Positions 1-63,455 are shown, counted from the whole stretch's first letter. The stretch is 63,455 nt of DNA, filler included, from 5 parts of 5 records of this genome joined end to end with filler, not necessarily neighbours in it; one strand, 5' to 3'. Numbers and translations: made by a program. Notes: generated by a model from the sequence alone, not told the origin.

Positions 1-2
1 TC

Positions 3-1577
3 GTTATAGAGGATCTTGTAGGTGATGTTCACATTCGCGGCGACGGCGGCGCGGATCGCCAGCAGGCCGGAATGGGTATAGGTGCCGTCGCCCAGATTGA
101 CGAACATGTGCTTGTAGTCGGTGAAGGGCGCCATGCCGATCCATGGCGTGCCCTCGGCCCCCATCTGGGTGAAGGTCTTGGTCTCCCGGTGCGGCATCCA
201 GCTTGCCAGGAAGTGGCAGCCGATACCGGCGAAGGAGAGGCTGCCGTCCGGCACTTTCGTCGAGGTGTTGTGCGGGCAGCCGGAACAGAAATAGGGGATG
301 CGCTGGAAGTCCGTCACCGGCTTCAGCGCGGTCTTGGCGTGATCTTCCAGGAAGCTTAGCCGGTCGCGCAGGCGGGTATGGTCCTGCAGTTTCAGGATGC
401 GCCGGGCAAGCAGCCGGGCGATGCTGCTGGCGGACAGCTCGCCGTTCGTCGGCATGATGGTGGCGCCGGTCTCGTCCTTCTTGCCGATGACGCGCGGCCG
501 GTCGGCGAGGTCGAACAGGATCTGCTTCACCTGATCCTCGATCAGCGGGCGCTTCTCCTCGATCACCAGCACTTCCTCGAGCCCGGCGGCGAATTCCTTC
601 AGCCCCTCCGGCTCCAGCGGCCAGGGCATGGCGACCTTGTAGATCCGCAGGCCGAGATCGGCGGCCTCCTCATCGGAGATGCCGAGATCGTCGAGCGCCT
701 GACGGACATCGAGATAGGACTTGCCGACGGTGATGATGCCGATCCGGGGCTTTGGGCTGTCCAGCATCACCTTGTCGAGGCGGTTTGCCCGGGCGAAGGC
801 GAGCACGGCGGGGAGCTTGTGGCTATGCAGCCGCTCCTCCTGCTCGAGCCAGGGGTCCGGCCAGCGGATATTCAGTCCGCCTTCCGGCAGCACGAAATCA
901 TCGGGGGTCACGATTTCAAGCTGCAGCGGGTCGATATCGATAGAGGCGGAGCTGTCCATATTCTCCGCCGTCGCCTTCAGCCCGACCCAGCAGCCGCTGA
1001 ACCGGGACATGGCGAAACCGTAAAGCCCGTAATCGAGCACATCCTGCACGCCGGCCGGATGCAGCATCGGAATGCAGGCATCCATGAAGGCATATTCGCT
1101 CTGGTGCGGGATGGTGGAGGATTTGGCGACATGGTCGTCACCGGCGATTGCCAGGACGCCGCCATGCTCTGCCGTACCGGCGAAGTTCGCGTGTTTGAAG
1201 GCATCGCCGGAGCGGTCGACACCGGGACCCTTGCCGTACCAGATGGAGAAGACGCCGTCATATTTCGCACCCGGATAGAGCCCGGTCTGCTGGCTGCCCC
1301 AGACGGCGGTGGCGGCGAGGTCCTCGTTCAGGCCCGGCTGGAATTCGATATTGTTCTTTTGCATGAAAGCGCGGGCGCGCCAGAGCTGCATGTCGTAGGT
1401 GCCGAGCGGCGAGCCGCGATAGCCGGAGATGAAACAGGCGGTGTTGAGATCCCGCGCCGCATCGCGCTGTCGCTGTGCCATGGGCACGCGCACGAGCGCC
1501 TGAATGCCGGTCATGTAAACCCGCCCCCGGTCGAGGGCGTATTTGTCGTCGAGCGAGACGGGCTTGAGTGCCGTCAT
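3..1577 (-). CDS. Indolepyruvate ferredoxin oxidoreductase family protein (fused type), 3'-truncated by window edge
   Basis: Not in the ORF track because it runs off the edge. Manual translation from ATG 1577 (RBS GGGGAG) gives MTALKPVSLDDKYALDRGRVYMTGIQALVR...FISGYRGSPLG...GLNEDLAATAVWGSQQ...WYGKGPGVDRSGDAFKHAN...GDDHVAKSST, typical of this family. Confidence 0.92.
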   Translation of the reverse strand, partial: MTALKPVSLDDKYALDRGRVYMTGIQALVRVPMAQRQRDAARDLNTACFISGYRGSPLGTYDMQLWRARAFMQKNNIEFQPGLNEDLAATAVWGSQQTGLYPGAKYDGVFSIWYGKGPGVDRSGDAFKHANFAGTAEHGGVLAIAGDDHVAKSSTIPHQSEYAFMDACIPMLHPAGVQDVLDYGLYGFAMSRFSGCWVGLKATAENMDSSASIDIDPLQLEIVTPDDFVLPEGGLNIRWPDPWLEQEERLHSHKLPAVLAFARANRLDKVMLDSPKPRIGIITVGKSYLDVRQALDDLGISDEEAADLGLRIYKVAMPWPLEPEGLKEFAAGLEEVLVIEEKRPLIEDQVKQILFDLADRPRVIGKKDETGATIMPTNGELSASSIARLLARRILKLQDHTRLRDRLSFLEDHAKTALKPVTDFQRIPYFCSGCPHNTSTKVPDGSLSFAGIGCHFLASWMPHRETKTFTQMGAEGTPWIGMAPFTDYKHMFVNLGDGTYTHSGLLAIRAAVAANVNITYKILYN

Positions 1578-1890
1578 GATATCTCCCCGGCAATTCTGGG
1601 TGCCGATTGTCCCGGCACTCCATTTGTTTCATTTGTAATCAAGGTATGCCTCCAACAGGGGTGCGGCAATCGGTGCGGGAGGCTGCCGGGCAAATACGCA
1701 AGAAATTGATAGTGTGACGCGACAGAACGACGCAGTTTTTCGTTAATCGAGGTTCGCACGAAATGAAAAGCATGCCCCGGTCGGAAAACGTTGAATGTGA
1801 AATTCCTGTTTCCGGTGCTTGGCGCCCCGGATTCCTTCCGGCATAAGAGGCCCCGGAATTCCCCGTCTTTCACCGACCCGGAAGAGGCTT

Positions 1891-2895
1891 ATGACGGTAC
1901 TTCTGACTGGCGCTGCAGGGTTCATCGGCATGCATGTGGCGGAGCTGCTGCTGGCACGCGGCGAGCGCGTTGTCGGGATCGATAATCTCAACAGCTATTA
2001 CGATCCGGCCCTGAAACAGGCCCGGCTGAAGAACCTCGAAGGCCGGAACGGCTTCACCTTCGAGGAACTGGAGATCGCGGATACGGACGCGGTCATGGGG
2101 CTGACGGCGCGCTATCCCGATATCGACCGGGTGGTGCATCTCGCGGCGCAAGCCGGGGTGCGCTACTCCATCGACCATCCGGGCGACTATGTCCGCAGCA
2201 ATCTTGTCGGCCATTCCAACATGCTGGAATTCGTCCGTGGCCTGATGGACCGGCCGGGCGGCTGCAAGAGCTTCGTCTATGCCTCCTCCTCGTCGGTCTA
2301 CGGCGCCAACAAGGAGATGCCGTTCAGCACGGATCAGAAGACGGACAGTCCGGTCTCCTTCTATGGCGCGACCAAGAAGGCGAACGAGCTGCTGAGTTAT
2401 TCCTACGCCCATCTCTACCGGGTGCCGTCGACGGGCCTGCGCTTCTTCACGGTCTATGGCCCGTGGGGCCGGCCGGACATGTCGCCCTGGCTGTTCACCA
2501 GCGCCATCCTCGAAGGCCGGCCGATCAAGGTCTTCAACAATGGCGACATGATGCGCGACTTCACCTACATCGCGGACATCGCCGCCGGCGTCGTCGGCGC
2601 GCTCGACACTCCGCCATCCGGCGAAGGGGGGGGCGAGGGCGAGGAATGCCCGCACAAGGTCTACAATATCGGCAACAACAAGCCGGTGAAGCTACTGGAC
2701 TATATCCGGGTGATCGAGAAAGCTTGTGGCACCGAGGCGGTCATGGACATGCAGCCGATGCAGGCAGGCGACGTCTACGCCACCTACGCCAATATCGACC
2801 CGGCATCAGAAGACTTCGGCTACGCACCAAGCACCCCGATCGAGGAAGGCATTCCTGCCTTCGTCGACTGGTACCGGAAGTATCACGGGATTTGA
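1891..2895 (+). CDS. NAD-dependent epimerase, UDP-glucuronate 4-epimerase-like
   Basis: GAAGFIG Rossmann motif, HLAAQAGVRYS, YASSSSVYG, YGATKK, RFFTVYGPWGRPDM. ATG 1891 follows GAGG. Confidence 0.9.
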   Translation: MTVLLTGAAGFIGMHVAELLLARGERVVGIDNLNSYYDPALKQARLKNLEGRNGFTFEELEIADTDAVMGLTARYPDIDRVVHLAAQAGVRYSIDHPGDYVRSNLVGHSNMLEFVRGLMDRPGGCKSFVYASSSSVYGANKEMPFSTDQKTDSPVSFYGATKKANELLSYSYAHLYRVPSTGLRFFTVYGPWGRPDMSPWLFTSAILEGRPIKVFNNGDMMRDFTYIADIAAGVVGALDTPPSGEGGGEGEECPHKVYNIGNNKPVKLLDYIRVIEKACGTEAVMDMQPMQAGDVYATYANIDPASEDFGYAPSTPIEEGIPAFVDWYRKYHGI

Positions 2896-2933
2896 GGGGC
2901 AGATTCCGCTCCTCTTGTTCCCCAAACCCAAAT

Positions 2934-3016
2934 CGTCATCCCCATGCAAATGCGGGACCTAGGGATGACGAGGCGCACTCTAGGATCCCTAGGTTCCCGC
3001 TTTCGCGGGAATGACG
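2934..3016. repeat. REP-like palindromic element (GTCATnCCCGCGAAAGCGGGA type)
   Basis: Left arm CGTCATCCCCATGCAAATGCGGGACCTAGGGAT is a near reverse complement of right arm ATCCCTAGGTTCCCGCTTTCGCGGGAATGACG. It lies between convergent genes. Confidence 0.75.
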
Positions 3017-3089
3017 GTGGTGGGGGAAGCTTTCACACTTCAAAAAATACTCATCCCCGCAAGGGCAGGGATCAGCAGAAAGGTTCAGT

Positions 3090-3791
3090 TCAGGCGACGT
3101 CGACCATGACGATGTCCGTGTCGCCAAGGGCCAGGACGGTGATCTGGTCCTCGCCCGAGACGGCGATGCCGTCTCGCGCTTCGGCAAATTCGCCGTTGAC
3201 CTCAACCGGGGCGTCGGTTGAAACGAGATAGCCCTGCCGACCCGCGCCGAAGCTGTAGGTCACTTCCTCGCCGGACTTCAGTTTGGCGCCGAGAACGGCG
3301 GCATCCTGATGGATGGAGAGGATGTCGCTGGCCCTATCTCCCGGACGGCCCGACGCGAGGGTCGTGAAGCTGCCGGAGGGTTTTTCCGGGAAGCTCATGG
3401 AACCCCAGCCCGGCTCATGCCCTGTCCGGTCGGGATGGATCCAGATCTGGAAGATCTGGGTGTCTTCGTCTTCCAGATTGTATTCCGCATGCACGATGCC
3501 GGTACCGGCATGCATCACCTGGACGTCGCCCGCGACGGTCCGTCCTTCATTGCCGAGCCGGTCCTTGTGGGTGATCGCCCCTTTTCGGACATAGGTGATG
3601 ATTTCCATGTCCTTGTGCGGATGCGGATCGAAACCGGTTTGCGGCTTGATCGTATCATCGTTCCAGACCCGGAGTGGGCCGAGGCCCATGCGCTTCGGGT
3701 CATGATACTGGCCGAAACTGAAATGGTGGTGGGCATTCAGCCAGCCAAACTGGGCCGCGCCGAGCGAGTTGAAATCTCTGACGTCAATCAT
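3090..3791 (-). CDS. Pirin family protein (YhhW-like)
   Basis: GWLNAHHHFSFG, GFDPHPHKDMEIITYV, HKDRLGN, VQVMHAGTGIVHAEYN, FQIWI motifs. Confidence 0.93.
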   Translation of the reverse strand: MIDVRDFNSLGAAQFGWLNAHHHFSFGQYHDPKRMGLGPLRVWNDDTIKPQTGFDPHPHKDMEIITYVRKGAITHKDRLGNEGRTVAGDVQVMHAGTGIVHAEYNLEDEDTQIFQIWIHPDRTGHEPGWGSMSFPEKPSGSFTTLASGRPGDRASDILSIHQDAAVLGAKLKSGEEVTYSFGAGRQGYLVSTDAPVEVNGEFAEARDGIAVSGEDQITVLALGDTDIVMVDVA

Positions 3792-3817
3792 TGTCCCACT
3801 CCTCTCTGGAATGCGGT

Positions 3818-4417
3818 TCAGCCGGCAAGCTTCGCCGCGATGGTTGCTACATGTTTGCCCTGATATTCGGCGAGCGATAGTTCCAGATCGCTCGGCTGAC
3901 GGCTGCCGTCGGGACCCGCGATCGTGCCCGCGCCATAGGGGGAGCCGCCGCGCACTTCCGAGATGTCCGCCAGACCTTCCGCGGCGTAGGGCAGGCCGAC
4001 AATGACCATGCCGTGATGCATCAGTGTCGGGATGGTGGTGAGAATGGTCGACTCGTTACCGCCGCCGGTGCCGGTGGAGGTGAAGACGCTGCCGACCTTG
4101 CCGACCAGCCCGCCCTTGGCCCACAGGCCGCCGGTCTGGTCGAGGAAGTTGCGCATCTGCGACGCCATGTTGCCGAACCGGGTCGGGGTGCCGAAGATGA
4201 TCGCGTCATAGTCGGCAAGTTCCGACGGTGTGGCCACGGGGGCGTTCTGGTCCAGCTTGATGCCGGCATTTTTCGCGACATCGTCCGGCATCAGTTCAGG
4301 AACGCGCTTCACGGTGACCTCGACGCCATCGACAGCGGAGGCGCCCTTGGCGACAGCACCGGCCATGGTTTCGATATGGCCGTAGGATGAATAATAAAGA
4401 ACAAGAAGTTTCGTCAT
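3818..4417 (-). CDS. wrbA: NAD(P)H:quinone oxidoreductase WrbA
   Basis: [41 protein letters not shown] at 4417 follows GGAG. Confidence 0.95.
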
Positions 4418-4471
4418 GATGTGTCTCCCGCGACGGGGTTGCATCGCCGCTTCGACATGAGATTTGGGGAT

Positions 4472-4527
4472 ATTGTTGCGTTCGAACAATTAGGGTAAAA
4501 CGAATAAAATTGTTTCCCATGAGAAAC
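4472..4527. promoter_or_regulatory. Candidate LysR binding sites in the divergent wrbA/lysR promoter
   Basis: Inverted repeat ATTGTT-N7-AACAAT (4472-4490) containing T-N11-A, and a second dyad GTTTC-N6-GAAAC (4512-4527). Confidence 0.5.
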
Positions 4528-4541
4528 TGTGAGAGGGCGCG

Positions 4542-5462
4542 ATGCTGGATAATCTGACCGGGCTGGTGGTGTTTGCGAAAGTCGTCGAGGAGGGAGGTTT
4601 CTCGAAGGCGGCAAGCAGTCTGGGGATTTCCAAATCCTCGGTCTCTAAGCAGGTAAGTGCGCTGGAGGACCATCTCGGCACGCGCCTTCTCAACCGCACG
4701 ACGCGCCGCTTCAGCCTGACCGAGCCCGGCACCCTGCTTTATGAGCGCTGCCAGCGGATTGTGGCGGAAGTCGACGCGGCGGAGCGGGAGGCGGGCTCCC
4801 TGCAGTCAAACCCGAGCGGGCGCCTGCGGATCAGTACGGGTGTGTCCTTTGGCCGTTTGCATCTCGCGCGGGTGCTGCCGGATTTTCTGTTCGAATATCC
4901 CGAACTCAGCATGGAGCTGGTGTTGAATGACCGCCGGGTTGATCTGGTCGAGGAAGGCTACGACGTGGCGCTCCGGATCGGCCGGCTGGAGGATTCGACG
5001 CTGATTGCCCGCAAGCTCTGTCCGGCGCGGCTGGTGACAGTGGCTTCGCCGGATTATCTGAAAAAACGGGGCGAGCCGAAACATCCGGGGGACCTCACGG
5101 GGCACGAGCATCTCGCCTACAGCTATCTCAATGAAGGCACGGCCTGGGATTTCCGTGTCGAGGGGCGGTCCCAGCCATACCGTATCGTCCCGCGCATGCT
5201 GATGAATAACGGCGATGCCATCCTGAGCATGGCGGAACATGGGGGCGGCATCGCCCAGATCCCGACCTTCATTGCCGGGGACAGTATCCGGGCGGGGCGT
5301 CTGCAACAGATCCTGTCCGGCTATGTTCCTGCTCCGATAGGGCTTTATGCCCTTTACCCAAACGCGCGGAACCTGCCGTTGAAGGTGCGTGTCTTCATCG
5401 ACTTTCTGCGCAAGCGGTTCCGGGATAATCCCGAATGGGATGGCGGCCTGGAGCTGGACTGA
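4542..5462 (+). CDS. LysR family transcriptional regulator (CrgA-like)
   Basis: N-terminal HTH FAKVVEEGGFSKAASSLGISKSSVSKQVSALEDHLGTRLLNRTTR, VDLVEEGYDVALRIG, PLKVRVFIDFL. Divergent from wrbA-pirin. Confidence 0.95.
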   Translation: MLDNLTGLVVFAKVVEEGGFSKAASSLGISKSSVSKQVSALEDHLGTRLLNRTTRRFSLTEPGTLLYERCQRIVAEVDAAEREAGSLQSNPSGRLRISTGVSFGRLHLARVLPDFLFEYPELSMELVLNDRRVDLVEEGYDVALRIGRLEDSTLIARKLCPARLVTVASPDYLKKRGEPKHPGDLTGHEHLAYSYLNEGTAWDFRVEGRSQPYRIVPRMLMNNGDAILSMAEHGGGIAQIPTFIAGDSIRAGRLQQILSGYVPAPIGLYALYPNARNLPLKVRVFIDFLRKRFRDNPEWDGGLELD

Positions 5463-5465
5463 AGC

Positions 5466-5954
5466 CTACCAGTCCGAGCCGACCTTCCCGGTCTTCTGGT
5501 AGGCCTCGATCATCTCGGCCAGCCTTTGCCGCTCCTCGCAGCCTTTCCCGCCCGCACAGAGATCATCCAGAACGGCGAGCTTCTGTTCCGCGTCCTGGAC
5601 GCGGCCGGTCTCGAGGTAGAGTTTTGCCGCATAGGCGTTGGCCGCGAGGTTTTTCGGATCGGCCTCCAAAGCCTTCTGATAGGCAAGCTCGCTATCCACG
5701 TAACGTTTGGTCTTGCGCAGGCTGAAGCCGATCAATGCCCAGGCATCGGCATCCTGCGGATCCTCGTCGACGAACGACTGCATGATTTCGAGGCCTTTGG
5801 CATAGTCCCCGTCTTCGATGGCCTTGATGCCGGCAAAGTAGATCGGCGGCCGCTCGATTGCACTGTCGCTGCTTTCGGGGAACACGGCATGGGCGGCGTT
5901 ACCGCTGAATGCGACGAGAAAAGCGATCAGGATCGGCAGGCTGGTTCGGGCCAT
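5466..5954 (-). CDS. Exported tetratricopeptide-repeat protein
   Basis: Signal-peptide-like N-terminus (MARTSLPILIAFLVAFSGNAAHA), TPR-like ADAWALIGFSLRK and YQKALEADPKN, and a C-terminal Cys pair. Confidence 0.8.
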   Translation of the reverse strand: MARTSLPILIAFLVAFSGNAAHAVFPESSDSAIERPPIYFAGIKAIEDGDYAKGLEIMQSFVDEDPQDADAWALIGFSLRKTKRYVDSELAYQKALEADPKNLAANAYAAKLYLETGRVQDAEQKLAVLDDLCAGGKGCEERQRLAEMIEAYQKTGKVGSDW

Positions 5955-6059
5955 CGTTATCGTCTCCCAACATAGTCTCCTGCGATACGCGCGGGAGAAG
6001 CCTCTGGACCTAATATGTCCTTCCCAGAGAGGCAAGAGTGTGGCGCGGCAGAGTGTCTC

Positions 6060-7334
6060 CTACCGGAGGAACCAGGGATTGGCCTGCATGAAGGATTGGC
6101 TGTAATTGGTCCAAGGAAGGGCGTAGGCGTAGGTTTCAATACGGTTTGGGGGGCGTTTTTCTGTATTCGCTAGATTGGCTCGATAGCGGTCAAGATGTTG
6201 TCTTGAAATATCGTGGAAGCGGTCATGAAGTTCGCAATCCTGTTCTAGGCGGCCTTCAATCCGGGCATCCATTTCCATGACGGCGGCGAGTATATCGGCT
6301 GGGCTGTTATCTTCGAGCGCAACCCCGGCGCGATCGAAGGCTGCTACTGTGTTTTCGGTAAAGAGGTCGCGTCCGAGTATCTCGTCATAAGACAGAAGCG
6401 CTCCCGTCGAGCCGTTCCGGTAGGTCTTGAACAGCAGAATATCGTCAGGATTCACCCAGTGATCGTGTTGGGCATATCCGTTCACCTGCACCATTGGTGT
6501 ATTCAACACACGAGCAATCGCTTCCGGACCAGACGCTGAGGTTACGGCAAACCGAGCGGTTGCCATGCAATAAACGTCGAGCAAATCCGAGTAGTCAGGA
6601 TGGTGCGGCAGGTCGACCACCAGAGGATTTTCATGCTCAAGCCTTGTCGATGTGGGATCACCAATCCGGAAGACGCGGTAACCACGCTGGACCAGATAAT
6701 CTATGGCCGGGCCATAATCGGCAATGTTGGCGGTGCGAAAGAAGTTATGAGTCTGGTCCGGCAGGAACTGCTTGTCCCGGACATGCAAAACCACGGAAGG
6801 TCTTCCGTCACCGTATCCCATTGAAGCGAGAAGGCTTGCCCCTTCTTCAAGCAGATCGGGGGGGGCGGTTAGATGTCGGATCGGTTTGCCAGCTTCCATC
6901 TGTTTTACGAAATCCCGCATCAGGGCCGTCATGGAAGTAAGAGCCCAGGACAGAGTCCCGAACTCAATGATGCCGGCGTCAAGATGTCCAAGAGCAACGA
7001 GCTTGCGCTTCATCGTCTCGATAAAGGTGATCTGTGGTTCATGCAGGCGCCGGACGCCGCTGCTGTATTTGTGAAGGCGGCGATCGTAAGTGATAACAGC
7101 AATATTGTCGTGGCTCTCTCCGAAGAGATTGTAGAGGCAGAACGGCTCTAGCGTCAGATGGCCGATACGTGAGGCAATCGGCAATTGGTAGGCCAGTGTT
7201 CGGCCACCTCTTTGGAGAAGAGGGCCAACACATTCCACAAGACTTTGCAAATTGGCCTCTGAAAGAACCTCCGATGCGGATGTCTGGGACACCGAGGTTT
7301 CGTCTTGTATGGAAGCAGGTTGCTTGTCACTCAT
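6060..7334 (-). CDS. Putative glycosyltransferase, TIGR04372-like family
   Basis: RIGHLTLEP, VVLHVRD, RTANIADY, GYRVFRIGD, SGP, EDNSPADILAAVMEM motifs. The start is uncertain (7334 ATG or 7349 GTG). Confidence 0.75.
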   Translation of the reverse strand: MSDKQPASIQDETSVSQTSASEVLSEANLQSLVECVGPLLQRGGRTLAYQLPIASRIGHLTLEPFCLYNLFGESHDNIAVITYDRRLHKYSSGVRRLHEPQITFIETMKRKLVALGHLDAGIIEFGTLSWALTSMTALMRDFVKQMEAGKPIRHLTAPPDLLEEGASLLASMGYGDGRPSVVLHVRDKQFLPDQTHNFFRTANIADYGPAIDYLVQRGYRVFRIGDPTSTRLEHENPLVVDLPHHPDYSDLLDVYCMATARFAVTSASGPEAIARVLNTPMVQVNGYAQHDHWVNPDDILLFKTYRNGSTGALLSYDEILGRDLFTENTVAAFDRAGVALEDNSPADILAAVMEMDARIEGRLEQDCELHDRFHDISRQHLDRYRANLANTEKRPPNRIETYAYALPWTNYSQSFMQANPWFLR

Positions 7335-7491
7335 TCCGTTGAGTTCCACTAGTGCATCTTCAATGTGAGTCTAGCTTGATGCCTCTGGCGATGACAGGCT
7401 GGGGTTCTGTCGCATTGGGTATGCTCACAGAACTGTAGTAATCTGGCGCTATATAGCTCGTCGTTGCGTTCTTCATCCGGTAACAGTTTGC

Positions 7492-9126
7492 ATGCCTGTT
7501 CGACACGCCATCGCTCTCGCGGCGCTATTCCTGGTGCTTTACCTGCCCGGCCTGGGAACCACGCCGCCGCTTGACCGGGACGAGCCGCGATTCATGCAGG
7601 CCTCCAAACAGATGCTCGAAACAGGCGACTATATCGATATCCGCTTTCAGGAAGAGCCGCGCTACAAGAAGCCGGCGCTGATCTACTGGATGCAGGCCGC
7701 GTCGGTATCGCTGTTTGCCGGGGGCGATAAAACCGCGCTCTGGGCCTATCGGTTGCCATCGGTGCTGGGCGCGGTGCTGGCGGTTATTTTCACTTATCTG
7801 ACAGCCGTTACTCTGACCTCGCGATCTGTCGCCATCGTCGCGGCCGGAATACTGGCCTCCAGTATTCTGCTGGTTGCCGAGGCGCATATCGCGAAGACGG
7901 ATGCGATGCTGCTCGCGGCGATCACGGCCGGGCAATATGTCCTGGCGGCGCTCTATCGGGGTGAGCATCGCCGCCATCTTTTCCCGCTGTTCTGGATCGC
8001 GCTCGGGGCCGGGGTGATGCTGAAGGGGCCTGTCGCTCTGGTGCCGGCGCTCGCGACGGTTGCCGGTCTCGGGATCTGGGACCGGACACTGGTTTGGGCA
8101 AAGCCGCTGCGTCCGCTATTTGGCATTCCGTTGATGCTGGCGGTCACGCTGCCCTGGCTCATTGCGATCATCGTGCAGTCGGACGGCCATTTTCTGCAAA
8201 AGGCGGTGGTAGAGGATATGCTGAACAAGGTCGGCGGCGGGGTGGAAAGTCACGGTATGCCGCCGGGCTATTACCTTGCCATTCTCGCGCTGACATTCTG
8301 GCCGGGATCGCTTTTTCTCCCGGTGGCCGTCGCGGGAGCCTGGGTGAAGAGGGCCGAAAAGCCGGTCCGGTTCCTGATCTGCTGGGCTTTGCCGGTCTGG
8401 CTGATGTTCGAGCTGATCCCGACCAAGCTGCCGCATTACACCCTGCCGATATTCCCCGCTCTGGCGATCCTGACGGCGATGGCCGTCACCGACACCGGAG
8501 CGATTGCCCGTCACTTCGGGCGGCGCTGGAGCCGGGGGTGGGGCGGTATCTGGTTGCTTCTCGGGATTGCGCTCGCGGTGGGGTTGCTGGGGAGTCCGCT
8601 CTTCCTGATGCCGCCAGTGACCCTGGCAATGCCGGGGGTGGCGTTCTGGAGCGCCGGGCTGGCGGCTTTGGCGGTCGCGCTCTTCACCACCGTTGCCTAC
8701 TGGCGAGGGACCATGCGTCCGGCCCTGATGGCTGCGATTATCGGCGCCGCGGGTACCTATGTGCTGATCTTCGAAGCCGCGCTGCCGTCTCTTCAGCCGC
8801 TTTGGGTGGGGACGCGGCTTGCCGCTGCGGTTTCCGAATCCGCTCCGGATCGATCCACGCCAGTGTTCATTGCGGGGTTTGGTGAGCCGAGCGCGGTTTT
8901 CCTGCTCGGCACCGGCACAAAACATGGCGGTGGTGCGGCGGCCGCCCGTTATCTTGACGCGGTTCGTGACGGTGTTGTGCTTGTTGAGGCCAGACACCGT
9001 GATGACTTCCTGAAGGAGGCGGAAATCCTCAATCTCCAGCCGGAGGCAGGTGCTACAATCAGGGGGCTGAACTATTCCCGGGGCGACCCGGTGGCTGTTA
9101 CGCTCTACCGCGCCGCACCCCGTTAG
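7492..9126 (+). CDS. ArnT/GT39-type polyprenyl-phosphate-sugar-dependent glycosyltransferase
   Basis: DRDEPRFMQASKQMLETGD, KKPALIYW, KTD, LKGP, TKLPHY motifs and many transmembrane segments. Confidence 0.9.
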   Translation: MPVRHAIALAALFLVLYLPGLGTTPPLDRDEPRFMQASKQMLETGDYIDIRFQEEPRYKKPALIYWMQAASVSLFAGGDKTALWAYRLPSVLGAVLAVIFTYLTAVTLTSRSVAIVAAGILASSILLVAEAHIAKTDAMLLAAITAGQYVLAALYRGEHRRHLFPLFWIALGAGVMLKGPVALVPALATVAGLGIWDRTLVWAKPLRPLFGIPLMLAVTLPWLIAIIVQSDGHFLQKAVVEDMLNKVGGGVESHGMPPGYYLAILALTFWPGSLFLPVAVAGAWVKRAEKPVRFLICWALPVWLMFELIPTKLPHYTLPIFPALAILTAMAVTDTGAIARHFGRRWSRGWGGIWLLLGIALAVGLLGSPLFLMPPVTLAMPGVAFWSAGLAALAVALFTTVAYWRGTMRPALMAAIIGAAGTYVLIFEAALPSLQPLWVGTRLAAAVSESAPDRSTPVFIAGFGEPSAVFLLGTGTKHGGGAAAARYLDAVRDGVVLVEARHRDDFLKEAEILNLQPEAGATIRGLNYSRGDPVAVTLYRAAPR

Positions 9127-9222
9127 GCGCCTGCGACAAATCAGCGTCCCGCCCTTGGCGGTTGATCGGGGCGTCCCCACCCCTTATGAACCGCAAAGGC
9201 AGGCATTTTCGAAAGGGCCGAC

Positions 9223-9999
9223 GTGCCGCATTCAAGTGTTTCCAGTCCCGAGGCAGGCGCCGGTACGCCGCCCTTGCTTTCCGTCATTGTGCCGGTTTTG
9301 AACGAAGCCGAGAACATCGCGCCGCTGGTCGGCGAGATCGAGGCGGCGCTGACCGGCGTCTGTATTTTCGAGATCATCTATATCGACGATTGCAGCAGCG
9401 ATGAGACGCCGGACATCCTGCGGCGCCTGAAGGCGGATCGCCCGCATCTCCGGGTGATCCGGCATGACCGGACCTGCGGGCAGAGCGCGGGCCTTCGAAA
9501 CGGCGTCACCGCCGCGCGGGGCGAGATCATCGCCACGCTGGATGGCGACGGGCAGAACGATCCGGCCGATATCCCGAAGCTGCTGGAGAAGTACCGGCAG
9601 ACTGCGACGATGGAGCAGCCGGTCATGATCACCGGTCACCGGGTTAACCGGCAGGACACCGCGTCCAAGCGGGTGGCGTCGAAATATGCCAACAAGCTGC
9701 GGCGCGCGCTGTTGAAGGACGACAATCCGGATACCGGTTGCTCCCTGAAGCTCTATGCCCGCAACACCTTCCTGCGCTTTCCCTATTTCGATCACATGCA
9801 CCGGTTCCTGCCGGCTCTGGCGAAACGCGAGAATTGCGTGGTGCATGTGGTTCCGGTAAACCATCGCCACCGTCAGCATGGTCAGTCCAAATATTCGAAT
9901 TTCGGCCGTGCATTGGTTGGCATTCCCGACCTGCTGGGCGTGGCCTGGTTGCTGCGCCGGAGTCCGGGCGGCCTTAAAGCGAAAGAAATCGATCAGTGA
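9223..9999 (+). CDS. GT2 polyprenyl-phosphate glycosyltransferase (ArnC/DPM1-like)
   Basis: SVIVPVLNEAENI, IDDCSSD, GQSAGL, LDGDGQNDPADIP, DTGCSLK, HRFLPAL. Confidence 0.92.
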   Translation: MPHSSVSSPEAGAGTPPLLSVIVPVLNEAENIAPLVGEIEAALTGVCIFEIIYIDDCSSDETPDILRRLKADRPHLRVIRHDRTCGQSAGLRNGVTAARGEIIATLDGDGQNDPADIPKLLEKYRQTATMEQPVMITGHRVNRQDTASKRVASKYANKLRRALLKDDNPDTGCSLKLYARNTFLRFPYFDHMHRFLPALAKRENCVVHVVPVNHRHRQHGQSKYSNFGRALVGIPDLLGVAWLLRRSPGGLKAKEIDQ

Positions 10000-10325
10000 A
10001 CCTGGATGCCTTCTTCGACCTCTCCATTGAAGAGATGGTCATGCTCACATTCGGATTTGTTGCCCAGGCGTTGTTCGCGGCGCGCTTTCTGGTGCAGTGG
10101 GTCTCCAGCGAGATCGGCCGCAAGAGCGTGATTCCTGTCGCCTTCTGGTATTTCAGCTGTGCCGGCGGTATCATGATGTTGATCTATGCGATCTGGCGTG
10201 TGGACCCGGTATTTATCCTCGGTCAGTCGACCGGCCTCATTGTCTATATCCGCAACCTTTTCCTTATTCACCGCGAGAAGCGGGTGGAGATGATGGCTGC
10301 GAAAGACGTGGGCGGCGACGACTGA
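9996..10325 (+). CDS. Lipid A biosynthesis N-terminal (LAB_N) domain membrane protein
   Basis: GFVAQALFAARFLVQW..SE...KSVIPVAFWYFS...DPVFILGQ...YIRNL. The GTG start overlaps the upstream TGA. Confidence 0.88.
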   Translation: MNLDAFFDLSIEEMVMLTFGFVAQALFAARFLVQWVSSEIGRKSVIPVAFWYFSCAGGIMMLIYAIWRVDPVFILGQSTGLIVYIRNLFLIHREKRVEMMAAKDVGGDD

Positions 10326-10435
10326 ACCGGGCCGGCTTCGGGTCGCGGCGGGAATTTTCTTTCCGCTTGTCATTCTTTTGCAATGAAATAGGGGGACATG
10401 TTCCCTTTTCCGAAGTCCAGTCCGCTTGAGGTTCC

Positions 10436-11614
10436 ATGTCTGTTTCCCTGGTTAATGCCCGTGTCCTGCTCGAGGACGGCTCGGTAGAGAAAACCGAGAT
10501 TCTTATCGAAGACGGTATCATCCAGGCGATCGGCACAGGGGCCGTCACCGGACGTGCCTTCGATCTTGATGACAGGCTCGTCCTGCCGGGGATCATCGAT
10601 CTTCATGGTGACGGCTACGAGCGCAGCCTGATGCCGCGTACCGGCACGCACTTCCCCATCGACATCGCCCTGGTCGACGCGGACCGCTCGATCCTCTCAT
10701 CCGGCATCACCACGGCTTTTCTGGCACAGGGGGTGAGCTGGGAAGGCGGCATCCGCAGCTCCAGGGTCGCGGAAGAAATTCTGACCGCGATCGAGCGGGG
10801 CCGGAAGCGGTTTGGTGCGGATCTTCAGTTCCATCTCCGGTTCGAAACCTTCGCCATCGAAGAGCAGGAAACCGCGATGCGCTGGCTTGAAGATGGCCGC
10901 GTCTCCATGCTGGTGTTCAATGACCACCTGCCGCAGTTCGAGCAGTCCCTGCGTGAGACACCGGACAAAATGCAGCGCTGGGCGCATCAGCTCGGCATGA
11001 CTTTTGATGATTTCCGGGCCGAGGTTCGTGCCCGCCGTGCCCGCGAGGATGAGGCGGAGGAAACCGTGCGCCGGATCGCCGAGCTCGCCCGCCAGGTCGG
11101 CGTGCCGACAGGTTCCCACGATGACGATACGCCGGAGTTGCGCCAGCATTACAATGCACTGGGTGCACGGATCGCAGAATTCCCGGTCAATCTGGAGACG
11201 GCGCGGGCGGCCCGGTCAATGGGCAACCCGGTTGGCATGGGCGCGCCGAATGCCCTGCGTGGCGGCAGCGCTTCGGGCAATGTGTCCGCTCTCTCGGTGA
11301 TCGAAGAGGGGCTCTGTGATTACCTGATCTCAGATTATTATTATCCGGCCCAGTTCCATGCCGCCTTCAAGCTCGCCACTGATGGCGTCCTGCCGCTGGG
11401 CAGCGCCTGGGCACTGGTTTCGGCCGGTCCCGCCAAGGTTGGCGGACTGGACGATCGCGGTGTGATCGCGGTCGGAAAACGCGCGGATCTGATCGTGGTC
11501 GATGACAGCGACAAGGCTTTGCCGAAGGTCGATTTCGCCGTGGTGAACGGCGCTTTGTCATACGCGTCCGAGCCTTACCGGGTTGCGGCTCTGCCGGAAC
11601 TGTTCCCGGTTTGA
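10436..11614 (+). CDS. phnM: Alpha-D-ribose 1-methylphosphonate 5-triphosphate diphosphatase-like amidohydrolase (PhnM-like)
   Basis: LPGIIDLHGD, GITTAF, FNDH, SHDDDT, IAEFP, GAPNALRGGS, SDYYYPA, GLDDRG..GKRADL. Confidence 0.85.
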   Translation: MSVSLVNARVLLEDGSVEKTEILIEDGIIQAIGTGAVTGRAFDLDDRLVLPGIIDLHGDGYERSLMPRTGTHFPIDIALVDADRSILSSGITTAFLAQGVSWEGGIRSSRVAEEILTAIERGRKRFGADLQFHLRFETFAIEEQETAMRWLEDGRVSMLVFNDHLPQFEQSLRETPDKMQRWAHQLGMTFDDFRAEVRARRAREDEAEETVRRIAELARQVGVPTGSHDDDTPELRQHYNALGARIAEFPVNLETARAARSMGNPVGMGAPNALRGGSASGNVSALSVIEEGLCDYLISDYYYPAQFHAAFKLATDGVLPLGSAWALVSAGPAKVGGLDDRGVIAVGKRADLIVVDDSDKALPKVDFAVVNGALSYASEPYRVAALPELFPV

Positions 11615-11621
11615 TGCTTCC

Positions 11622-11721
11622 NNNNNNNNNNNNNNNNNNNNNNNNNNNNNNNNNNNNNNNNNNNNTTAATTAATTAANNNNNNNNNNNNNNNNNNNNNNN
11701 NNNNNNNNNNNNNNNNNNNNN
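11622..11721. other. Artificial contig-joining linker
   Basis: 44 N + TTAATTAATTAA (stops in all six frames) + 44 N. Confidence 0.98.
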
Positions 11722-12378
11722 TTCGTGGCCGAACAGCTCGCTTTCGATCAGTTCGGCTGGGATGGCGGCACAATTGACGGCAACGAAGGGACCCTTGGCT
11801 CGGGGGGAGAAGTCATGCAGGCAGCGGGCGACGACCTCCTTGCCGGTGCCGGTTTCGCCCAGAAGGATAATGTCGGCCGGGATCGGGGCGAGATCGAGAA
11901 CGGCATGGCGCAGCGTCTGCATGGCAGGGGAGGCTCCGACCAGACGCGTGGCCAGTTCGTTTTCGCCCCCATCGAGCTTGCGGCGCAGGTCGGCGAGCTC
12001 ACGCTTGAGACGGGCCTGTTCGGCCGCGCGGGTGATGGAATTGACCAACTGATCGGGCACATAGGGCTTTTGCAGGAAATCAAAAGCACCGGCGCGCATG
12101 GCCTCGACTGCCATGGGCACGTCACCATGGCCGGTGATGAGGATGACCTCGGTGGGCAGGCCGCGTTCGGCAATCGAGCGCAAGAGGTCCAGGCCCGAAA
12201 GGCCCGGCATGCGCACATCGGTCAGCACCACATGGGGATGGCTATCATCGATTTTGGCCATGGCTTCGTTCGCATCGGCGGCGGTCACCGTGGCAAAGCC
12301 GGACAGGCGCAACCACTGTTCAAGCGCGGTGCGCATCATTTCTTCGTCGTCGACGATCAGGACGATTGGGTCGCTCAT
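11722..12378 (-). CDS. dctD: Sigma54-dependent response regulator, DctD-like (3'-truncated by linker)
   Basis: Receiver domain (LIVDDE, TDVRMPG, ITGHGDVPMAVEAM, FLQKP) followed by AAA+ GETGTGKE and FVAVNCAAIP..LIESELFGHE. Confidence 0.85.
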
Positions 12379-14213
12379 GCAAAGGCTCGTGCGGCGGCGG
12401 TGGCCGCCAGGCAAAGGGATATGGTGAAGGTGCTGCCCTGGCCGGGCCTGGACTGCACATTGATGGTGCCGCCGCTGTCGCGGACGAGGCCGAAGGAAAT
12501 GGCCAGCCCCAGACCAAGGCCCTTGCCTGCCGGCTTGGTGGTGAAGAACGGGTCGAACAGGTTTGATATTTCCTCTGGAGCAATGCCGGTGCCGGTGTCG
12601 GTGATGGCGATCTCGACCGTGCCGGGGTGTGACATGACACCGATGGAAAGGATGCGCATGGGCGCCTCCTGCATGGCGTCGGCGGCATTGGCGATAAGAT
12701 TGATCAGGACCTGTTCGAGATGCACGGGGTTGGTCATGACGGCGATGGCCGGACGCGGGCGGCGATATTCGATATCCACGCCCACCTGGCGCAGACGGTG
12801 ATCAGTCAATTCAAGGGCATTGGCGATGGCCGTGCCGATATCGGCCTGCATCGGCTCGCGGGTCTGCTTGCGGGCGAAGGTCTTGAGATGGCCGGTCAGG
12901 GTGGCCAGACGTTCCACCACCTTGTCCATGGCCGCCAGCACCGGGCCCATTTCACTGCCGCCACGCCGCTGGTCCAGCAGGCGGGCGCTGGCCAGGTGGG
13001 TGGTTAGGGCGGCTACCGGCTGGCTGACTTCATGGGCCACGCCGGCCAGCGCCTGCCCGAGGCTGGCAAGCTTGGCTGCCTGCACCAGATGCTCGCGCAC
13101 ATCGTGTTCGGCTTTCTCGGCGCGGACGCGTTCGGCAATTTCGGCGCGCAATTGCTCATTGGTAGTGTGCAGATCCTCGGTGCGCTCGGCCACGCGCATT
13201 TCGAGCTGGTTGTGATCGGCCAGGCGTTGGGCGACCAGGCGCCGTCGCTGTTCGAGTAGTACGATAATGAGCAGGATTGCCGCGCAGCCAAGGGCGGCCG
13301 CCGTCGCCATGGTGATGGCGCTGCCATAGAGCGGCGTGAGGGGCGAAAAGGAGAGGATGCGCCAACCATGCTTGGGCAGGCGCAGCTCCTGCAGGACGAA
13401 ATAGCCCGAGGTTTCCGGGTCGCTGCCGGAGAGCAGGGCAAATTCGGCACCGCGCGAAATCCAGCGATCGGTGATGATGCCGCGATTTTCGACACCGTTC
13501 TCGCCATAACGCTGCTGGCCGGAGATCGCGGCAAACTGGGTCAGCGGGATGGTCTGGAGCGGGCGATAACGCCAGTCTGGCCTGGTGGAAAGGATGACGA
13601 CGTCGTTGAGGTCGACGATGCCGATCAATTCGCCCGAGCGCCACCAATTGGCTTCGATCTCACCCAGATTGATCTTGATGACCGCAACCCCGAGTGGCCC
13701 GTCCGGACCCTCGACGCGCTGGGACAGGAACAGGCCCGGCACCCTTGTGGACATTCCAAAGGCATAGAATTCGGTCCGGCCGCGCGCCATGGCGTCTGCA
13801 AAATAAGGGCGGAAAGAGTAATTGGTGCCAACCAGGCTGGTCAGAGTCCACCAATTGCTGGCAGCGACCACGGCGCCGGAATTGTCCATGAGAAAGATTT
13901 CGCTGGCGCCGGCGGTTTCATTGATCTGGCTGAGAAAGCCATTGGCCGCCTCGACGGCTTTCGTGTCTCCAGCACTTTCCAGCACAATGCGGGTTTCGCG
14001 GGCCTGCGAAATGGCCACCGGGAGATAGTGAAAGCGCTCGATGATGGCTTCGAGGGTGCGGTCGAACAGGGCGAGGCGCCGCTGTGCCTGCTCCTCGGCA
14101 TCGCGCACGGCAGCGGTCAGGGTCAACTCGAATGCGACCCAGAAAACCATGAGAACAATGGCCAGCCCTGCCGCGACAAAGGCGAGTTGGCGTCCTCCAA
14201 TCCAGTTGCGCAT
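12375..14213 (-). CDS. dctB: Sensor histidine kinase, DctB-like
   Basis: Two TM helices flank a dCache region with YSFRPYF. H-box AGVAHEVSQP, N-box QVLINLIANAADA, DTGTG, FDPFFTTK, GLGLGL. Confidence 0.88.
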   Translation of the reverse strand: MRNWIGGRQLAFVAAGLAIVLMVFWVAFELTLTAAVRDAEEQAQRRLALFDRTLEAIIERFHYLPVAISQARETRIVLESAGDTKAVEAANGFLSQINETAGASEIFLMDNSGAVVAASNWWTLTSLVGTNYSFRPYFADAMARGRTEFYAFGMSTRVPGLFLSQRVEGPDGPLGVAVIKINLGEIEANWWRSGELIGIVDLNDVVILSTRPDWRYRPLQTIPLTQFAAISGQQRYGENGVENRGIITDRWISRGAEFALLSGSDPETSGYFVLQELRLPKHGWRILSFSPLTPLYGSAITMATAAALGCAAILLIIVLLEQRRRLVAQRLADHNQLEMRVAERTEDLHTTNEQLRAEIAERVRAEKAEHDVREHLVQAAKLASLGQALAGVAHEVSQPVAALTTHLASARLLDQRRGGSEMGPVLAAMDKVVERLATLTGHLKTFARKQTREPMQADIGTAIANALELTDHRLRQVGVDIEYRRPRPAIAVMTNPVHLEQVLINLIANAADAMQEAPMRILSIGVMSHPGTVEIAITDTGTGIAPEEISNLFDPFFTTKPAGKGLGLGLAISFGLVRDSGGTINVQSRPGQGSTFTISLCLAATAAARAFA

Positions 14214-14258
14214 CAGGGCGACGATAGCCAGCTCTCCTCACTGGTTTATCAACGGGTT

Positions 14259-14307
14259 TGGCAAGATGTTGCCAGAAGCCGGGGGCAAGTGCGGCAATTT
14301 CTTGCCG
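14259..14307. promoter_or_regulatory. Two candidate upstream activator sites for the DctD-like regulator
   Basis: Perfect dyads TGGCAA-gatg-TTGCCA (14259-14274) and CGGCAA-tttc-TTGCCG (14292-14307), 33 bp apart, upstream of a sigma54 promoter. Confidence 0.65.
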
Positions 14308-14359
14308 AAAGTGTTACCATGATCGGCTTCAATTGCATATCTGCCTTGCAAATTTCGCG

Positions 14360-14375
14360 TGGCACGGCGTTTGCA
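14360..14375 (+). promoter_or_regulatory. Sigma54 (-24/-12) promoter of tctCBA
   Basis: TGGCAC-GGCGT-TTGCA is an exact match to the RpoN consensus TGGCAC-N5-TTGCA. Confidence 0.88.
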
Positions 14376-14438
14376 AGGGACGTGCCGGGCCTGGGGGAGG
14401 ACATTCCGGGCCAATTCAATTGGGAGGATATCCAGAAC

Positions 14439-15422
14439 ATGAAAACCATCGTGAAGATGATTGCCGCCGGCCTGGTTGCCGGTTCAGCCCTGAGCGCCGC
14501 CGCCGTTGTCGCGCAGGACTATCCGACACAGCCCGTGACCATCGTCGTGCCGTTCTCGGCCGGTGGCCCGACCGATACCGTGACACGCCTGGTCGCCGCC
14601 GCCATGAGCGAGGATCTGGGCCAGCAGGTGGTGGTGCAGAATGTGGGTGGTGCCGGCGGTACGCTGGGCGCCGGCCAGGTGGCCGCCGCGGCCAATGACG
14701 GCTATACGCTGCTCTTGCACCATATCGGCATGTCGACCGCCCCGGCGCTCTACGCAAGCCTGCCTTACGACCCGATGACCGACTTCGCACCCATCGGGCT
14801 GGTCACAGAAGTGCCGATGACCATGGTGGCGCGCAAGGATTTCGAACCGGCAACGCTTGAAGATCTGATCGCCTACGTCAAGGAGAACGGCGAAAACGTC
14901 ACCTATGCCAATGCCGGCATTGGTGCCGCCAGCCAGCTCTGCGGCCTGCTGTTCCAGGATGCGCTCGAGGTGAAGCTGACCGAAGTGCCGTATCAGGGCA
15001 CCGGCCCGGCCATGACCGACCTGCTGGGCGGGCAGATCGACATGATGTGCGACCAGACCACCAATACAACCAGCCAGATCCAGGCCGGCGAGATAAAGGC
15101 CTATGCCGTCACGACGCCGGAACGCATTGCCGTTCTGCCCGACGTGCCGACCATGGCCGAGGGAGGTGTCGAGAACTTCAACCTCTCGATCTGGCACGGA
15201 CTCTACGCCCCTGCGGGCACCGACCAGGCCATCATCGACCGCCTGACCCAGTCGCTTCAGGCCGCGCTGGCCGATGAGACCGTGGGCAACAGCTTTGCCG
15301 AGCTGGGCACCTATCCCGTGCCGGCGAGCGAAGCCACGCCCGATGCGCTTGCTGAAAAGCTCGAAGGCCAGACCGCCCTCTGGGCCGAGGTGATCGCTGC
15401 GGCCGGCGTTGCCGCGCAGTAA
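14439..15422 (+). CDS. tctC: Tripartite tricarboxylate transporter substrate-binding protein (TctC/Bug)
   Basis: YPTQPVTIVVPFSAGGPTD, NVGGAGG, DGYTLL, VPYQGTGPAMTDLLGG, LPDVPT. ATG 14439 follows GGGAGG. Confidence 0.93.
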   Translation: MKTIVKMIAAGLVAGSALSAAAVVAQDYPTQPVTIVVPFSAGGPTDTVTRLVAAAMSEDLGQQVVVQNVGGAGGTLGAGQVAAAANDGYTLLLHHIGMSTAPALYASLPYDPMTDFAPIGLVTEVPMTMVARKDFEPATLEDLIAYVKENGENVTYANAGIGAASQLCGLLFQDALEVKLTEVPYQGTGPAMTDLLGGQIDMMCDQTTNTTSQIQAGEIKAYAVTTPERIAVLPDVPTMAEGGVENFNLSIWHGLYAPAGTDQAIIDRLTQSLQAALADETVGNSFAELGTYPVPASEATPDALAEKLEGQTALWAEVIAAAGVAAQ

Positions 15423-15431
15423 AGCCGAACT

Positions 15432-15465
15432 GGAGCTCCCGTCCCATTGGGGCGGGAGCTTCTTT
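15432..15465 (+). terminator. Intercistronic stem-loop after tctC
   Basis: GGAGCTCCCGTCCC-ATT-GGGGCGGGAGCTTC followed by TTT. Confidence 0.6.
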
Positions 15466-15484
15466 GGATAGGGAGGGGGGACGC

Positions 15485-15946
15485 ATGGCACTGAACGCGT
15501 CGCGAAACGACCTGGTATCGGGGGCGATCTTCATCGCTTTCGGCGCCTATTTTGCGCTGGAGGCACTGCGCTATGATTTCGGCACGCCGTTTCGTATGGG
15601 CCCCGGCTTCATGCCGGTGGTGCTGGGCGGCATCCTGATCGCGCTGGGTATAGCGGTGGCCGCCAAGGGGATGGGCAAGCCTGATGAAGAGGCGGCCCCA
15701 CCCTGGCCGTTGCGCGGCATCGTCCTGGTTCTGGGCACGATCCTGTTTTTCGCGGCGACCATTCGCGGGCTCGGCTTCATCCCGGTGGTGCTGATCGCCG
15801 CCTTTGCCACGGCCCTCTCTTCAAGCCGGAACACCTTGCTTTCGGCGCTGATCATCTCTGCCGGTTTATGCGTCCTGTGCCTTCTGATCTTCGTGGTGGG
15901 GCTGGGCATGATCGTGCCGCTGATCGGCCCCTGGCTGCGGTTCTAG
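15485..15946 (+). CDS. tctB: Tripartite tricarboxylate transporter TctB
   Basis: Small membrane protein with GTPFRMGPGFMP, located between tctC and tctA. Confidence 0.9.
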   Translation: MALNASRNDLVSGAIFIAFGAYFALEALRYDFGTPFRMGPGFMPVVLGGILIALGIAVAAKGMGKPDEEAAPPWPLRGIVLVLGTILFFAATIRGLGFIPVVLIAAFATALSSSRNTLLSALIISAGLCVLCLLIFVVGLGMIVPLIGPWLRF

Positions 15947-15953
15947 GAGCGGT

Positions 15954-17462
15954 ATGATGGACCTTTTTGCTTCGCTCGGGCTCGGTTTTTCGGTCGCCCT
16001 CGATCCTATCAACATTCTCTACTGTTTCATCGGCGTGCTGCTGGGCACATTGGTGGGCGTGCTGCCGGGCATCGGGCCGACGGCGACCATTGCCATGCTG
16101 TTGCCGATCACCTTTTCGCTGAACCCGGAAACCGCGCTGATCATGCTGGCGGGCATCTATTACGGCGCCCAATACGGCGGATCGACCACCGCTATTCTGA
16201 TCAACTTGCCAGGTGAAAGCTCGGCGGCGGTGACCGCAATCGACGGCTACCAGATGGCCCGCAAGGGCCGTGCCGGTCCGGCGCTGGCGGCGGCGGCACT
16301 CGGCTCGTTCTTTGCCGGGTCGGTGGCGACCTTCCTCCTCGCTGCCTTTGCACCGCCGCTGGCGCGGGCCGCGCTCAATTTCGGGGCGCCGGAATATTTC
16401 TCGCTGATCGTCCTGGGCCTCCTGGTCTCCATCGCTCTGGCGCATGGCTCGATCATCAAGGCGCTGGGCATGATCGTGCTGGGGCTGCTGCTGGGCATGG
16501 TGGGGCAGGATATCTATACCGGCACGCCGCGCTTCACCTTCGGGCTGCGCGAATTGTTCGGCGGGCTCAATTTTGTTGCCGTGGCGGTGGGTGTGTTCGG
16601 GGTGGCGGAAATCCTGCGCAACCTCGAAAACGAGCATGAGCGTGAAGTGGGGGTCAAGGCGGTCAAGAACCTCTGGCTGACGCGGGATGATCTCAAGCGC
16701 ATCATCTGGCCGGTGCTGCGCGGCACCGGCATCGGCTCGCTGCTGGGTGTGCTGCCGGGCGGTGGGCACATCCTTTCGGCCTTCGCCTCATACTCGGCGG
16801 AAAAGCGGCTGTCGAAACACCCTGAAGAGTTCGGCAAGGGCGCCATCGAAGGAGTGGCGGGACCGGAATCGGCGAATAATGCCGCAGCCCAGACCTCGTT
16901 CATTCCGCTGATGACGTTGGGCATTCCCGCGCACCCGGTGATGGCGTTGATGATCGGGGCGTTTATCCTGCAGGGCATCACGCCGGGACCAAACGTCATC
17001 AACGAGCAGCCGGCGCTGTTCTGGGGCATCATCGCCTCGATGTGGATCGGCAATCTCCTGCTGGTCGTGCTGAACCTGCCGCTGGTGGGCTTGTGGGTGA
17101 AGATGCTCTCGATCCCCTACCGGGTGTTGTTCCCGGCCATCGTGCTGTTCGCCTGTATCGGAACCTTCTCGATCAACCAGAACATCTACGACATCTATGC
17201 CATCGCCTTCTTCGGCATCGTCGGCTATCTGCTGATCCGCTTCGGCTGCGAGCCAGCGCCGCTTTTGCTCGGCTTCGTGCTGGGGCCGCTTCTGGAAGAG
17301 CATTTGCGGCGGGCCATGATCATCTCGCGTGGCGATCCATCGATTTTCGTCACCCGGCCAATCTCCGCAACTCTACTGGTTCTGGCGCTGGCAGCCGTGC
17401 TGGTGGCGGTGCTGCCGTCGATCCGCAAGAAGCGGGCCGAGGTGTTTGTCGAGGAGGATTGA
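15954..17462 (+). CDS. tctA: Tripartite tricarboxylate transporter permease TctA
   Basis: GVLPGIGP, YYGAQYGGSTTAILINLPG, GPESANNAAAQ, LGIP, APLLLGFVLGP. Confidence 0.95.
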   Translation: MMDLFASLGLGFSVALDPINILYCFIGVLLGTLVGVLPGIGPTATIAMLLPITFSLNPETALIMLAGIYYGAQYGGSTTAILINLPGESSAAVTAIDGYQMARKGRAGPALAAAALGSFFAGSVATFLLAAFAPPLARAALNFGAPEYFSLIVLGLLVSIALAHGSIIKALGMIVLGLLLGMVGQDIYTGTPRFTFGLRELFGGLNFVAVAVGVFGVAEILRNLENEHEREVGVKAVKNLWLTRDDLKRIIWPVLRGTGIGSLLGVLPGGGHILSAFASYSAEKRLSKHPEEFGKGAIEGVAGPESANNAAAQTSFIPLMTLGIPAHPVMALMIGAFILQGITPGPNVINEQPALFWGIIASMWIGNLLLVVLNLPLVGLWVKMLSIPYRVLFPAIVLFACIGTFSINQNIYDIYAIAFFGIVGYLLIRFGCEPAPLLLGFVLGPLLEEHLRRAMIISRGDPSIFVTRPISATLLVLALAAVLVAVLPSIRKKRAEVFVEED

Positions 17463-17470
17463 GCCTATTG

Positions 17471-17502
17471 GCCCTCCCCTTTCGAAGGGGAGGGCTTTGT
17501 TT
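17471..17502 (+). terminator. Intrinsic terminator between convergent tctA and the deaminase
   Basis: GCCCTCCCCTT-TCG-AAGGGGAGGGC followed by TTTGTTT. Confidence 0.75.
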
Positions 17503-17505
17503 GCT

Positions 17506-18789
17506 TCAGCGTGGGCCGACGCGTGAGGCATCAACGGCAGTGGGACGGCCAGGCAGCGACAGCGTGCTTTCGCGCCGGGGAGCGGATGCAATCACCTTCC
17601 CAGCCTTGATGACGGCGAGGCGGGTTGCCTTGAGCCGGATGGCTTCGATCGGGTCTGCGGCCTGCAGCAGGACCATGTCGGCCTTGTTGCCCACTGCAAT
17701 GCCGTAGCCATCGAGATGCATGATGCTGGCGGGGCCAGTGGTGACAGCGGCAAAGCATTGGCGCATCGCGTCGCGACTGGTCATCTGCGCGACGTGCAGG
17801 CCCATCGAGGCCACTTCGAGCATGTCGGCCTGGCCCAGTGAGTACCAGGGGTCCATCACGCAGTCATGGCCGAAGGCGCAGGTGATGCCATAGGTCAGCA
17901 TTTCGGGAATGCGGGTCATGCCGCGTCGCTTGGGATAGGTGTCGTGGCGGCCCTGGATGCCGATATTGATGAGCGGATTGGCGGTGGCACTGACACCGGC
18001 CTCGGCCATCAGCGGCAGGAGTTTGCTGACATAGTAATTGTCCATGGAGTGCATGGAAGTGAGGTGCGAGCCGTTGACCCGGCCGCCCAGACCCAGCCGC
18101 TGGGTCTCGTAGGTCAGCGTCTCGATATGACGGGACAGCGGGTCGTCGGTCTCGTCGCAATGCAGATCGACCAGCAGGCCACGCTCGGCCGCAATTTCGC
18201 AAAGCGCTGTCACGCTGGCGGCGCCATCGGCCATGGTCCGCTCGAAGTGGGGAATGCCGCCGACCACGTCGACACCCAGGTCGAGGGCGCGATCGAGCAG
18301 GTCCACCGCGCCGGGAGAGCGGAAATAGCCATCCTGGGGGAAGGCGACGAGTTGCAGATCGATATAGGGCGCGACCTGTTTCCTGACCTCAAGCAGCGCT
18401 TCGACACCAAGCAGGCGGTCGTCGCAGATATCGACATGGGTGCGGATGGCGAGCAGGCCCTGGCTGACCGCCAGGTCGCAATAGTCCAGCGCGCGCTGGA
18501 TAACGGCCTCATGGGTGAGGAGAGGCTTCAGCTCGCCCCAGATCTGGATACCTTCGAGCAGCAGGCCGCTTTCATTGTAGCGCGGCAGCCCGAGCGAAAG
18601 CGTGGCATCCATGTGAAAGTGGCAATCGACGAAAGGCGGGCTGACCAATTGGCCGGCAGCGTCAATGGTCTCTCCCGTCTCGCCGGCCAGATTTGGCTCG
18701 AGCGCGGCGATGCGGCCTTGTGTGATGCCGATGTCGATGCCTGTGCGGCCATCGGGCAGGCTGGCGTTGGTGAGCTTGAGGTCGAACAT
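17506..18789 (-). CDS. codA: Cytosine deaminase (amidohydrolase family)
   Basis: PPFVDCHFHMD, RTHVD, QLVAFPQDG, GGIPHFE, HCDETDD, SHLTSMHS, GHDCVMDPWY. Confidence 0.85.
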   Translation of the reverse strand: MFDLKLTNASLPDGRTGIDIGITQGRIAALEPNLAGETGETIDAAGQLVSPPFVDCHFHMDATLSLGLPRYNESGLLLEGIQIWGELKPLLTHEAVIQRALDYCDLAVSQGLLAIRTHVDICDDRLLGVEALLEVRKQVAPYIDLQLVAFPQDGYFRSPGAVDLLDRALDLGVDVVGGIPHFERTMADGAASVTALCEIAAERGLLVDLHCDETDDPLSRHIETLTYETQRLGLGGRVNGSHLTSMHSMDNYYVSKLLPLMAEAGVSATANPLINIGIQGRHDTYPKRRGMTRIPEMLTYGITCAFGHDCVMDPWYSLGQADMLEVASMGLHVAQMTSRDAMRQCFAAVTTGPASIMHLDGYGIAVGNKADMVLLQAADPIEAIRLKATRLAVIKAGKVIASAPRRESTLSLPGRPTAVDASRVGPR

Positions 18790-18803
18790 GGATGGTCCCG
18801 CAG

Positions 18804-19751
18804 TTAGTGGCGCTGCCCTTTGGTCCAGGGCTGAAGCAGGGCCCTTGGATAGTCGGCTTTGCGCGCGACCAGCACCAGGGCCAGGATGGAAAGCAGATAG
18901 GGCATCATCAGGAAGACCTGGCCGGGCACGACCTGGCCGATCTCGGCTTGCAGCCTGATCTGGAAGGCATCGAAGGCGCCAAAGAGCAGGGCGCCAAGCA
19001 GGGCCTTGCCGGGTTGCCAGGAGGCGAAGACCACCAGCGCGATGCAGATCCAGCCCCGGCCATTGACCATGCCGAAGAAGAAGGCGTCAAAAGCCGACAT
19101 GGTGAGGAAGGCGCCGCCCAGCGCCATCAGGGCCGAACCGATCACCACCGCCCCGATCCTGAGGCCGCGCACAGACAGCCCCTGCGCTTCGACCGAGGCC
19201 GGGTTGTCCCCGACGGCGCGGATGGCGAGGCCCAGCGGCGTGCGGTAGAGCACGAAAGCCACGAGCGCCACCAGGGCCAGGGCCAGCCAGGTGAACAAGG
19301 TCTGCTGGAACAGGGCCGGGCCGATAAAGGGCAGATCGGAGAGGCCAGGGACCGCGATGGGTTGGAATGGTTCGATGCGTGGAGGGGAGGACACGTCGGG
19401 CAAAGTGGTGCGGTAGGTGAAATAGCTGGCGCTGGTAGCGAGCAGGGTAATGCCGATGCCCGAGACGTGTTGGGAGAGGCCCAGAATGACTGTGAGGAAG
19501 GCATGCAGCAGGCCGAACATGGCGCCTGCAAACGCGGCGATCAGCACGCCGCCCCAGAGCCCCGCACCGAGATAGACGGCCAGCCAGCCAGCCATGGCCC
19601 CCGCGACGAAGATGCCTTCGATGCCCAGATTGAGCACGCCAGCGCGCTCGCAGATCAGCGCGCCCAGCACGCCGAAAATCAGCGGGGTGGCGATGCGGAT
19701 GGCGGCGGCCCAGAAATTGGCGGATGTGAAGATATCGAAGAGGGTTTCCAT
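18804..19751 (-). CDS. Nucleoside-type ABC transporter permease
   Basis: ERAGVLNLGIEG, RAVGDNP, GRGWICIALVVF, MMPYLL. Confidence 0.9.
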   Translation of the reverse strand: METLFDIFTSANFWAAAIRIATPLIFGVLGALICERAGVLNLGIEGIFVAGAMAGWLAVYLGAGLWGGVLIAAFAGAMFGLLHAFLTVILGLSQHVSGIGITLLATSASYFTYRTTLPDVSSPPRIEPFQPIAVPGLSDLPFIGPALFQQTLFTWLALALVALVAFVLYRTPLGLAIRAVGDNPASVEAQGLSVRGLRIGAVVIGSALMALGGAFLTMSAFDAFFFGMVNGRGWICIALVVFASWQPGKALLGALLFGAFDAFQIRLQAEIGQVVPGQVFLMMPYLLSILALVLVARKADYPRALLQPWTKGQRH

Positions 19752-19754
19752 GGC

Positions 19755-20825
19755 TCAGGCCTCCTGCCGGGATTGCCAGCGCAGGCGGAAGCGCAGGAAG
19801 AAGCTGCCGACCAAGACGCAGAGCAGGGACAGGGCCACGACCAGATCGGCGAGGTAATTGGAAATGCCGGTGGCGCGGCTCATCGAGTCGGCGCCAACGA
19901 AAACGGCGGCGATGAAGACCGCCGCAAGCACGCTGCCTATAGGCGAGAGACCGGCGAGCATGGCGACGACGATGCCTGAATAGCCGAAACCGGGCGAGAG
20001 ATCGGCCGAGAGATAGCCCTTCACCCCGGCCACTTCGCCAACGCCAGCCAGGCCCGCAAGGCCACCGGAAATCAGAGCAACCTTGAGCATGGTGGCATCG
20101 ACCGGAATGCCGGCAAAGCGGGCCGCAGCCTTGTTCTCGCCGACAGCCTTGATTTCGAAGCCAAGCACGGTGCGCTTGACCATGAGCCAGAGGACGAGCG
20201 CGGCCACCAGGCCAATGATCAGTCCCCAATGCATGCGGAGGCGCGGGATCAGCTTGTCGAACTTTGCCTCGGCCAGGAGCGGCACCGATTGCGGCCAGCC
20301 CATGGCCAGCGGATCCTTGAGCGGACCTTCGATCAGCATCTGGATGAAAAGGATGACGACGAAATTGAGCAGCAGGGTGATGACCACCTCATCGGCGCCG
20401 AAGCGTTGCTTGAGCATGGCGGGGATCACCATCATCAGTCCACCGGCAAGGAACCCGGCAAGCATGATGGCGGGGATGGCGAGCGGGGCAGGAAGCTGGA
20501 GAAATCCCGAGCCGACCAGCACAGCGGCAAGGGCGCCCATATAGAGCTGGCCTTCGGCGCCGATGTTCCAGAGCCGGGCACGGAAGGCGACGGCGGCGGC
20601 GAGGCCGGTGAGAATGAGCGGCGTGGCGCGGTTGAGGGTTTCGGACAGGGCGAACATCGAACCAAAGGCGCCCTGGGCCATCAGCACATAGGCGTCGAGC
20701 GGGTTGGCGCCCGCCGCCATGACCGGAATAGCCACCAGCAGCAGGGCGGCCAGACCAGCCAGCAGCGAGACAAGCAGACGCAACGACAAGGGTGCGTGTT
20801 CGCGGGGGTCGAGGCGGAGGCTCAT
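19755..20825 (-). CDS. Nucleoside-type ABC transporter permease
   Basis: RATPLILTGLA, WNIGAEGQ, DEVVITLLLNF, GFGYSGIVVAML. ATG 20825 overlaps the ATPase stop. Confidence 0.9.
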   Translation of the reverse strand: MSLRLDPREHAPLSLRLLVSLLAGLAALLLVAIPVMAAGANPLDAYVLMAQGAFGSMFALSETLNRATPLILTGLAAAVAFRARLWNIGAEGQLYMGALAAVLVGSGFLQLPAPLAIPAIMLAGFLAGGLMMVIPAMLKQRFGADEVVITLLLNFVVILFIQMLIEGPLKDPLAMGWPQSVPLLAEAKFDKLIPRLRMHWGLIIGLVAALVLWLMVKRTVLGFEIKAVGENKAAARFAGIPVDATMLKVALISGGLAGLAGVGEVAGVKGYLSADLSPGFGYSGIVVAMLAGLSPIGSVLAAVFIAAVFVGADSMSRATGISNYLADLVVALSLLCVLVGSFFLRFRLRWQSRQEA

Positions 20826-22369
20826 TGGGCAAGGGTCTCCGTGGGGCGGGACTGCCCGGCCATCATGAGACCGATGGTGGCACGGTCGAGGGTCTCGGCC
20901 GTGCCTGCTTCGACCACCTCTCCGGCATGGATCACCAGAAATCGGTCGGCAAGGGCAAAGAGTTCGTCGAGATCTTCGGAAATGACGAGAACTGCGGCGC
21001 CCCGGTCGCGCGCTGCAAGGATGCGGCGATGCACTTCTGCCTGTGCGCCGATGTCGAGACCGCGCGTGGGCTGGTTGGCCAGAATAATGCGGGGTTCGCG
21101 GTCGAGTACGCGGGCGAGAATGAGCTTTTGCACATTGCCGCCAGAGAGCAGGCGCGCCTCGGCGTCGGGGCCCGGGCAACGCACATCATAAGCGGCAATG
21201 GCGCCCTTGGCGCGGGCCCGCATGGCGTTCCGGTCGAGAAAGCCAAAGCGGGACAGGTCGGGCGAACGCACGTCCTCGATGGCGATGTTCTCGGCCACGC
21301 TCATGGTGCCGACGACGCCATCATGCTGCCGATCCTCAGGCATGCGGGCAACGCCAGCTTGAACGAGACGGCGTGGACTGGTCGTGGTCATGGGCTGATC
21401 GTAGAGATGGAGTGTGCCGCTGTCGGGCATGGCGAGACCAGAGAGCAGCGCGGCTATGGTGGTCTGGCCATTGCCTGAAACACCCGCCAGGCCGACGATC
21501 TCTCCGGCCCGAAGTTTGAAGCTGACCTGCCTGAGGGCGGTGCGGCTCGATGGCTTGCCGAGAAAGACGCTGTCGAATTCAAGTAGTGTCTTGCCAATAT
21601 TGCCGGGCGTGCGCGTCACTTCCGCCACAGCGTTGCCGACCATGAGGTCGGCGATGGCGCGGCGGTCCGCTTCGGCGGTGGTCAACTCGCCCGCTTTCCT
21701 GCCTGCGCGCAAGACCATGATGCGATGTGAGACGGCCAGCACTTCGCCCAACTTGTGCGAGATGAAAATGACCCCAAGACCATTGGCGGCCAGCCTCCGT
21801 AGCACGACGAAAAGCCCCTCGGCTTCCTGGGGTGTGAGAACCGCGGTGGGTTCGTCCAGGATGAGAACGCGGGCATCACGATAGAGCGCCTTGAGGATTT
21901 CGATTCGCTGCTTCTCGCCTACGGTGAGGTCAGCAACGCGGCGGTCGAGATCGACCTCCAGCCCGCTCTCGGCGATGATGTTCCTGATCCTGGTGCGCGC
22001 CGTGGTGTGTCGACCCAGGGAGAGCAGCGCTTCGGTCCCGAGGCGGATATTGTCGAGGCCGGAGAGGTTTTCGGCCAGGGTGAAATGCTGGTGAACCATG
22101 CCGATACCGGCCGAGAGTGCCGCGCCCGGCGAGCCGGGTGGAAGGCTGGTTATCGTGCCATCGGCCGCGCGCACGCGCACATGGCCCTCGTCCTGCACAT
22201 AGTGGCCGAACAGGATATTCATCAGCGTGGTCTTGCCCGCGCCGTTCTCGCCCAAAAGAGCGAGGACTTCGCCCTCGTGCAGGTCCAGCGAAATGGCGTC
22301 GTTTGCGACAAGGGGGCCGAACCGCTTGGTAATGTTTTCTAGGGCGAGGAGGATTGCGGGGTCTGTCAT
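20822..22369 (-). CDS. Nucleoside-type ABC transporter ATP-binding protein (two ABC domains)
   Basis: GENGAGKT, MVHQHF, ILDEPTAVL, LSGGNVQK, NQPTRGLD. Confidence 0.93.
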   Translation of the reverse strand: MTDPAILLALENITKRFGPLVANDAISLDLHEGEVLALLGENGAGKTTLMNILFGHYVQDEGHVRVRAADGTITSLPPGSPGAALSAGIGMVHQHFTLAENLSGLDNIRLGTEALLSLGRHTTARTRIRNIIAESGLEVDLDRRVADLTVGEKQRIEILKALYRDARVLILDEPTAVLTPQEAEGLFVVLRRLAANGLGVIFISHKLGEVLAVSHRIMVLRAGRKAGELTTAEADRRAIADLMVGNAVAEVTRTPGNIGKTLLEFDSVFLGKPSSRTALRQVSFKLRAGEIVGLAGVSGNGQTTIAALLSGLAMPDSGTLHLYDQPMTTTSPRRLVQAGVARMPEDRQHDGVVGTMSVAENIAIEDVRSPDLSRFGFLDRNAMRARAKGAIAAYDVRCPGPDAEARLLSGGNVQKLILARVLDREPRIILANQPTRGLDIGAQAEVHRRILAARDRGAAVLVISEDLDELFALADRFLVIHAGEVVEAGTAETLDRATIGLMMAGQSRPTETLAQ

Positions 22370-22393
22370 GGGCTTCCTGCTCCTGTGGGGAGA

Positions 22394-22510
22394 ACCCCAC
22401 CTGGCCTCCCCCTGAAATAGGGGGAGGGACCGCATCGCATTGGGTTTAGAACTCGCGGAAACCACGAACCTGCTCCTCCCCCCGTTTTTGGGGGGAGGTT
22501 GGGTGGGGGC
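22394..22510. repeat. REP-like palindromic element (CCCCACC..CCTCCCC..GGGGAGG type)
   Basis: ACCCCACCTGGCCTCCCCCTGAAATAGGGGGAGG and CCTCCCCCCGTTTTTGGGGGGAGGTTGGGTGGGG form inverted arms, each with its own internal hairpin. Confidence 0.7.
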
Positions 22511-22515
22511 CTCGC

Positions 22516-23284
22516 TTACTGCGTCGAGCTGGGCTCACTGTCATTGATCTCGACGGTGAAGGAGCCGTCGAGAATGGACGCCTCGACGGCCTTGGCCGCT
22601 TCGACCGCTTCGGCGCCGGCCAGTTCCTCATCGACCACCATGGACGAACCGCCATATTCCATGAAGGCGTAGATGCCATAATCCTTGGCCGCGAAGGTGC
22701 CGGCCTTCACGTCGGCAATGGCCTGTTCGATCATCGGTTCACCATGCCAGAGAGCCGAAGCGAGGATGGTGCCGGGATAGTCGGCAGCGGTGTCGATGAC
22801 ATTGCCGATGGCAAAGATGCCACGCTCCTTTGCGGCGTCGGAGACGCCGAAGCGCTCGGCGTAGAGAATGTCGGCACCGGCGTCGACCATGGCGAAGGCG
22901 GTTTCCTTGGCCTTGGGCGGATCATACCAGGAGTTGATGAAGCTGACCGAGAAGGTCACGTCCGGATTGACCGACAAGGCGCCAGCCATGAAGGCGTGCA
23001 TCAGCCGGTTCACTTCGGGGATGGCGTATCCGCCTACCATGCCGATCTGGTCGGTTTCGGTCTTCATGCCCGCGATGATGCCGGTGAGATAGCTGGGTTC
23101 GTGGATGAAATTGTCGAAGGTGGCAAAGTTCGGTTCCACCGGCGGCAGGGACGAACCCATCAGGAAGCTGATCTCGGGATAGTCTGCGGCCACGGTTCGG
23201 GCGGGCTGTTCGACACCGAAGGCCTCGCCGACCATCAGGGCAATGCCCTGTTCGGCATATTCGCGCATGACGCGCTCATAATCG
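22516..23284 (-). CDS. BMP family ABC transporter substrate-binding protein (5'-truncated by linker)
   Basis: GMVGGYAIPEVNRLMHAF, SWYDPPKAKE, GADILYAERFG, AIGNVID. Confidence 0.9.
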
Positions 23285-23384
23285 NNNNNNNNNNNNNNNN
23301 NNNNNNNNNNNNNNNNNNNNNNNNNNNNTTAATTAATTAANNNNNNNNNNNNNNNNNNNNNNNNNNNNNNNNNNNNNNNNNNNN
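23285..23384. other. Artificial contig-joining linker
   Basis: N44-TTAATTAATTAA-N44. Confidence 0.98.
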
Positions 23385-23990
23385 GTCGGCCATGGTCATG
23401 GCTTCCACCTGATCATGAGTCACATAGATCATGGTATTGCCGAGTTTTTCATGAAGGTCTGTCAACTCGATGCGCATCTGGGCACGCAGCGCTGCATCAA
23501 GATTGGAAAGCGGCTCATCAAACAAGAAGACATGCGGATCACGAATGATGGCCCGGCCAATGGCCACGCGCTGACGCTGGCCACCGGAAAGCGCTTTCGG
23601 TTTTCGCTCCAGAAGCGCTTCAAGTTGCAGCACTTTAGCCACCTCCTCGACGCGCGCCTTGATTTCCGCCCTGGGCGTGCGTGCCAGCGACAGGCCAAAA
23701 CCGATATTCTCCGCCACGCTCAGATGCGGATAGAGCGCATAGGACTGAAAAACCATTGCGATACCGCGCTTCGAAGGCTCTTCATAAGTCACATCCTTGC
23801 CCGCAATTTCGATCATGCCGGAACTGACATCTTCCAACCCCGCGATCATACGCAGGAGCGTCGATTTTCCGCAGCCGGACGGGCCGACGAAAACGCAAAA
23901 CTCTCCCGCTTCAACAGTGAGGTTGATACCCTTGATCACTTCAAGTGCACCAAAGGATTTTCGGATTTCTTTTAAGAGAACATCGGCCAT
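23385..23990 (-). CDS. Sugar ABC transporter ATP-binding protein, MalK-like (3'-truncated)
   Basis: [47 protein letters not shown]. Confidence 0.93.
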
Positions 23991-23993
23991 GAT

Positions 23994-24833
23994 TTATCCT
24001 TTCACAGCGCCCGACGTCATGCCGGCGACGATCTGTCGGTTGAAGAAGATGAAAACGAGAAATGGCGGGATCGTCACCAGCAGGATATTCATGAACAGGA
24101 GGTTCATCTGGCTGACGAACTGGCTCTGAAAGTTATAAAGCGTGATCTGAACGGTCACATTATCGCTTCCCGGCAGATAATAAAGCGGGTGAGTAAAGTC
24201 GTTGAAGATCGTGATCGACTGAACGACGATAACGGTAACGGTCACCGGCTTTAACAGAGGCAGCACCACCTTGAAGAAGATCTGCCACGGCTTCGCACCA
24301 TCAATCAGTGCCGCCTCATCCAGATCACGCGGAATGGTGGCGATGAAAGCGCGGTAAAGCAGCACTGTGAACGAAAGCCCATAGGCAAACTGAATCAGGA
24401 TCATGCCGTGCAATGTCTTGAACAGACCAAGGCCCTGAAGCACCCAGATGGTTGGCACCACGGCTGGTGGGATCATCAGTCCGGCCAGCACAAAAGCGTA
24501 GATCACGCGATTGAACTTCGACGGCCTGCGTTGCAGGACATAACCGACCATTGCGCCAAAGATGACGAGCAGTGTGATCGCGCCAACAGTGATCACCGTG
24601 GAATTGAAATAAGCCAGCAGCAACATGTAATCGCGCGCCTGAACTACGGCGACAAGGTTTTGCCAGAGATGCCACTCGCTTGGCATGGCAAAGCTCGGAC
24701 TTGCCGATTCCGCCGGCGATTTTGCTGCGTTGATCAGCACATAAATGAAAGGAATGACAAAGAGGACAAAGGCGAAGGAGAGCGCCACAATCCCGTGGAT
24801 CAGCTTCCGCCGATTTCTGTTTTTCAGGCTCAC
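23994..24833 (-). CDS. Carbohydrate ABC transporter permease (MalG-like)
   Basis: EAA motif IPRDLDEAALIDGA and C-terminal GMTSGAVKG. GTG 24833 overlaps the upstream TGA. Confidence 0.9.
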   Translation of the reverse strand: MSLKNRNRRKLIHGIVALSFAFVLFVIPFIYVLINAAKSPAESASPSFAMPSEWHLWQNLVAVVQARDYMLLLAYFNSTVITVGAITLLVIFGAMVGYVLQRRPSKFNRVIYAFVLAGLMIPPAVVPTIWVLQGLGLFKTLHGMILIQFAYGLSFTVLLYRAFIATIPRDLDEAALIDGAKPWQIFFKVVLPLLKPVTVTVIVVQSITIFNDFTHPLYYLPGSDNVTVQITLYNFQSQFVSQMNLLFMNILLVTIPPFLVFIFFNRQIVAGMTSGAVKG

Positions 24834-25690
24834 AGATCCACCTCCTTGCGATTGAACCACCAGGCCAAGGGTGAGATAATGCAGGCGATCAGCACGAACA
24901 GGATGACATTGCCCGCAGTGGAGAGGCCGTAAAATCCGGCCTGATACTGTTTATAGATAACCGAGGCCAGCACATCGGATGAAAAGCCGGGGCCGCCGCG
25001 GGTCATAGCCCAGATGAGATCGAACAGGCGCAGGCCGCCAATCAGCGACAGGATAACCACCGTTGTCGTTGCCGGGCGCACCAGGGGAACTGTTACCCGC
25101 CAGAACAGCTGAAACCGGGTCGCACCGTCAATCCGCGCCGCCTCGTAATACTCCTGCCCGATAGCGGCGAGACCGGCGATATAGATCAGCGTTGCAAGCC
25201 CGACCCCACGCCAGATATCGACAAGAACAACGGAATAGAGCGCCAGTTTAGGATTTGTCAGCCAGCCCGGTCCGTCAATGCCAATAAATTCGAGCGCGAC
25301 ATTAATCGCACCATGGGTCGGGTGCATCATTTCCGAAAACAGAATGCCGACGCCGATGGTGGAAACCAGCACCGGGAAGAACACGATCGAGCGGAGCAAA
25401 CCCTGACCGAACAGGCCCGATGTCAGCAGCACAGCAAGCAAAAGACCCAGCACCGTCTTGGCCCCGGATGTCAAAAGCGCAAAGATGACGGTATTGGTCA
25501 TACCCTTGATCAAAAAGGGCTCACGGAAGAAGTCGATAAAGTTCTGAAAGCCGATGAACTGGAAGCCGAACAGATCCCAGTTCGTCAGGCTGAACCAGAA
25601 TGAAGCGGCGGTCGGCACCAGAAACATCACCGTGAAAACCACGGCGGCCGGGGCCAGGAACCAGTATGGATAAGGTGATTTCATTTGCAT
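24830..25690 (-). CDS. Carbohydrate ABC transporter permease (MalF-like)
   Basis: FIGFQNF, YEAARIDGA, MTRGGPG. ATG 25690 follows GGAG. Confidence 0.9.
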   Translation of the reverse strand: MQMKSPYPYWFLAPAAVVFTVMFLVPTAASFWFSLTNWDLFGFQFIGFQNFIDFFREPFLIKGMTNTVIFALLTSGAKTVLGLLLAVLLTSGLFGQGLLRSIVFFPVLVSTIGVGILFSEMMHPTHGAINVALEFIGIDGPGWLTNPKLALYSVVLVDIWRGVGLATLIYIAGLAAIGQEYYEAARIDGATRFQLFWRVTVPLVRPATTTVVILSLIGGLRLFDLIWAMTRGGPGFSSDVLASVIYKQYQAGFYGLSTAGNVILFVLIACIISPLAWWFNRKEVDL

Positions 25691-25819
25691 ATCAGCCAGG
25701 CTCCGATGCGGCAAAAAGCAAAGCGCAGGATCGACCCTTTGTCTGAAGTCAGGCCAGTCCTGTCACGGGACTCTTGAGGGCCGGACCGGACTTGTCGTTC
25801 CGGCCCGGTCTCAAGCATC

Positions 25820-27103
25820 TTACCAATTCGGCAGACGAAGCTGTTTGGCCTGTTTTTCGACATCGCGGTCGTAAAGTGCTGCGGCACTGTCTGCATCGCG
25901 GATACCTGTGCCCACCTCAACCGTGATCTGCTCCAGCCCCGGTCCCTTGACGGGAGAGAGGAATTCAAGCGCAGGTGCGGTCCGCCCTTCCTCCTGGAAG
26001 TAAGGCATCATGTCGGCAACGGATGGCGGCACATCGTCAGGCAATGTGCAGCCCTTGATCAGATAGGGGCCTGTAGCGCCAACCGCTTCGCTCATCAGGT
26101 CGCAGGCTTCAGGCGTTGCAACGAAATTGACAAAATCCTTGGCGATATCGACGTGATCGCCCCCTTTCGGCACATAATAAGCGGCAGGCATCCAGACGGT
26201 CAGACCGTTACTCTCTGCATCATCGCCGGGCTGGGCAAAAAAGCCGACATCTTTCAGTTGCTCCGGATGGTTCTGCTGGATTGCCGCAATCGCAAAGGTC
26301 AGCATCGGGTAATGAACCCCTTCGCCGGTCGCAACCATGCGCAGCCCGTCATTGTAGGCCGCGGCACCGAAGTCCTCATTGAAATAACCGGACTCGTGGG
26401 CGGCCTGCAGCCGTTCAAAGCCCTTCTTGGCAGCAGGTGTATCTGCGAATTTCGCTTCGTTGGCGGTGAACCGTTCTGCAAAGTCAGGTTCCGCTGTGTT
26501 TACGTTGTAGTAGTCAGCCAGCACGAAAAGCTGCGATGTCCAGGTGTCACGGTAGGTCTGGATGATCGGTGCCTTGTCGGTCTGTTCTGCAATCACGGCA
26601 TTGTTGTCCATGAACGCATCCCAGGTTTTGGGAACCTCCAGGCCAAGCGCTTCATAGGTCGGGATGTGATAAAGAATGCCGCCACCCATCGCCGGCTGCA
26701 CCGGAACACCATAAATATGACCGTCATTGTCGGAGACCGTGGTCGCAAAGCTTTCGATCACATTGTCCATGTTCGGCAGATCGTTCAGGGCAACAAGCGT
26801 GCGCGAAGGCCGGAGCGCCTGCAAGAGCGAGCCGGAATTATACAGGAACACATCTGTCATCTCACCGGTCGCAAGCCGGGTCTTGACGATGTTGTCGCCC
26901 TCACCGCCGCCGGGCCGTGTTTCGACAGAAAATGTAACGTCAGGATTTTTTTCCGTATAGGCAGACGTCAGCGCTTCTGCGATGGCGACTGTATCCGGAC
27001 TGTTGTCGACAAGCAGACTGAGTTCTTCGGCAAGGACCTGCCCACCGGCGGCCGCCGAAATGCAGACAGTCATTGCTGTCGCAGCAAAAAATCTCGTTTT
27101 CAT
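25820..27103 (-). CDS. Carbohydrate ABC transporter substrate-binding protein
   Basis: Signal peptide, GDNIVKTRLATGEMTD, LEVPKTW, LEFLSPVKGP. ATG 27103 follows GGAGGAG. Confidence 0.9.
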   Translation of the reverse strand: MKTRFFAATAMTVCISAAAGGQVLAEELSLLVDNSPDTVAIAEALTSAYTEKNPDVTFSVETRPGGGEGDNIVKTRLATGEMTDVFLYNSGSLLQALRPSRTLVALNDLPNMDNVIESFATTVSDNDGHIYGVPVQPAMGGGILYHIPTYEALGLEVPKTWDAFMDNNAVIAEQTDKAPIIQTYRDTWTSQLFVLADYYNVNTAEPDFAERFTANEAKFADTPAAKKGFERLQAAHESGYFNEDFGAAAYNDGLRMVATGEGVHYPMLTFAIAAIQQNHPEQLKDVGFFAQPGDDAESNGLTVWMPAAYYVPKGGDHVDIAKDFVNFVATPEACDLMSEAVGATGPYLIKGCTLPDDVPPSVADMMPYFQEEGRTAPALEFLSPVKGPGLEQITVEVGTGIRDADSAAALYDRDVEKQAKQLRLPNW

Positions 27104-27157
27104 GACTTCTCCTCCCAAATGCCCGGCCTCCTCTTGCCGGGGTTAAAGTAAGACAGT

Positions 27158-29491
27158 TTACGCTCCGCTCAGATCGAAACCGATTTCGTGGCTTCCGGCT
27201 TCAAGAACAATCTCCTCCTGTTCCTGGCTGACCGCTTTTCCATTGACGTTGAGATTTTCCCGCCCAGCGGAACGCCAGACCGCCCGGACACCTTCAGGAA
27301 GTTTAACATTGTAGATGACCCGGCCGCCGTTGATCCGCCAACCTGCGGAAAGGCGCCCGGCCTTGGTTTCGTGCCACATCTCGACATGGCCGAGAGCGGG
27401 CAGAATTGCCGGGTTCAGATGCACCTGCGTGAAGCCCGGTGCATCGGGCACAAGATGAATGCCCGCAACATCCTCAAACAACCACTGGCAGACAGCACCA
27501 TAAGCATAGTGGTTATAGCTGTTCATATCCGGATCATAGATCGTGCCATCCGGACCAATCGCATCCCAACGCTCCCAGATCGTCGTTGCGCCCTGCTCGA
27601 CCTGATAGAGCCAGCCGGGAACCTTACGGTTCAAAAACACCTTCTCTGCGAGATCGTTCATGCCAAGTTTCGTCAGGGCCGGCAAAAGCGCCGGTGTTCC
27701 GATAAAGCCTGTTCCGATCAGATAATCGGCATCCTCGACCACCCGACGGAAATAGGCTTTTGCCGCTTCAAAATGCTCGTCCGGCACGAGGTCATACAGA
27801 AATGCAAGTGCATATGATGTCTGGTCATTATGCGCCAGACGGCCCGAGGCGCTGAAATACTCATGGATAAAGGATTCGCGGATTTCTTTTGCACGCGCGG
27901 CAAGGTGCTTCTGCGTCACCTCATCGCCCAGAATACCGGCGATCCTTGCTGTCAGATCGGTCGAGATGAAGTGGTAGAGCGTTGCAGCGCAATCATCGGC
28001 GATTGTCGGGCGCGGTTTGCGATTGTCACCGACCGGCTGCAACCAGTCGCCGAAAGTGAAGCCCGGTGCTCCCCATTCGGAACTGGGATGAATGATTGGC
28101 CCATCCGAAATTGCCCAGAGATGATCCAGCCAGCGCAGCATTGCCGGAAAACACTCTTTCAACGCGTCCTGATCGCCGTAATGCAGGTAAAGCTGCCAGG
28201 GAATTGTGACGATCGCATCGCCCCAGCCGGTCGATCCCGCCCAGTCTCCCGGAAAGATATCACGGTTAAGACGTGTCGGATCGGGAGAAAAGTGCGGCAC
28301 GGCACCGTTTGGCCGCTGATCATGCATCACATCGCGCAGATACTTTTTCAGAAAGGTGTGGCAATCGCCCAACCAGCAGGCCGTTCCCGCAAATACCTGC
28401 GCATCTCCGGTCCAGCCCAGCCGTTCATCACGTTGCGGGCAATCGGTCGGCACTTCGATAAAGTTGGCGCGCTGCGACCAAACAGTATTCAGAACCAGCC
28501 GGTTGACCGCCGGGTCACCGCACTCAAAACCACCTTTTATCTCAACGATCGATGAAATCGGCACCTGTTCGACGGCAGTGATTTCAACATCGCCCTCAAC
28601 GGCGAGGCGGGCATAACGAAACCCTGTGAAGGAAAAGACCGGCGCATAGGTCTCCTCGCCCTCTCCCTTCAGCATGTAACGGGTGGCAGCACGCGCACCG
28701 CGGAAATTGCGATTGTCGAAGGTTTTTTCCGGTCCCAGCACTTCGGCATGATCAACGTAGACGGACGCGCCGCGTTCCCCGCGCACGGTAAAGCGCACAT
28801 AGCCACCGGCATTCTGCCCGAAGTCATAAATGTGGCGCCCAACATCATCCCGCCATGCATCGACAGGCGGGTTTGGCTCCAGCTCACGGACGGGAAAGGT
28901 TTCATGCGCGACGAGTTTTTCATGGTCGAAATCAAGGACCTCGACACCACCGGTCTCCTCCAGAACATCCAGCCCGGCATCATAATCCTCGCCATAATAG
29001 ATACCCGAGGCCGTGACAGGCAAAAGCCCGCTTTTCCAGCTCGCATCAGTGGTCAGGAACACGGCATCGCCATCGGTCACTTCGGCAATCGCGGCAATTC
29101 GCTCACCCCAGCAATTAAGAACCTTCTGGTGCTCCCACATCATCTGCGAACGATACCAGCCATCACCGAGCCATATCTCGATACGATTTTCGCCCTGCAC
29201 GACAAGGTCAGACAAGTCATAAGACTGATAGGCAATGCGATTGTCATAGCATGTCCAGCCCGGCGTCAGCAGATCGTCACCGACACGTTTGCCGTTTACG
29301 AAAGCACGATAAAGCCCGAGAGCGGATATGAAGAGTTTTGGTCTGGCACCTTCCGGCAGCGAGAATGTCGTCGCCACGAAGCTTTGACGCGTTCCGCATC
29401 CTTCATCAACTTCGGGCGCGATCATTTGCGCCTGCCAATCGCGCCTGGTGAGGCCGGCGTCCGCACGGACACTGGTTGCAATATTCATCAT
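27158..29491 (-). CDS. Alpha-L-rhamnosidase (GH78)
   Basis: LTPGWT, DFGQN, PTDCPQRDERLGWTGD, FGDWL, TGFIGT, GATTIWERW, MNSYNHYAYG. Confidence 0.93.
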   Translation of the reverse strand: MMNIATSVRADAGLTRRDWQAQMIAPEVDEGCGTRQSFVATTFSLPEGARPKLFISALGLYRAFVNGKRVGDDLLTPGWTCYDNRIAYQSYDLSDLVVQGENRIEIWLGDGWYRSQMMWEHQKVLNCWGERIAAIAEVTDGDAVFLTTDASWKSGLLPVTASGIYYGEDYDAGLDVLEETGGVEVLDFDHEKLVAHETFPVRELEPNPPVDAWRDDVGRHIYDFGQNAGGYVRFTVRGERGASVYVDHAEVLGPEKTFDNRNFRGARAATRYMLKGEGEETYAPVFSFTGFRYARLAVEGDVEITAVEQVPISSIVEIKGGFECGDPAVNRLVLNTVWSQRANFIEVPTDCPQRDERLGWTGDAQVFAGTACWLGDCHTFLKKYLRDVMHDQRPNGAVPHFSPDPTRLNRDIFPGDWAGSTGWGDAIVTIPWQLYLHYGDQDALKECFPAMLRWLDHLWAISDGPIIHPSSEWGAPGFTFGDWLQPVGDNRKPRPTIADDCAATLYHFISTDLTARIAGILGDEVTQKHLAARAKEIRESFIHEYFSASGRLAHNDQTSYALAFLYDLVPDEHFEAAKAYFRRVVEDADYLIGTGFIGTPALLPALTKLGMNDLAEKVFLNRKVPGWLYQVEQGATTIWERWDAIGPDGTIYDPDMNSYNHYAYGAVCQWLFEDVAGIHLVPDAPGFTQVHLNPAILPALGHVEMWHETKAGRLSAGWRINGGRVIYNVKLPEGVRAVWRSAGRENLNVNGKAVSQEQEEIVLEAGSHEIGFDLSGA

Positions 29492-29524
29492 TTCCTCCCT
29501 CAGTCAGGCCCACCTGCAATTTTG

Positions 29525-29554
29525 TGTAGACCGTTATACGTAGACTGTTCTACA
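29525..29554. promoter_or_regulatory. Two overlapping LacI-family operators
   Basis: TGTAGACCGTTATACG (29525-29540) and CGTAGACTGTTCTACA (29539-29554) both approximate the dyad GTAGA-nCGn-TCTAC. They lie between the divergent GH78 and lacI genes. Confidence 0.65.
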
Positions 29555-29621
29555 AAATAATTTGCTTTGCAAGAGCAAACTGGTCTATTTTTGCCAGAAA
29601 GCTGATTTTGGAAGGATATTT

Positions 29622-30638
29622 ATGGACAAGCCCGTCCGCGCCAATCGCGTTACGATCCGCACTGTTGCGACCGATGCCGGGGTTTCGGTTGCCGCCGTTT
29701 CAAAGGTTTTGCGCAATGCATACGGCGTCAGCGATGCACTCAGGCAGAAGGTGATGACCTCAATCGACAAGCTCGGCTATCGTCCGAGTACCGCTGCGCG
29801 CGGAATGCGCGGGCGGACATTTACGATTGGCGTCCTGCTTGTCGGCATGGAAAATCCATTTCTTCCGCCGCTTCTCAGCAGCTTCAAGCAGGCGATGGCA
29901 ATGGCGGGCTACAACACGCTCATCGGCGTCGGCGAGGCCCGGACCCATGTGGAAAGCGCCCTTATTGAATCGATGATCGACATGCGCATTGACGGGCTTC
30001 TGCTGATCGCGCCACGGATTGGCGGCGAAACTCTTAATCATTATGCTGCCCAAATTCCGATTTCAGTGATCGGCCACCACGAAAACACCGCCACGACCTT
30101 TGACACAGCCAATATTGATGATGTTGAGGGAGCCAAGCTTGCCACCCTGTCCCTGTACGAAAAAGGCTATCGAAACATCTCCATGCTGTCTCTGAAATAC
30201 AGCAAACGACGCGATGGCGAGGTCTGGTACGAACGGGAGATAGGCTATCGCACCGCCATGAAGGCTGCAGGGCTTGAGGCACATTCGAAAATCATCCGTA
30301 TCAGTGAACGCCCGGACGACATGGAACAGCAGTTGCTTGCCGTTCTGGACGATGCAGATATGCCGGAAGCGTTCTTCTGCTGGAGTGATATCCACGGTGT
30401 TCCACTTATCAACCTGGCACGCATGAAGGGACTGAACATTCCCGGCGATCTTGGCATTGTCAGTTTTGACAACGCCACAACTGCGGGTCTGCCGCTGATT
30501 GGCCTTGCCAGCATTGACCAGAACCCCGGCGTCCTCGGCAAGCGCGCTGCCGATCAGCTTCTGGCCCGTATCAACGGTCGCACGGAGGCCTGTCACGAAC
30601 TGGTCGCGCCTGAACTGATCGCAAGATCAAGTTTCTGA
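29622..30638 (+). CDS. LacI family transcriptional regulator
   Basis: VTIRTVATDAGVSVAAVSKVL, LGYRPS..AR, IPGDLGIVSFDN. Confidence 0.93.
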   Translation: MDKPVRANRVTIRTVATDAGVSVAAVSKVLRNAYGVSDALRQKVMTSIDKLGYRPSTAARGMRGRTFTIGVLLVGMENPFLPPLLSSFKQAMAMAGYNTLIGVGEARTHVESALIESMIDMRIDGLLLIAPRIGGETLNHYAAQIPISVIGHHENTATTFDTANIDDVEGAKLATLSLYEKGYRNISMLSLKYSKRRDGEVWYEREIGYRTAMKAAGLEAHSKIIRISERPDDMEQQLLAVLDDADMPEAFFCWSDIHGVPLINLARMKGLNIPGDLGIVSFDNATTAGLPLIGLASIDQNPGVLGKRAADQLLARINGRTEACHELVAPELIARSSF

Positions 30639-31009
30639 CCGCCCAAATCTGAATTTTACCTCGTCGCCCGACTTTGTGCACAGCAAAGGAACAAAACCAC
30701 TACCCGCTATGCTGTTCATCCTGCTTCCATGGGAAGAGAAGCCTTAGCAGGCTGCTGCCGTCAGTGCTTTCCTGCCGCAGCTCGCACCTTCGGCATCCAA
30801 AGAGTTTCTGCCGCTGCTTCTTGCCATTTCGATATCCCCCCGATCACTCAGACAACAACGTCACAGGCCGGCGACAAGATCATCAAAACAAAAAAAGCCA
30901 TTTCATCCGGAATTTCACGAAAGCCAGTGCAGATAACCGTCGGTTCCGCCGTTCCGGCTTGATGCGAGGGCCTCTTCTGCGTCGATATCTTTCCATGAGC
31001 CGCGCATGA

Positions 31010-31497
31010 TTTCCTCTCTGAGGGCATTTGCAACGGGGGGCGAACGCACATCCCTCCGGCAGATCGGTGAGCGGCGGCACTGAGCCCGGGATCGGGATCA
31101 GCCGCTCACCGCGCTTACGCCACGGGCCCGGTATCGAGTTGAGAAGCCCCTGCGTATAAGGATGGCGGGTATCCTTGAAGAGCGCATCCACACTCGCCTG
31201 CTCAACCACACCGCCCGCATACATCACCGCAACATCATCCGCCATTTCTACCACCACACCCATGTCGTGGGTGATAAACAGGATCGACATGCCGAGATCC
31301 TTCTGCAATTGCCGCATCAGGTCGAGGATCTATGCCTGAATGGTAACGTCGAGGGCTGTGGTCGGCTCTCATCGGCAATCAGAAGCGAAGGCTTGCAGAT
31401 CATCGCCATGGCGATCATCACACGTTGGCGCATACCGCCCGACAATTCGTGCGGATAGCTGTCCATCCGTTTTCCGGCTTCGGGAATGTCGACCCAT
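31010..31497 (-). pseudogene. Degraded oligopeptide ABC ATPase (oppD/dppD-like) fragment
   Basis: [24 protein letters not shown], then a 2-bp insertion (about 31366-31369), then [11 protein letters not shown], an in-frame TAG (31330-31332), then [34 protein letters not shown]. The N-terminal half is absent. Confidence 0.85.
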
Positions 31498-31829
31498 AGG
31501 AGACGTTTGCGGCAAGTCTCGCGGTTCTCCGGGTTCGGGCTTTCGACTACACCAACGCGGGAATATGGTCGCCGTCATCTCGAACGGGACAGCTTCAACG
31601 CGTCGGTTGGGACTAGTTTCAACTCAAAACCCCGGCTAACATGTGTATGACTTCCATCACGATAGCGGATCGAAGAACAGGACACGTCATAATACGCGAT
31701 ACTCCCTATAAGCCTGTGCGCGTCGGCACACCGATCCGTTTCCGGCATCGTCCAGAAGGCAAGGCAACCGCCCAAGCTGACGCCACGGTAAGGCACGTGA
31801 TCCTTTCGATATTGAAAAGATGAAGGCAT

Positions 31830-32939
31830 ATGATCCCTAGAATACCTGAAAAACTGCGGAAACCTGAGGATTTTGAAAACGGTATATGGCTGAAGGGCGA
31901 CTGGCACCTTCATTCCCGCCACAGCCATGATTCGACCAACAATCCGGTCGAAAAAATCATTGGTTTCGCGGAGCGGCTCGGGTTTGACTATCTCGTCGTG
32001 ACCGACCATGACGTTCATGTTTCAGGAGACGTTGCCGGACACACCTGGGCCGATCTCGCCTACAGGTCCGATAAATTGCTGTTGTTTTACGGTGCCGAAC
32101 TGACGGCCCCGCGCGGACACGTCAACATCCTGAGCTGCGAACCCTATGATCATCAGCAGGTCTTCGATCATCGCAATGACCGCGACTGGAACCTTCTGGC
32201 CCTGAAACAGAAGCTTGGTGTTCATTGGTCGGCCAATCACCCAAACACGCGCAATCACTACGGGTTTTCCTTTGATCTGGCCGATTCCATCGAAATATGG
32301 AACACAAGTGCCTGGGCGAAAAACACGGCAAATGTGCGCATTTGGGACGATATGCTGCTCTCCGGTCGCATGCTTGGTGCGCGAGGCGGTTCAGATGCGC
32401 ATCATGGTGTGCCCGACCGGCCGGAGTTGACAACGCCACACACTCCCGAAGCAACCGCGAACTATGTCGGCACCCCGACGACGTGGATTTTTGCCAGAGC
32501 ATACTCAAAGCCGGCAATACTCGAGGCTCTGGTCGGCGGCCGCGCCTCTGTCAGCGCCAGTCCATTCAATCCGCGGGTCGAACTTGTCGCCGACGCTGAC
32601 GGCGACGATAAGATGGAACTGATGATGGGCGATAACGCGAAAGCCACCGGCCAATCCGTGCACTTTACAGTCCGGCTTTCAGACGGTGGCATTCCCGGTG
32701 CCAGCTACACCGTGCGGATCATCAAGAACCGGGCTGAATTTTCAACGATCATCACCGATCCCCAAACCAGAACCGCGCACTTCAGGGATGCCCCGGCCGC
32801 GGATGAGCGAAGCTATTACCGCGTGGAGATTGAAGGCCCGCAGGCAGTCTATCCCGACATTCCCAACGCCATGGCACAATCAGAAAACAAGATCGCGCTC
32901 TCCAACCCGATCTATTTCAACTACGATCCGCAGTTTTAA
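31830..32939 (+). CDS. CehA/McbA-type PHP-domain metallohydrolase
   Basis: WLKGDWHLHSRHS, VTDH, GAE..GH, ANHP, IEIWN, GGSDAH, C-terminal YYRVE and ALSNPIY. Confidence 0.8.
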   Translation: MIPRIPEKLRKPEDFENGIWLKGDWHLHSRHSHDSTNNPVEKIIGFAERLGFDYLVVTDHDVHVSGDVAGHTWADLAYRSDKLLLFYGAELTAPRGHVNILSCEPYDHQQVFDHRNDRDWNLLALKQKLGVHWSANHPNTRNHYGFSFDLADSIEIWNTSAWAKNTANVRIWDDMLLSGRMLGARGGSDAHHGVPDRPELTTPHTPEATANYVGTPTTWIFARAYSKPAILEALVGGRASVSASPFNPRVELVADADGDDKMELMMGDNAKATGQSVHFTVRLSDGGIPGASYTVRIIKNRAEFSTIITDPQTRTAHFRDAPAADERSYYRVEIEGPQAVYPDIPNAMAQSENKIALSNPIYFNYDPQF

Positions 32940-32972
32940 AGCGGTTCAGGCCCGGCGGTCGCAATGCGACAT

Positions 32973-34061
32973 TTACCTGCTCGCCGAAGGCGTTTCGGCG
33001 AGCGCGTCAACCAGCATCAGCATGGTCAGAGCCTGCCCGTATGGAGCCGGAATGTCGGGAATTTCAAGATAGAAATCAAGCGTATGCCCCATCGGCGTTC
33101 CATCGGAAACATGGGTGACAATGCCGTCATCGCCAATACAGGTTAAAACGGCGGAAAAAGCCTGGCCAGCCACGCGGGCGAAGCGTTCCGGCAAGATGCC
33201 AAGTGTGATCCCGCGACGGATGCCATAAGCAATGCCCGCCGTTGCCGAAGCTTCGATTTGCGCTTCCGGATGATCCAGCAATGTGCGGAAGAAGCCATCA
33301 TCATCCTGCAGCTTTTCAAGCGCTGTGACCTGCGCCAGAAGCACGTTGGAAAGATAGCGATGGGTGGAAAGGGGCAGATCGCCGACGATTGAAAACAGTT
33401 CGGGAATGGCTATGGTGATCCATGAATTGCCGCGCGCCCAAAACGCGTTTGCAAAATTATGGCGGCCATTGAATGTCCAGCCATGATACCAGAGCCCCGT
33501 TTTCGGATCTGAAAGATAACGGGCGTGAAGCATGAACTGGTAGACAGCCTCTTCCACCCAGTCGGGACGGTCGAACCGCTTGCCTGCCTGCGCCAGAAAA
33601 AGGCAGGTCATGAACAACGTATCATCCCACAATTCGCCATCATTCATGCGTTCCTTGACGACATGCTGAAAGCCGTTGTCTTGCGTGCGGGCAAGCTTTG
33701 TCATCAGCCAGTCGGCCCAGTCTTTCACCAGTTCTTCCCATTCCGGCTTATCGACATCGTCAATCAGAAGCGAAAGCGCCAGCATGGGCGATGATGAATT
33801 GACCTGGCGCGGCGGCAGACCCCGCCCGATCTGCCATTCATACCAGTCAGCCAGAGCCTTGATCAGAGCCTTGTCATCGGTCTGGCGGGCATGGCGATAA
33901 AGGCCGTAGACACCGACACCGATTTCCCAGTCCCATTCATCAAACTGCAGGGAGAAGGCCCCGCCCTCAACCGGTGCGGTTTCATAAATATTTTTAAGCT
34001 GCGCCAGACCTGTCGCTACATTGGTAAGGTGGCTTAAAAGTTCCTGTCGTGTCTGTTGCAT
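32973..34061 (-). CDS. Glycoside hydrolase family 105 (unsaturated uronyl/rhamnogalacturonyl hydrolase)
   Basis: WDWEIGVG, LWDDTLFM, GLWYHGW, FWARGNSW, EASATA, PYGQ. ATG 34061 follows GAGA. Confidence 0.9.
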   Translation of the reverse strand: MQQTRQELLSHLTNVATGLAQLKNIYETAPVEGGAFSLQFDEWDWEIGVGVYGLYRHARQTDDKALIKALADWYEWQIGRGLPPRQVNSSSPMLALSLLIDDVDKPEWEELVKDWADWLMTKLARTQDNGFQHVVKERMNDGELWDDTLFMTCLFLAQAGKRFDRPDWVEEAVYQFMLHARYLSDPKTGLWYHGWTFNGRHNFANAFWARGNSWITIAIPELFSIVGDLPLSTHRYLSNVLLAQVTALEKLQDDDGFFRTLLDHPEAQIEASATAGIAYGIRRGITLGILPERFARVAGQAFSAVLTCIGDDGIVTHVSDGTPMGHTLDFYLEIPDIPAPYGQALTMLMLVDALAETPSASR

Positions 34062-34074
34062 GGTGTTCTCGTCT

Positions 34075-36570
34075 TTACAGTCTTGTCGGGACAGTCGCGG
34101 CTTCACGCCTGGCGATGTCAGGATGTTGTGAATCCGTTGGAAAGGGGCAATGTTGGTTATCGACAAAAAGCCCTCTCTCATAATCCAGGAAAAGCGATGG
34201 TTTTCCGGGCCGCTCAAAGCGAAGACCGAACGGCTCATCGCATAAGGCGAGGTCGCCTGCCCCGGCCATTTTGACGATTCCGCTCAACCCTCCCTGCGGA
34301 AGATCACCTACAACAATGGCCCAGCCGCTGCGCTTTTTTTCGACGCGGCATTCGATACCCGCTCCCGGACCCTCTTTGACCGCAACAAGGGGGCCGGTGG
34401 CTTTTGCCATCACAAAACCGCCACCCGAGCGCAGAACCAGCCAGTCGGGTCCAAGAATATGTTCGTCAAAGGCGTCAAACGGAGCGTAGGCATGGGTAAA
34501 GGGCAAACGCGGATCGTCTCCCAGATCGCTCAGGATGAGACAGCAATTTTCATGAAAACCAACCCGCGGCATGATGCCGTTTCCAGCCCAGTAGGAGGGC
34601 CGGTCTGAGCCCCATGGATCATCAGCGCCCGGGTGATTGACCCAGAAACGCGCCATCGGGTGACCGGCTGCCTGCACATCCACCAGGTGTTGCTGGTGCC
34701 CCCTTTTACCTGGCATCGCATCAATGCTGGCGGAGAGCTGCATCGTCGCGGTTTTATAAAGCGCAAGCCGGGTGGCCTGTCCAAACCCTTGAACATAGCG
34801 GGCTTCAATGGCTTCACCGGCGGGTGGAACGACAAGGCTTTCAAGCCCCTGTGGCGAGATATAATCGCCAGCGCAAAACATCGGCAGGGCGGCAACGCCA
34901 CGGTTCAGCCATCCTGTTCCAAAGGCAATCGTTGCGAACGGCGCAAGTTCGCTCAGCGGCCCGGCCCGCAATTCCTTGTCATAGGCGCGGCCCATCGTAC
35001 CGGCAGAAACACCGTTGATCGTATGCAGCGCTATCATCGTGAAAAGGCTGTCGAGGATACCTTCGGCGCGCTGTTTGAGACCTTCACCTGCAAAGCGCTG
35101 CAATGCGAGAAGGCCGATAAAGTCAATCGGGTAATAGGCCGCCGAATTCCATTCAGCCAGCCCGTCTTCTTCAATTGCATCAAACCAGCGGCCAAGGCGT
35201 TTTTCCGCGAGGGCTTCGTGTTCATGCCCGGTCAGGCCAGCATTCGGAAATACGGCGTCCGGGAACAGGCGCCCCGCGATCAGCTCGCTGACATGAAAGC
35301 AGAGTACATGGTTCTCGCTCCAGAACCACATGGCGTCATTGCCGGGCTCATCCATCCAATAGCGGTAGTTGAGCACGGCTTCTTTGATGCGCGCACGAAA
35401 GGTTTCCGGCAGTTTATCGCCATAGGCTCCGCAAACCCAAAGCAGTGGCACCATGACGAAATCCGAGCAATCGCGGCGACTGTTGATACCGGAAAGCGTG
35501 TCTTCAAGCGCTGCAAATTCAGGTTCACCCAGGGGTAAATCTGCGGCAAGGCGCGCCAACACGCGTCCCATACGTTGTTCACCATGTTCTGCCAGATAGG
35601 CAAGCCCCGACTTTTTGCGCGCGGCAAGGTCGCCCTCAAGCTCAAGCGGAGTTGTTTGGCGCAACAGCGCAAAACCGATCTCGCGCCTGATCCGGCTCTC
35701 ACCAATCGAAAAGGTGATTTCAAGCGTGTGATAGCCATCCGGCAAGGTGCCCAGTCCAGCAAAAGCGAGGCGCGCCGAACCGGCGGCCAAAGTCAACGTT
35801 TCCTCAAACAATGGCGGCAAATGGCTCATGTGAACACTTTGGTGAACGGCGGCCTTGATCGTCACATCGGGTGCGGCAGGCCTGTCGAACACCAGTTCCA
35901 GCGCGTCGTCCTTTTCAAAAGCAACTTTTGCCGGCCGGACAGCGCGGGCAAGGTCCATCAGCGTGTCCAGCGTTTTGCCGTCGGACCTGCCGGGAATGAG
36001 AGCTGCAAGCGGTCGCGTGCCCAACCAGGTGAGTTCTACGAAATAATTGGTGTCGCGCTCCGCCATCTCCTCAACCAGCATCACCAGATCAGACCCGTCT
36101 TCGGACAGAGGCAGCGTAATTTCGGTCTCCTGCGCCGAGTTGCGCGTATAGGGCTCAAACGCGGTGATCAGTTCGCCATCAACCCAGATGTGAACACCGC
36201 CGCAGGTGGAAAGACGGAAGGGACTGGTCCCCCCGGCAGACGGAACGAGCCGGGTTTTGACCCAGCGCGAAAGTCGCGTCGGCCTGTGCCAGAATCCGGA
36301 AAACTCCAGCCGGCGGTTAAAACCCGGAAGATTTGTTGAGACGATTTCAAAGTCGTCCTTCAGCGTCACCGTTCGCTTCGCAATGTCAGCCCGCAAGGCT
36401 GTGCGGCATGGCAGTTCGCCAACATCGACAAAACCGTTGATGAACTTGTAGTCAACATTGTCCCTGCCGCGTGTCACCGCCCCTGGATAATACCGTTGCT
36501 CAAGTGGACCTAGCGCAAAGGCCGTCACCGTTTCGCCGGGTCGGGTGATGAAACGTGCCTGTTCAGCCAA
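34075..36570 (-). CDS. Conserved-looking hypothetical protein (~830 aa), possible polysaccharide lyase-like enzyme
   Basis: Long ORF in operon position. Probable TTG start at 36570 after AAGGAG, overlapping the HAD stop. Motifs RRDCSDF, YRYWMDEPGNDAMWFWSENH, EWNSAAYYPID, RPSYWAGNG. Confidence 0.8.
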   Translation of the reverse strand: MAEQARFITRPGETVTAFALGPLEQRYYPGAVTRGRDNVDYKFINGFVDVGELPCRTALRADIAKRTVTLKDDFEIVSTNLPGFNRRLEFSGFWHRPTRLSRWVKTRLVPSAGGTSPFRLSTCGGVHIWVDGELITAFEPYTRNSAQETEITLPLSEDGSDLVMLVEEMAERDTNYFVELTWLGTRPLAALIPGRSDGKTLDTLMDLARAVRPAKVAFEKDDALELVFDRPAAPDVTIKAAVHQSVHMSHLPPLFEETLTLAAGSARLAFAGLGTLPDGYHTLEITFSIGESRIRREIGFALLRQTTPLELEGDLAARKKSGLAYLAEHGEQRMGRVLARLAADLPLGEPEFAALEDTLSGINSRRDCSDFVMVPLLWVCGAYGDKLPETFRARIKEAVLNYRYWMDEPGNDAMWFWSENHVLCFHVSELIAGRLFPDAVFPNAGLTGHEHEALAEKRLGRWFDAIEEDGLAEWNSAAYYPIDFIGLLALQRFAGEGLKQRAEGILDSLFTMIALHTINGVSAGTMGRAYDKELRAGPLSELAPFATIAFGTGWLNRGVAALPMFCAGDYISPQGLESLVVPPAGEAIEARYVQGFGQATRLALYKTATMQLSASIDAMPGKRGHQQHLVDVQAAGHPMARFWVNHPGADDPWGSDRPSYWAGNGIMPRVGFHENCCLILSDLGDDPRLPFTHAYAPFDAFDEHILGPDWLVLRSGGGFVMAKATGPLVAVKEGPGAGIECRVEKKRSGWAIVVGDLPQGGLSGIVKMAGAGDLALCDEPFGLRFERPGKPSLFLDYERGLFVDNQHCPFPTDSQHPDIARREAATVPTRL

Positions 36571-37831
36571 AAGCGGTCTCCTTTGCCGGTAAGCCAAGCT
36601 CGATCGCTTCAATCGTGGCAACCAACTGATCAAGTCTATCGATAGAGAAATCCGGCACTTCGCTCTGATCTGCCGGTTCGTGGGTGCGGCGTTTCGACCA
36701 GCCGACAAAAAGGCTTATCAGCCCAAAAGCGTTCGCGCCCTTGATGTCGCGGGAGAGGTTATTGCCAACCATGACGACATGCTGACGGGCCTCATCGCCA
36801 AGTTCCAGCCCCTCCATTGCCGCAGCAAACATCGTCTGCGACGGTTTGCATGCGCCAACATCGCCGGAAATGACCTGAGCATCCATCAAAGACCATATGT
36901 TGCGCGGCTTGAGCAGGTTTTCAAACGTTTCACGCGGGCCATCGGCCACCAGTGCAAGCCGGTAGCCAGCGCCATGCAGGGCGCGTACGGCATCCATCGC
37001 GAAGGGTATTTCGCACGCTTTGGAGACAATATCGGTGCCCTCGATTTTTTCTTCAGTCGCCTCGTCAATCAGCGTGTCGCCGCAATCTAGAAAAATAGCT
37101 TTCAGATGCGGGACTTGTTGCCCAAGATTTGCGATCAGAGCATTCATCCGCTTTGGGATCCACGCTTCCAGTAGCGACCACGGAGCCAGCGTCGGCGCGC
37201 GTTGCTCATCCTGACGAACAAAATCAAAACTGGGGCTGAAGGCTGCACGCTTCATCGCCAGTCGCGCCAGCCGGTGATCGGCGGTCGAGGCTGAATAGGC
37301 CCCGCCTTCGGCGAAGCGATTGCCGAGGTGAATTCCCTGCGAGCCGGCATCGACCCCGCATTTTTGCGCGATCATCGTGCCCGCAATAAACGGCATGATG
37401 CGGGCCACCGCCCAGAGCGCGTGCTTGCCCGGTTCAACAGACAGAACGGGGCGTTCACCGTCCATCTCCGGCAGGCCGCTGCCAGCATCCATCGACACCC
37501 GCACCCCATGCATGGAGCCTTCAACGCGGAACACTGTGCCGTCTGCATCCAGATGCACCCAGACATGTTCAAGGTCGTAAAGATGTTCGATGTCCCAGTC
37601 GTGCCAGATGGCATATTCAATCACCAGTCCGCCGGACGGTGGCCTGATCATGAACTTCGAGGATGGCGACGGGCCCTCGTTCCGTATCACGCTGAAGCCG
37701 ATAGCAAGCGGCGGCGCTGGCTCCAGTCTGTCCAGCATCAGCACCGGGGCGTGTTTTTGTGCCAGCACGCTATCAGCATCTGCCGTTTCAGCCACTGGCG
37801 GTGCGGGATCGGCAACCGTTGGCAGCATCAT
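36563..37831 (-). CDS. HAD-family hydrolase fused to an uncharacterised N-terminal domain
   Basis: C-terminal HAD motifs FLDCGDTLIDE, KPS, MVGNNLSRDIKGAN. The N-terminal ~240 aa carry HDWDIEHLYDLEHVWV and EPGKHA. Confidence 0.82.
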   Translation of the reverse strand: MMLPTVADPAPPVAETADADSVLAQKHAPVLMLDRLEPAPPLAIGFSVIRNEGPSPSSKFMIRPPSGGLVIEYAIWHDWDIEHLYDLEHVWVHLDADGTVFRVEGSMHGVRVSMDAGSGLPEMDGERPVLSVEPGKHALWAVARIMPFIAGTMIAQKCGVDAGSQGIHLGNRFAEGGAYSASTADHRLARLAMKRAAFSPSFDFVRQDEQRAPTLAPWSLLEAWIPKRMNALIANLGQQVPHLKAIFLDCGDTLIDEATEEKIEGTDIVSKACEIPFAMDAVRALHGAGYRLALVADGPRETFENLLKPRNIWSLMDAQVISGDVGACKPSQTMFAAAMEGLELGDEARQHVVMVGNNLSRDIKGANAFGLISLFVGWSKRRTHEPADQSEVPDFSIDRLDQLVATIEAIELGLPAKETAFG

Positions 37832-38871
37832 GCCCCCACCCCCTGAAGGGTAAGCGTTTCAGCATGGTGACAGCGCACCTTGCGGCCTTCGATCTCGCGG
37901 AACGCAGGCGCTTCGGCCGCACAAAGCTCTGTGGCATAAGGGCAGCGGGGATGAAAGGCGCATCCGGACGGTGGATTGGAAGCATCGGGCACCTCACCTT
38001 TCAGTGCGCCGCGCTTCTCCTTGGTGCGCTTACGCGGATCTGGCTGCGGCACGGCATTCAGCAATGCCTCGGTATAAGGGTGCATCGGCTGCGTAAACAT
38101 CGCATCGGTATCACCCATCTCAACGATCCGGCCGAGATACATCACTGCTATCCGGTCAGAGATATGCTCCACCATGCCCAGATCATGCGTAATGAACAGA
38201 TAGGTCAGGTTGAACTGTTCCTGGAGATCCTGCAGCAAATTAATATTTTGAGCGGCCACCGACACATCAAGCGCAGACACCGCTTCATCAGCAGCAATAA
38301 AAGCCGGTGAAAGCGCCAGCGCCCGGGCAATACAGATCCTCTGCCGCTGGCCGCCGGAAAAGGCATGCGGATAACGCGCGGCATATTCCGGACGAAGGCC
38401 AACGCAGGACAAAAGCTCTCCGACACGTTTGGCAATGTCATCTTTTGAGTAACCGTGCACCAGCATCGGCTCTCCGATAAGCTCAAGAAGCGTCATACGG
38501 GGGTTCAGCGAGGAGTATGGATCTTGAAAGATCATTTGCATTTCGCGGCGGAGCGGTCTCAATTCCTTGTCGCGCATATGCGAAATATCAGTGACGCTGT
38601 CATTCAGTTGACGGAACAGAACCTGCCCGCTGGTCAAGCCATAGGCACGCATGATGAGCCGTGCGACCGTTGATTTACCCGAGCCGCTTTCACCGACAAG
38701 GCCGAATGTTTCGCCCTTCTTGATGTCAAAGCTCACATCTTCAACAGCACGGAGAACCTTCAGTTCCTTGCCCTTGTGTCCGCCCTTGACGAAGAAGTGC
38801 TTCGTCAGATCGCGGACGGAAATCAGAACATCGTCCGGCATTGCCGGAGATGGTGTTTTCTCGATGCTCAT
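37828..38871 (-). CDS. Oligopeptide-type ABC ATP-binding protein (OppF-like)
   Basis: GESGSGKST, FQDPYSSLNPR, FSGGQRQR, HPYTEALL, GCAFHPRC. Confidence 0.93.
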   Translation of the reverse strand: MSIEKTPSPAMPDDVLISVRDLTKHFFVKGGHKGKELKVLRAVEDVSFDIKKGETFGLVGESGSGKSTVARLIMRAYGLTSGQVLFRQLNDSVTDISHMRDKELRPLRREMQMIFQDPYSSLNPRMTLLELIGEPMLVHGYSKDDIAKRVGELLSCVGLRPEYAARYPHAFSGGQRQRICIARALALSPAFIAADEAVSALDVSVAAQNINLLQDLQEQFNLTYLFITHDLGMVEHISDRIAVMYLGRIVEMGDTDAMFTQPMHPYTEALLNAVPQPDPRKRTKEKRGALKGEVPDASNPPSGCAFHPRCPYATELCAAEAPAFREIEGRKVRCHHAETLTLQGVGA

Positions 38872-39908
38872 CACAGAACCTCCGGCAGTTTGCCAACATA
38901 GTGGCAGAGTGCTTCCTGGCCGTTGGCAACCGCCACGCGTGGCGGTGGCTTCTGCGAGCAGAGGTGCCCATCGGCATAATCGCACCGCGTGTGAAACACA
39001 CAGCCGGACGGTATATTGTAGGGATCAGGCACCGAACCACGGATCGTCTTCAGCCGCCGCTGGCGCTGTTGACCAAGGCGCGGTATCGATTGCAGCAGGG
39101 CGCGTGTATAGGGGTGCTGCGGATTATAGAAAATGTCATCAACATCGCCGGTTTCAACAACACGGCCCAGATACATCACAGCCACCCGATCCGCGATATC
39201 CGCCACCACACCAAAATTATGTGTGATGAAAATAATGGCCATGCCAAGCTCTTCCTGAAGCGACTTCAAAAGCTCCAGGATCTGCGCTTCGGTGGTTACA
39301 TCAAGAGCGGTGGTCGGCTCATCGGCAATCAGAAGCGAAGGATCACAGGCAAGTGCCAGAGCGATCATGGCGCGCTGACGCATGCCGCCGGAAAGCTGAT
39401 GCGGATAACGGTCCAGCATCCGTTCGGGATGCGGCAATTGCACACGTGTCAGAAGGCTCACCGCCCGCGCACGCGCCTCTTCCTTGCTGACCTTGCGGTG
39501 AAGCATCACTGTCCGCATGATCTGCATACCGATGGAATGCACCGGCGACAGTGCCGTCATCGGCTCCTGAAACACCATGCCAATACGTCCGCCACGCAAC
39601 TTTCGCATCAGCCTGCTGTCGCGGGAAAGCCCGTTCAGGAAATACTCCTCGTCGCCGTCCGGGTTGAAACGGATCGTGCCGTCGCCTTCCTCAGCATTCC
39701 TGGCCAGAAGCCGCATAATAGCGCGAACGGTCACGGACTTGCCTGAGCCACTCTCACCGACAATGCCAAGAACCTCACCGCGGTTAACGTGGTAGTCAAC
39801 ACCGTTGACGGCTGTGACACGTCCGTCGCGGGTCTTGAAGGAGACCTCGACATTGTTCAGTTGCAAGAGCCGTTCAGCCGGCATTTTCTCTTGTGTTTTT
39901 TCAGACAT
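38871..39908 (-). CDS. Oligopeptide-type ABC ATP-binding protein (OppD-like)
   Basis: [41 protein letters not shown]. Confidence 0.93.
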   Translation of the reverse strand: MSEKTQEKMPAERLLQLNNVEVSFKTRDGRVTAVNGVDYHVNRGEVLGIVGESGSGKSVTVRAIMRLLARNAEEGDGTIRFNPDGDEEYFLNGLSRDSRLMRKLRGGRIGMVFQEPMTALSPVHSIGMQIMRTVMLHRKVSKEEARARAVSLLTRVQLPHPERMLDRYPHQLSGGMRQRAMIALALACDPSLLIADEPTTALDVTTEAQILELLKSLQEELGMAIIFITHNFGVVADIADRVAVMYLGRVVETGDVDDIFYNPQHPYTRALLQSIPRLGQQRQRRLKTIRGSVPDPYNIPSGCVFHTRCDYADGHLCSQKPPPRVAVANGQEALCHYVGKLPEVL

Positions 39909-39917
39909 GGGTCAAAC

Positions 39918-41054
39918 CTATTGTCCGTATGGGTCGGCTGCATCACGCAGGCCGTCACCCAGAAAATTGAAGGCCAGTACAACCGCGACCACAGCAAAGC
40001 CAGGCGCAAGCAGCCAGGGGGCCAGCGAAATGGAGCGAAGATTCTGTGCGTCCTGCAGTAAAACACCCCAACTGACGACCGGTGGCCGAAGACCAAGGCC
40101 GAGGAAGGAAAGGGCCGTTTCACCAAGGATCATCTCGGGGACCGCAAGCGTCATCGCTGCGATGATGTAGGAGGTCATCGCGGGCAGCATGTGCTTGGTA
40201 ATCACGCGATATTCAGTGGCGCCAGCCAGTCGCGCGGCCATCACATAGTCCTCGGACTTCAGCGACAGAAACCGCCCACGCACCACACGCGCCAGATGAG
40301 TCCAGCCGATCAGGGCAAGAATGAGGGTGATCAGCACATAAACGAAAAGTGGATTCCAGGCGATCGGCAGAGCCGCTGCCAGCCCCATCCAAAGCGGGAT
40401 TGTCGGTACGGAGCGAATAAATTCCATGAACCGCTGAATGCTGGTGTCCACGAGCCCGCCATAATACCCGGAGATCGAGCCGAAGAAGAGGCCGAGAATA
40501 AAGGCGAAGAAAACCCCGATCAGTCCGGCAGAAAGCGTTACCCGCGCACCATAAACGAGCCTGGAAAACAGATCCCGGCCCAGCGAATCCGTACCGAGGA
40601 GGTTGACCTTCTGGCGGCGCTCATCAACGCCAAAGAGGTGAAGATCGCTCTTCCAGATTCCCCAGAACTTATAACGCTCGCCATGCACGAAAAATTTGAT
40701 CGGCATCGGCTTAGCGGTATCCGTTACATAACTCACCCGCGCCGTTTCCGGGTCGCGCGTTCGCTTCAGGGCATAAACGAAAGGCCGTTTCAACTCACCG
40801 TCGTGAATGACGCGCACCATTTGCGGAGGCACGAAGGTCTGAAGTCGCTCTATGGAGTCTGGTGCATAAGGGGCAACGATTTCGGCGAATATGGCAACCA
40901 GATAGGCAAACGCCAGAAAGAACAGCGAGAACAGCGCCAGCCGGTGCTGGCGAAACCGCCACCACATAAGTTGCCGGGAATTGGCCGTGTAAAGGCTCTG
41001 ATCGTCATTCTCCAGCTCTGTTTCGCCGGCATAGACGTTGTTTTCAAAAGTCAT
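39918..41054 (-). CDS. Oligopeptide-type ABC permease (OppC-like)
   Basis: LGTDSLGRD, YVMAARLAGA, ETALSFLGLG, FNFLGDGLRDAADP. Confidence 0.92.
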   Translation of the reverse strand: MTFENNVYAGETELENDDQSLYTANSRQLMWWRFRQHRLALFSLFFLAFAYLVAIFAEIVAPYAPDSIERLQTFVPPQMVRVIHDGELKRPFVYALKRTRDPETARVSYVTDTAKPMPIKFFVHGERYKFWGIWKSDLHLFGVDERRQKVNLLGTDSLGRDLFSRLVYGARVTLSAGLIGVFFAFILGLFFGSISGYYGGLVDTSIQRFMEFIRSVPTIPLWMGLAAALPIAWNPLFVYVLITLILALIGWTHLARVVRGRFLSLKSEDYVMAARLAGATEYRVITKHMLPAMTSYIIAAMTLAVPEMILGETALSFLGLGLRPPVVSWGVLLQDAQNLRSISLAPWLLAPGFAVVAVVLAFNFLGDGLRDAADPYGQ

Positions 41055-41061
41055 GTCGGCC

Positions 41062-42048
41062 TCACGCGTAGCGAATGCGCGGATCGGACCACGCAAGCAG
41101 AATATCTGAAATCAAGGTGCCAATGACCGTGAACACGCTGAGGATCAGAATGAAGGCACCGGCGAGATACATGTCCTGCATCTTCAGGGCCTGCAGCATC
41201 AGCGGACCGGTCGTTGGCAGGTTCAAAACCACGGCGGTGATGACATCTCCGGAAAAAAGCGCAGGCAATGCCCAGCCAACGGTGGAGATAAACGGGTTGA
41301 GTGCCACGCGAACCGGATAGCCCCAAACGACCTGACGTTCCGAAAGCCCTTGCGCATAAGCGGTTTCGACATAGGGCTTGCCCAGTTCATCAAGCATGTT
41401 GGCACGCATCACGCGGATCAGCCCCGCGGCGCCGCCGGTCGCCAGAACAACGATCGGGATCCACACATGGCTCAGAATATTGAGTACCTTGGCCAGGCTG
41501 AGCGGCGCGCCTTCAAACTGCGGTGAAATCAACCCGCCAACATCGATATTCAGCCATGCGAACCCGATCCACATCAGGATCAATGCCAGCAGGAAGTCAG
41601 GAATTCCCTTTCCGAGGAAACCGAAAACGGTAAAAAGATAGTCGAGGAACGAATACTGACGTTGTGCCGAATAGACACCGATCGGGATGGCAATAATCCA
41701 GGTAAACACAAGCGACAGGGTCGACAAAAGCAGGGTCAGCGCGAGACGGCCCCAGATCAGGTCGGACACCGGTGCATTCCAGTGAAACGACTGACCGAAA
41801 TCGCCGTGAAGCAGGATGTTCCCCATCCAGCGCATATATTGCACGAGGATCGGATCATTCAGACCAAGCTGCGTTCGGATTGCGTTTTCCTGTGCAGCGG
41901 TGATGTATTCACCACTGTTGCGCAATTCAGCGGCATAGGCGGTTACGTAGTCGCCGGGCGGCAACTGGATGATGATAAAGGAAATAAAGGAGACAACGAT
42001 CAGAGTGGGTATCGCCCACAGAATTCGTCGAAAAAGGAAGTTTGCCAT
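41062..42048 (-). CDS. Oligopeptide-type ABC permease (OppB-like)
   Basis: LPPGD, GDFGQS, YVETAYAQGL, SDILLAWSDPRIR. Confidence 0.92.
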   Translation of the reverse strand: MANFLFRRILWAIPTLIVVSFISFIIIQLPPGDYVTAYAAELRNSGEYITAAQENAIRTQLGLNDPILVQYMRWMGNILLHGDFGQSFHWNAPVSDLIWGRLALTLLLSTLSLVFTWIIAIPIGVYSAQRQYSFLDYLFTVFGFLGKGIPDFLLALILMWIGFAWLNIDVGGLISPQFEGAPLSLAKVLNILSHVWIPIVVLATGGAAGLIRVMRANMLDELGKPYVETAYAQGLSERQVVWGYPVRVALNPFISTVGWALPALFSGDVITAVVLNLPTTGPLMLQALKMQDMYLAGAFILILSVFTVIGTLISDILLAWSDPRIRYA

Positions 42049-42132
42049 CGTTTACTTTCCGCATTCCCGTTCGTTTACGTTCCGCACGCTTGACGCGCCG
42101 CGCACCCGATTCAACTGGATCTGCGTTAAAGG

Positions 42133-42163
42133 GCGGGTTTACGAAATATTGTCGCAAACCCGC
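42133..42163 (-). terminator. Stem-loop downstream of the substrate-binding protein gene
   Basis: GCGGGTTT-ACGA-AATATTG-TCGC-AAACCCGC, an intercistronic hairpin. Confidence 0.55.
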
Positions 42164-42185
42164 ATTCCTTCGTTGTCAGGGAGGC

Positions 42186-44144
42186 TTAATTCTGGCTCTG
42201 ATCAATCCAGAACTGTTGCGGCTGACCGAAACCGACACCACGGGTGATGTCATCTTCGACGAGCCCGCTGCGCACATTCTTGAAATCGTTCTTGACGATC
42301 ACAGGAATGGCCACTTCGCCGACAAGGCCAATCACATAGCCCTGATCAACAAAGGTACCGATCATGTCGTTCATTTCGGCATCGGCTTCTTCGATGGTCC
42401 CGGCCATTGAGGCTGCGTCCCAGTCCGCCCAGATTTTGCGGATCGCAGCGTCCTTGGGCGGCTCGATGCCGCTTTCGCCTTCGGTGGAGTACCAAACGTA
42501 ATATTGCTGGGCATAGCTGTCATTGCCCATGATATTGCGTGGGTCCGCGGGCACCACCGAAAGACGGTCAACAGGCGTATACTGGATTTCGAAATTGTTG
42601 TTGTCGCGGTTATCGTCCCATTGCGTGCGGTCGATGATACGCGGCACAAGTTCAACGCCAATATCCTTGTAGAAGTCCGCTGCAATTTCGAGAATCGGTG
42701 AGGCGAAGTCCTGATAGGCCTCGACGACGATCTGAAGACGCTTGCCATCAGAACGCAGCCTGTAACCATCATCGTCGCGCTCCGTCAGGCCGACTTTGTC
42801 GAGAAGCTCGTCGGCAAGATCCGGATCATACTCAGCCCAATGCGTTTCCCACTCGGCATTGAAATACGGCGATCCGGAAATGGGCGAGACTGAACGGGGC
42901 TCACCAAGCCCGGCAAAACCAAGTTCATTGATGGTTTCCCGATCAATACCGACCGAAAGTGCGTGACGAAAATCCTGATTGGCGAAAAGCTCGTGCAGGA
43001 CGGGATCCTTGACATTCAAATTGGGTACAAATGACCAGACATTTGCCGATTTCCAGGTGGCGACCTGATAGTCGCCCTTCTGCTCGTTCTCTTTGTAGAA
43101 CGTGAAATCGCTGGCATTGACGTAGCGCATCTGCATGTCAATCTGCCCCTGGACAATCATCAGATTGAAGGAGTCAGCCGCATCAAACAGGCGATGTTCA
43201 ATCCGGTCGATATAGGGAAGCTGGTTGCCCGCCTGATCAACGGCCCAGTAATATGGATTACGCACCATGGTCACGACGTTGCCCGGCGCGGGTGTTTCAA
43301 TCTTCCAGGCCGTGATGACAGGAAGCTCCGGGTTCTGCCACCACGATGTAATCGGGCCTTTTGACCCCCAGAGATCACTCCAGCGCTGAACGCCATGCGC
43401 CTCGGCTTCCTTGGCCAGTTCTTCGGCACTGGCATAATGATCGTTGAACCTGGACAGATAATGCTTGGGAAACAGGAAAGACGGGCGGTCGAGGCTTGGC
43501 TCACCGGTTGAATCCTTGGCCAGAATGTTCAGAAAATAAACATAAGGCTGGGCGAAACTCACCGTGAAGGTACGGTCATCTTTCACCGTAAGCTCCATTG
43601 GAACACCACCTGGCGAGAAGGTCGGGTCAACCGTTGGGTTCAACGCCTTGTTGAGAAACACATCCTTGTACCAGAATTCAACGTCTTCAGTCGTGACCGG
43701 CTCACCGTCAGACCACTTCAAACCTTCAAGCAGCGTAAACGTGAATGCAGTGGAATCTTCATTCACCGAGTAGCTTTCGATATAGGCCGGGACGAGCGAA
43801 ATATTGCCTTCGGCGTCGGGCGCGTATTTGACCACACGCTCTTCCATCAGCTTGGTCGGCCCCCAACGGTCACCGGGACCACGATAGGCGCGATGCCAAA
43901 CACCGCCATACTGACCGACTTCAACAGCGTCGACCACCATCGGATTGGCTGGCAGACGCTGATCGACCGGCGGCAGTGCGCCCGCATCAACCTCTTTGGT
44001 CAGCATCGGCGCCTCCTGAAAGGCCAGGGCCGAGCCCGAGAACGCCACGGTTGCCAGAAGTGTGGCCGCCAGAGTGGTGGTCAACGCCCGCTTTCCAGGT
44101 CGACGGATCATCGAACAGGATTCAGAATATAAAATTTTTTGCAT
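42186..44144 (-). CDS. Family 5 (Opp-type) substrate-binding protein, probably oligosaccharide-binding
   Basis: EAPML....GALPPVDQRLP.NP, GQYGG, KWSDGEP.T.EDV.F, RNPYYWAVD.AGNQLPYID. RBS GGGAGGGGAG precedes ATG 44144. Confidence 0.92.
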   Translation of the reverse strand: MQKILYSESCSMIRRPGKRALTTTLAATLLATVAFSGSALAFQEAPMLTKEVDAGALPPVDQRLPANPMVVDAVEVGQYGGVWHRAYRGPGDRWGPTKLMEERVVKYAPDAEGNISLVPAYIESYSVNEDSTAFTFTLLEGLKWSDGEPVTTEDVEFWYKDVFLNKALNPTVDPTFSPGGVPMELTVKDDRTFTVSFAQPYVYFLNILAKDSTGEPSLDRPSFLFPKHYLSRFNDHYASAEELAKEAEAHGVQRWSDLWGSKGPITSWWQNPELPVITAWKIETPAPGNVVTMVRNPYYWAVDQAGNQLPYIDRIEHRLFDAADSFNLMIVQGQIDMQMRYVNASDFTFYKENEQKGDYQVATWKSANVWSFVPNLNVKDPVLHELFANQDFRHALSVGIDRETINELGFAGLGEPRSVSPISGSPYFNAEWETHWAEYDPDLADELLDKVGLTERDDDGYRLRSDGKRLQIVVEAYQDFASPILEIAADFYKDIGVELVPRIIDRTQWDDNRDNNNFEIQYTPVDRLSVVPADPRNIMGNDSYAQQYYVWYSTEGESGIEPPKDAAIRKIWADWDAASMAGTIEEADAEMNDMIGTFVDQGYVIGLVGEVAIPVIVKNDFKNVRSGLVEDDITRGVGFGQPQQFWIDQSQN

Positions 44145-44315
44145 TACTCCCCTCCCAGTGAGTGCTGTTTATCGAGGTCCGAACTTCCCTCAATAACGGT
44201 ATATCATATGCTTAAATAATATTTTTGGATGATTTTTCATAAAAATCAACATAAAAATTCTATTTCATCAATTTCGAAGCCAATCTACTGCAAGTATTAA
44301 TGAAATTTTTTGCAT
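44129..44315. promoter_or_regulatory. AT-rich operator-like motif, two copies upstream of or at the SBP start
   Basis: ATAAAATTTTTTGCAT (44129-44144) and ATGAAATTTTTTGCAT (44300-44315). Related copies occur at 48630 and 48760. Confidence 0.55.
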
Positions 44316-44335
44316 AAAATTAATCGCACATCATA

Positions 44336-45409
44336 TCAGCGTGTTCTCACCTGCACGCCCGCCACACTTTCCCGCTCGACAAGATCGCAACCAAGTTCCA
44401 ACCTGTGTGCCGCCCGCACGCTCGAACCATTCTTCGCCCGCTCTTCCAGAAGGTTCAGCGCGGCTTTCCCAAACTGATCGAGTGGAATGGAAACGGTTGT
44501 CAGCGGTGGCATATGCAGCTCTCCAAGCGCCACACCGTCAAAGCCCATGACGGAGACATCGTCCGGAATCCGGAACCCCGCCCGTTTCAGCGCCCGCACG
44601 GCACCAAAAGCAAGATTGTCTGCCGCGCAAAAAATGGCGGTTGCTCCGTCAAGGTCGGGATGTTCGGCAATCCAGGCATCCATTGCCGACTCGCCATGTT
44701 GCGGCTCAAAGCCTTCTGCGGTGACGATGATGGCATTGTCGCGCGGCAGCCCACCTTCATCGAACGCATCGAGAAAACCATCCAGCCTGCGGCCAACAGT
44801 CTTGCGACCACGCCAGGTAACGTGAACAAGTTTCTTGTGACCGAGCCCAAGAAGCCGTTTTGTCGCCTTCAGCGCAGCAAAACGATTGCCGGGCGTCACA
44901 CTGTCGATATGCATCTCCGGGTCTTCGCCGTTGATCAGAACCGATGGAATACCGGACTGCCGGATAGCATCCAGAACGGCAACGCGATCATCGTTGATCA
45001 GAATGATACCATCCGCATTGACCTCGCGAGCGGCTGCGGTCAATGCCTCTATCGGATCATCAAGCGTCAGCGTATGGGGCACGATCCTGATACCGCGGGC
45101 CTCGCAGTCCCGGCTTAAGGCATTGAGGATCGTCCACGATACCAGATTGACGTCGCTGTCCGACAAGGCATCCTCCGGCACTGCCAGCAAAACCTTGTTC
45201 AGGGATGCGATCGACGCTTTGGCCGTGCGCCGTGCCAGATAGCCAAGCTCACGGGCCGCATCAAGAACGCGGTTGCGCACATCTTCCGAAATCGGCGCTG
45301 TACCATTCAGCACGTGCGAGACAGTTGAAATCGCCACGCCTGCGCGAGCGGATACTTCGCGCATACCCACTTTTGGGGCTTCACCCATCTTTCCGGTGCG
45401 TTTAACCAT
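44336..45409 (-). CDS. LacI family transcriptional regulator
   Basis: VGMREVSARAGVAISTVSHVLNG, IPDDVSVMGFDG, PPLTTV. The start could be 45388. Confidence 0.93.
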   Translation of the reverse strand: MVKRTGKMGEAPKVGMREVSARAGVAISTVSHVLNGTAPISEDVRNRVLDAARELGYLARRTAKASIASLNKVLLAVPEDALSDSDVNLVSWTILNALSRDCEARGIRIVPHTLTLDDPIEALTAAAREVNADGIILINDDRVAVLDAIRQSGIPSVLINGEDPEMHIDSVTPGNRFAALKATKRLLGLGHKKLVHVTWRGRKTVGRRLDGFLDAFDEGGLPRDNAIIVTAEGFEPQHGESAMDAWIAEHPDLDGATAIFCAADNLAFGAVRALKRAGFRIPDDVSVMGFDGVALGELHMPPLTTVSIPLDQFGKAALNLLEERAKNGSSVRAAHRLELGCDLVERESVAGVQVRTR

Positions 45410-45487
45410 AGTATGCCCCTCCCCTGTCTACATCGGGTTCCGCCCGGGAGAGCACGGGAAACGCGATAGTCGGTGGCGTGACCTGTT

Positions 45488-48400
45488 TCATACCGATCCC
45501 ACCTTTCGAAGCTTCAAGGTCTTGATCTCAAACGGCGTGAAGCTGAGTGCTACGGCATTGTCCTCGATCTCAAGCGACCTGGCATTGCCCTCCAGAAGAT
45601 CAGTCTCCGCTGCCGCAACAAACTCCGGTGAAAGCATAATCCGTATCGACTGCTGCGCGCCATCGCGCTCCCAAAGCCGGACAATCAGATCATCGCTGTC
45701 TTCGGCACGCTTGACCGCCTCAACAACAATGGAAGCGCTTTCCGGTGCCACAAGCGAGGCAATATCTGCGTTCTTTGTGGCACCCGAGCCGGCAATCAGC
45801 GTGAGCGGGTGATTGAAAGCCTCGGCCTTTGCAGAAACGCCCGTTTCGGCAAGGCCGTGATGCACCATCACACCATAACGGAACCGGTGCTCTCCCTGAT
45901 CGGCTTGCGGCCATGGATAAGTCGGCGAGCGCAGGAGCGTCAGTCGCAATGTCGTGTCCCTGGCGTCGTAGCCATATTTGCAGTCATTGAAGAAGGCAAC
46001 GCCAAAGCCCGGCTCGGAAAGCTCCACCCAGCGCTGCATCGGCGCTTCAAATCGCGCCTGATCCCAGCTTGTATTGGTGTGCGTTGGGCGTGACACATGT
46101 CCGAACTGAATTTCCGCTTGTGATTGCGTCGTGCGAACCGATAACGGAAAAGCCGTCTTCACCAGTGTGTTCTTCTCATGCCAGTCAATGAAAGTGTCAA
46201 ATTCGAGAATACCGCTCCCGTCTTCCAGTGAGACAAGCTGAATGATACGCGACGCCTCGTAAGCCCATTCAAACCGGATTGCCGCACGATAGGGGCCGGT
46301 TTCAACCACTTCGGCTGAAACCAGCGCGTCAATTTCCCACACCTGATCCTCGTAATTGCTGTCGATATCCCAGGCATCGAATTGTGCTGGCAGATCGCGA
46401 TAGGCCTGAATTCGGTTGCCGAGCGCACCGTCACGCAGGCATTCGCGCTCGGTTTTCTTGTCAAACACAGATATCAGCCGTCCGTTTTGGTCGAACTCAG
46501 CCCGGATACTGCGATTTTCAAGCCGGTTGACGGCGACCTGCAGGTCGCAGCCACCTGATGCAGCGGCGGCCGGTTCAAGGCTGATCCGAACCGCACCGAG
46601 GGCCGGAACCGGGTCCAGTGGCACCGCCTCAGCCTGCTGACCATCAGCGCTGAAAACGGTTTGCGAAGGCTTGCCCGAAATCGTCAACGCCGCTTCGGAC
46701 TGAACCGTTACCAGTCCCCCGCGCGCATATCCGAACGGGTTGACAACCAGCATCTCACCATCACCGGCCAGCGCGCCAGCAAGCTTTCGCCGCAGGTTTT
46801 CTGCACCTTCAAAGAAGGCGGCATAGTCCCTGTCGCTGTCATCAAAGACCAGACCGATGGATGACCCCGGCAGAATGTCATGAAACTGATTGAGAAGCGC
46901 AAGATCCCAGAGTTCAGCCAGCTCCCGTGTCGGGTACGGTTCACCCGCCCGCATCCACACCAGCGAAGCCAGCGCTTCAAGCTCGCGCAGCATTGCCTCG
47001 GCCTTGCGATTATTGCGCTTGACCTTGGCGACCGAGGTGAACGTGCCGCGATGGAACTCCAGGTAGAGTTCGCCAACCCATGTTGGATAATCGCCGGGGC
47101 TTTTTTCCATGCGGCCAACCATGCGTTCCAGAAACGGCCCCATGAAGCCCTGTTCAACGCGCGGGCATCCCGGAATACCGCGCTGCATCCGACGGATATG
47201 CTCCAGCATTTCGCGCGTTGGCCCGCCGCCGCCATCGCCAAAGCCATAAACCAGAAACAGCTCATCACTGGTGGCTTTCTGGGCATAGCGCCGCCAGGTG
47301 CCCATCACCTGACTGGCTTTCAGGTCCGGGCAATAGGTCGTGCCAATCGATGTGCTCTCCATTGGCTGCGTGGTCAGAAAATAAGTGGGCGCCCTGGTGC
47401 CGTCGATGCCCTGCCAAAAGAAGGTCTCGTTCGGGAATCGATTGGTATCGTTCCATGACATTTTATGTGTCACGAAAACCGAAAGCCCCGACAGCTTCAT
47501 GATCTGTGGAAATGCGGCGCTATAACCAAACGTGTCCGGCAGCCACAACACATGTGGGCGCACGCCGAATTTTTCACCGTGATAGCGCACACCGCGCAGC
47601 ACATGGCGCACCAGCGATTCACCGCCCGTGATATTGGCGTCAGGTTCCAGCCACAGCGCACCTTCAATTTCAAACTGTCCAGCCTCCTGCCGCTCCTTGA
47701 TCCTGCCGAAAAGCCCCGGATAATCCTGCTCAAGATAATCCAGCAGCAGGCCCTGGTTATACATGAAGCGGTATTCCGGATACTCCTCCATCAAATGGAG
47801 GGCGGTCGCCATGGAGCGCGCCATCTTCTGCCGCGTTTCGCGGATACGCCAGAGCCAGGCAACATCAATATGGGTATGACCGGTCACCGTGATATGCGGC
47901 TTGATCTGCGTGTCTTCTGCGGCATAAATCCGCCCGGCGATCGCACGCGCAGCCTCCAGACTTGCTGCAAAGCGAGCCCCGTCGTCCGGCCGCATGTCAA
48001 CGGTATTTATCGCCTCTTCAACGGTGTTTAAAATGAAGTCCCGGCGGTGATCGTTTTCATCGAGGTGTTTTGCAACATCAAGCGGAGCCCGCAAATCATA
48101 GTAGAGCGCCTCCGCCTGTATGTCATGCACCACCAGACGGCAGGCAAATCCGAGCTGCCGCCGATCCTCAATTGTGCCCACTTCGACCATGATATCGAAA
48201 GTTTCGCCCGCCCGCGCCTTGTCGGTCAGCAAGATCTCGCGGTGATTGTAGTCAGCCGCATGGGCGATCTCACCATTGATCCGCACCAGACATTGCGGAT
48301 CGGAGCGGCCCATGACGCGACCGAACATGGCCTCCACGCCAAGATAGACACGTGCTCCATCTAAGGCCTCGGGAATAACGGCTTCGCCTGAAAACCAGAA

Positions 48401-48604
48401 ATAGCTTTGTGGCTCTCCCCAGACGGTATCGGCTGTAACCACATCCCAGTCACCCTGCGGCCCGGAAAGCATCTGGTCGCGCTGCTCAGGTGCGCCCTGC
48501 GCAAACCGCAAAGCCACCATGAATTCGGTTTTGGTGAAAATATGAGCGCCCAGCACCTCAACAAGGTGAGCGAGTTTTGAAAGATCCGCCAGCTTATCCT
48601 CCAT
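45488..48604 (-). CDS. Alpha-mannosidase (GH38)
   Basis: GHTHIDVAWLW, WLPDTFGYS, GDGGGGPT, WVGELYLEFHRGT, LNQFHDILPGSSI, NDCKYG. ATG 48604 follows GGAG. Confidence 0.94.
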   Translation of the reverse strand: MEDKLADLSKLAHLVEVLGAHIFTKTEFMVALRFAQGAPEQRDQMLSGPQGDWDVVTADTVWGEPQSYFWFSGEAVIPEALDGARVYLGVEAMFGRVMGRSDPQCLVRINGEIAHAADYNHREILLTDKARAGETFDIMVEVGTIEDRRQLGFACRLVVHDIQAEALYYDLRAPLDVAKHLDENDHRRDFILNTVEEAINTVDMRPDDGARFAASLEAARAIAGRIYAAEDTQIKPHITVTGHTHIDVAWLWRIRETRQKMARSMATALHLMEEYPEYRFMYNQGLLLDYLEQDYPGLFGRIKERQEAGQFEIEGALWLEPDANITGGESLVRHVLRGVRYHGEKFGVRPHVLWLPDTFGYSAAFPQIMKLSGLSVFVTHKMSWNDTNRFPNETFFWQGIDGTRAPTYFLTTQPMESTSIGTTYCPDLKASQVMGTWRRYAQKATSDELFLVYGFGDGGGGPTREMLEHIRRMQRGIPGCPRVEQGFMGPFLERMVGRMEKSPGDYPTWVGELYLEFHRGTFTSVAKVKRNNRKAEAMLRELEALASLVWMRAGEPYPTRELAELWDLALLNQFHDILPGSSIGLVFDDSDRDYAAFFEGAENLRRKLAGALAGDGEMLVVNPFGYARGGLVTVQSEAALTISGKPSQTVFSADGQQAEAVPLDPVPALGAVRISLEPAAAASGGCDLQVAVNRLENRSIRAEFDQNGRLISVFDKKTERECLRDGALGNRIQAYRDLPAQFDAWDIDSNYEDQVWEIDALVSAEVVETGPYRAAIRFEWAYEASRIIQLVSLEDGSGILEFDTFIDWHEKNTLVKTAFPLSVRTTQSQAEIQFGHVSRPTHTNTSWDQARFEAPMQRWVELSEPGFGVAFFNDCKYGYDARDTTLRLTLLRSPTYPWPQADQGEHRFRYGVMVHHGLAETGVSAKAEAFNHPLTLIAGSGATKNADIASLVAPESASIVVEAVKRAEDSDDLIVRLWERDGAQQSIRIMLSPEFVAAAETDLLEGNARSLEIEDNAVALSFTPFEIKTLKLRKVGSV

Positions 48605-48629
48605 TAAACAGGCTCCATCACTAGAAATC

Positions 48630-48775
48630 ATGCAATTTTTTCAATTTCTAAAACGAAAAATGAAACTCTTGACAGTGATGGATATTTGTTAAAATTATCG
48701 CAAATTAAGTGACATCGGTCTAGGGAAGAAACACGTTGTCACGTCGTTTCATGAAAATCATAAAATTTTTTTTAT
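48630..48775. promoter_or_regulatory. Divergent GH38/GH28 promoter with the same AT-rich operator-like motif
   Basis: ATGCAATTTTTTCAAT (48630-48645), ATAAAATTTTTTTTAT (48760-48775), and TTGACA at 48669. Confidence 0.5.
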
Positions 48776-48788
48776 GGGTGGAGGGAAA

Positions 48789-50135
48789 ATGTCCAAACCA
48801 GAGGAGATTCGCATTCCGGCAGAGGAAAGCGAGGCTACGGCGCGTATTCAGTCTGCTATCAATAAAGCGGCAGAAGGCCCCGTCCGGGTTATCCTTGAGC
48901 GTGGCCGCCATGTCAGTGGCGGGTTGAAACTGATCTCGGATGTCGAACTGCATCTGGCGGAAGGTTCCGAGCTTTGCTTTATTCCCGCCTATGAGGCTTA
49001 TGTGCATACATCCGTTGCCGTTGTCGCGGAAGACAGCAACAGGGCGATGCTCGTTGCAGCGAATGCGGCACGGATTGCACTCACCGGAAAGGGACGGATT
49101 GCCTGCGACCATATGGCCTTTGCCACTGGAGATGACATGGTGATGGGAACCCGCATACCGGCGAAGCGGAGACCGCGCGTTCTGGTGTTTGACGGGTGTG
49201 ACCGGATCACGCTTTCGGGTATCTCTGTCGCCCATTCCCCTATGTGGACACTTCATTTCGTCAATTGCACCAATATTTCCATTGATAATGTTCATGTCGA
49301 CAATGACCGCCGGATGCCGAACACGGACGGTATTGTCATTGACGGTTGCCGGGATGTGACGATCACCCATTGCGATATCCGCACAGCCGATGACGGCATC
49401 GTTCTGAAAACCTCCGTCCGCGATGACGGCAGCTTCGCCGGAACCTGCGAGCGTGTGCGGATTGCAGACTGCCGCATCCTCAGCCGCTCCTGCGCATTGA
49501 AGGTCGGAACTGAATCCTTTGCAGACTTCAAAGACCTGGTGTTTGAAAATTGTGAAATCATCGACTCCAATCGCGGCCTGGGCATTTTCTCGCGCGACGG
49601 TGGAACGGTTAGAGATGTCCGGTTTTCCAATATCAAGCTGGACTGCCACGAAACGCCGGACGGGTTCTGGGGATCCGGTGAGGGGCTGACCATCAATGTT
49701 GTCGACCGCAGACCGGATGAGCGCCGGGCGGGCGCGGTTTCAGGTGTTGTCGTGGAAGGCATTTCCGGCTCCACGGAAGGGGCCATCAATCTCTATGCAG
49801 AACACGCAGGTGGCATTGAAGATATCCGGATGAACGATATCGACATCAGCCAAAAACCCGGAATTTACGGATCGGCACGAGCCTATGACCTGCGCCCGAC
49901 ACCTGCCGACCTTGCCCCCGCTCCCGATGCAGGCGGCCGGATGAATGCATGGCGCAAAGGCGCAGATGGCCGGGTGATCGGGCTTATCGACTACCCGAAT
50001 GGCATTCCAGGTGTTTTCGCACATAATGTAGACGGGCTCGAAATGACGGATATTTCCATATCGCGCCCCGACCCGCTGCCCGAAGGTTTCAGCACCGAGG
50101 TCATCGCTAGCGCATCGGCCCGAAAATCGGAATCG
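48789..50135 (+). CDS. Glycoside hydrolase family 28 (polygalacturonase-like), stop lost in linker
   Basis: Beta-helix protein with SPMWTLH, PNTDGI, TADDGIVLK, ALKVGTES. Confidence 0.88.
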
Positions 50136-50235
50136 NNNNNNNNNNNNNNNNNNNNNNNNNNNNNNNNNNNNNNNNNNNNTTAATTAATTAANNNNNNNNN
50201 NNNNNNNNNNNNNNNNNNNNNNNNNNNNNNNNNNN
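50136..50235. other. Artificial contig-joining linker
   Basis: N44-TTAATTAATTAA-N44. Confidence 0.98.
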
Positions 50236-50237
50236 TC

Positions 50238-50774
50238 GGCATCAACCTGCTGCGCGAGGGGCTCGACATTCCCGAATGCGGCTTTGTCGGCATCCTCGAT
50301 GCGGACAAGGAGGGCTTTCTCCGTTCAGAGACGAGTCTGGTCCAGACCATCGGCCGCGCCGCGCGCAATGCCGATGCCCGCGTCGTGCTCTATGCCGACC
50401 GGATCACCGGCTCGATGGAACGCGCCATGGAAGAGACCAGCCGCCGCCGCGAGAAACAGGTCGCCTATAATACCGAACACGGCATCACGCCGACCACGAT
50501 CAAGCGCGCCGTCGCCGACATTCTTGGCGAACTCGGCGAAAAGCCCGGCAGCGCCCCGAAAGCGCGCGGCCGCGGCAAGGACAAAACCAAGTCACGCGGC
50601 ACCGCCGAAACAAAAGCCTTGCCACTTGCCGGAGAAACAGGCCACAACCTCAAAGCCGTCCTCGCGGACCTGGAAAAACAAATGCGCGAAGCCGCCGCGA
50701 ACCTCGAGTTCGAAGAAGCTGCGCGCCTCCGGGACGAGGTGAAGCGGCTGAGGGAAGAGGAGTTGGGATTGTGA
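50238..50774 (+). CDS. uvrB: Excinuclease ABC subunit B, C-terminal part (5'-truncated)
   Basis: [39 protein letters not shown]...LYAD...[17 protein letters not shown], with the C-terminal UVR domain [11 protein letters not shown]. Confidence 0.96.
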
Positions 50775-51040
50775 ACCGTGAAGCGATAGATTTACTCGTT
50801 GCTCAACTGATCCAAGAAATAGATGACTCTGCAGGCAATAGAGGACTAAAACTCGGAACAGATTTGTATTCCGAATGTGAAAGTCTCGAACTAATTACAA
50901 TTGAACCTTTTACGATTTCTGAATTACCACATCCAATCCAACATCTTCCTGCGATATGCAAAAAGCTAGCAGTTTATCGAGATGACGAACTACAACCTTG
51001 GGATTATGTATTTGGCACTCAGCCGGACGATTTATCCTAG
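50771..51040 (+). CDS. Hypothetical protein (89 aa), AT-rich
   Basis: The GTG overlaps the uvrB TGA and is preceded by GAGGAG. No family recognised. Confidence 0.5.
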
Positions 51041-51082
51041 TTTCTCGAACCGCATTAATTGGACTGAGTAGGGATTGATAAT

Positions 51083-51955
51083 TTGGATAGGGATGTTCGA
51101 GCGAAATTCTATCGGGTATCCGATAGAGATGAAGGCGGCTTAAGCTTCGACGAGCAGATTGCCGATTTTATTCATCGCTATCCGCGAGCTCTGGAAAGAG
51201 AGTATACAACGGGGTCTAACCATTTGGTTAGACTTGAAACAGTCGAAGATGATGGCGATTGGATCTCAGGAAATTTTTGTCGAATTCAAACCGAAAATAT
51301 TCCGCCAGAAGTCACTGACGATGGCCTCGAAGCTGTTCGACTGGCTAATGGCCGAGGTTTGGGTCACCAAAATGCATTTCTGTTTCATCGCCCGACTCGC
51401 GTGATACTGTGGCAACAAAATCGACTGGGTGTTTCGTTTCAAGATTTGCTGCATTACCTAAACAGGGATGTGGACTTCGTTAGCTTTTTCATCTTCGAGC
51501 CCGTAGGTTCTGAAGAAGCATGGGATCATTTCGCTAACAACAATGTGAAGAAAGCAGTAATTAAGTTTGCTGGCGAACGACCTATTGATTGTGATGCGGA
51601 TGAAATTGTTCCAACTGTAGTACAAGCCAGGGATATAGCAGAACGCTATGCAGGCCTTGAAGTTGAAGTTACCATTTCCGTGGGTAGAAGCAGACAACAC
51701 TTTTTGAACAAGCACCGACTTGGTGACACAATTCGGAGGCTTGGCCTGAGAGACGATGTACAAAAACTGAAAGTGACCACTGACGGTGACTTGAATGAGA
51801 AGGTGTTAGACTTTATAGAGGAACATATGGAGAACGTCCAGACTTTGGATTTGCCCTCTGACAACCCGGTTGAAAACTATGCCGTTCGGCGTCAGTTTTT
51901 GCGTCATTCTTTTGAAAGTCGGCTCACTGACTTGGTGAGACGCTATGCACAATGA
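51083..51955 (+). CDS. DUF6731-like hypothetical protein
   Basis: 290-aa soluble ORF with TTG start. The pattern VRLE...GNFCRIQ..NIP...GLG...AFLF.....ILWQQN..GVS resembles DUF6731 proteins (recalled, not searched). Confidence 0.65.
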   Translation: MDRDVRAKFYRVSDRDEGGLSFDEQIADFIHRYPRALEREYTTGSNHLVRLETVEDDGDWISGNFCRIQTENIPPEVTDDGLEAVRLANGRGLGHQNAFLFHRPTRVILWQQNRLGVSFQDLLHYLNRDVDFVSFFIFEPVGSEEAWDHFANNNVKKAVIKFAGERPIDCDADEIVPTVVQARDIAERYAGLEVEVTISVGRSRQHFLNKHRLGDTIRRLGLRDDVQKLKVTTDGDLNEKVLDFIEEHMENVQTLDLPSDNPVENYAVRRQFLRHSFESRLTDLVRRYAQ

Positions 51956-52437
51956 TCACAAAACGCCTTTTATATCGCATATGGACTTATCTCGAGCACC
52001 ATAACGCGGCCATTTGGTTTGTGGTGGGATTTATCACCGCGTTCTTGGGGCACGGTGTGTGGTTCGAATGGGCTCACCAATACAGCTGGGACCGTCAAAC
52101 GCTGTTCTCTGCTGCATTTGACTTCGGTGGCATATATACCGCTTTTCTATTCGCATTTTATACCTATTCAATAAGCAGTGGCAGCGAATTCTTTCAACAA
52201 GCTCGAAGCACAAAAGCCTTCAAAAATACCATTACTTATGTGAAGCGCGCGATTGTGTTGGGCTTTCTCATGACACTGACTTCTGTACCTATGATGATTT
52301 GGAATCCCAACCTTTATCTAGAGTTTCAGCTTTCCAATTGGGCCTTTTGCTTTTGGGCCGCGATAGTGTTTGGTGCTACTGCCGCTTTCTGGAGAGCGAC
52401 GCGCCTGTTTTGGATATTTGCCCGGAACGCCGAATAG
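51952..52437 (+). CDS. Small membrane protein with about four TM helices, coupled to the DUF6731-like gene
   Basis: ATGA overlap with the upstream stop and four hydrophobic segments. Confidence 0.75.
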   Translation: MITKRLLYRIWTYLEHHNAAIWFVVGFITAFLGHGVWFEWAHQYSWDRQTLFSAAFDFGGIYTAFLFAFYTYSISSGSEFFQQARSTKAFKNTITYVKRAIVLGFLMTLTSVPMMIWNPNLYLEFQLSNWAFCFWAAIVFGATAAFWRATRLFWIFARNAE

Positions 52438-52464
52438 CAAAGATTTGCTACACTTCGCGATGCC

Positions 52465-52882
52465 GTAGGGCGGGTCATGACCCGCCCTACCTTCTCTTCT
52501 TGTCATCCCGGAAAGCGCTGCGCTTATCCGGGACCCAGCCGTGCAGTCCGCCTGCCACCCATTCATCCTTCGACCCCGGCCTTCACCGGGGCAGGCCCCG
52601 TTCAGGATGAGTCCGCCTCTTGCGGCCCCTGCGATGCGCTCATGCTGAGCGAAGTCGAAGCACGGGCGCGGGCTCCGCGCTCTAGCGGCGGGAGACCCCG
52701 GCGTCCGCCGGGGATACGGGGTGTGAGGAAAGAGGTACGTGCTTCCCTTCTGGCGTCATCCCCGACGCGAAGCGTCTGGGGACCCATCTCTGAACGGCGT
52801 GGCGGGAGCGTCATGGAAAGATGTGCGCATGAGGCACCTGCGGAAGATGGGCCCCCAGATGGCTGCGCCATCGGGGATGACG
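52465..52882. repeat. Cluster of several different REP-like palindromic elements
   Basis: GTAGGGCGGGTCA/TGACCCGCCCTAC (52465-52490); GTCATCCCGG..CCGGGACC (52502-52536); TCATCCTTCGA..TCAGGATGA with partner GCTCATGCTGAGCGAAGTCGAAGCA (52563-52662); CGTCATCCCCGA..TCGGGGATGACG (52754-52882). Confidence 0.75.
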
Positions 52883-52971
52883 ACGTAATGGCGTGCGGGA
52901 AGATACAGCCCGGCGCTTGCGCTTGGGCCTGCTCCGGGCAATCGCAATGCGATTGCTAATCCTCCGCAGCC

Positions 52972-53865
52972 CTACACCTCCCCATAATACCCATACCCGT
53001 TCGCGTGGCACCATTCGATCAACTTCGGGAGGGCCGCTTCTTCTGCCTTGAGGAAGCCGCCGACCTTTTCGGCGAGGGCATGATGGCCCTGCAGGGTCAG
53101 CGTGGTGATTGCCTGGCGCAGCAGCGGATGGAAATTGCGGAACCAGCCCATTGCCGCGAGCTGGAGGAGGAGTTCCGTCAGCTCCTGATCACTGCCCTCA
53201 TCGTCCGGATCCACCGCCAGGACCACTTCGCGCGCCATGGCCAGCCGTTTCTGGAACGTGGCCGAGACGACCCAGGGCAGATGGTCTGGCGGCGTGTCCC
53301 CCTCCTCCCAACAGGCGCAAACCTGTAGCGCGGCGCGGTAGAGCGCGGCATTCATCTGCGCCTGTCGCATCTGCTGGGTGGCGGCCTCGGTTGCGGCGCG
53401 GACCGGGGCGGCAAAGCTCTGCAAACTGGTCAGGCGGCGGGCCGCGCGCATGTCCTGCTCCGCCTCCGGAATATATCCCGCCTCCAGCAGCGCGCCGACC
53501 CGGGCGCGGGCCAGCGTGATTTCCTCATCGGTCTGGCTGCGCGGCGTGAACGGCTCATCGCTCTCTTCCTCGTCTTCCTCGTCACGCAAGATGGTGCGCC
53601 GCGCGGCCAGTTCCGCCTGCTGCCGAATATGGTCGGCCTCGTCCTGTGCCTTGGCGGCGGCGGCCTGACGGGCGGCAATGTCCTTGTGGCGAAAGCCATC
53701 TTCGCGCGCCCATTTGGTCAGCGTTGACCAGGGCAGGTCCAGACGGCGGGCGATTTCCCGCATCGGCTCGCCTGCCTCTGCGGCCTCGCGGGCCAGATGG
53801 CGCAGGGCGGTCAGGCTCGCCGTTGTGCGGCGTTGGCGTTTGGCGGGGCTGGGCGCATCACTCAT
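52972..53865 (-). CDS. Hypothetical protein with an N-terminal helix-turn-helix
   Basis: AGEPMREIARRLDLPWSTLTKWAREDGF is an HTH of the kind seen in terminase small subunits and transposases. It is followed by a coiled-coil, an acidic stretch and a helical C-terminus. Confidence 0.7.
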   Translation of the reverse strand: MSDAPSPAKRQRRTTASLTALRHLAREAAEAGEPMREIARRLDLPWSTLTKWAREDGFRHKDIAARQAAAAKAQDEADHIRQQAELAARRTILRDEEDEEESDEPFTPRSQTDEEITLARARVGALLEAGYIPEAEQDMRAARRLTSLQSFAAPVRAATEAATQQMRQAQMNAALYRAALQVCACWEEGDTPPDHLPWVVSATFQKRLAMAREVVLAVDPDDEGSDQELTELLLQLAAMGWFRNFHPLLRQAITTLTLQGHHALAEKVGGFLKAEEAALPKLIEWCHANGYGYYGEV

Positions 53866-54019
53866 GCCGGGCAGAGTGTCACGGGCGCGGCCCCATCGGA
53901 TTGCGCCGGCGGCAAGGCCCGGCGCGGCGGGCGATCCCGCCCCCAGAGGCAGGGGATAGTGGCGCGCCCCTCCCCCATTGCCCGGCACTGGCCCGGACTT
54001 ACGGACCAGGTCGGTACCA

Positions 54020-54050
54020 TTTATGGACAGTTTATGGGCTCTTTATGGGC
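54020..54050. promoter_or_regulatory. Three direct repeats with 11-bp period
   Basis: TTTATGGAC (54020), TTTATGGGC (54031), TTTATGGGC (54042). Confidence 0.55.
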
Positions 54051-54076
54051 CAGATTCGGGGCCCGAACGGCGCGCC

Positions 54077-55438
54077 TTATCCCCCGGTTACCGCGCCCGC
54101 TATCAGATACAGGATCACCGCAATTCCGCCCGTCACCAGCGCATAGGGCATCTGGGTGCGGACATGGTCGATATGGTCACAGCCCGCCGCCAGAGAGGCG
54201 ATGATCGTCGTGTCGGAAATCGGCGAGCAATGGTCGCCAAACACGCCGCCACCCAGCACCGCCGCCAGCACCAGCGAGGGCGGCAGGCCCAGCGCCGCCG
54301 CCAGCGGCATGGCGATGGGGATCATGATGCCATATGTGCCCCAGCTCGTGCCGGTCATGAAGGCGGTGACGCCCGCCACGACGAACAGAACCGCCGGCAC
54401 GATGATGGGCGAGACAAATTGCGCCGCGACGCCTGAAAGGAACGCCCCCGTGCCGAGCACGCGCAGGCTGTCGCCCAGCGCAATCGACAGGAACAGGATC
54501 GTCACCACGGGCACCATTTCGGCAATGCCGGCAAAGCCCCGTTCCTGTAGTCCGCCCTTGGGAAAGGCCTTGCCCAGCGCCAGCAGGATTGCCGCGACCA
54601 GCATGGCCAGGCAGATCGCCCACAGGATCGACTGGCTGCCGCTGCCGGCCAATATGTTGCCGCCGCCCGTCCAGGCCATGAAACCCAGCGCGCCGAGGAT
54701 CATCACGGCCAGCGGCAGCCACATGTAGATCGCGCGGGTCGGGGCGATGGGTTCCTCGTCTTCGGCCAGCACGCTGCGGCCCTGCCCGGCGGTCTTCATC
54801 GGGCCGAAGACGCGGCCTGTGAAGACGGTGAAATAGACGCCCCCCAGCGTCAGCAGGGCATAGAAATTCCACGGGATCGTGCCCGCCACGACACCGATCG
54901 GGCTCTCGAAGCCGAACGGCTCGACCAGGCCCAGCGCATAGGCGCCCCAGCCATTCAGCAGGATCAGTGTGCTCACCGGCGCCGACGTGGAGTCGATGAT
55001 ATAGGCCAGCCGCTCCCGGCTCAGCCCATGCGCGTCGAACAGGCGCTGGCCCAATACCCCACTGCTGAGCAAGCTGACATTGGTCTCCACAAATATAACC
55101 GTCCCCGCCAAAGCCGGCGCGAGGGCCGCGCGGCGCGGGGTCGAGGCGAGGCCGCGCTTCATCAGGCCACTGACCAGCGCCTCGACGCCGCCGGAATCGC
55201 GCATCCATGCGATCAGCGCGCCGATCAGCAGGCAAAACAGCAGGACGCGCGTATTGCCCGTGCTCTCGAACACGCCGACCGCACGGTCGATCGCGCCCAG
55301 TGCGCCCATGCCGGGATGGAAGCTGGCGATCAGCGTCTCCGAAGCCAGCAAGGCGAGCCCCAGCGCAGCATAGACATTGCGCGTCACCAGCGCGACGAGG
55401 ATCGCCAATACCGGCGGCAGTACAGTCAGGATTTCCAG
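54077..55438 (-). CDS. Na+/H+ antiporter NhaC family protein (probable CTG start)
   Basis: SRERLAYIIDSTSAP, TGTSWGT, GGVFGDHCSPISDTTI, HIDHVRTQMPYA. AAGGAGG lies 7 nt before an in-frame CTG at 55438. Confidence 0.9.
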   Translation of the reverse strand: MEILTVLPPVLAILVALVTRNVYAALGLALLASETLIASFHPGMGALGAIDRAVGVFESTGNTRVLLFCLLIGALIAWMRDSGGVEALVSGLMKRGLASTPRRAALAPALAGTVIFVETNVSLLSSGVLGQRLFDAHGLSRERLAYIIDSTSAPVSTLILLNGWGAYALGLVEPFGFESPIGVVAGTIPWNFYALLTLGGVYFTVFTGRVFGPMKTAGQGRSVLAEDEEPIAPTRAIYMWLPLAVMILGALGFMAWTGGGNILAGSGSQSILWAICLAMLVAAILLALGKAFPKGGLQERGFAGIAEMVPVVTILFLSIALGDSLRVLGTGAFLSGVAAQFVSPIIVPAVLFVVAGVTAFMTGTSWGTYGIMIPIAMPLAAALGLPPSLVLAAVLGGGVFGDHCSPISDTTIIASLAAGCDHIDHVRTQMPYALVTGGIAVILYLIAGAVTGG

Positions 55439-55549
55439 GGCCCAGCCTCCTTGTGTGCAAGCCCCTCACCTAAGCGCATTCGCCGCCCGATGCCCAGCGC
55501 CCTGCGTGCATCGAGAGGTGCAAGCCGGGATGTGACGCAGAAATGCGCG

Positions 55550-55625
55550 GATTCAGGCCGCCATCACAAAACTGTGAAATTCTCCTCAGAAGGGACTCGA
55601 CTCATGCCCGTTTTTGGGGAATCAT
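55550..55625 (+). promoter_or_regulatory. Putative promoter of the structured RNA, with clustered GANTC sites
   Basis: GANTC at 55550, 55594, 55599 and 55619, dyad TCACA-AAAC-TGTGA (55564-55577), and TCGACT-N17-AATCAT as a possible -35/-10. Confidence 0.45.
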
Positions 55626-56147
55626 TTCGGTAAGCCAACGACATCCAGGCGGGAGCAGACCCGCTTCAGGAACGGTGGCAAGTACGTCGCCCTCGCAGGA
55701 AGGGCCAGGCCAGAAGCAAGGTTGTGAGAGCAGCGGCGCAAAGGGTTTGGAAGGACCGCGAGACAAAGCAGGCGATGTCTTCGACAGGGGAGCTAGACCC
55801 CGGAGCGAAGGGCTGTGAGGCGTGACCGGAGCGCGATCCGAAACACGTGACCAAAGGAAAATCCCTTGGGATTACCGGCGGTTAGGTCAGGACAGCACGT
55901 AATTCGCCCGTGCGATTACATGTCTGAAACTGATCCGGGAGACGGCCTTGGGCGCATGCCCGCTCGCAAGAATGTGGCGGCGACCAGACCGGATCCTGAC
56001 AAAGGGCAAAAGAAAAGGCCCGCTTCCGCGAGCCTGATCTGGAACCCGGTGTCCATCGAGGACCGACAACGAGTGCATGCACAGTGTCTCGGTAGTCTGA
56101 TTCGAAACACCAGAGAAGGTGTGATCGTCCGCGATCACACCTTTTTT
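55625..56147 (+). ncRNA. Large structured non-coding RNA candidate (~500 nt), possibly ROOL-like
   Basis: No credible ORF. More than 12 hairpins plus nested long-range helices (55710-23/56031-42, 55886-90/55996-56000, 55932-38/55989-95), 5'/3' end pairing, purine-rich single-stranded linkers and an intrinsic terminator. Confidence 0.75.
56116..56147 (+). terminator. Rho-independent terminator ending the RNA candidate
   Basis: AAGGTGTGATCG-TCCG-CGATCACACCTT followed by TTTT. There is no plus-strand CDS upstream that it could terminate. Confidence 0.88.
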
Positions 56148-56281
56148 GCGCCCGGTGAAATTCAATTTTCGCGCCTCAGGCGAACTCGCGCACAGTCATG
56201 CCCGCAACCTCCCCTGCCCTTCACGCGTAACTTCAGCGAACCCACCCAGAAACCCCGCTATACCCGAAAGGCCCCTTCACC

Positions 56282-57256
56282 ATGCTCGCCCTGATCGAAC
56301 CCGTCTTCGGCCTGATCGGCGCATGGGGTCTGTTCGCCGCCATCGCGCCGAAGTTGCGCACGGAAATCTGGTGGATGCGTGTCTGGGTCTATGGTCGTCT
56401 TCAAACCTGCCTTGTTCTTCTCGCTGCAGCTGCCCTCTACAACTCACTCTACCCTGCCGCCGAACTCGGCAATGCCAGCCTGCTGATGGCCTATGCCGTC
56501 GCCTTCCTCATCTGCGCCGCAGACATTCAGCCTTACCTACCGGGCCGCAAACGCGAACTGCGCCGCGCGAAAGCAGGTGCCAACGGTACGCCGCTCTCAA
56601 TTCTGCTGATAAATGTGCTGCAGGAGAATGAGGACCACACCGCCGTCATTTCCCGCATTCGCGACAGCCATGCCGATGTCCTCTTCCTGTCAGAAACCAA
56701 TGCGCGCTGGCGCGATGCATTGTCCGACCTCGAAAAGGACTATCCCCACACCTACCTTTTGGACAAGGAAGATCATAACGGCCTTCTGTTCTATTCACGC
56801 TACCCGATCAATCAGGCCCAGGAACGCTATTTCTGTCAGGATCACGTGCCGTCACTCACGATGGACATCGACATGGCTGGTAGTGAGGTGCGTCTTTATT
56901 GCATCCACCCACGCCCGCCACGCCCCCGCGACGACACACAGCATCTTGATGACGAGTTGATGATCGTCGCCGATGAATTGCGCGAGCAGGAGCGTCCTGC
57001 TCTGGTGATCGGCGATTTCAACGAAGTCGGCTGGTCCTGGATGGTGCGGGAGTTCAAGCAACATGCCGGCCTTTGCGATCCCAAGCGTGGACGTGGTCTC
57101 TACAATTCCTATGGCGCGAAAAACCCTTTCCTGGCTTGGCCGCTGGACCACGCCTTTGTGACACGGGATTTCGACCTCGTGACCATCCGGCGCCTTCGCC
57201 CATGCGGATCAGATCACTATCCAATGCTTTATGGTTTTCAACTGCGGTCGGTTTGA
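56282..57256 (+). CDS. Endonuclease/exonuclease/phosphatase (EEP, YafD-like) family membrane-anchored protein
   Basis: N-terminal TM helices, INVLQEN, LSE, IHPRPP, IGDFNE, PLDH, GSDHYP. Confidence 0.88.
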   Translation: MLALIEPVFGLIGAWGLFAAIAPKLRTEIWWMRVWVYGRLQTCLVLLAAAALYNSLYPAAELGNASLLMAYAVAFLICAADIQPYLPGRKRELRRAKAGANGTPLSILLINVLQENEDHTAVISRIRDSHADVLFLSETNARWRDALSDLEKDYPHTYLLDKEDHNGLLFYSRYPINQAQERYFCQDHVPSLTMDIDMAGSEVRLYCIHPRPPRPRDDTQHLDDELMIVADELREQERPALVIGDFNEVGWSWMVREFKQHAGLCDPKRGRGLYNSYGAKNPFLAWPLDHAFVTRDFDLVTIRRLRPCGSDHYPMLYGFQLRSV

Positions 57257-57307
57257 TTGGCATCCCTCTGATTACTGTGTAGGTTCTGCTTAACCATAAA
57301 CAGGGGG

Positions 57308-57538
57308 ATGGTGATGCGGCCAGTTACACTCACTATCAGCTTGATGGTCTTGGCGACCATCCTCGTCGGGTGCGAGACCTCGGAGACCGCCCAACGCGCG
57401 CCCGCCTCAGTTGAAGTCGTCACGCCCGGCCCCGGTCCATCAGAGCGGCAGGAGATGCCCACAGCGGCCCCTTACCGTCCGGAGCAAAAACCTCCTCGCC
57501 CCACCGCACCGCCACCTCCGCCACCTCCGCCACCTCCG
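57308..57538 (+). CDS. Putative lipoprotein with poly-proline linker (3'-truncated)
   Basis: Lipobox-like ILVGC, and a CCGCCACCT 9-mer repeat encoding poly-Pro at the contig end. Confidence 0.6.
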
Positions 57539-57638
57539 NNNNNNNNNNNNNNNNNNNNNNNNNNNNNNNNNNNNNNNNNNNNTTAATTAATTAANNNNNN
57601 NNNNNNNNNNNNNNNNNNNNNNNNNNNNNNNNNNNNNN
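57539..57638. other. Artificial contig-joining linker
   Basis: N44-TTAATTAATTAA-N44. Confidence 0.98.
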
Positions 57639-57898
57639 GGCCCCATGGTGAGATTGACCTTGGCATTCATGTCCGGTCCAAGTCCCTTCGGTCCAAATTT
57701 ATTGTCTCGATGCAGCCATTTTATGCGCCACGGATAAGAGTGCCGCCGCAAAACGGGCATGACTGAAAGTGGCAATATCATACCCGCACGTGAACGGATC
57801 TCCGTTTCTTGCGTGGCTTGTCCTTCATGCCGATTCAACGATTGAGCGCAGCTCCGCCTCTCTCTAGGGTGAGCGGCAAAATCAAGGGAGAAAACACC

Positions 57899-59293
57899 AT
57901 GCAGGCCCGAGAAAGCGCCTCCGAGATCGCACCGGTTCTGGATATTCTGAGAGAGCGGTTTGCGGACCGGCTCTCCACAGCCCCCGCGGTGCTTGAACGG
58001 CATGGCCAGGACGAGAGCTATCACAAGGCCTTGCCGCCTGAAGGCGTTGTCTTCGCCAACAGCACCGAAGAGGTTGCGGAGGTGGTGAAGCTCTGCGCCA
58101 CCCACGGTGTTCCGGTCATTCCCTTCGGCACCGGCACCTCGCTGGAAGGCCATATCGGAGCTGTCGCGGGCGGGATCTGCATAGATCTCTCGAACATGAA
58201 TGCGGTCCTTGAAGTCAATGCCGAGGATCTGGACTGCCGGGTGCAGGCTGGCGTCACCCGCAAGCAGCTCAACACGCATCTGCGCGACCAGGGGCTGTTC
58301 TTCCCGATCGATCCTGGCGCCGATGCCTCCATCGGCGGCATGGCGGCGACCCGCGCTTCCGGCACCAACGCCGTGCGCTACGGCACCATGCGGGAGAACG
58401 TGCTGTCGCTGACCGTGGTAACGGCAAGCGGTGAGATCATCCGCACCGCCCGCCGGGCTCGCAAATCCTCCGCCGGATACGATCTGACACGGCTCTTTGT
58501 CGGCTCCGAGGGCACGCTCGGCGTGATCACCGAAGTTGCGCTCAAGCTCTATGGCATTCCGGAAGCGGTCTCCGCCGCCGTCTGCCAGTTCGACGATCTG
58601 GAAAGCGCCGTCAGCACGGTTATCCTGACTATCCAGTCCGGCGTGCCGATGGCCCGCATCGAGCTCCTGAACACCGATCAGATGGGCGCCTGCATCCGTT
58701 TCTCCAAGCTGGAAGGCTACGAGACAAAGCCGACCCTGTTCTTCGAATTCCACGGCAGCGAGACGGGCGTGAAAGAACAGGCCGAAATGGTCGAGGGCAT
58801 CGCCTCCGAATTCGGCGGCAGCGCTTTTCAGTGGACGGAGAAGGCCGAGGACCGGAACAAACTCTGGGAAGCCCGCCACAATGTGCATTACGCCATCAAG
58901 TCCATGCGCCCGAATTGCGAGGTGATGGCGACCGATATCTGCGTGCCGATCTCGCGTCTGGCGGAAGCCATTCTGGAGGCCCAGAAGGATCTGATTGAAA
59001 ACGGCCTGACCGCCGGCATCGTCGGCCATGTCGGCGACGGCAATTTCCATGTCGGCTACTGCATCGATCCGAACAACGCCGAAGAAGTCGCCGCCGCCAA
59101 GGGCCATAACGAGCGCATGGTGTTCCGGGCGCTGGAAATGGACGGCACCTGCACCGGCGAGCATGGCGTCGGCCAGGGCAAGATCCGTTATATGGAGGCC
59201 GAACACGGATTGGCTCTCAACACCATGCAGGCCATCAAACGAGCGCTCGACCCGCAAGGCATCATGAACCCTGGCAAGGTCCTGCCCTCCTGA
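57899..59293 (+). CDS. FAD-linked oxidase, D-lactate dehydrogenase (cytochrome)/GlcD-like
   Basis: PFGTGTSLEGH, FPIDPGADASIGGM, GYDLTRLFVGSEGTLG, GHVGDGNFH, TGEHGVG, NPGK. ATG 57899 follows GGGAG. Confidence 0.92.
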   Translation: MQARESASEIAPVLDILRERFADRLSTAPAVLERHGQDESYHKALPPEGVVFANSTEEVAEVVKLCATHGVPVIPFGTGTSLEGHIGAVAGGICIDLSNMNAVLEVNAEDLDCRVQAGVTRKQLNTHLRDQGLFFPIDPGADASIGGMAATRASGTNAVRYGTMRENVLSLTVVTASGEIIRTARRARKSSAGYDLTRLFVGSEGTLGVITEVALKLYGIPEAVSAAVCQFDDLESAVSTVILTIQSGVPMARIELLNTDQMGACIRFSKLEGYETKPTLFFEFHGSETGVKEQAEMVEGIASEFGGSAFQWTEKAEDRNKLWEARHNVHYAIKSMRPNCEVMATDICVPISRLAEAILEAQKDLIENGLTAGIVGHVGDGNFHVGYCIDPNNAEEVAAAKGHNERMVFRALEMDGTCTGEHGVGQGKIRYMEAEHGLALNTMQAIKRALDPQGIMNPGKVLPS

Positions 59294-59325
59294 GCCGCAA
59301 CCACGCCCCAGACAACGAGACAGAC

Positions 59326-60351
59326 ATGCCCCAACCGACCGGCACCATGAAAGCCATCGAGGCCTCGGCCTTCTCCATCGACAGCCTGAGCCTCGTGGAA
59401 CGGCCGATACCAACCCCGAGGCGCGGCGAAGTCCTGATCCGGGTGAACGCCGTCACCCTGAATTATCGCGACCTTGCCGTGCTCAGCGGCACCTACATGC
59501 CGACCCTGCCCATGCCCTATGTGCCCTGCTCCGATTGCTGCGGCACAGTCGTCGCGCTGGGCGAGGATGTCAGTCTGTTCAAGGAAGGCGACCGGGTTGT
59601 GCCCTGTTACATCCAGGGCTGGCGCGACGGCAAGGTGACCCAGCAGCAGCGTACGAAGCAGACACTCGGCGGCCCGCTTCCCGGCGTGCTCCGGCAATAT
59701 ATCACCGTCCCGGCGGACGAGGTTATTCCGGCTCCGGAAAACCTCAGCGATGCAGAGGCCGCGACACTCCCGATTGCGGCCCTGACAGCCTGGACTTGCC
59801 TTGAACAGGGTGGCCTGAAAAGCGGCGACCGGGTGTTGGTGGAAGGCACCGGCGGCGTCGCCCTCTTCGCCCTGCAGCTCGCCAAGGCAGCAGGCGCGGA
59901 AGTCGTCGCCCTCACCTCCACCGCAGAAAAGGCGGCCATGCTGAAGAAGCTCGGCGCCGATCACGTGGTTAATTACCGCGAGACGCCGGAATGGGGGGCG
60001 GCGGTGAAGCAGGCAACCGGCGGGCACGGGGCCGATATCATCGTCGAGACCACCGGCAGCACCCTTGCCCAATCCTTCGCGGCCGTCGCCTTCGGCGGTT
60101 TCATCGGCGTGATCGGTTTTGTCGGCGGCGCGGAAGTGCCGTTAAACGTGATGCAGCTCATCGGCCCGAATGTGCGGATGGAGGGCGTCGTCGTCGGCTC
60201 CCAGGCCGGGCTGCGCGCTCTTGCCCGGGCGATGGACCTGCATGGCATCAAGCCGGTGATCGACAGCACATTTCCGCTCGAAAAAGCAGCAGATGCGTTC
60301 CGCCACATGAAGCAGGCCGGCCATATCGGAAAGATCGTCGTCACGCTCTGA
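59326..60351 (+). CDS. NAD(P)-dependent MDR-family oxidoreductase (zinc-type ADH-like)
   Basis: LNYRD, EAATLPIAALTAW, GTGGVALFALQLAK, INYRETPEW-like motif, KPVIDS, GKIVV. Confidence 0.9.
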   Translation: MPQPTGTMKAIEASAFSIDSLSLVERPIPTPRRGEVLIRVNAVTLNYRDLAVLSGTYMPTLPMPYVPCSDCCGTVVALGEDVSLFKEGDRVVPCYIQGWRDGKVTQQQRTKQTLGGPLPGVLRQYITVPADEVIPAPENLSDAEAATLPIAALTAWTCLEQGGLKSGDRVLVEGTGGVALFALQLAKAAGAEVVALTSTAEKAAMLKKLGADHVVNYRETPEWGAAVKQATGGHGADIIVETTGSTLAQSFAAVAFGGFIGVIGFVGGAEVPLNVMQLIGPNVRMEGVVVGSQAGLRALARAMDLHGIKPVIDSTFPLEKAADAFRHMKQAGHIGKIVVTL

Positions 60352-60371
60352 CGGCTAAACTCCGGACATGA

Positions 60372-60405
60372 AAAAGGCCGCCTTCCAGTCAGGAGGCGGC
60401 CTTTT
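60372..60405. terminator. Bidirectional intrinsic terminator
   Basis: AAAAGGCCGCCTTCC-AGTC-AGGAGGCGGCCTTTT between convergent genes. Confidence 0.85.
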
Positions 60406-60422
60406 CTTTAAGCCGGCAAAGG

Positions 60423-61016
60423 TCAGGCCATCATCAGGCCAAAACCTGCGGCGGCAGTCAGGCCACCGGCACCGCGCATAACGGCGGTCGCCAGAGCGGC
60501 GCGCTCCGCGAACAGCTTTTCCGCCAGCAAACCGGCACCGAGCCCGGCGACATGCAGCAACGCGGTCGCGGCAACGAAACCAGCGCCATAGGCAAGCGCC
60601 GTCGCGCCACCGATTTCACCGCCATGGGCATGACCGTGGAACAGCGCGAAGGTCCCGACGACCACAGCACCGACCGTAGCCGGAAGCTTCACCGCGCAGG
60701 CAACCAGCAGACCCAGCGCAACGACGGAGGCGAGGATCGCGGGCTCCACGAACGGCAGGGCCACGCCCGACAATGCAAGTCCGAAGCCCAGCGCCATGCA
60801 GCCGACAAAGGCGAGCGGCACGCCAACCAGCGCCCTGCCACCCATCTGGAAAGCCCAGATCCCGACCGCGACCATCGCCAGGATATGATCCAGCCCGAGC
60901 ATCGGGTGAGACAGACCGGCGGCGAAAGAGCCGTGCTCTGCCGGGTTCAGATGCGCCATGGAAGGGGATGCGCTGGCAACAAGGATTGCGGCGCCAAGGG
61001 ATAAGATTCTAATCAT
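60423..61016 (-). CDS. HupE/UreJ family nickel/cobalt transporter
   Basis: AH..., GLSHPMLGLDHILAMVAVG, FALFHGHAHGGE, GFVAATALLH. Confidence 0.92.
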   Translation of the reverse strand: MIRILSLGAAILVASASPSMAHLNPAEHGSFAAGLSHPMLGLDHILAMVAVGIWAFQMGGRALVGVPLAFVGCMALGFGLALSGVALPFVEPAILASVVALGLLVACAVKLPATVGAVVVGTFALFHGHAHGGEIGGATALAYGAGFVAATALLHVAGLGAGLLAEKLFAERAALATAVMRGAGGLTAAAGFGLMMA

Positions 61017-61116
61017 GTATGTGATCCTTAGATGAAGTCGATCTAGCGCCCCTGATTGGGTCGCGCACGCCAACGGTTGCACACAAGGTTAACGAAGCCA
61101 AGAGGCCCTCTTCCCC

Positions 61117-61617
61117 ATGTCCGATACCCTTCCCGAAATCCGCACCATTCTCGAAGCCTCCCCTCATGCTTTCGAGGTTATGGAGTGCGATCCCGAGCTC
61201 GCCGACACGGCCGTGTTTTGTGAACGCTATGGCAAAGCACCGGAAGATTCGGCGAATACGATTCTCGTCCGCTCCAAGACGGGCGATCTGAAATACGCCG
61301 CCTGCGTGGTGCTGGCGACACACCGGCTGGATGTGAACAAGGTGGTTCGGAAGAAACTGGAAGCGCGGAAAGTCTCCTTCGCCAGCGCGGAGGAGACGAA
61401 AGAGCTGACCGGTCAGGAAATCGGCGGCGTCACGGCACTGGGACTTCCGGCGGATCTCCCGCTCTGGATTGATGCGGACGTGATGGCCCGGAAAGAGATC
61501 ATTCTCGGCGGCGGAAACAGATCCTCGAAACTGATTGTCGATCCGAGGTTGCTGCTGGATCAGCCGATGGCGGAAGTGGTCGAAGGGCTGGCCAATCCCA
61601 TCGCTCTTCCTTCTTAA
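61117..61617 (+). CDS. YbaK/EbsC (ProX-like) aminoacyl-tRNA editing domain protein
   Basis: DPELADTAVFCERYG, SAN, RKVSFA, GQEIGGVT, GGGNRSSK. Confidence 0.85.
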   Translation: MSDTLPEIRTILEASPHAFEVMECDPELADTAVFCERYGKAPEDSANTILVRSKTGDLKYAACVVLATHRLDVNKVVRKKLEARKVSFASAEETKELTGQEIGGVTALGLPADLPLWIDADVMARKEIILGGGNRSSKLIVDPRLLLDQPMAEVVEGLANPIALPS

Positions 61618-61729
61618 GTGACAGTTGTTATTGAGCGGGCGACAAGCACCAGCCACGGAAAGTCGTCGTGAGGGCAGCCCGTTCAATCCGGCCCTCTTAT
61701 TCTGATCCCAGTATATCGGGAGATCGATC

Positions 61730-62980
61730 ATGGAACTGGATTGGCACGCGGAGCGCACGGACCTTTCAGATCTGGCCGTGCTCGACACGGATCAGGCGGG
61801 CGAGCCGATCGATCTCGCAGCGGTGCGCGCCTACAGGCTCGGCCGGGTCCGGGCGGAGATGGCGAAGCGCGGCATTGCCGCCTGCGTGCTGCTTGATCAG
61901 GTCAATATCCGCTATGCCACCGGCGCGCGGAACATGCAGGTCTTCAGCTCCCGCAATACCGGCCGCTATCTGCTGCTGACCGAACGCGACGCGATCCTTT
62001 ACGAATTCACCGGAGCCATGCATCTGGCGGACGGGCTTGAGACAATCACCGACGTGCGCCCGGCGATCACCGCGAGCTTCGTCGCCGCCGGGGAGAAGAT
62101 CGCCGAACGGGAGAAGTTTTGGGCGCGCGAGACCGCGGCAACTCTCCGGGAGCTGGTTGGCGCGAAAACCACCATCGGTGTCGAGCGCATGAATGCTGGC
62201 GCGGCGGCAGCGCTTGCTGCCGAAGGTTTCCGGCTGGTCGATGCGCAGGAGCCTGTCGAGATGGCCCGCTGCATCAAATCGCCCGAAGAGATGAAATGCG
62301 TCCGCGCGTCGCTTCGGGCCACAGAGACCGGTGTTGGTAGACTGCGCGCGGCGATCCGGCCCGGCCTGACCGAGAACGCGCTCTGGTCCGTGCTGCATCA
62401 GTCCGTGATTGCACAGGACGCCGATTATATTGAAACCCGGCTGCTGAATTCCGGGCCGCGCACCAATCCCTGGTTCCAGGAAACCGGCATGCGCGTGATC
62501 GGCGAGAACGAGCTGATCGCCCTCGATACGGACGTGGTCGGTTGCCACGGCTATTATGCCGATTTCTCCCGCACCTTCCATTCCGGCCCGGCCGCCCCAA
62601 GCGAAACCCAGCGCACACTCTACAAGACCGCGCATGAACAGGTGCACCACAATATGGGGATCATCAAGCCGGGCATGAGCTTCCGGGACTATGCCGACCG
62701 GGCCTGGGACATTCCGGCGCAGTATCACGCCAACCGCTATTACCTCTCCGCCCATGGCGTCGGCATGACCGGAGAATATCCCTACCTCTACCACCGCACC
62801 GATTTCCCCGATGCTGGCTACGACGGCATCATCGAGCCCGGTATGACCCTTTGCGTCGAGAGCTTCATTGGCGAAGAGACAGGCGGCGAAGGAGTGAAGC
62901 TGGAGCAGCAAATTCTGGTAACGGAAACCGGCATCGAATTGCTCTCGCAGTTTCCGTTCGAGGACGCATTGCTGGCGTGA
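61730..62980 (+). CDS. M24 metallopeptidase-fold protein, DddP (DMSP lyase)-like
   Basis: YRLGRVR, NIRYATG.RNMQ, IETRLLNSGPRTNPWFQE, and metal ligands in DTD, D, HGVG, E.YP, CVES, KLEQQ. Confidence 0.8.
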   Translation: MELDWHAERTDLSDLAVLDTDQAGEPIDLAAVRAYRLGRVRAEMAKRGIAACVLLDQVNIRYATGARNMQVFSSRNTGRYLLLTERDAILYEFTGAMHLADGLETITDVRPAITASFVAAGEKIAEREKFWARETAATLRELVGAKTTIGVERMNAGAAAALAAEGFRLVDAQEPVEMARCIKSPEEMKCVRASLRATETGVGRLRAAIRPGLTENALWSVLHQSVIAQDADYIETRLLNSGPRTNPWFQETGMRVIGENELIALDTDVVGCHGYYADFSRTFHSGPAAPSETQRTLYKTAHEQVHHNMGIIKPGMSFRDYADRAWDIPAQYHANRYYLSAHGVGMTGEYPYLYHRTDFPDAGYDGIIEPGMTLCVESFIGEETGGEGVKLEQQILVTETGIELLSQFPFEDALLA

Positions 62981-62981
62981 G

Positions 62982-63455
62982 TCACGCCGTCCGCAAATCC
63001 AGCGCCCCCGCACCATGGATCGGCCCATTTCCCGGCACCTGCACAAGGACCGACAGCCGGTTCGTCGGCATGCTGGCGGCGCTGCCAGGAATACGGAGCG
63101 TGTCCGCCTTGCCATCCCAGTGTCCGAGCGACCGGTAGAACCGGACCACGGCGAAATCCTCCAGCGTCCGCCCCCGGTTTTCACCGCGCGGGACTTCGGT
63201 CACATGGCGATCATCGCTGCCGACAAGGAAGAGTTCGGCACCCGCATAATCGGCGCCCTGCTGCGCATCCAGCAGCAGCTCGAAATCCGCGCCGTCCCGA
63301 TTGAGCGTGACGGCAAGACCGGGGCCGCCACGTTGTGCCCGGCGCCGGTCCAGCTCCTGCAGTACGATTGAGCGGCGGGAGCCGACCAGATCCGCCTCCC
63401 CGTCGATGACAAGCTGCGGCGTGTAGATCGTGCGGAGCTTCATGGCATGACCATA
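62982..63455 (-). CDS. DUF1223-like secreted thioredoxin-fold protein (5'-truncated)
   Basis: IYTPQLVIDG, VGS, TEVPRGENRGRTL..VVR, VLVQ...GPI.GA. Confidence 0.8.
   Translation of the reverse strand, partial: YGHAMKLRTIYTPQLVIDGEADLVGSRRSIVLQELDRRRAQRGGPGLAVTLNRDGADFELLLDAQQGADYAGAELFLVGSDDRHVTEVPRGENRGRTLEDFAVVRFYRSLGHWDGKADTLRIPGSAASMPTNRLSVLVQVPGNGPIHGAGALDLRTA

Follow-up and report, generated by a model that had tools for sequence, protein, structure and literature searches.

An RNA gene between NhaC and EEP

The window considered here, the whole stretch of 63,455 nucleotides that was analysed, contains a gap bordered on the left by a NhaC-family gene for a Na+/H+ antiporter on the - strand (frame 54077-55408; named after its homologue in locus L016, PF03553) and on the right by an endonuclease/exonuclease/phosphatase (EEP) gene on the + strand (56282-57256, PF03372), as a preliminary description of the locus had stated. 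We hold it to be almost certain that positions ~55630-56147 (+) of this gap are a real, expressed and structured RNA gene, with the features listed in Table 1; the EEP gene starts 135 nt after its terminator. The claim that the gap has no credible ORF was borne out, and a coding reading was rejected: three ORFs inside the gap gave no Pfam matches, the longest + strand ORF shrinks to 33 aa across 43 homologues, and the variability of the core in these homologues has no 3-base periodicity (0.245/0.207/0.212).

When folded, the + strand of 55600-56150 reached -221.2 kcal/mol (z = -3.33), which none of 100 dinucleotide shuffles equalled, compared with z = -2.05 for the - strand. Since G-U pairs are frequent and a U-tract is present, the RNA was assigned to the + strand, in agreement with the folding energies and with the strand favoured earlier. 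The 5' half is purine-rich on this strand. Its size of ~520 nt and its approximate ends had been given correctly in the preliminary description. With more than 400 nt, no coding capacity, covarying helices, a putative promoter and a terminator, it belongs to the operational class of large structured ncRNAs.

Table 1. Coordinates of the RNA gene, its domains and the contigs covering it
Feature	Position	Strand	Elements or basis
Promoter box TCGACTC, -35-like	55597-55603	+	exact word in 64/67 loci; putative -35 role
-10-like hexamer AATCAT	55620-55625	+	read from sequence; putative, from spacing
Probable 5' end of RNA	55629-55632	+	single contig (X1), moderate evidence
P2, long hairpin	55634-55679	+	55634-40/55673-79, 55645-46/55669-70, 55649-53/55660-64; loop AGCAGA
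P3, multi-helix domain	55684-55778	+	55684-91/55771-78, 55692-95/55759-62, 55709-11/55744-46, 55716-17/55738-39, 55721-25/55730-34
P4, hairpin	55779-55810	+	55779-83/55806-10, 55787-90/55798-801; loop AGCUAGA 55791-55797
P5, pseudoknot domain	55812-55849	+	P5a 55819-24/55844-49, P5b 55827-29/55838-40, 55830-32 with 55812-14
Variable central domain	55850-56000	+	hairpins 55856-75, 55891-924; stems 55886-91/55995-56000, 55932-38/55989-95
3' domain, type 1 copies	56001-56111	+	hairpin 56017-34, stem 56047-50/56068-71, hairpin 56089-92/56097-100; alignment A3 and pair table
Palindromic hairpin GUGCAUGCAC	56073-56082	+	3' domain of type 1 copies
Invariant GAUUCGAAAC	56098-56107	+	3' domain of type 1 copies
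Intrinsic terminator	56112-56147	+	stem 56113-28/56131-46, then U run; covariation
X1 contig	55628-56202		runs past terminator
X3 contigs	55644-55784 and 55785-56121		
X4 contig	55495-56108		begins upstream of probable 5' end
X6 contigs	55643-56005 and 55976-56067		

Sequences of the locus were present in RNA libraries. Of the words sampled from the 1101-nt stretch 55300-56400, a fraction of 0.45-0.60 is present in twelve runs recorded as RNA, 0.45-0.51 in two further runs guessed to be RNA, and 1.00 in four runs of unstated kind. About half of this stretch is RNA gene. We compared the contigs of four RNA runs, each from a separate study (X1, X3, X4 and X6), and found that in all four they cover essentially the RNA stretch alone, with low-depth contigs only on the flanks. 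Mean word depth was higher in contigs on the RNA than in those on the flanks, a difference that is suggestive only because each contig yields one figure. These assembled contigs provide good evidence that the RNA is transcribed, while its ends, strand and level lie beyond what contigs prove. The contig of X4 starts at 55495 and that of X1 reads through to 56202.

Just ahead of the X1 contig stand 20 adapter-like letters that we take to be a template-switching adapter, and this would put the 5' end at ~55629-55632. The high-depth contigs of X3 and X6 begin somewhat further in, at 55644 and 55643. Because contigs cannot prove ends and the X4 contig begins further upstream, the evidence for this 5' end was rated as moderate. 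In 64 of 67 loci the core is preceded, at a distance of 74-85 nt, by the exact word TCGACTC, which may serve as the -35 element. In the window, the -10-like AATCAT is found 16 nt after the end of this box, which is 17 nt after the hexamer TCGACT. A sigma-70 consensus scan found no promoter at the TCGACTC/AATCAT site. One GANTC site is contained in the box and two more start at 55594 and 55619, giving three sites within 30 nt (55594-55623) compared with 1.09 per kb in the window, which as a whole has 69 GANTC sites against 226 expected from composition. In cell-cycle control of the Caulobacter type, CcrM methylates GANTC, so the promoter may reasonably be supposed to be timed by the cell cycle. 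A possible CRP-like site, CTGTGAAA, was noted by eye upstream of the RNA.

At the other end, the strong terminator that had been proposed is real, with an 11-bp stack that contains 7 compensatory pairs; the positions from 56114/56145 to 56123/56136 are paired in 98-100%. A helix closing the two ends of the RNA (TTTCG 55625/CGAAA 56103), also proposed, was not adopted. It is conserved and paired in 89% but has zero compensatory change, and it carries uncompensated central mismatches in two lineages (U-U in 6/40 and A-A in 5/40 copies). Its 5' half would moreover be drawn from promoter bases that precede the mapped 5' end.

A conserved core with variable outer domains

The EEP protein of the window is 100% identical to that of Hyphomonas sp. 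L-53-1-40, and a search with it gave 12 loci in named genomes. A blastn comparison of the gap with EEP-bearing loci revealed a conserved block, sharply bounded at 55565-56147, that retains ~80% identity in species where the EEP protein has only 67-69%. With this block, blastn found the RNA in 56/201 family genomes. We collected 51 copies, of which 43 are below 95% identity, with a median pairwise identity of 61%.

Covariation was evaluated on two alignments, with a written structure of 44 pairs in 12 helices. In the first (A1; MAFFT, core, 43 sequences), 91.8% of cells were paired, compared with 81.1% in column shuffles and 35-39% when partners were slid. Compensatory changes occurred at 28/44 pairs, against 18.0 in shuffles (0/500 reached 28) and 9-15 with slid partners, and in 205 cells, against 66 and 21-43, respectively; the covariation among homologues on which the preliminary description had made its proposal depend is thus present. 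The second alignment (A2) was model-based and comprised 67 copies, 24 of them outside the structure derivation; being fitted to the model it favours the model's own structure, and it gave 92.9% of cells paired, 38/44 compensatory pairs, 535 compensatory cells and a covariation score of 0.505 versus 0.191 in shuffles. In a blind scan of covarying column pairs the top six were all Watson-Crick, and a stack search returned compensatory stacks at the terminator and at several local helices. As read from these alignments, the supported core is made up of local domains, P2 through P5, together with a pseudoknot. This conserved core is the functional centre; the central domain varies and is elaborated differently from lineage to lineage.

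The apical stem of P2, which corresponds to a hairpin already drawn at 55649-64, was paired in 90% with 26 compensatory cells. In three loci (L051, L060 and L061) the basal stem of P2, as read by eye, has GGUCGC/GCGACC-type pairs instead; this local helix, 55634-40/55673-79, was kept in place of the earlier long-range pairing of GCC 55634 with GGT 56091. Helices 1-6, which carry the evidence for P3, were paired in 79-98%, with compensatory changes at 20/23 pairs in 67 sequences. The P3 stem 55721-25/55730-34 is capped by a GAGA tetraloop, and the suggested helix GCAGC 55730/GCTGT 55812, which competes with this covarying hairpin, was not supported. For P4, compensatory changes were seen at 8/8 pairs of helices 7 and 9, in line with the hairpin drawn at 55787-801, whose G-C stem is supported. 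The hairpin drawn at 55821-47, in P5, was recovered too (99% paired, 20 compensatory cells). The P5 pseudoknot provides an independent test because it was left out of the model: of the 67 copies, 46 have C-G at pair 55814-55830, 20 have U-A there and one is unpaired, whereas the alternative pair 55830-55837 cannot form in 16 of the 24 newly added copies. Near-invariant strands join the helices of the core, and hairpins P2, P4 and P5b share the form GG-AGC...A-CC, as read from the alignments.

We also scored the remaining helices of the preliminary description on the 43 homologues, and on a set of 8 close relatives with RNAalifold. GACAT/GTGTC (63% paired), the pairing of 55710-23 with 56031-42 (32-49%) and the hairpins at 55689-705, 55744-57, 55761-80 and 56004-21 found no support in the homologues. 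The central-domain stems were recovered by RNAalifold among the 8 close relatives only, and these include the previously drawn hairpins 55860-73 and 55891-924, the helices GTCAG/CTGAC (55886/55996) and GATCCGG/CCGGATC (55932/55989), and, from TGACC 55848/GGTTA 55880, the ACC/GGT part but not the rest. What stands of the original multi-domain drawing is therefore the ends, several hairpins and the closure of the central domain, and what falls is most of the long-range helices.

The central domain differs in length between lineages. Two types of copies can be distinguished: type 1, extracted at 552-765 nt of which ~65 nt are promoter, and type 2, of ~390 nt by a by-eye estimate, which shares the promoter box and the core, mostly lacks the central domain and does not have the 3' domain. 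There is little covariation in the 3' domain because it is largely sequence-conserved. A by-eye reading of GAUUCGAAAC suggested a T-loop.

A compact and strongly conserved core with a pseudoknot and near-invariant joining strands might also be the catalytic centre of a ribozyme, formed by P3-P5, and in one clade the RNA adjoins the RNase P RNA gene. We regard this as improbable. No known ribozyme model matches, no substrate context is conserved, the contigs span the whole RNA without joints, and nothing points to a particular chemistry.

Distribution, neighbouring genes and known RNA families

We searched genome samples with R1, a covariance model that represents the core by 174 positions and 41 pairs. 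In the sample of the Hyphomonas family, 58/151 genomes matched, 57 of them at E <= 1.1e-12 with one strong copy each, and 93/151 gave no match. Matches in the order sample came from 25/151 genomes; the 24 strong ones all carry handles of the family sample, and the other is weak (E = 9.6e-4). In the class sample (151) the query genome was the sole match, with none in the 150 other Alphaproteobacteria. R1 found no match in H. atlantica, H. oceanitis or one MAG, and the RNA is therefore dispensable in those species. In H. atlantica, the segment matching window positions 53119-56263, which holds the NhaC gene and the RNA, is missing upstream of EEP. Because of this missing segment and the many family genomes without a match, the RNA is an accessory gene; it is present in single copy and was found only in the Hyphomonas family, a group of marine bacteria.

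The locus is rearranged between species. Among 50 loci, 20 have NhaC next to the RNA and invariably on the other strand; it sits upstream in the window group, and downstream and convergent with the RNA in the others. EEP follows the RNA in 9 loci, UvrB precedes it in 8, and a clade of 7 loci has a separate neighbourhood of its own. In the 20 loci scanned for RNA genes, the RNase P RNA gene follows directly downstream on the same strand in two (L038 and L044, the two scanned members of that clade of 7) and a tRNA in one (L060). Across these 50 loci no protein gene accompanies the RNA from lineage to lineage, and no transposase, reverse transcriptase or nuclease gene is kept beside it. In the window, an ORF with weak, sub-threshold transposase-HTH Pfam matches is located 1.6 kb upstream of the RNA.

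Since the flanking genes differ between lineages, the RNA is not a leader of any gene. A cis-regulatory leader or riboswitch acting on the EEP gene through terminator 56112-56147 would fit the window itself, where EEP follows on the same strand 135 nt past the terminator and the X1 contig reads through it. Synteny contradicts this reading, which we consider extremely improbable: in loci other than the nine with EEP the RNA is followed by convergent NhaC, RNase P RNA, tRNA or other genes, and H. atlantica retains EEP without the RNA. The greater depth of RNA contigs than of flank contigs points the same way, and is suggestive only.

We consider it quite likely that no known RNA family matches. 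With Rfam 15, the whole window gave 0 matches at gathering scores, and 55400-56300 at E <= 10 gave ctRNA_p42d alone, on the other strand and at chance level (E = 0.21). None of the matches in 20 homologous loci at gathering scores, or in seven divergent loci at E <= 1, fell on the RNA. The models of ROOL, GOLLD, OLE and raiA, singled out in the preliminary description, stayed below the thresholds of E = 10 (window), E = 1 (seven loci) and gathering (20 loci), which speaks against the idea of a distant ROOL member. The stated lack of RNase P, tmRNA and 6S signatures agrees with the lack of model matches on the stretch. ARAGORN found no tRNA or tmRNA in the window, and alpha_tmRNA and 6S are encoded at other places in 3/3 carrier genomes (G004, G177 and G154). 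Readings as tmRNA, 6S or RNase P RNA were rejected, since no model matched and these RNAs have their own genes elsewhere or, for L038 and L044, separately. All three, housekeeping RNAs of comparable abundance with the tmRNA in two pieces, resemble the RNA described here in being stand-alone, structured, terminator-ended and present in RNA libraries, but they are essential with one copy per genome, whereas this RNA was not found in most family genomes. Our literature search, including terms within the accessible text of PMC11109978 and PMC8632094, returned no description of the RNA; the supplements of such papers could list candidates.

To our knowledge, ornate conserved bacterial ncRNAs longer than about 400 nt are very rare, with a handful of classes whose biology is mostly unsolved. 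An expressed, covarying RNA of ~520 nt on the + strand that has no Rfam 15 match is a new class within this small category, which was one of the two outcomes foreseen earlier, and the first such candidate that we are aware of in Alphaproteobacteria. It can enter annotation catalogues, since Rfam-based pipelines currently miss it. ROOL and GOLLD RNAs are often located in phages or prophages and beside tRNA genes. This trait of location was not seen here: blastn of the RNA against phage and plasmid collections gave no match, two core motifs gave 0 matches to viral contigs, the window has no tRNA, and a tRNA lies downstream in one of the 20 scanned loci. ROOL and GOLLD, as far as the accessible text of PMC12286853 describes them, are large and ornate, have a variable or disordered internal linker and conserved loops that bridge molecules, and occasionally neighbour a tRNA; the RNA resembles them in these respects, its own loop bridges being putative, but is chromosomal, in single copy and confined to one family. 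OLE likewise spans several hundred nt, folds into numerous conserved helices, is abundant as a stand-alone transcript and carries a palindrome-switching hairpin loop, but shares no sequence or model similarity with the RNA, occurs in Firmicutes instead of an alphaproteobacterial family, and differs in that we found no linked partner genes.

We also weighed whether the RNA could be a very divergent member of ROOL, GOLLD, OLE or raiA, or a guide or structural RNA of a mobile element. The size of ROOL is similar, some loci have a tRNA or RNase P RNA neighbour, and the rearranged locus and the weak transposase-HTH ORF would suit a mobile element. This we find very improbable, given that none of these models matched at E <= 10 in the window or E <= 1 in seven relatives, that each carrier genome has a single copy, that the phage and plasmid collections and the viral contigs gave no match, and that the RNA has no constant neighbour encoding a transposase, reverse transcriptase or nuclease.

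Palindromic loops and possible self-association

The P4 loop contains a palindrome of at least 4 nt in 64/67 copies and in 19/22 distinct loops. Shuffled P4 loops gave 6.58 +/- 2.09 palindromic loops, and 0/3000 shuffles reached 19, statistics that overstate independence because the loop variants are phylogenetically related. An earlier set of P4 loops, defined by RNAfold, had palindromes in 18/25. The words change by lineage (CUAG/AGCU, CUCGAG, CCGG/UCCGGA, UCGA, UUCGAA, and UGAUCA/AUGAUCAU), so that at least six distinct palindromic cores occupy the same P4 position; loops without a palindrome are UGCCAGG, UGUCAGG and ACACGCAAA. In the window the P4 loop is AGCUAGA, within which both AGCU and CUAG are self-complementary. 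This loop keeps CTAG although the word is nine-fold depleted in the window (24 seen versus 226 expected). Among control loops, palindromes occurred in 0/67 for P3e and 2/43 for P2, and the terminator loop was below its shuffles. The P5b loop is palindrome-rich (48/67) by conservation rather than by switching; these palindromes were therefore not counted, and their abundance means that composition can mimic part of the palindrome signal.

A second palindrome is located in the 3' domain of type 1 copies, where hairpin 56073-82 is a perfect 10-nt palindrome in 35/40 copies (29 GUGCUAGCAC and 6 GUGCAUGCAC). The palindrome is absent in 5/40, and type 2 copies are without the whole hairpin. In the window group, and once more in L046, the two adjacent central bases of the hairpin change from UA to AU, which turns CUAG into CAUG. 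Intramolecular kissing of this hairpin with the P4 loop was rejected, since in the window group the 3' loop has CAUG while P4 stays CUAG. A third palindromic loop, of UCGA type at 56051-63, was set aside as inconsistent across groups.

The HIV-1 dimerisation initiation site is a comparable case, with a purine-flanked, self-complementary loop word of 4-6 nt whose palindrome differs between isolates; it is a signal of a viral genome, whereas the loop discussed here lies within a bacterial ncRNA. Closer parallels are provided, in the accessible text of PMC12286853, by OLE, whose loop L9.3 can read GGCC, GAUC or AGCU and meets its counterpart in the dimer as a symmetric kissing loop, and by loop L21a of GOLLD, for which a symmetric kissing loop was inferred by the same covariation logic; in the text available, cryo-EM backs both symmetric kissing loops (PMC12286853). 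As adjacent bases of one loop cannot pair with each other in a single molecule, the simplest reading of the switching palindromes is that each loop pairs with its counterpart in another copy. A signature of this kind underpinned the symmetric kissing loops of OLE and GOLLD, and from it we infer that homo-dimers or oligomers may form. A dimer was seen for OLE; here, dimerisation is deduced from sequence.

We put self-association through palindromic loops at an even chance, by analogy with these RNAs. The RNA would then associate with copies of itself, the P4 loop pairing with the P4 loop of a second molecule in a symmetric kissing loop and thus giving at least a dimer. In type 1 copies the second loop, 56073-82, would also self-pair, and rings or larger assemblies might be possible. 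As the best explanation of the data taken together, we lean slightly towards an independent gene for an abundant, trans-acting, structured RNA of ~520 nt that represents a new class and associates with its own copies. OLE, ROOL and GOLLD have reportedly been shown, in recent work, to be RNA-only assemblies. A bolder version, speculative and in our view rather unlikely in its entirety, would make this the first alphaproteobacterial RNA akin to OLE, ROOL and GOLLD: a ring or cage built of RNA alone, held together through the P4 and 56073-82 loops, driven by a promoter dense in CcrM sites (GANTC) and made at a set point of the Hyphomonas budding cycle.

The carriers are cultivable, genetically tractable, stalked budding bacteria. 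Together with a compact core supported by covariation, natural short (~390 nt) and long (~520-700 nt) forms, and the specific prediction that palindromic loops mediate self-association, this makes the question of what large RNAs do testable in a new phylum.

The same observations can be read differently if the RNA is a monomer that binds protein, either as an RNP scaffold or as a decoy for a regulator, with its palindromic loops being incidental or sites for dimeric proteins. 6S RNA and CsrB are such decoys that sequester a regulator, and OLE, the closest analogue, also works with proteins. Contigs in four studies and a conserved core beside a variable periphery would be expected of such an RNA, and the GG-AGC...A-CC form in P2, P4 and P5b could be a repeated protein site. 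However, no protein gene is linked to it lineage-wide, the commonest neighbour being NhaC (20/50 loci, opposite strand), and a fixed protein site is not expected to switch among six palindromes while staying self-complementary. We therefore view protein binding by a monomer as a possible but rather doubtful alternative to self-association. A by-eye look at GGA motifs also raised the idea of a CsrA-like sponge.

Promoter region of the new RNA

The promoter of the new RNA gene carries three GANTC sites, the target of CcrM-type methylation, within 30 nt. Across the entire window, 69 such sites were observed versus 226 expected. GANTC sites were also present in most promoters of homologous loci, at 2-5 per 90 nt. 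Alignments of the homologues revealed a second conserved upstream motif, CACAAAACTGTGAAAT, and CTGTG(A) was repeatedly present at its position across several lineages. The motif is a possible regulator site.

Coordinates of features (window positions unless a locus is named)
Feature	Coordinates	Remark
338-aa ORF	52972-53988	Pfam matches to transposase HTH domains, weak and sub-threshold
Segment compared with Hyphomonas atlantica	53119-56263	versus L005:2537-2982
CACAAAACTGTGAAAT motif	55565-55585	~25 nt upstream of the TCGACTC promoter box
Three GANTC sites in the promoter of the new RNA	55594-55623	
Additional T	after 55784	5' side of hairpin P4
A in place of G	55891	
Low-G+C stretch	57400-57700	just past the EEP gene
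RNase P RNA gene	L038:2198-2591; L044:2584-2959	same strand as the new RNA
Cobalamin riboswitch	L051:5285-5477	

Sequence variants in RNA-library contigs

The additional T was found in RNA-library contigs from three of the four runs, and the A-for-G substitution in the contig from run X1. Both are probably strain differences.

Rearrangements and neighbouring genes

Compared with the Hyphomonas atlantica locus, the window carries ~3.1 kb of additional DNA, which contains most of the 338-aa ORF, the NhaC gene and the new RNA. Because NhaC is found downstream of EEP in other species, the locus is rearrangement-prone.

In the homologous loci L038 and L044, the new RNA is followed after 64-148 nt by the gene for RNase P RNA, a neighbourhood common to a clade of seven loci. 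At one further homologous locus, L051, a cobalamin riboswitch lies ~1.8 kb downstream and appears unrelated to the new RNA. In L076 and L081, a small ORF on the opposite strand was observed ~30-250 nt past the terminator of the short form (type 2), convergent with this RNA; by eye, its sequence looks like that of a putative XRE-type helix-turn-helix regulator.

Immediately past the EEP gene of the window, G+C content falls sharply to 0.32-0.50, versus 0.55-0.75 in the rest of the window.
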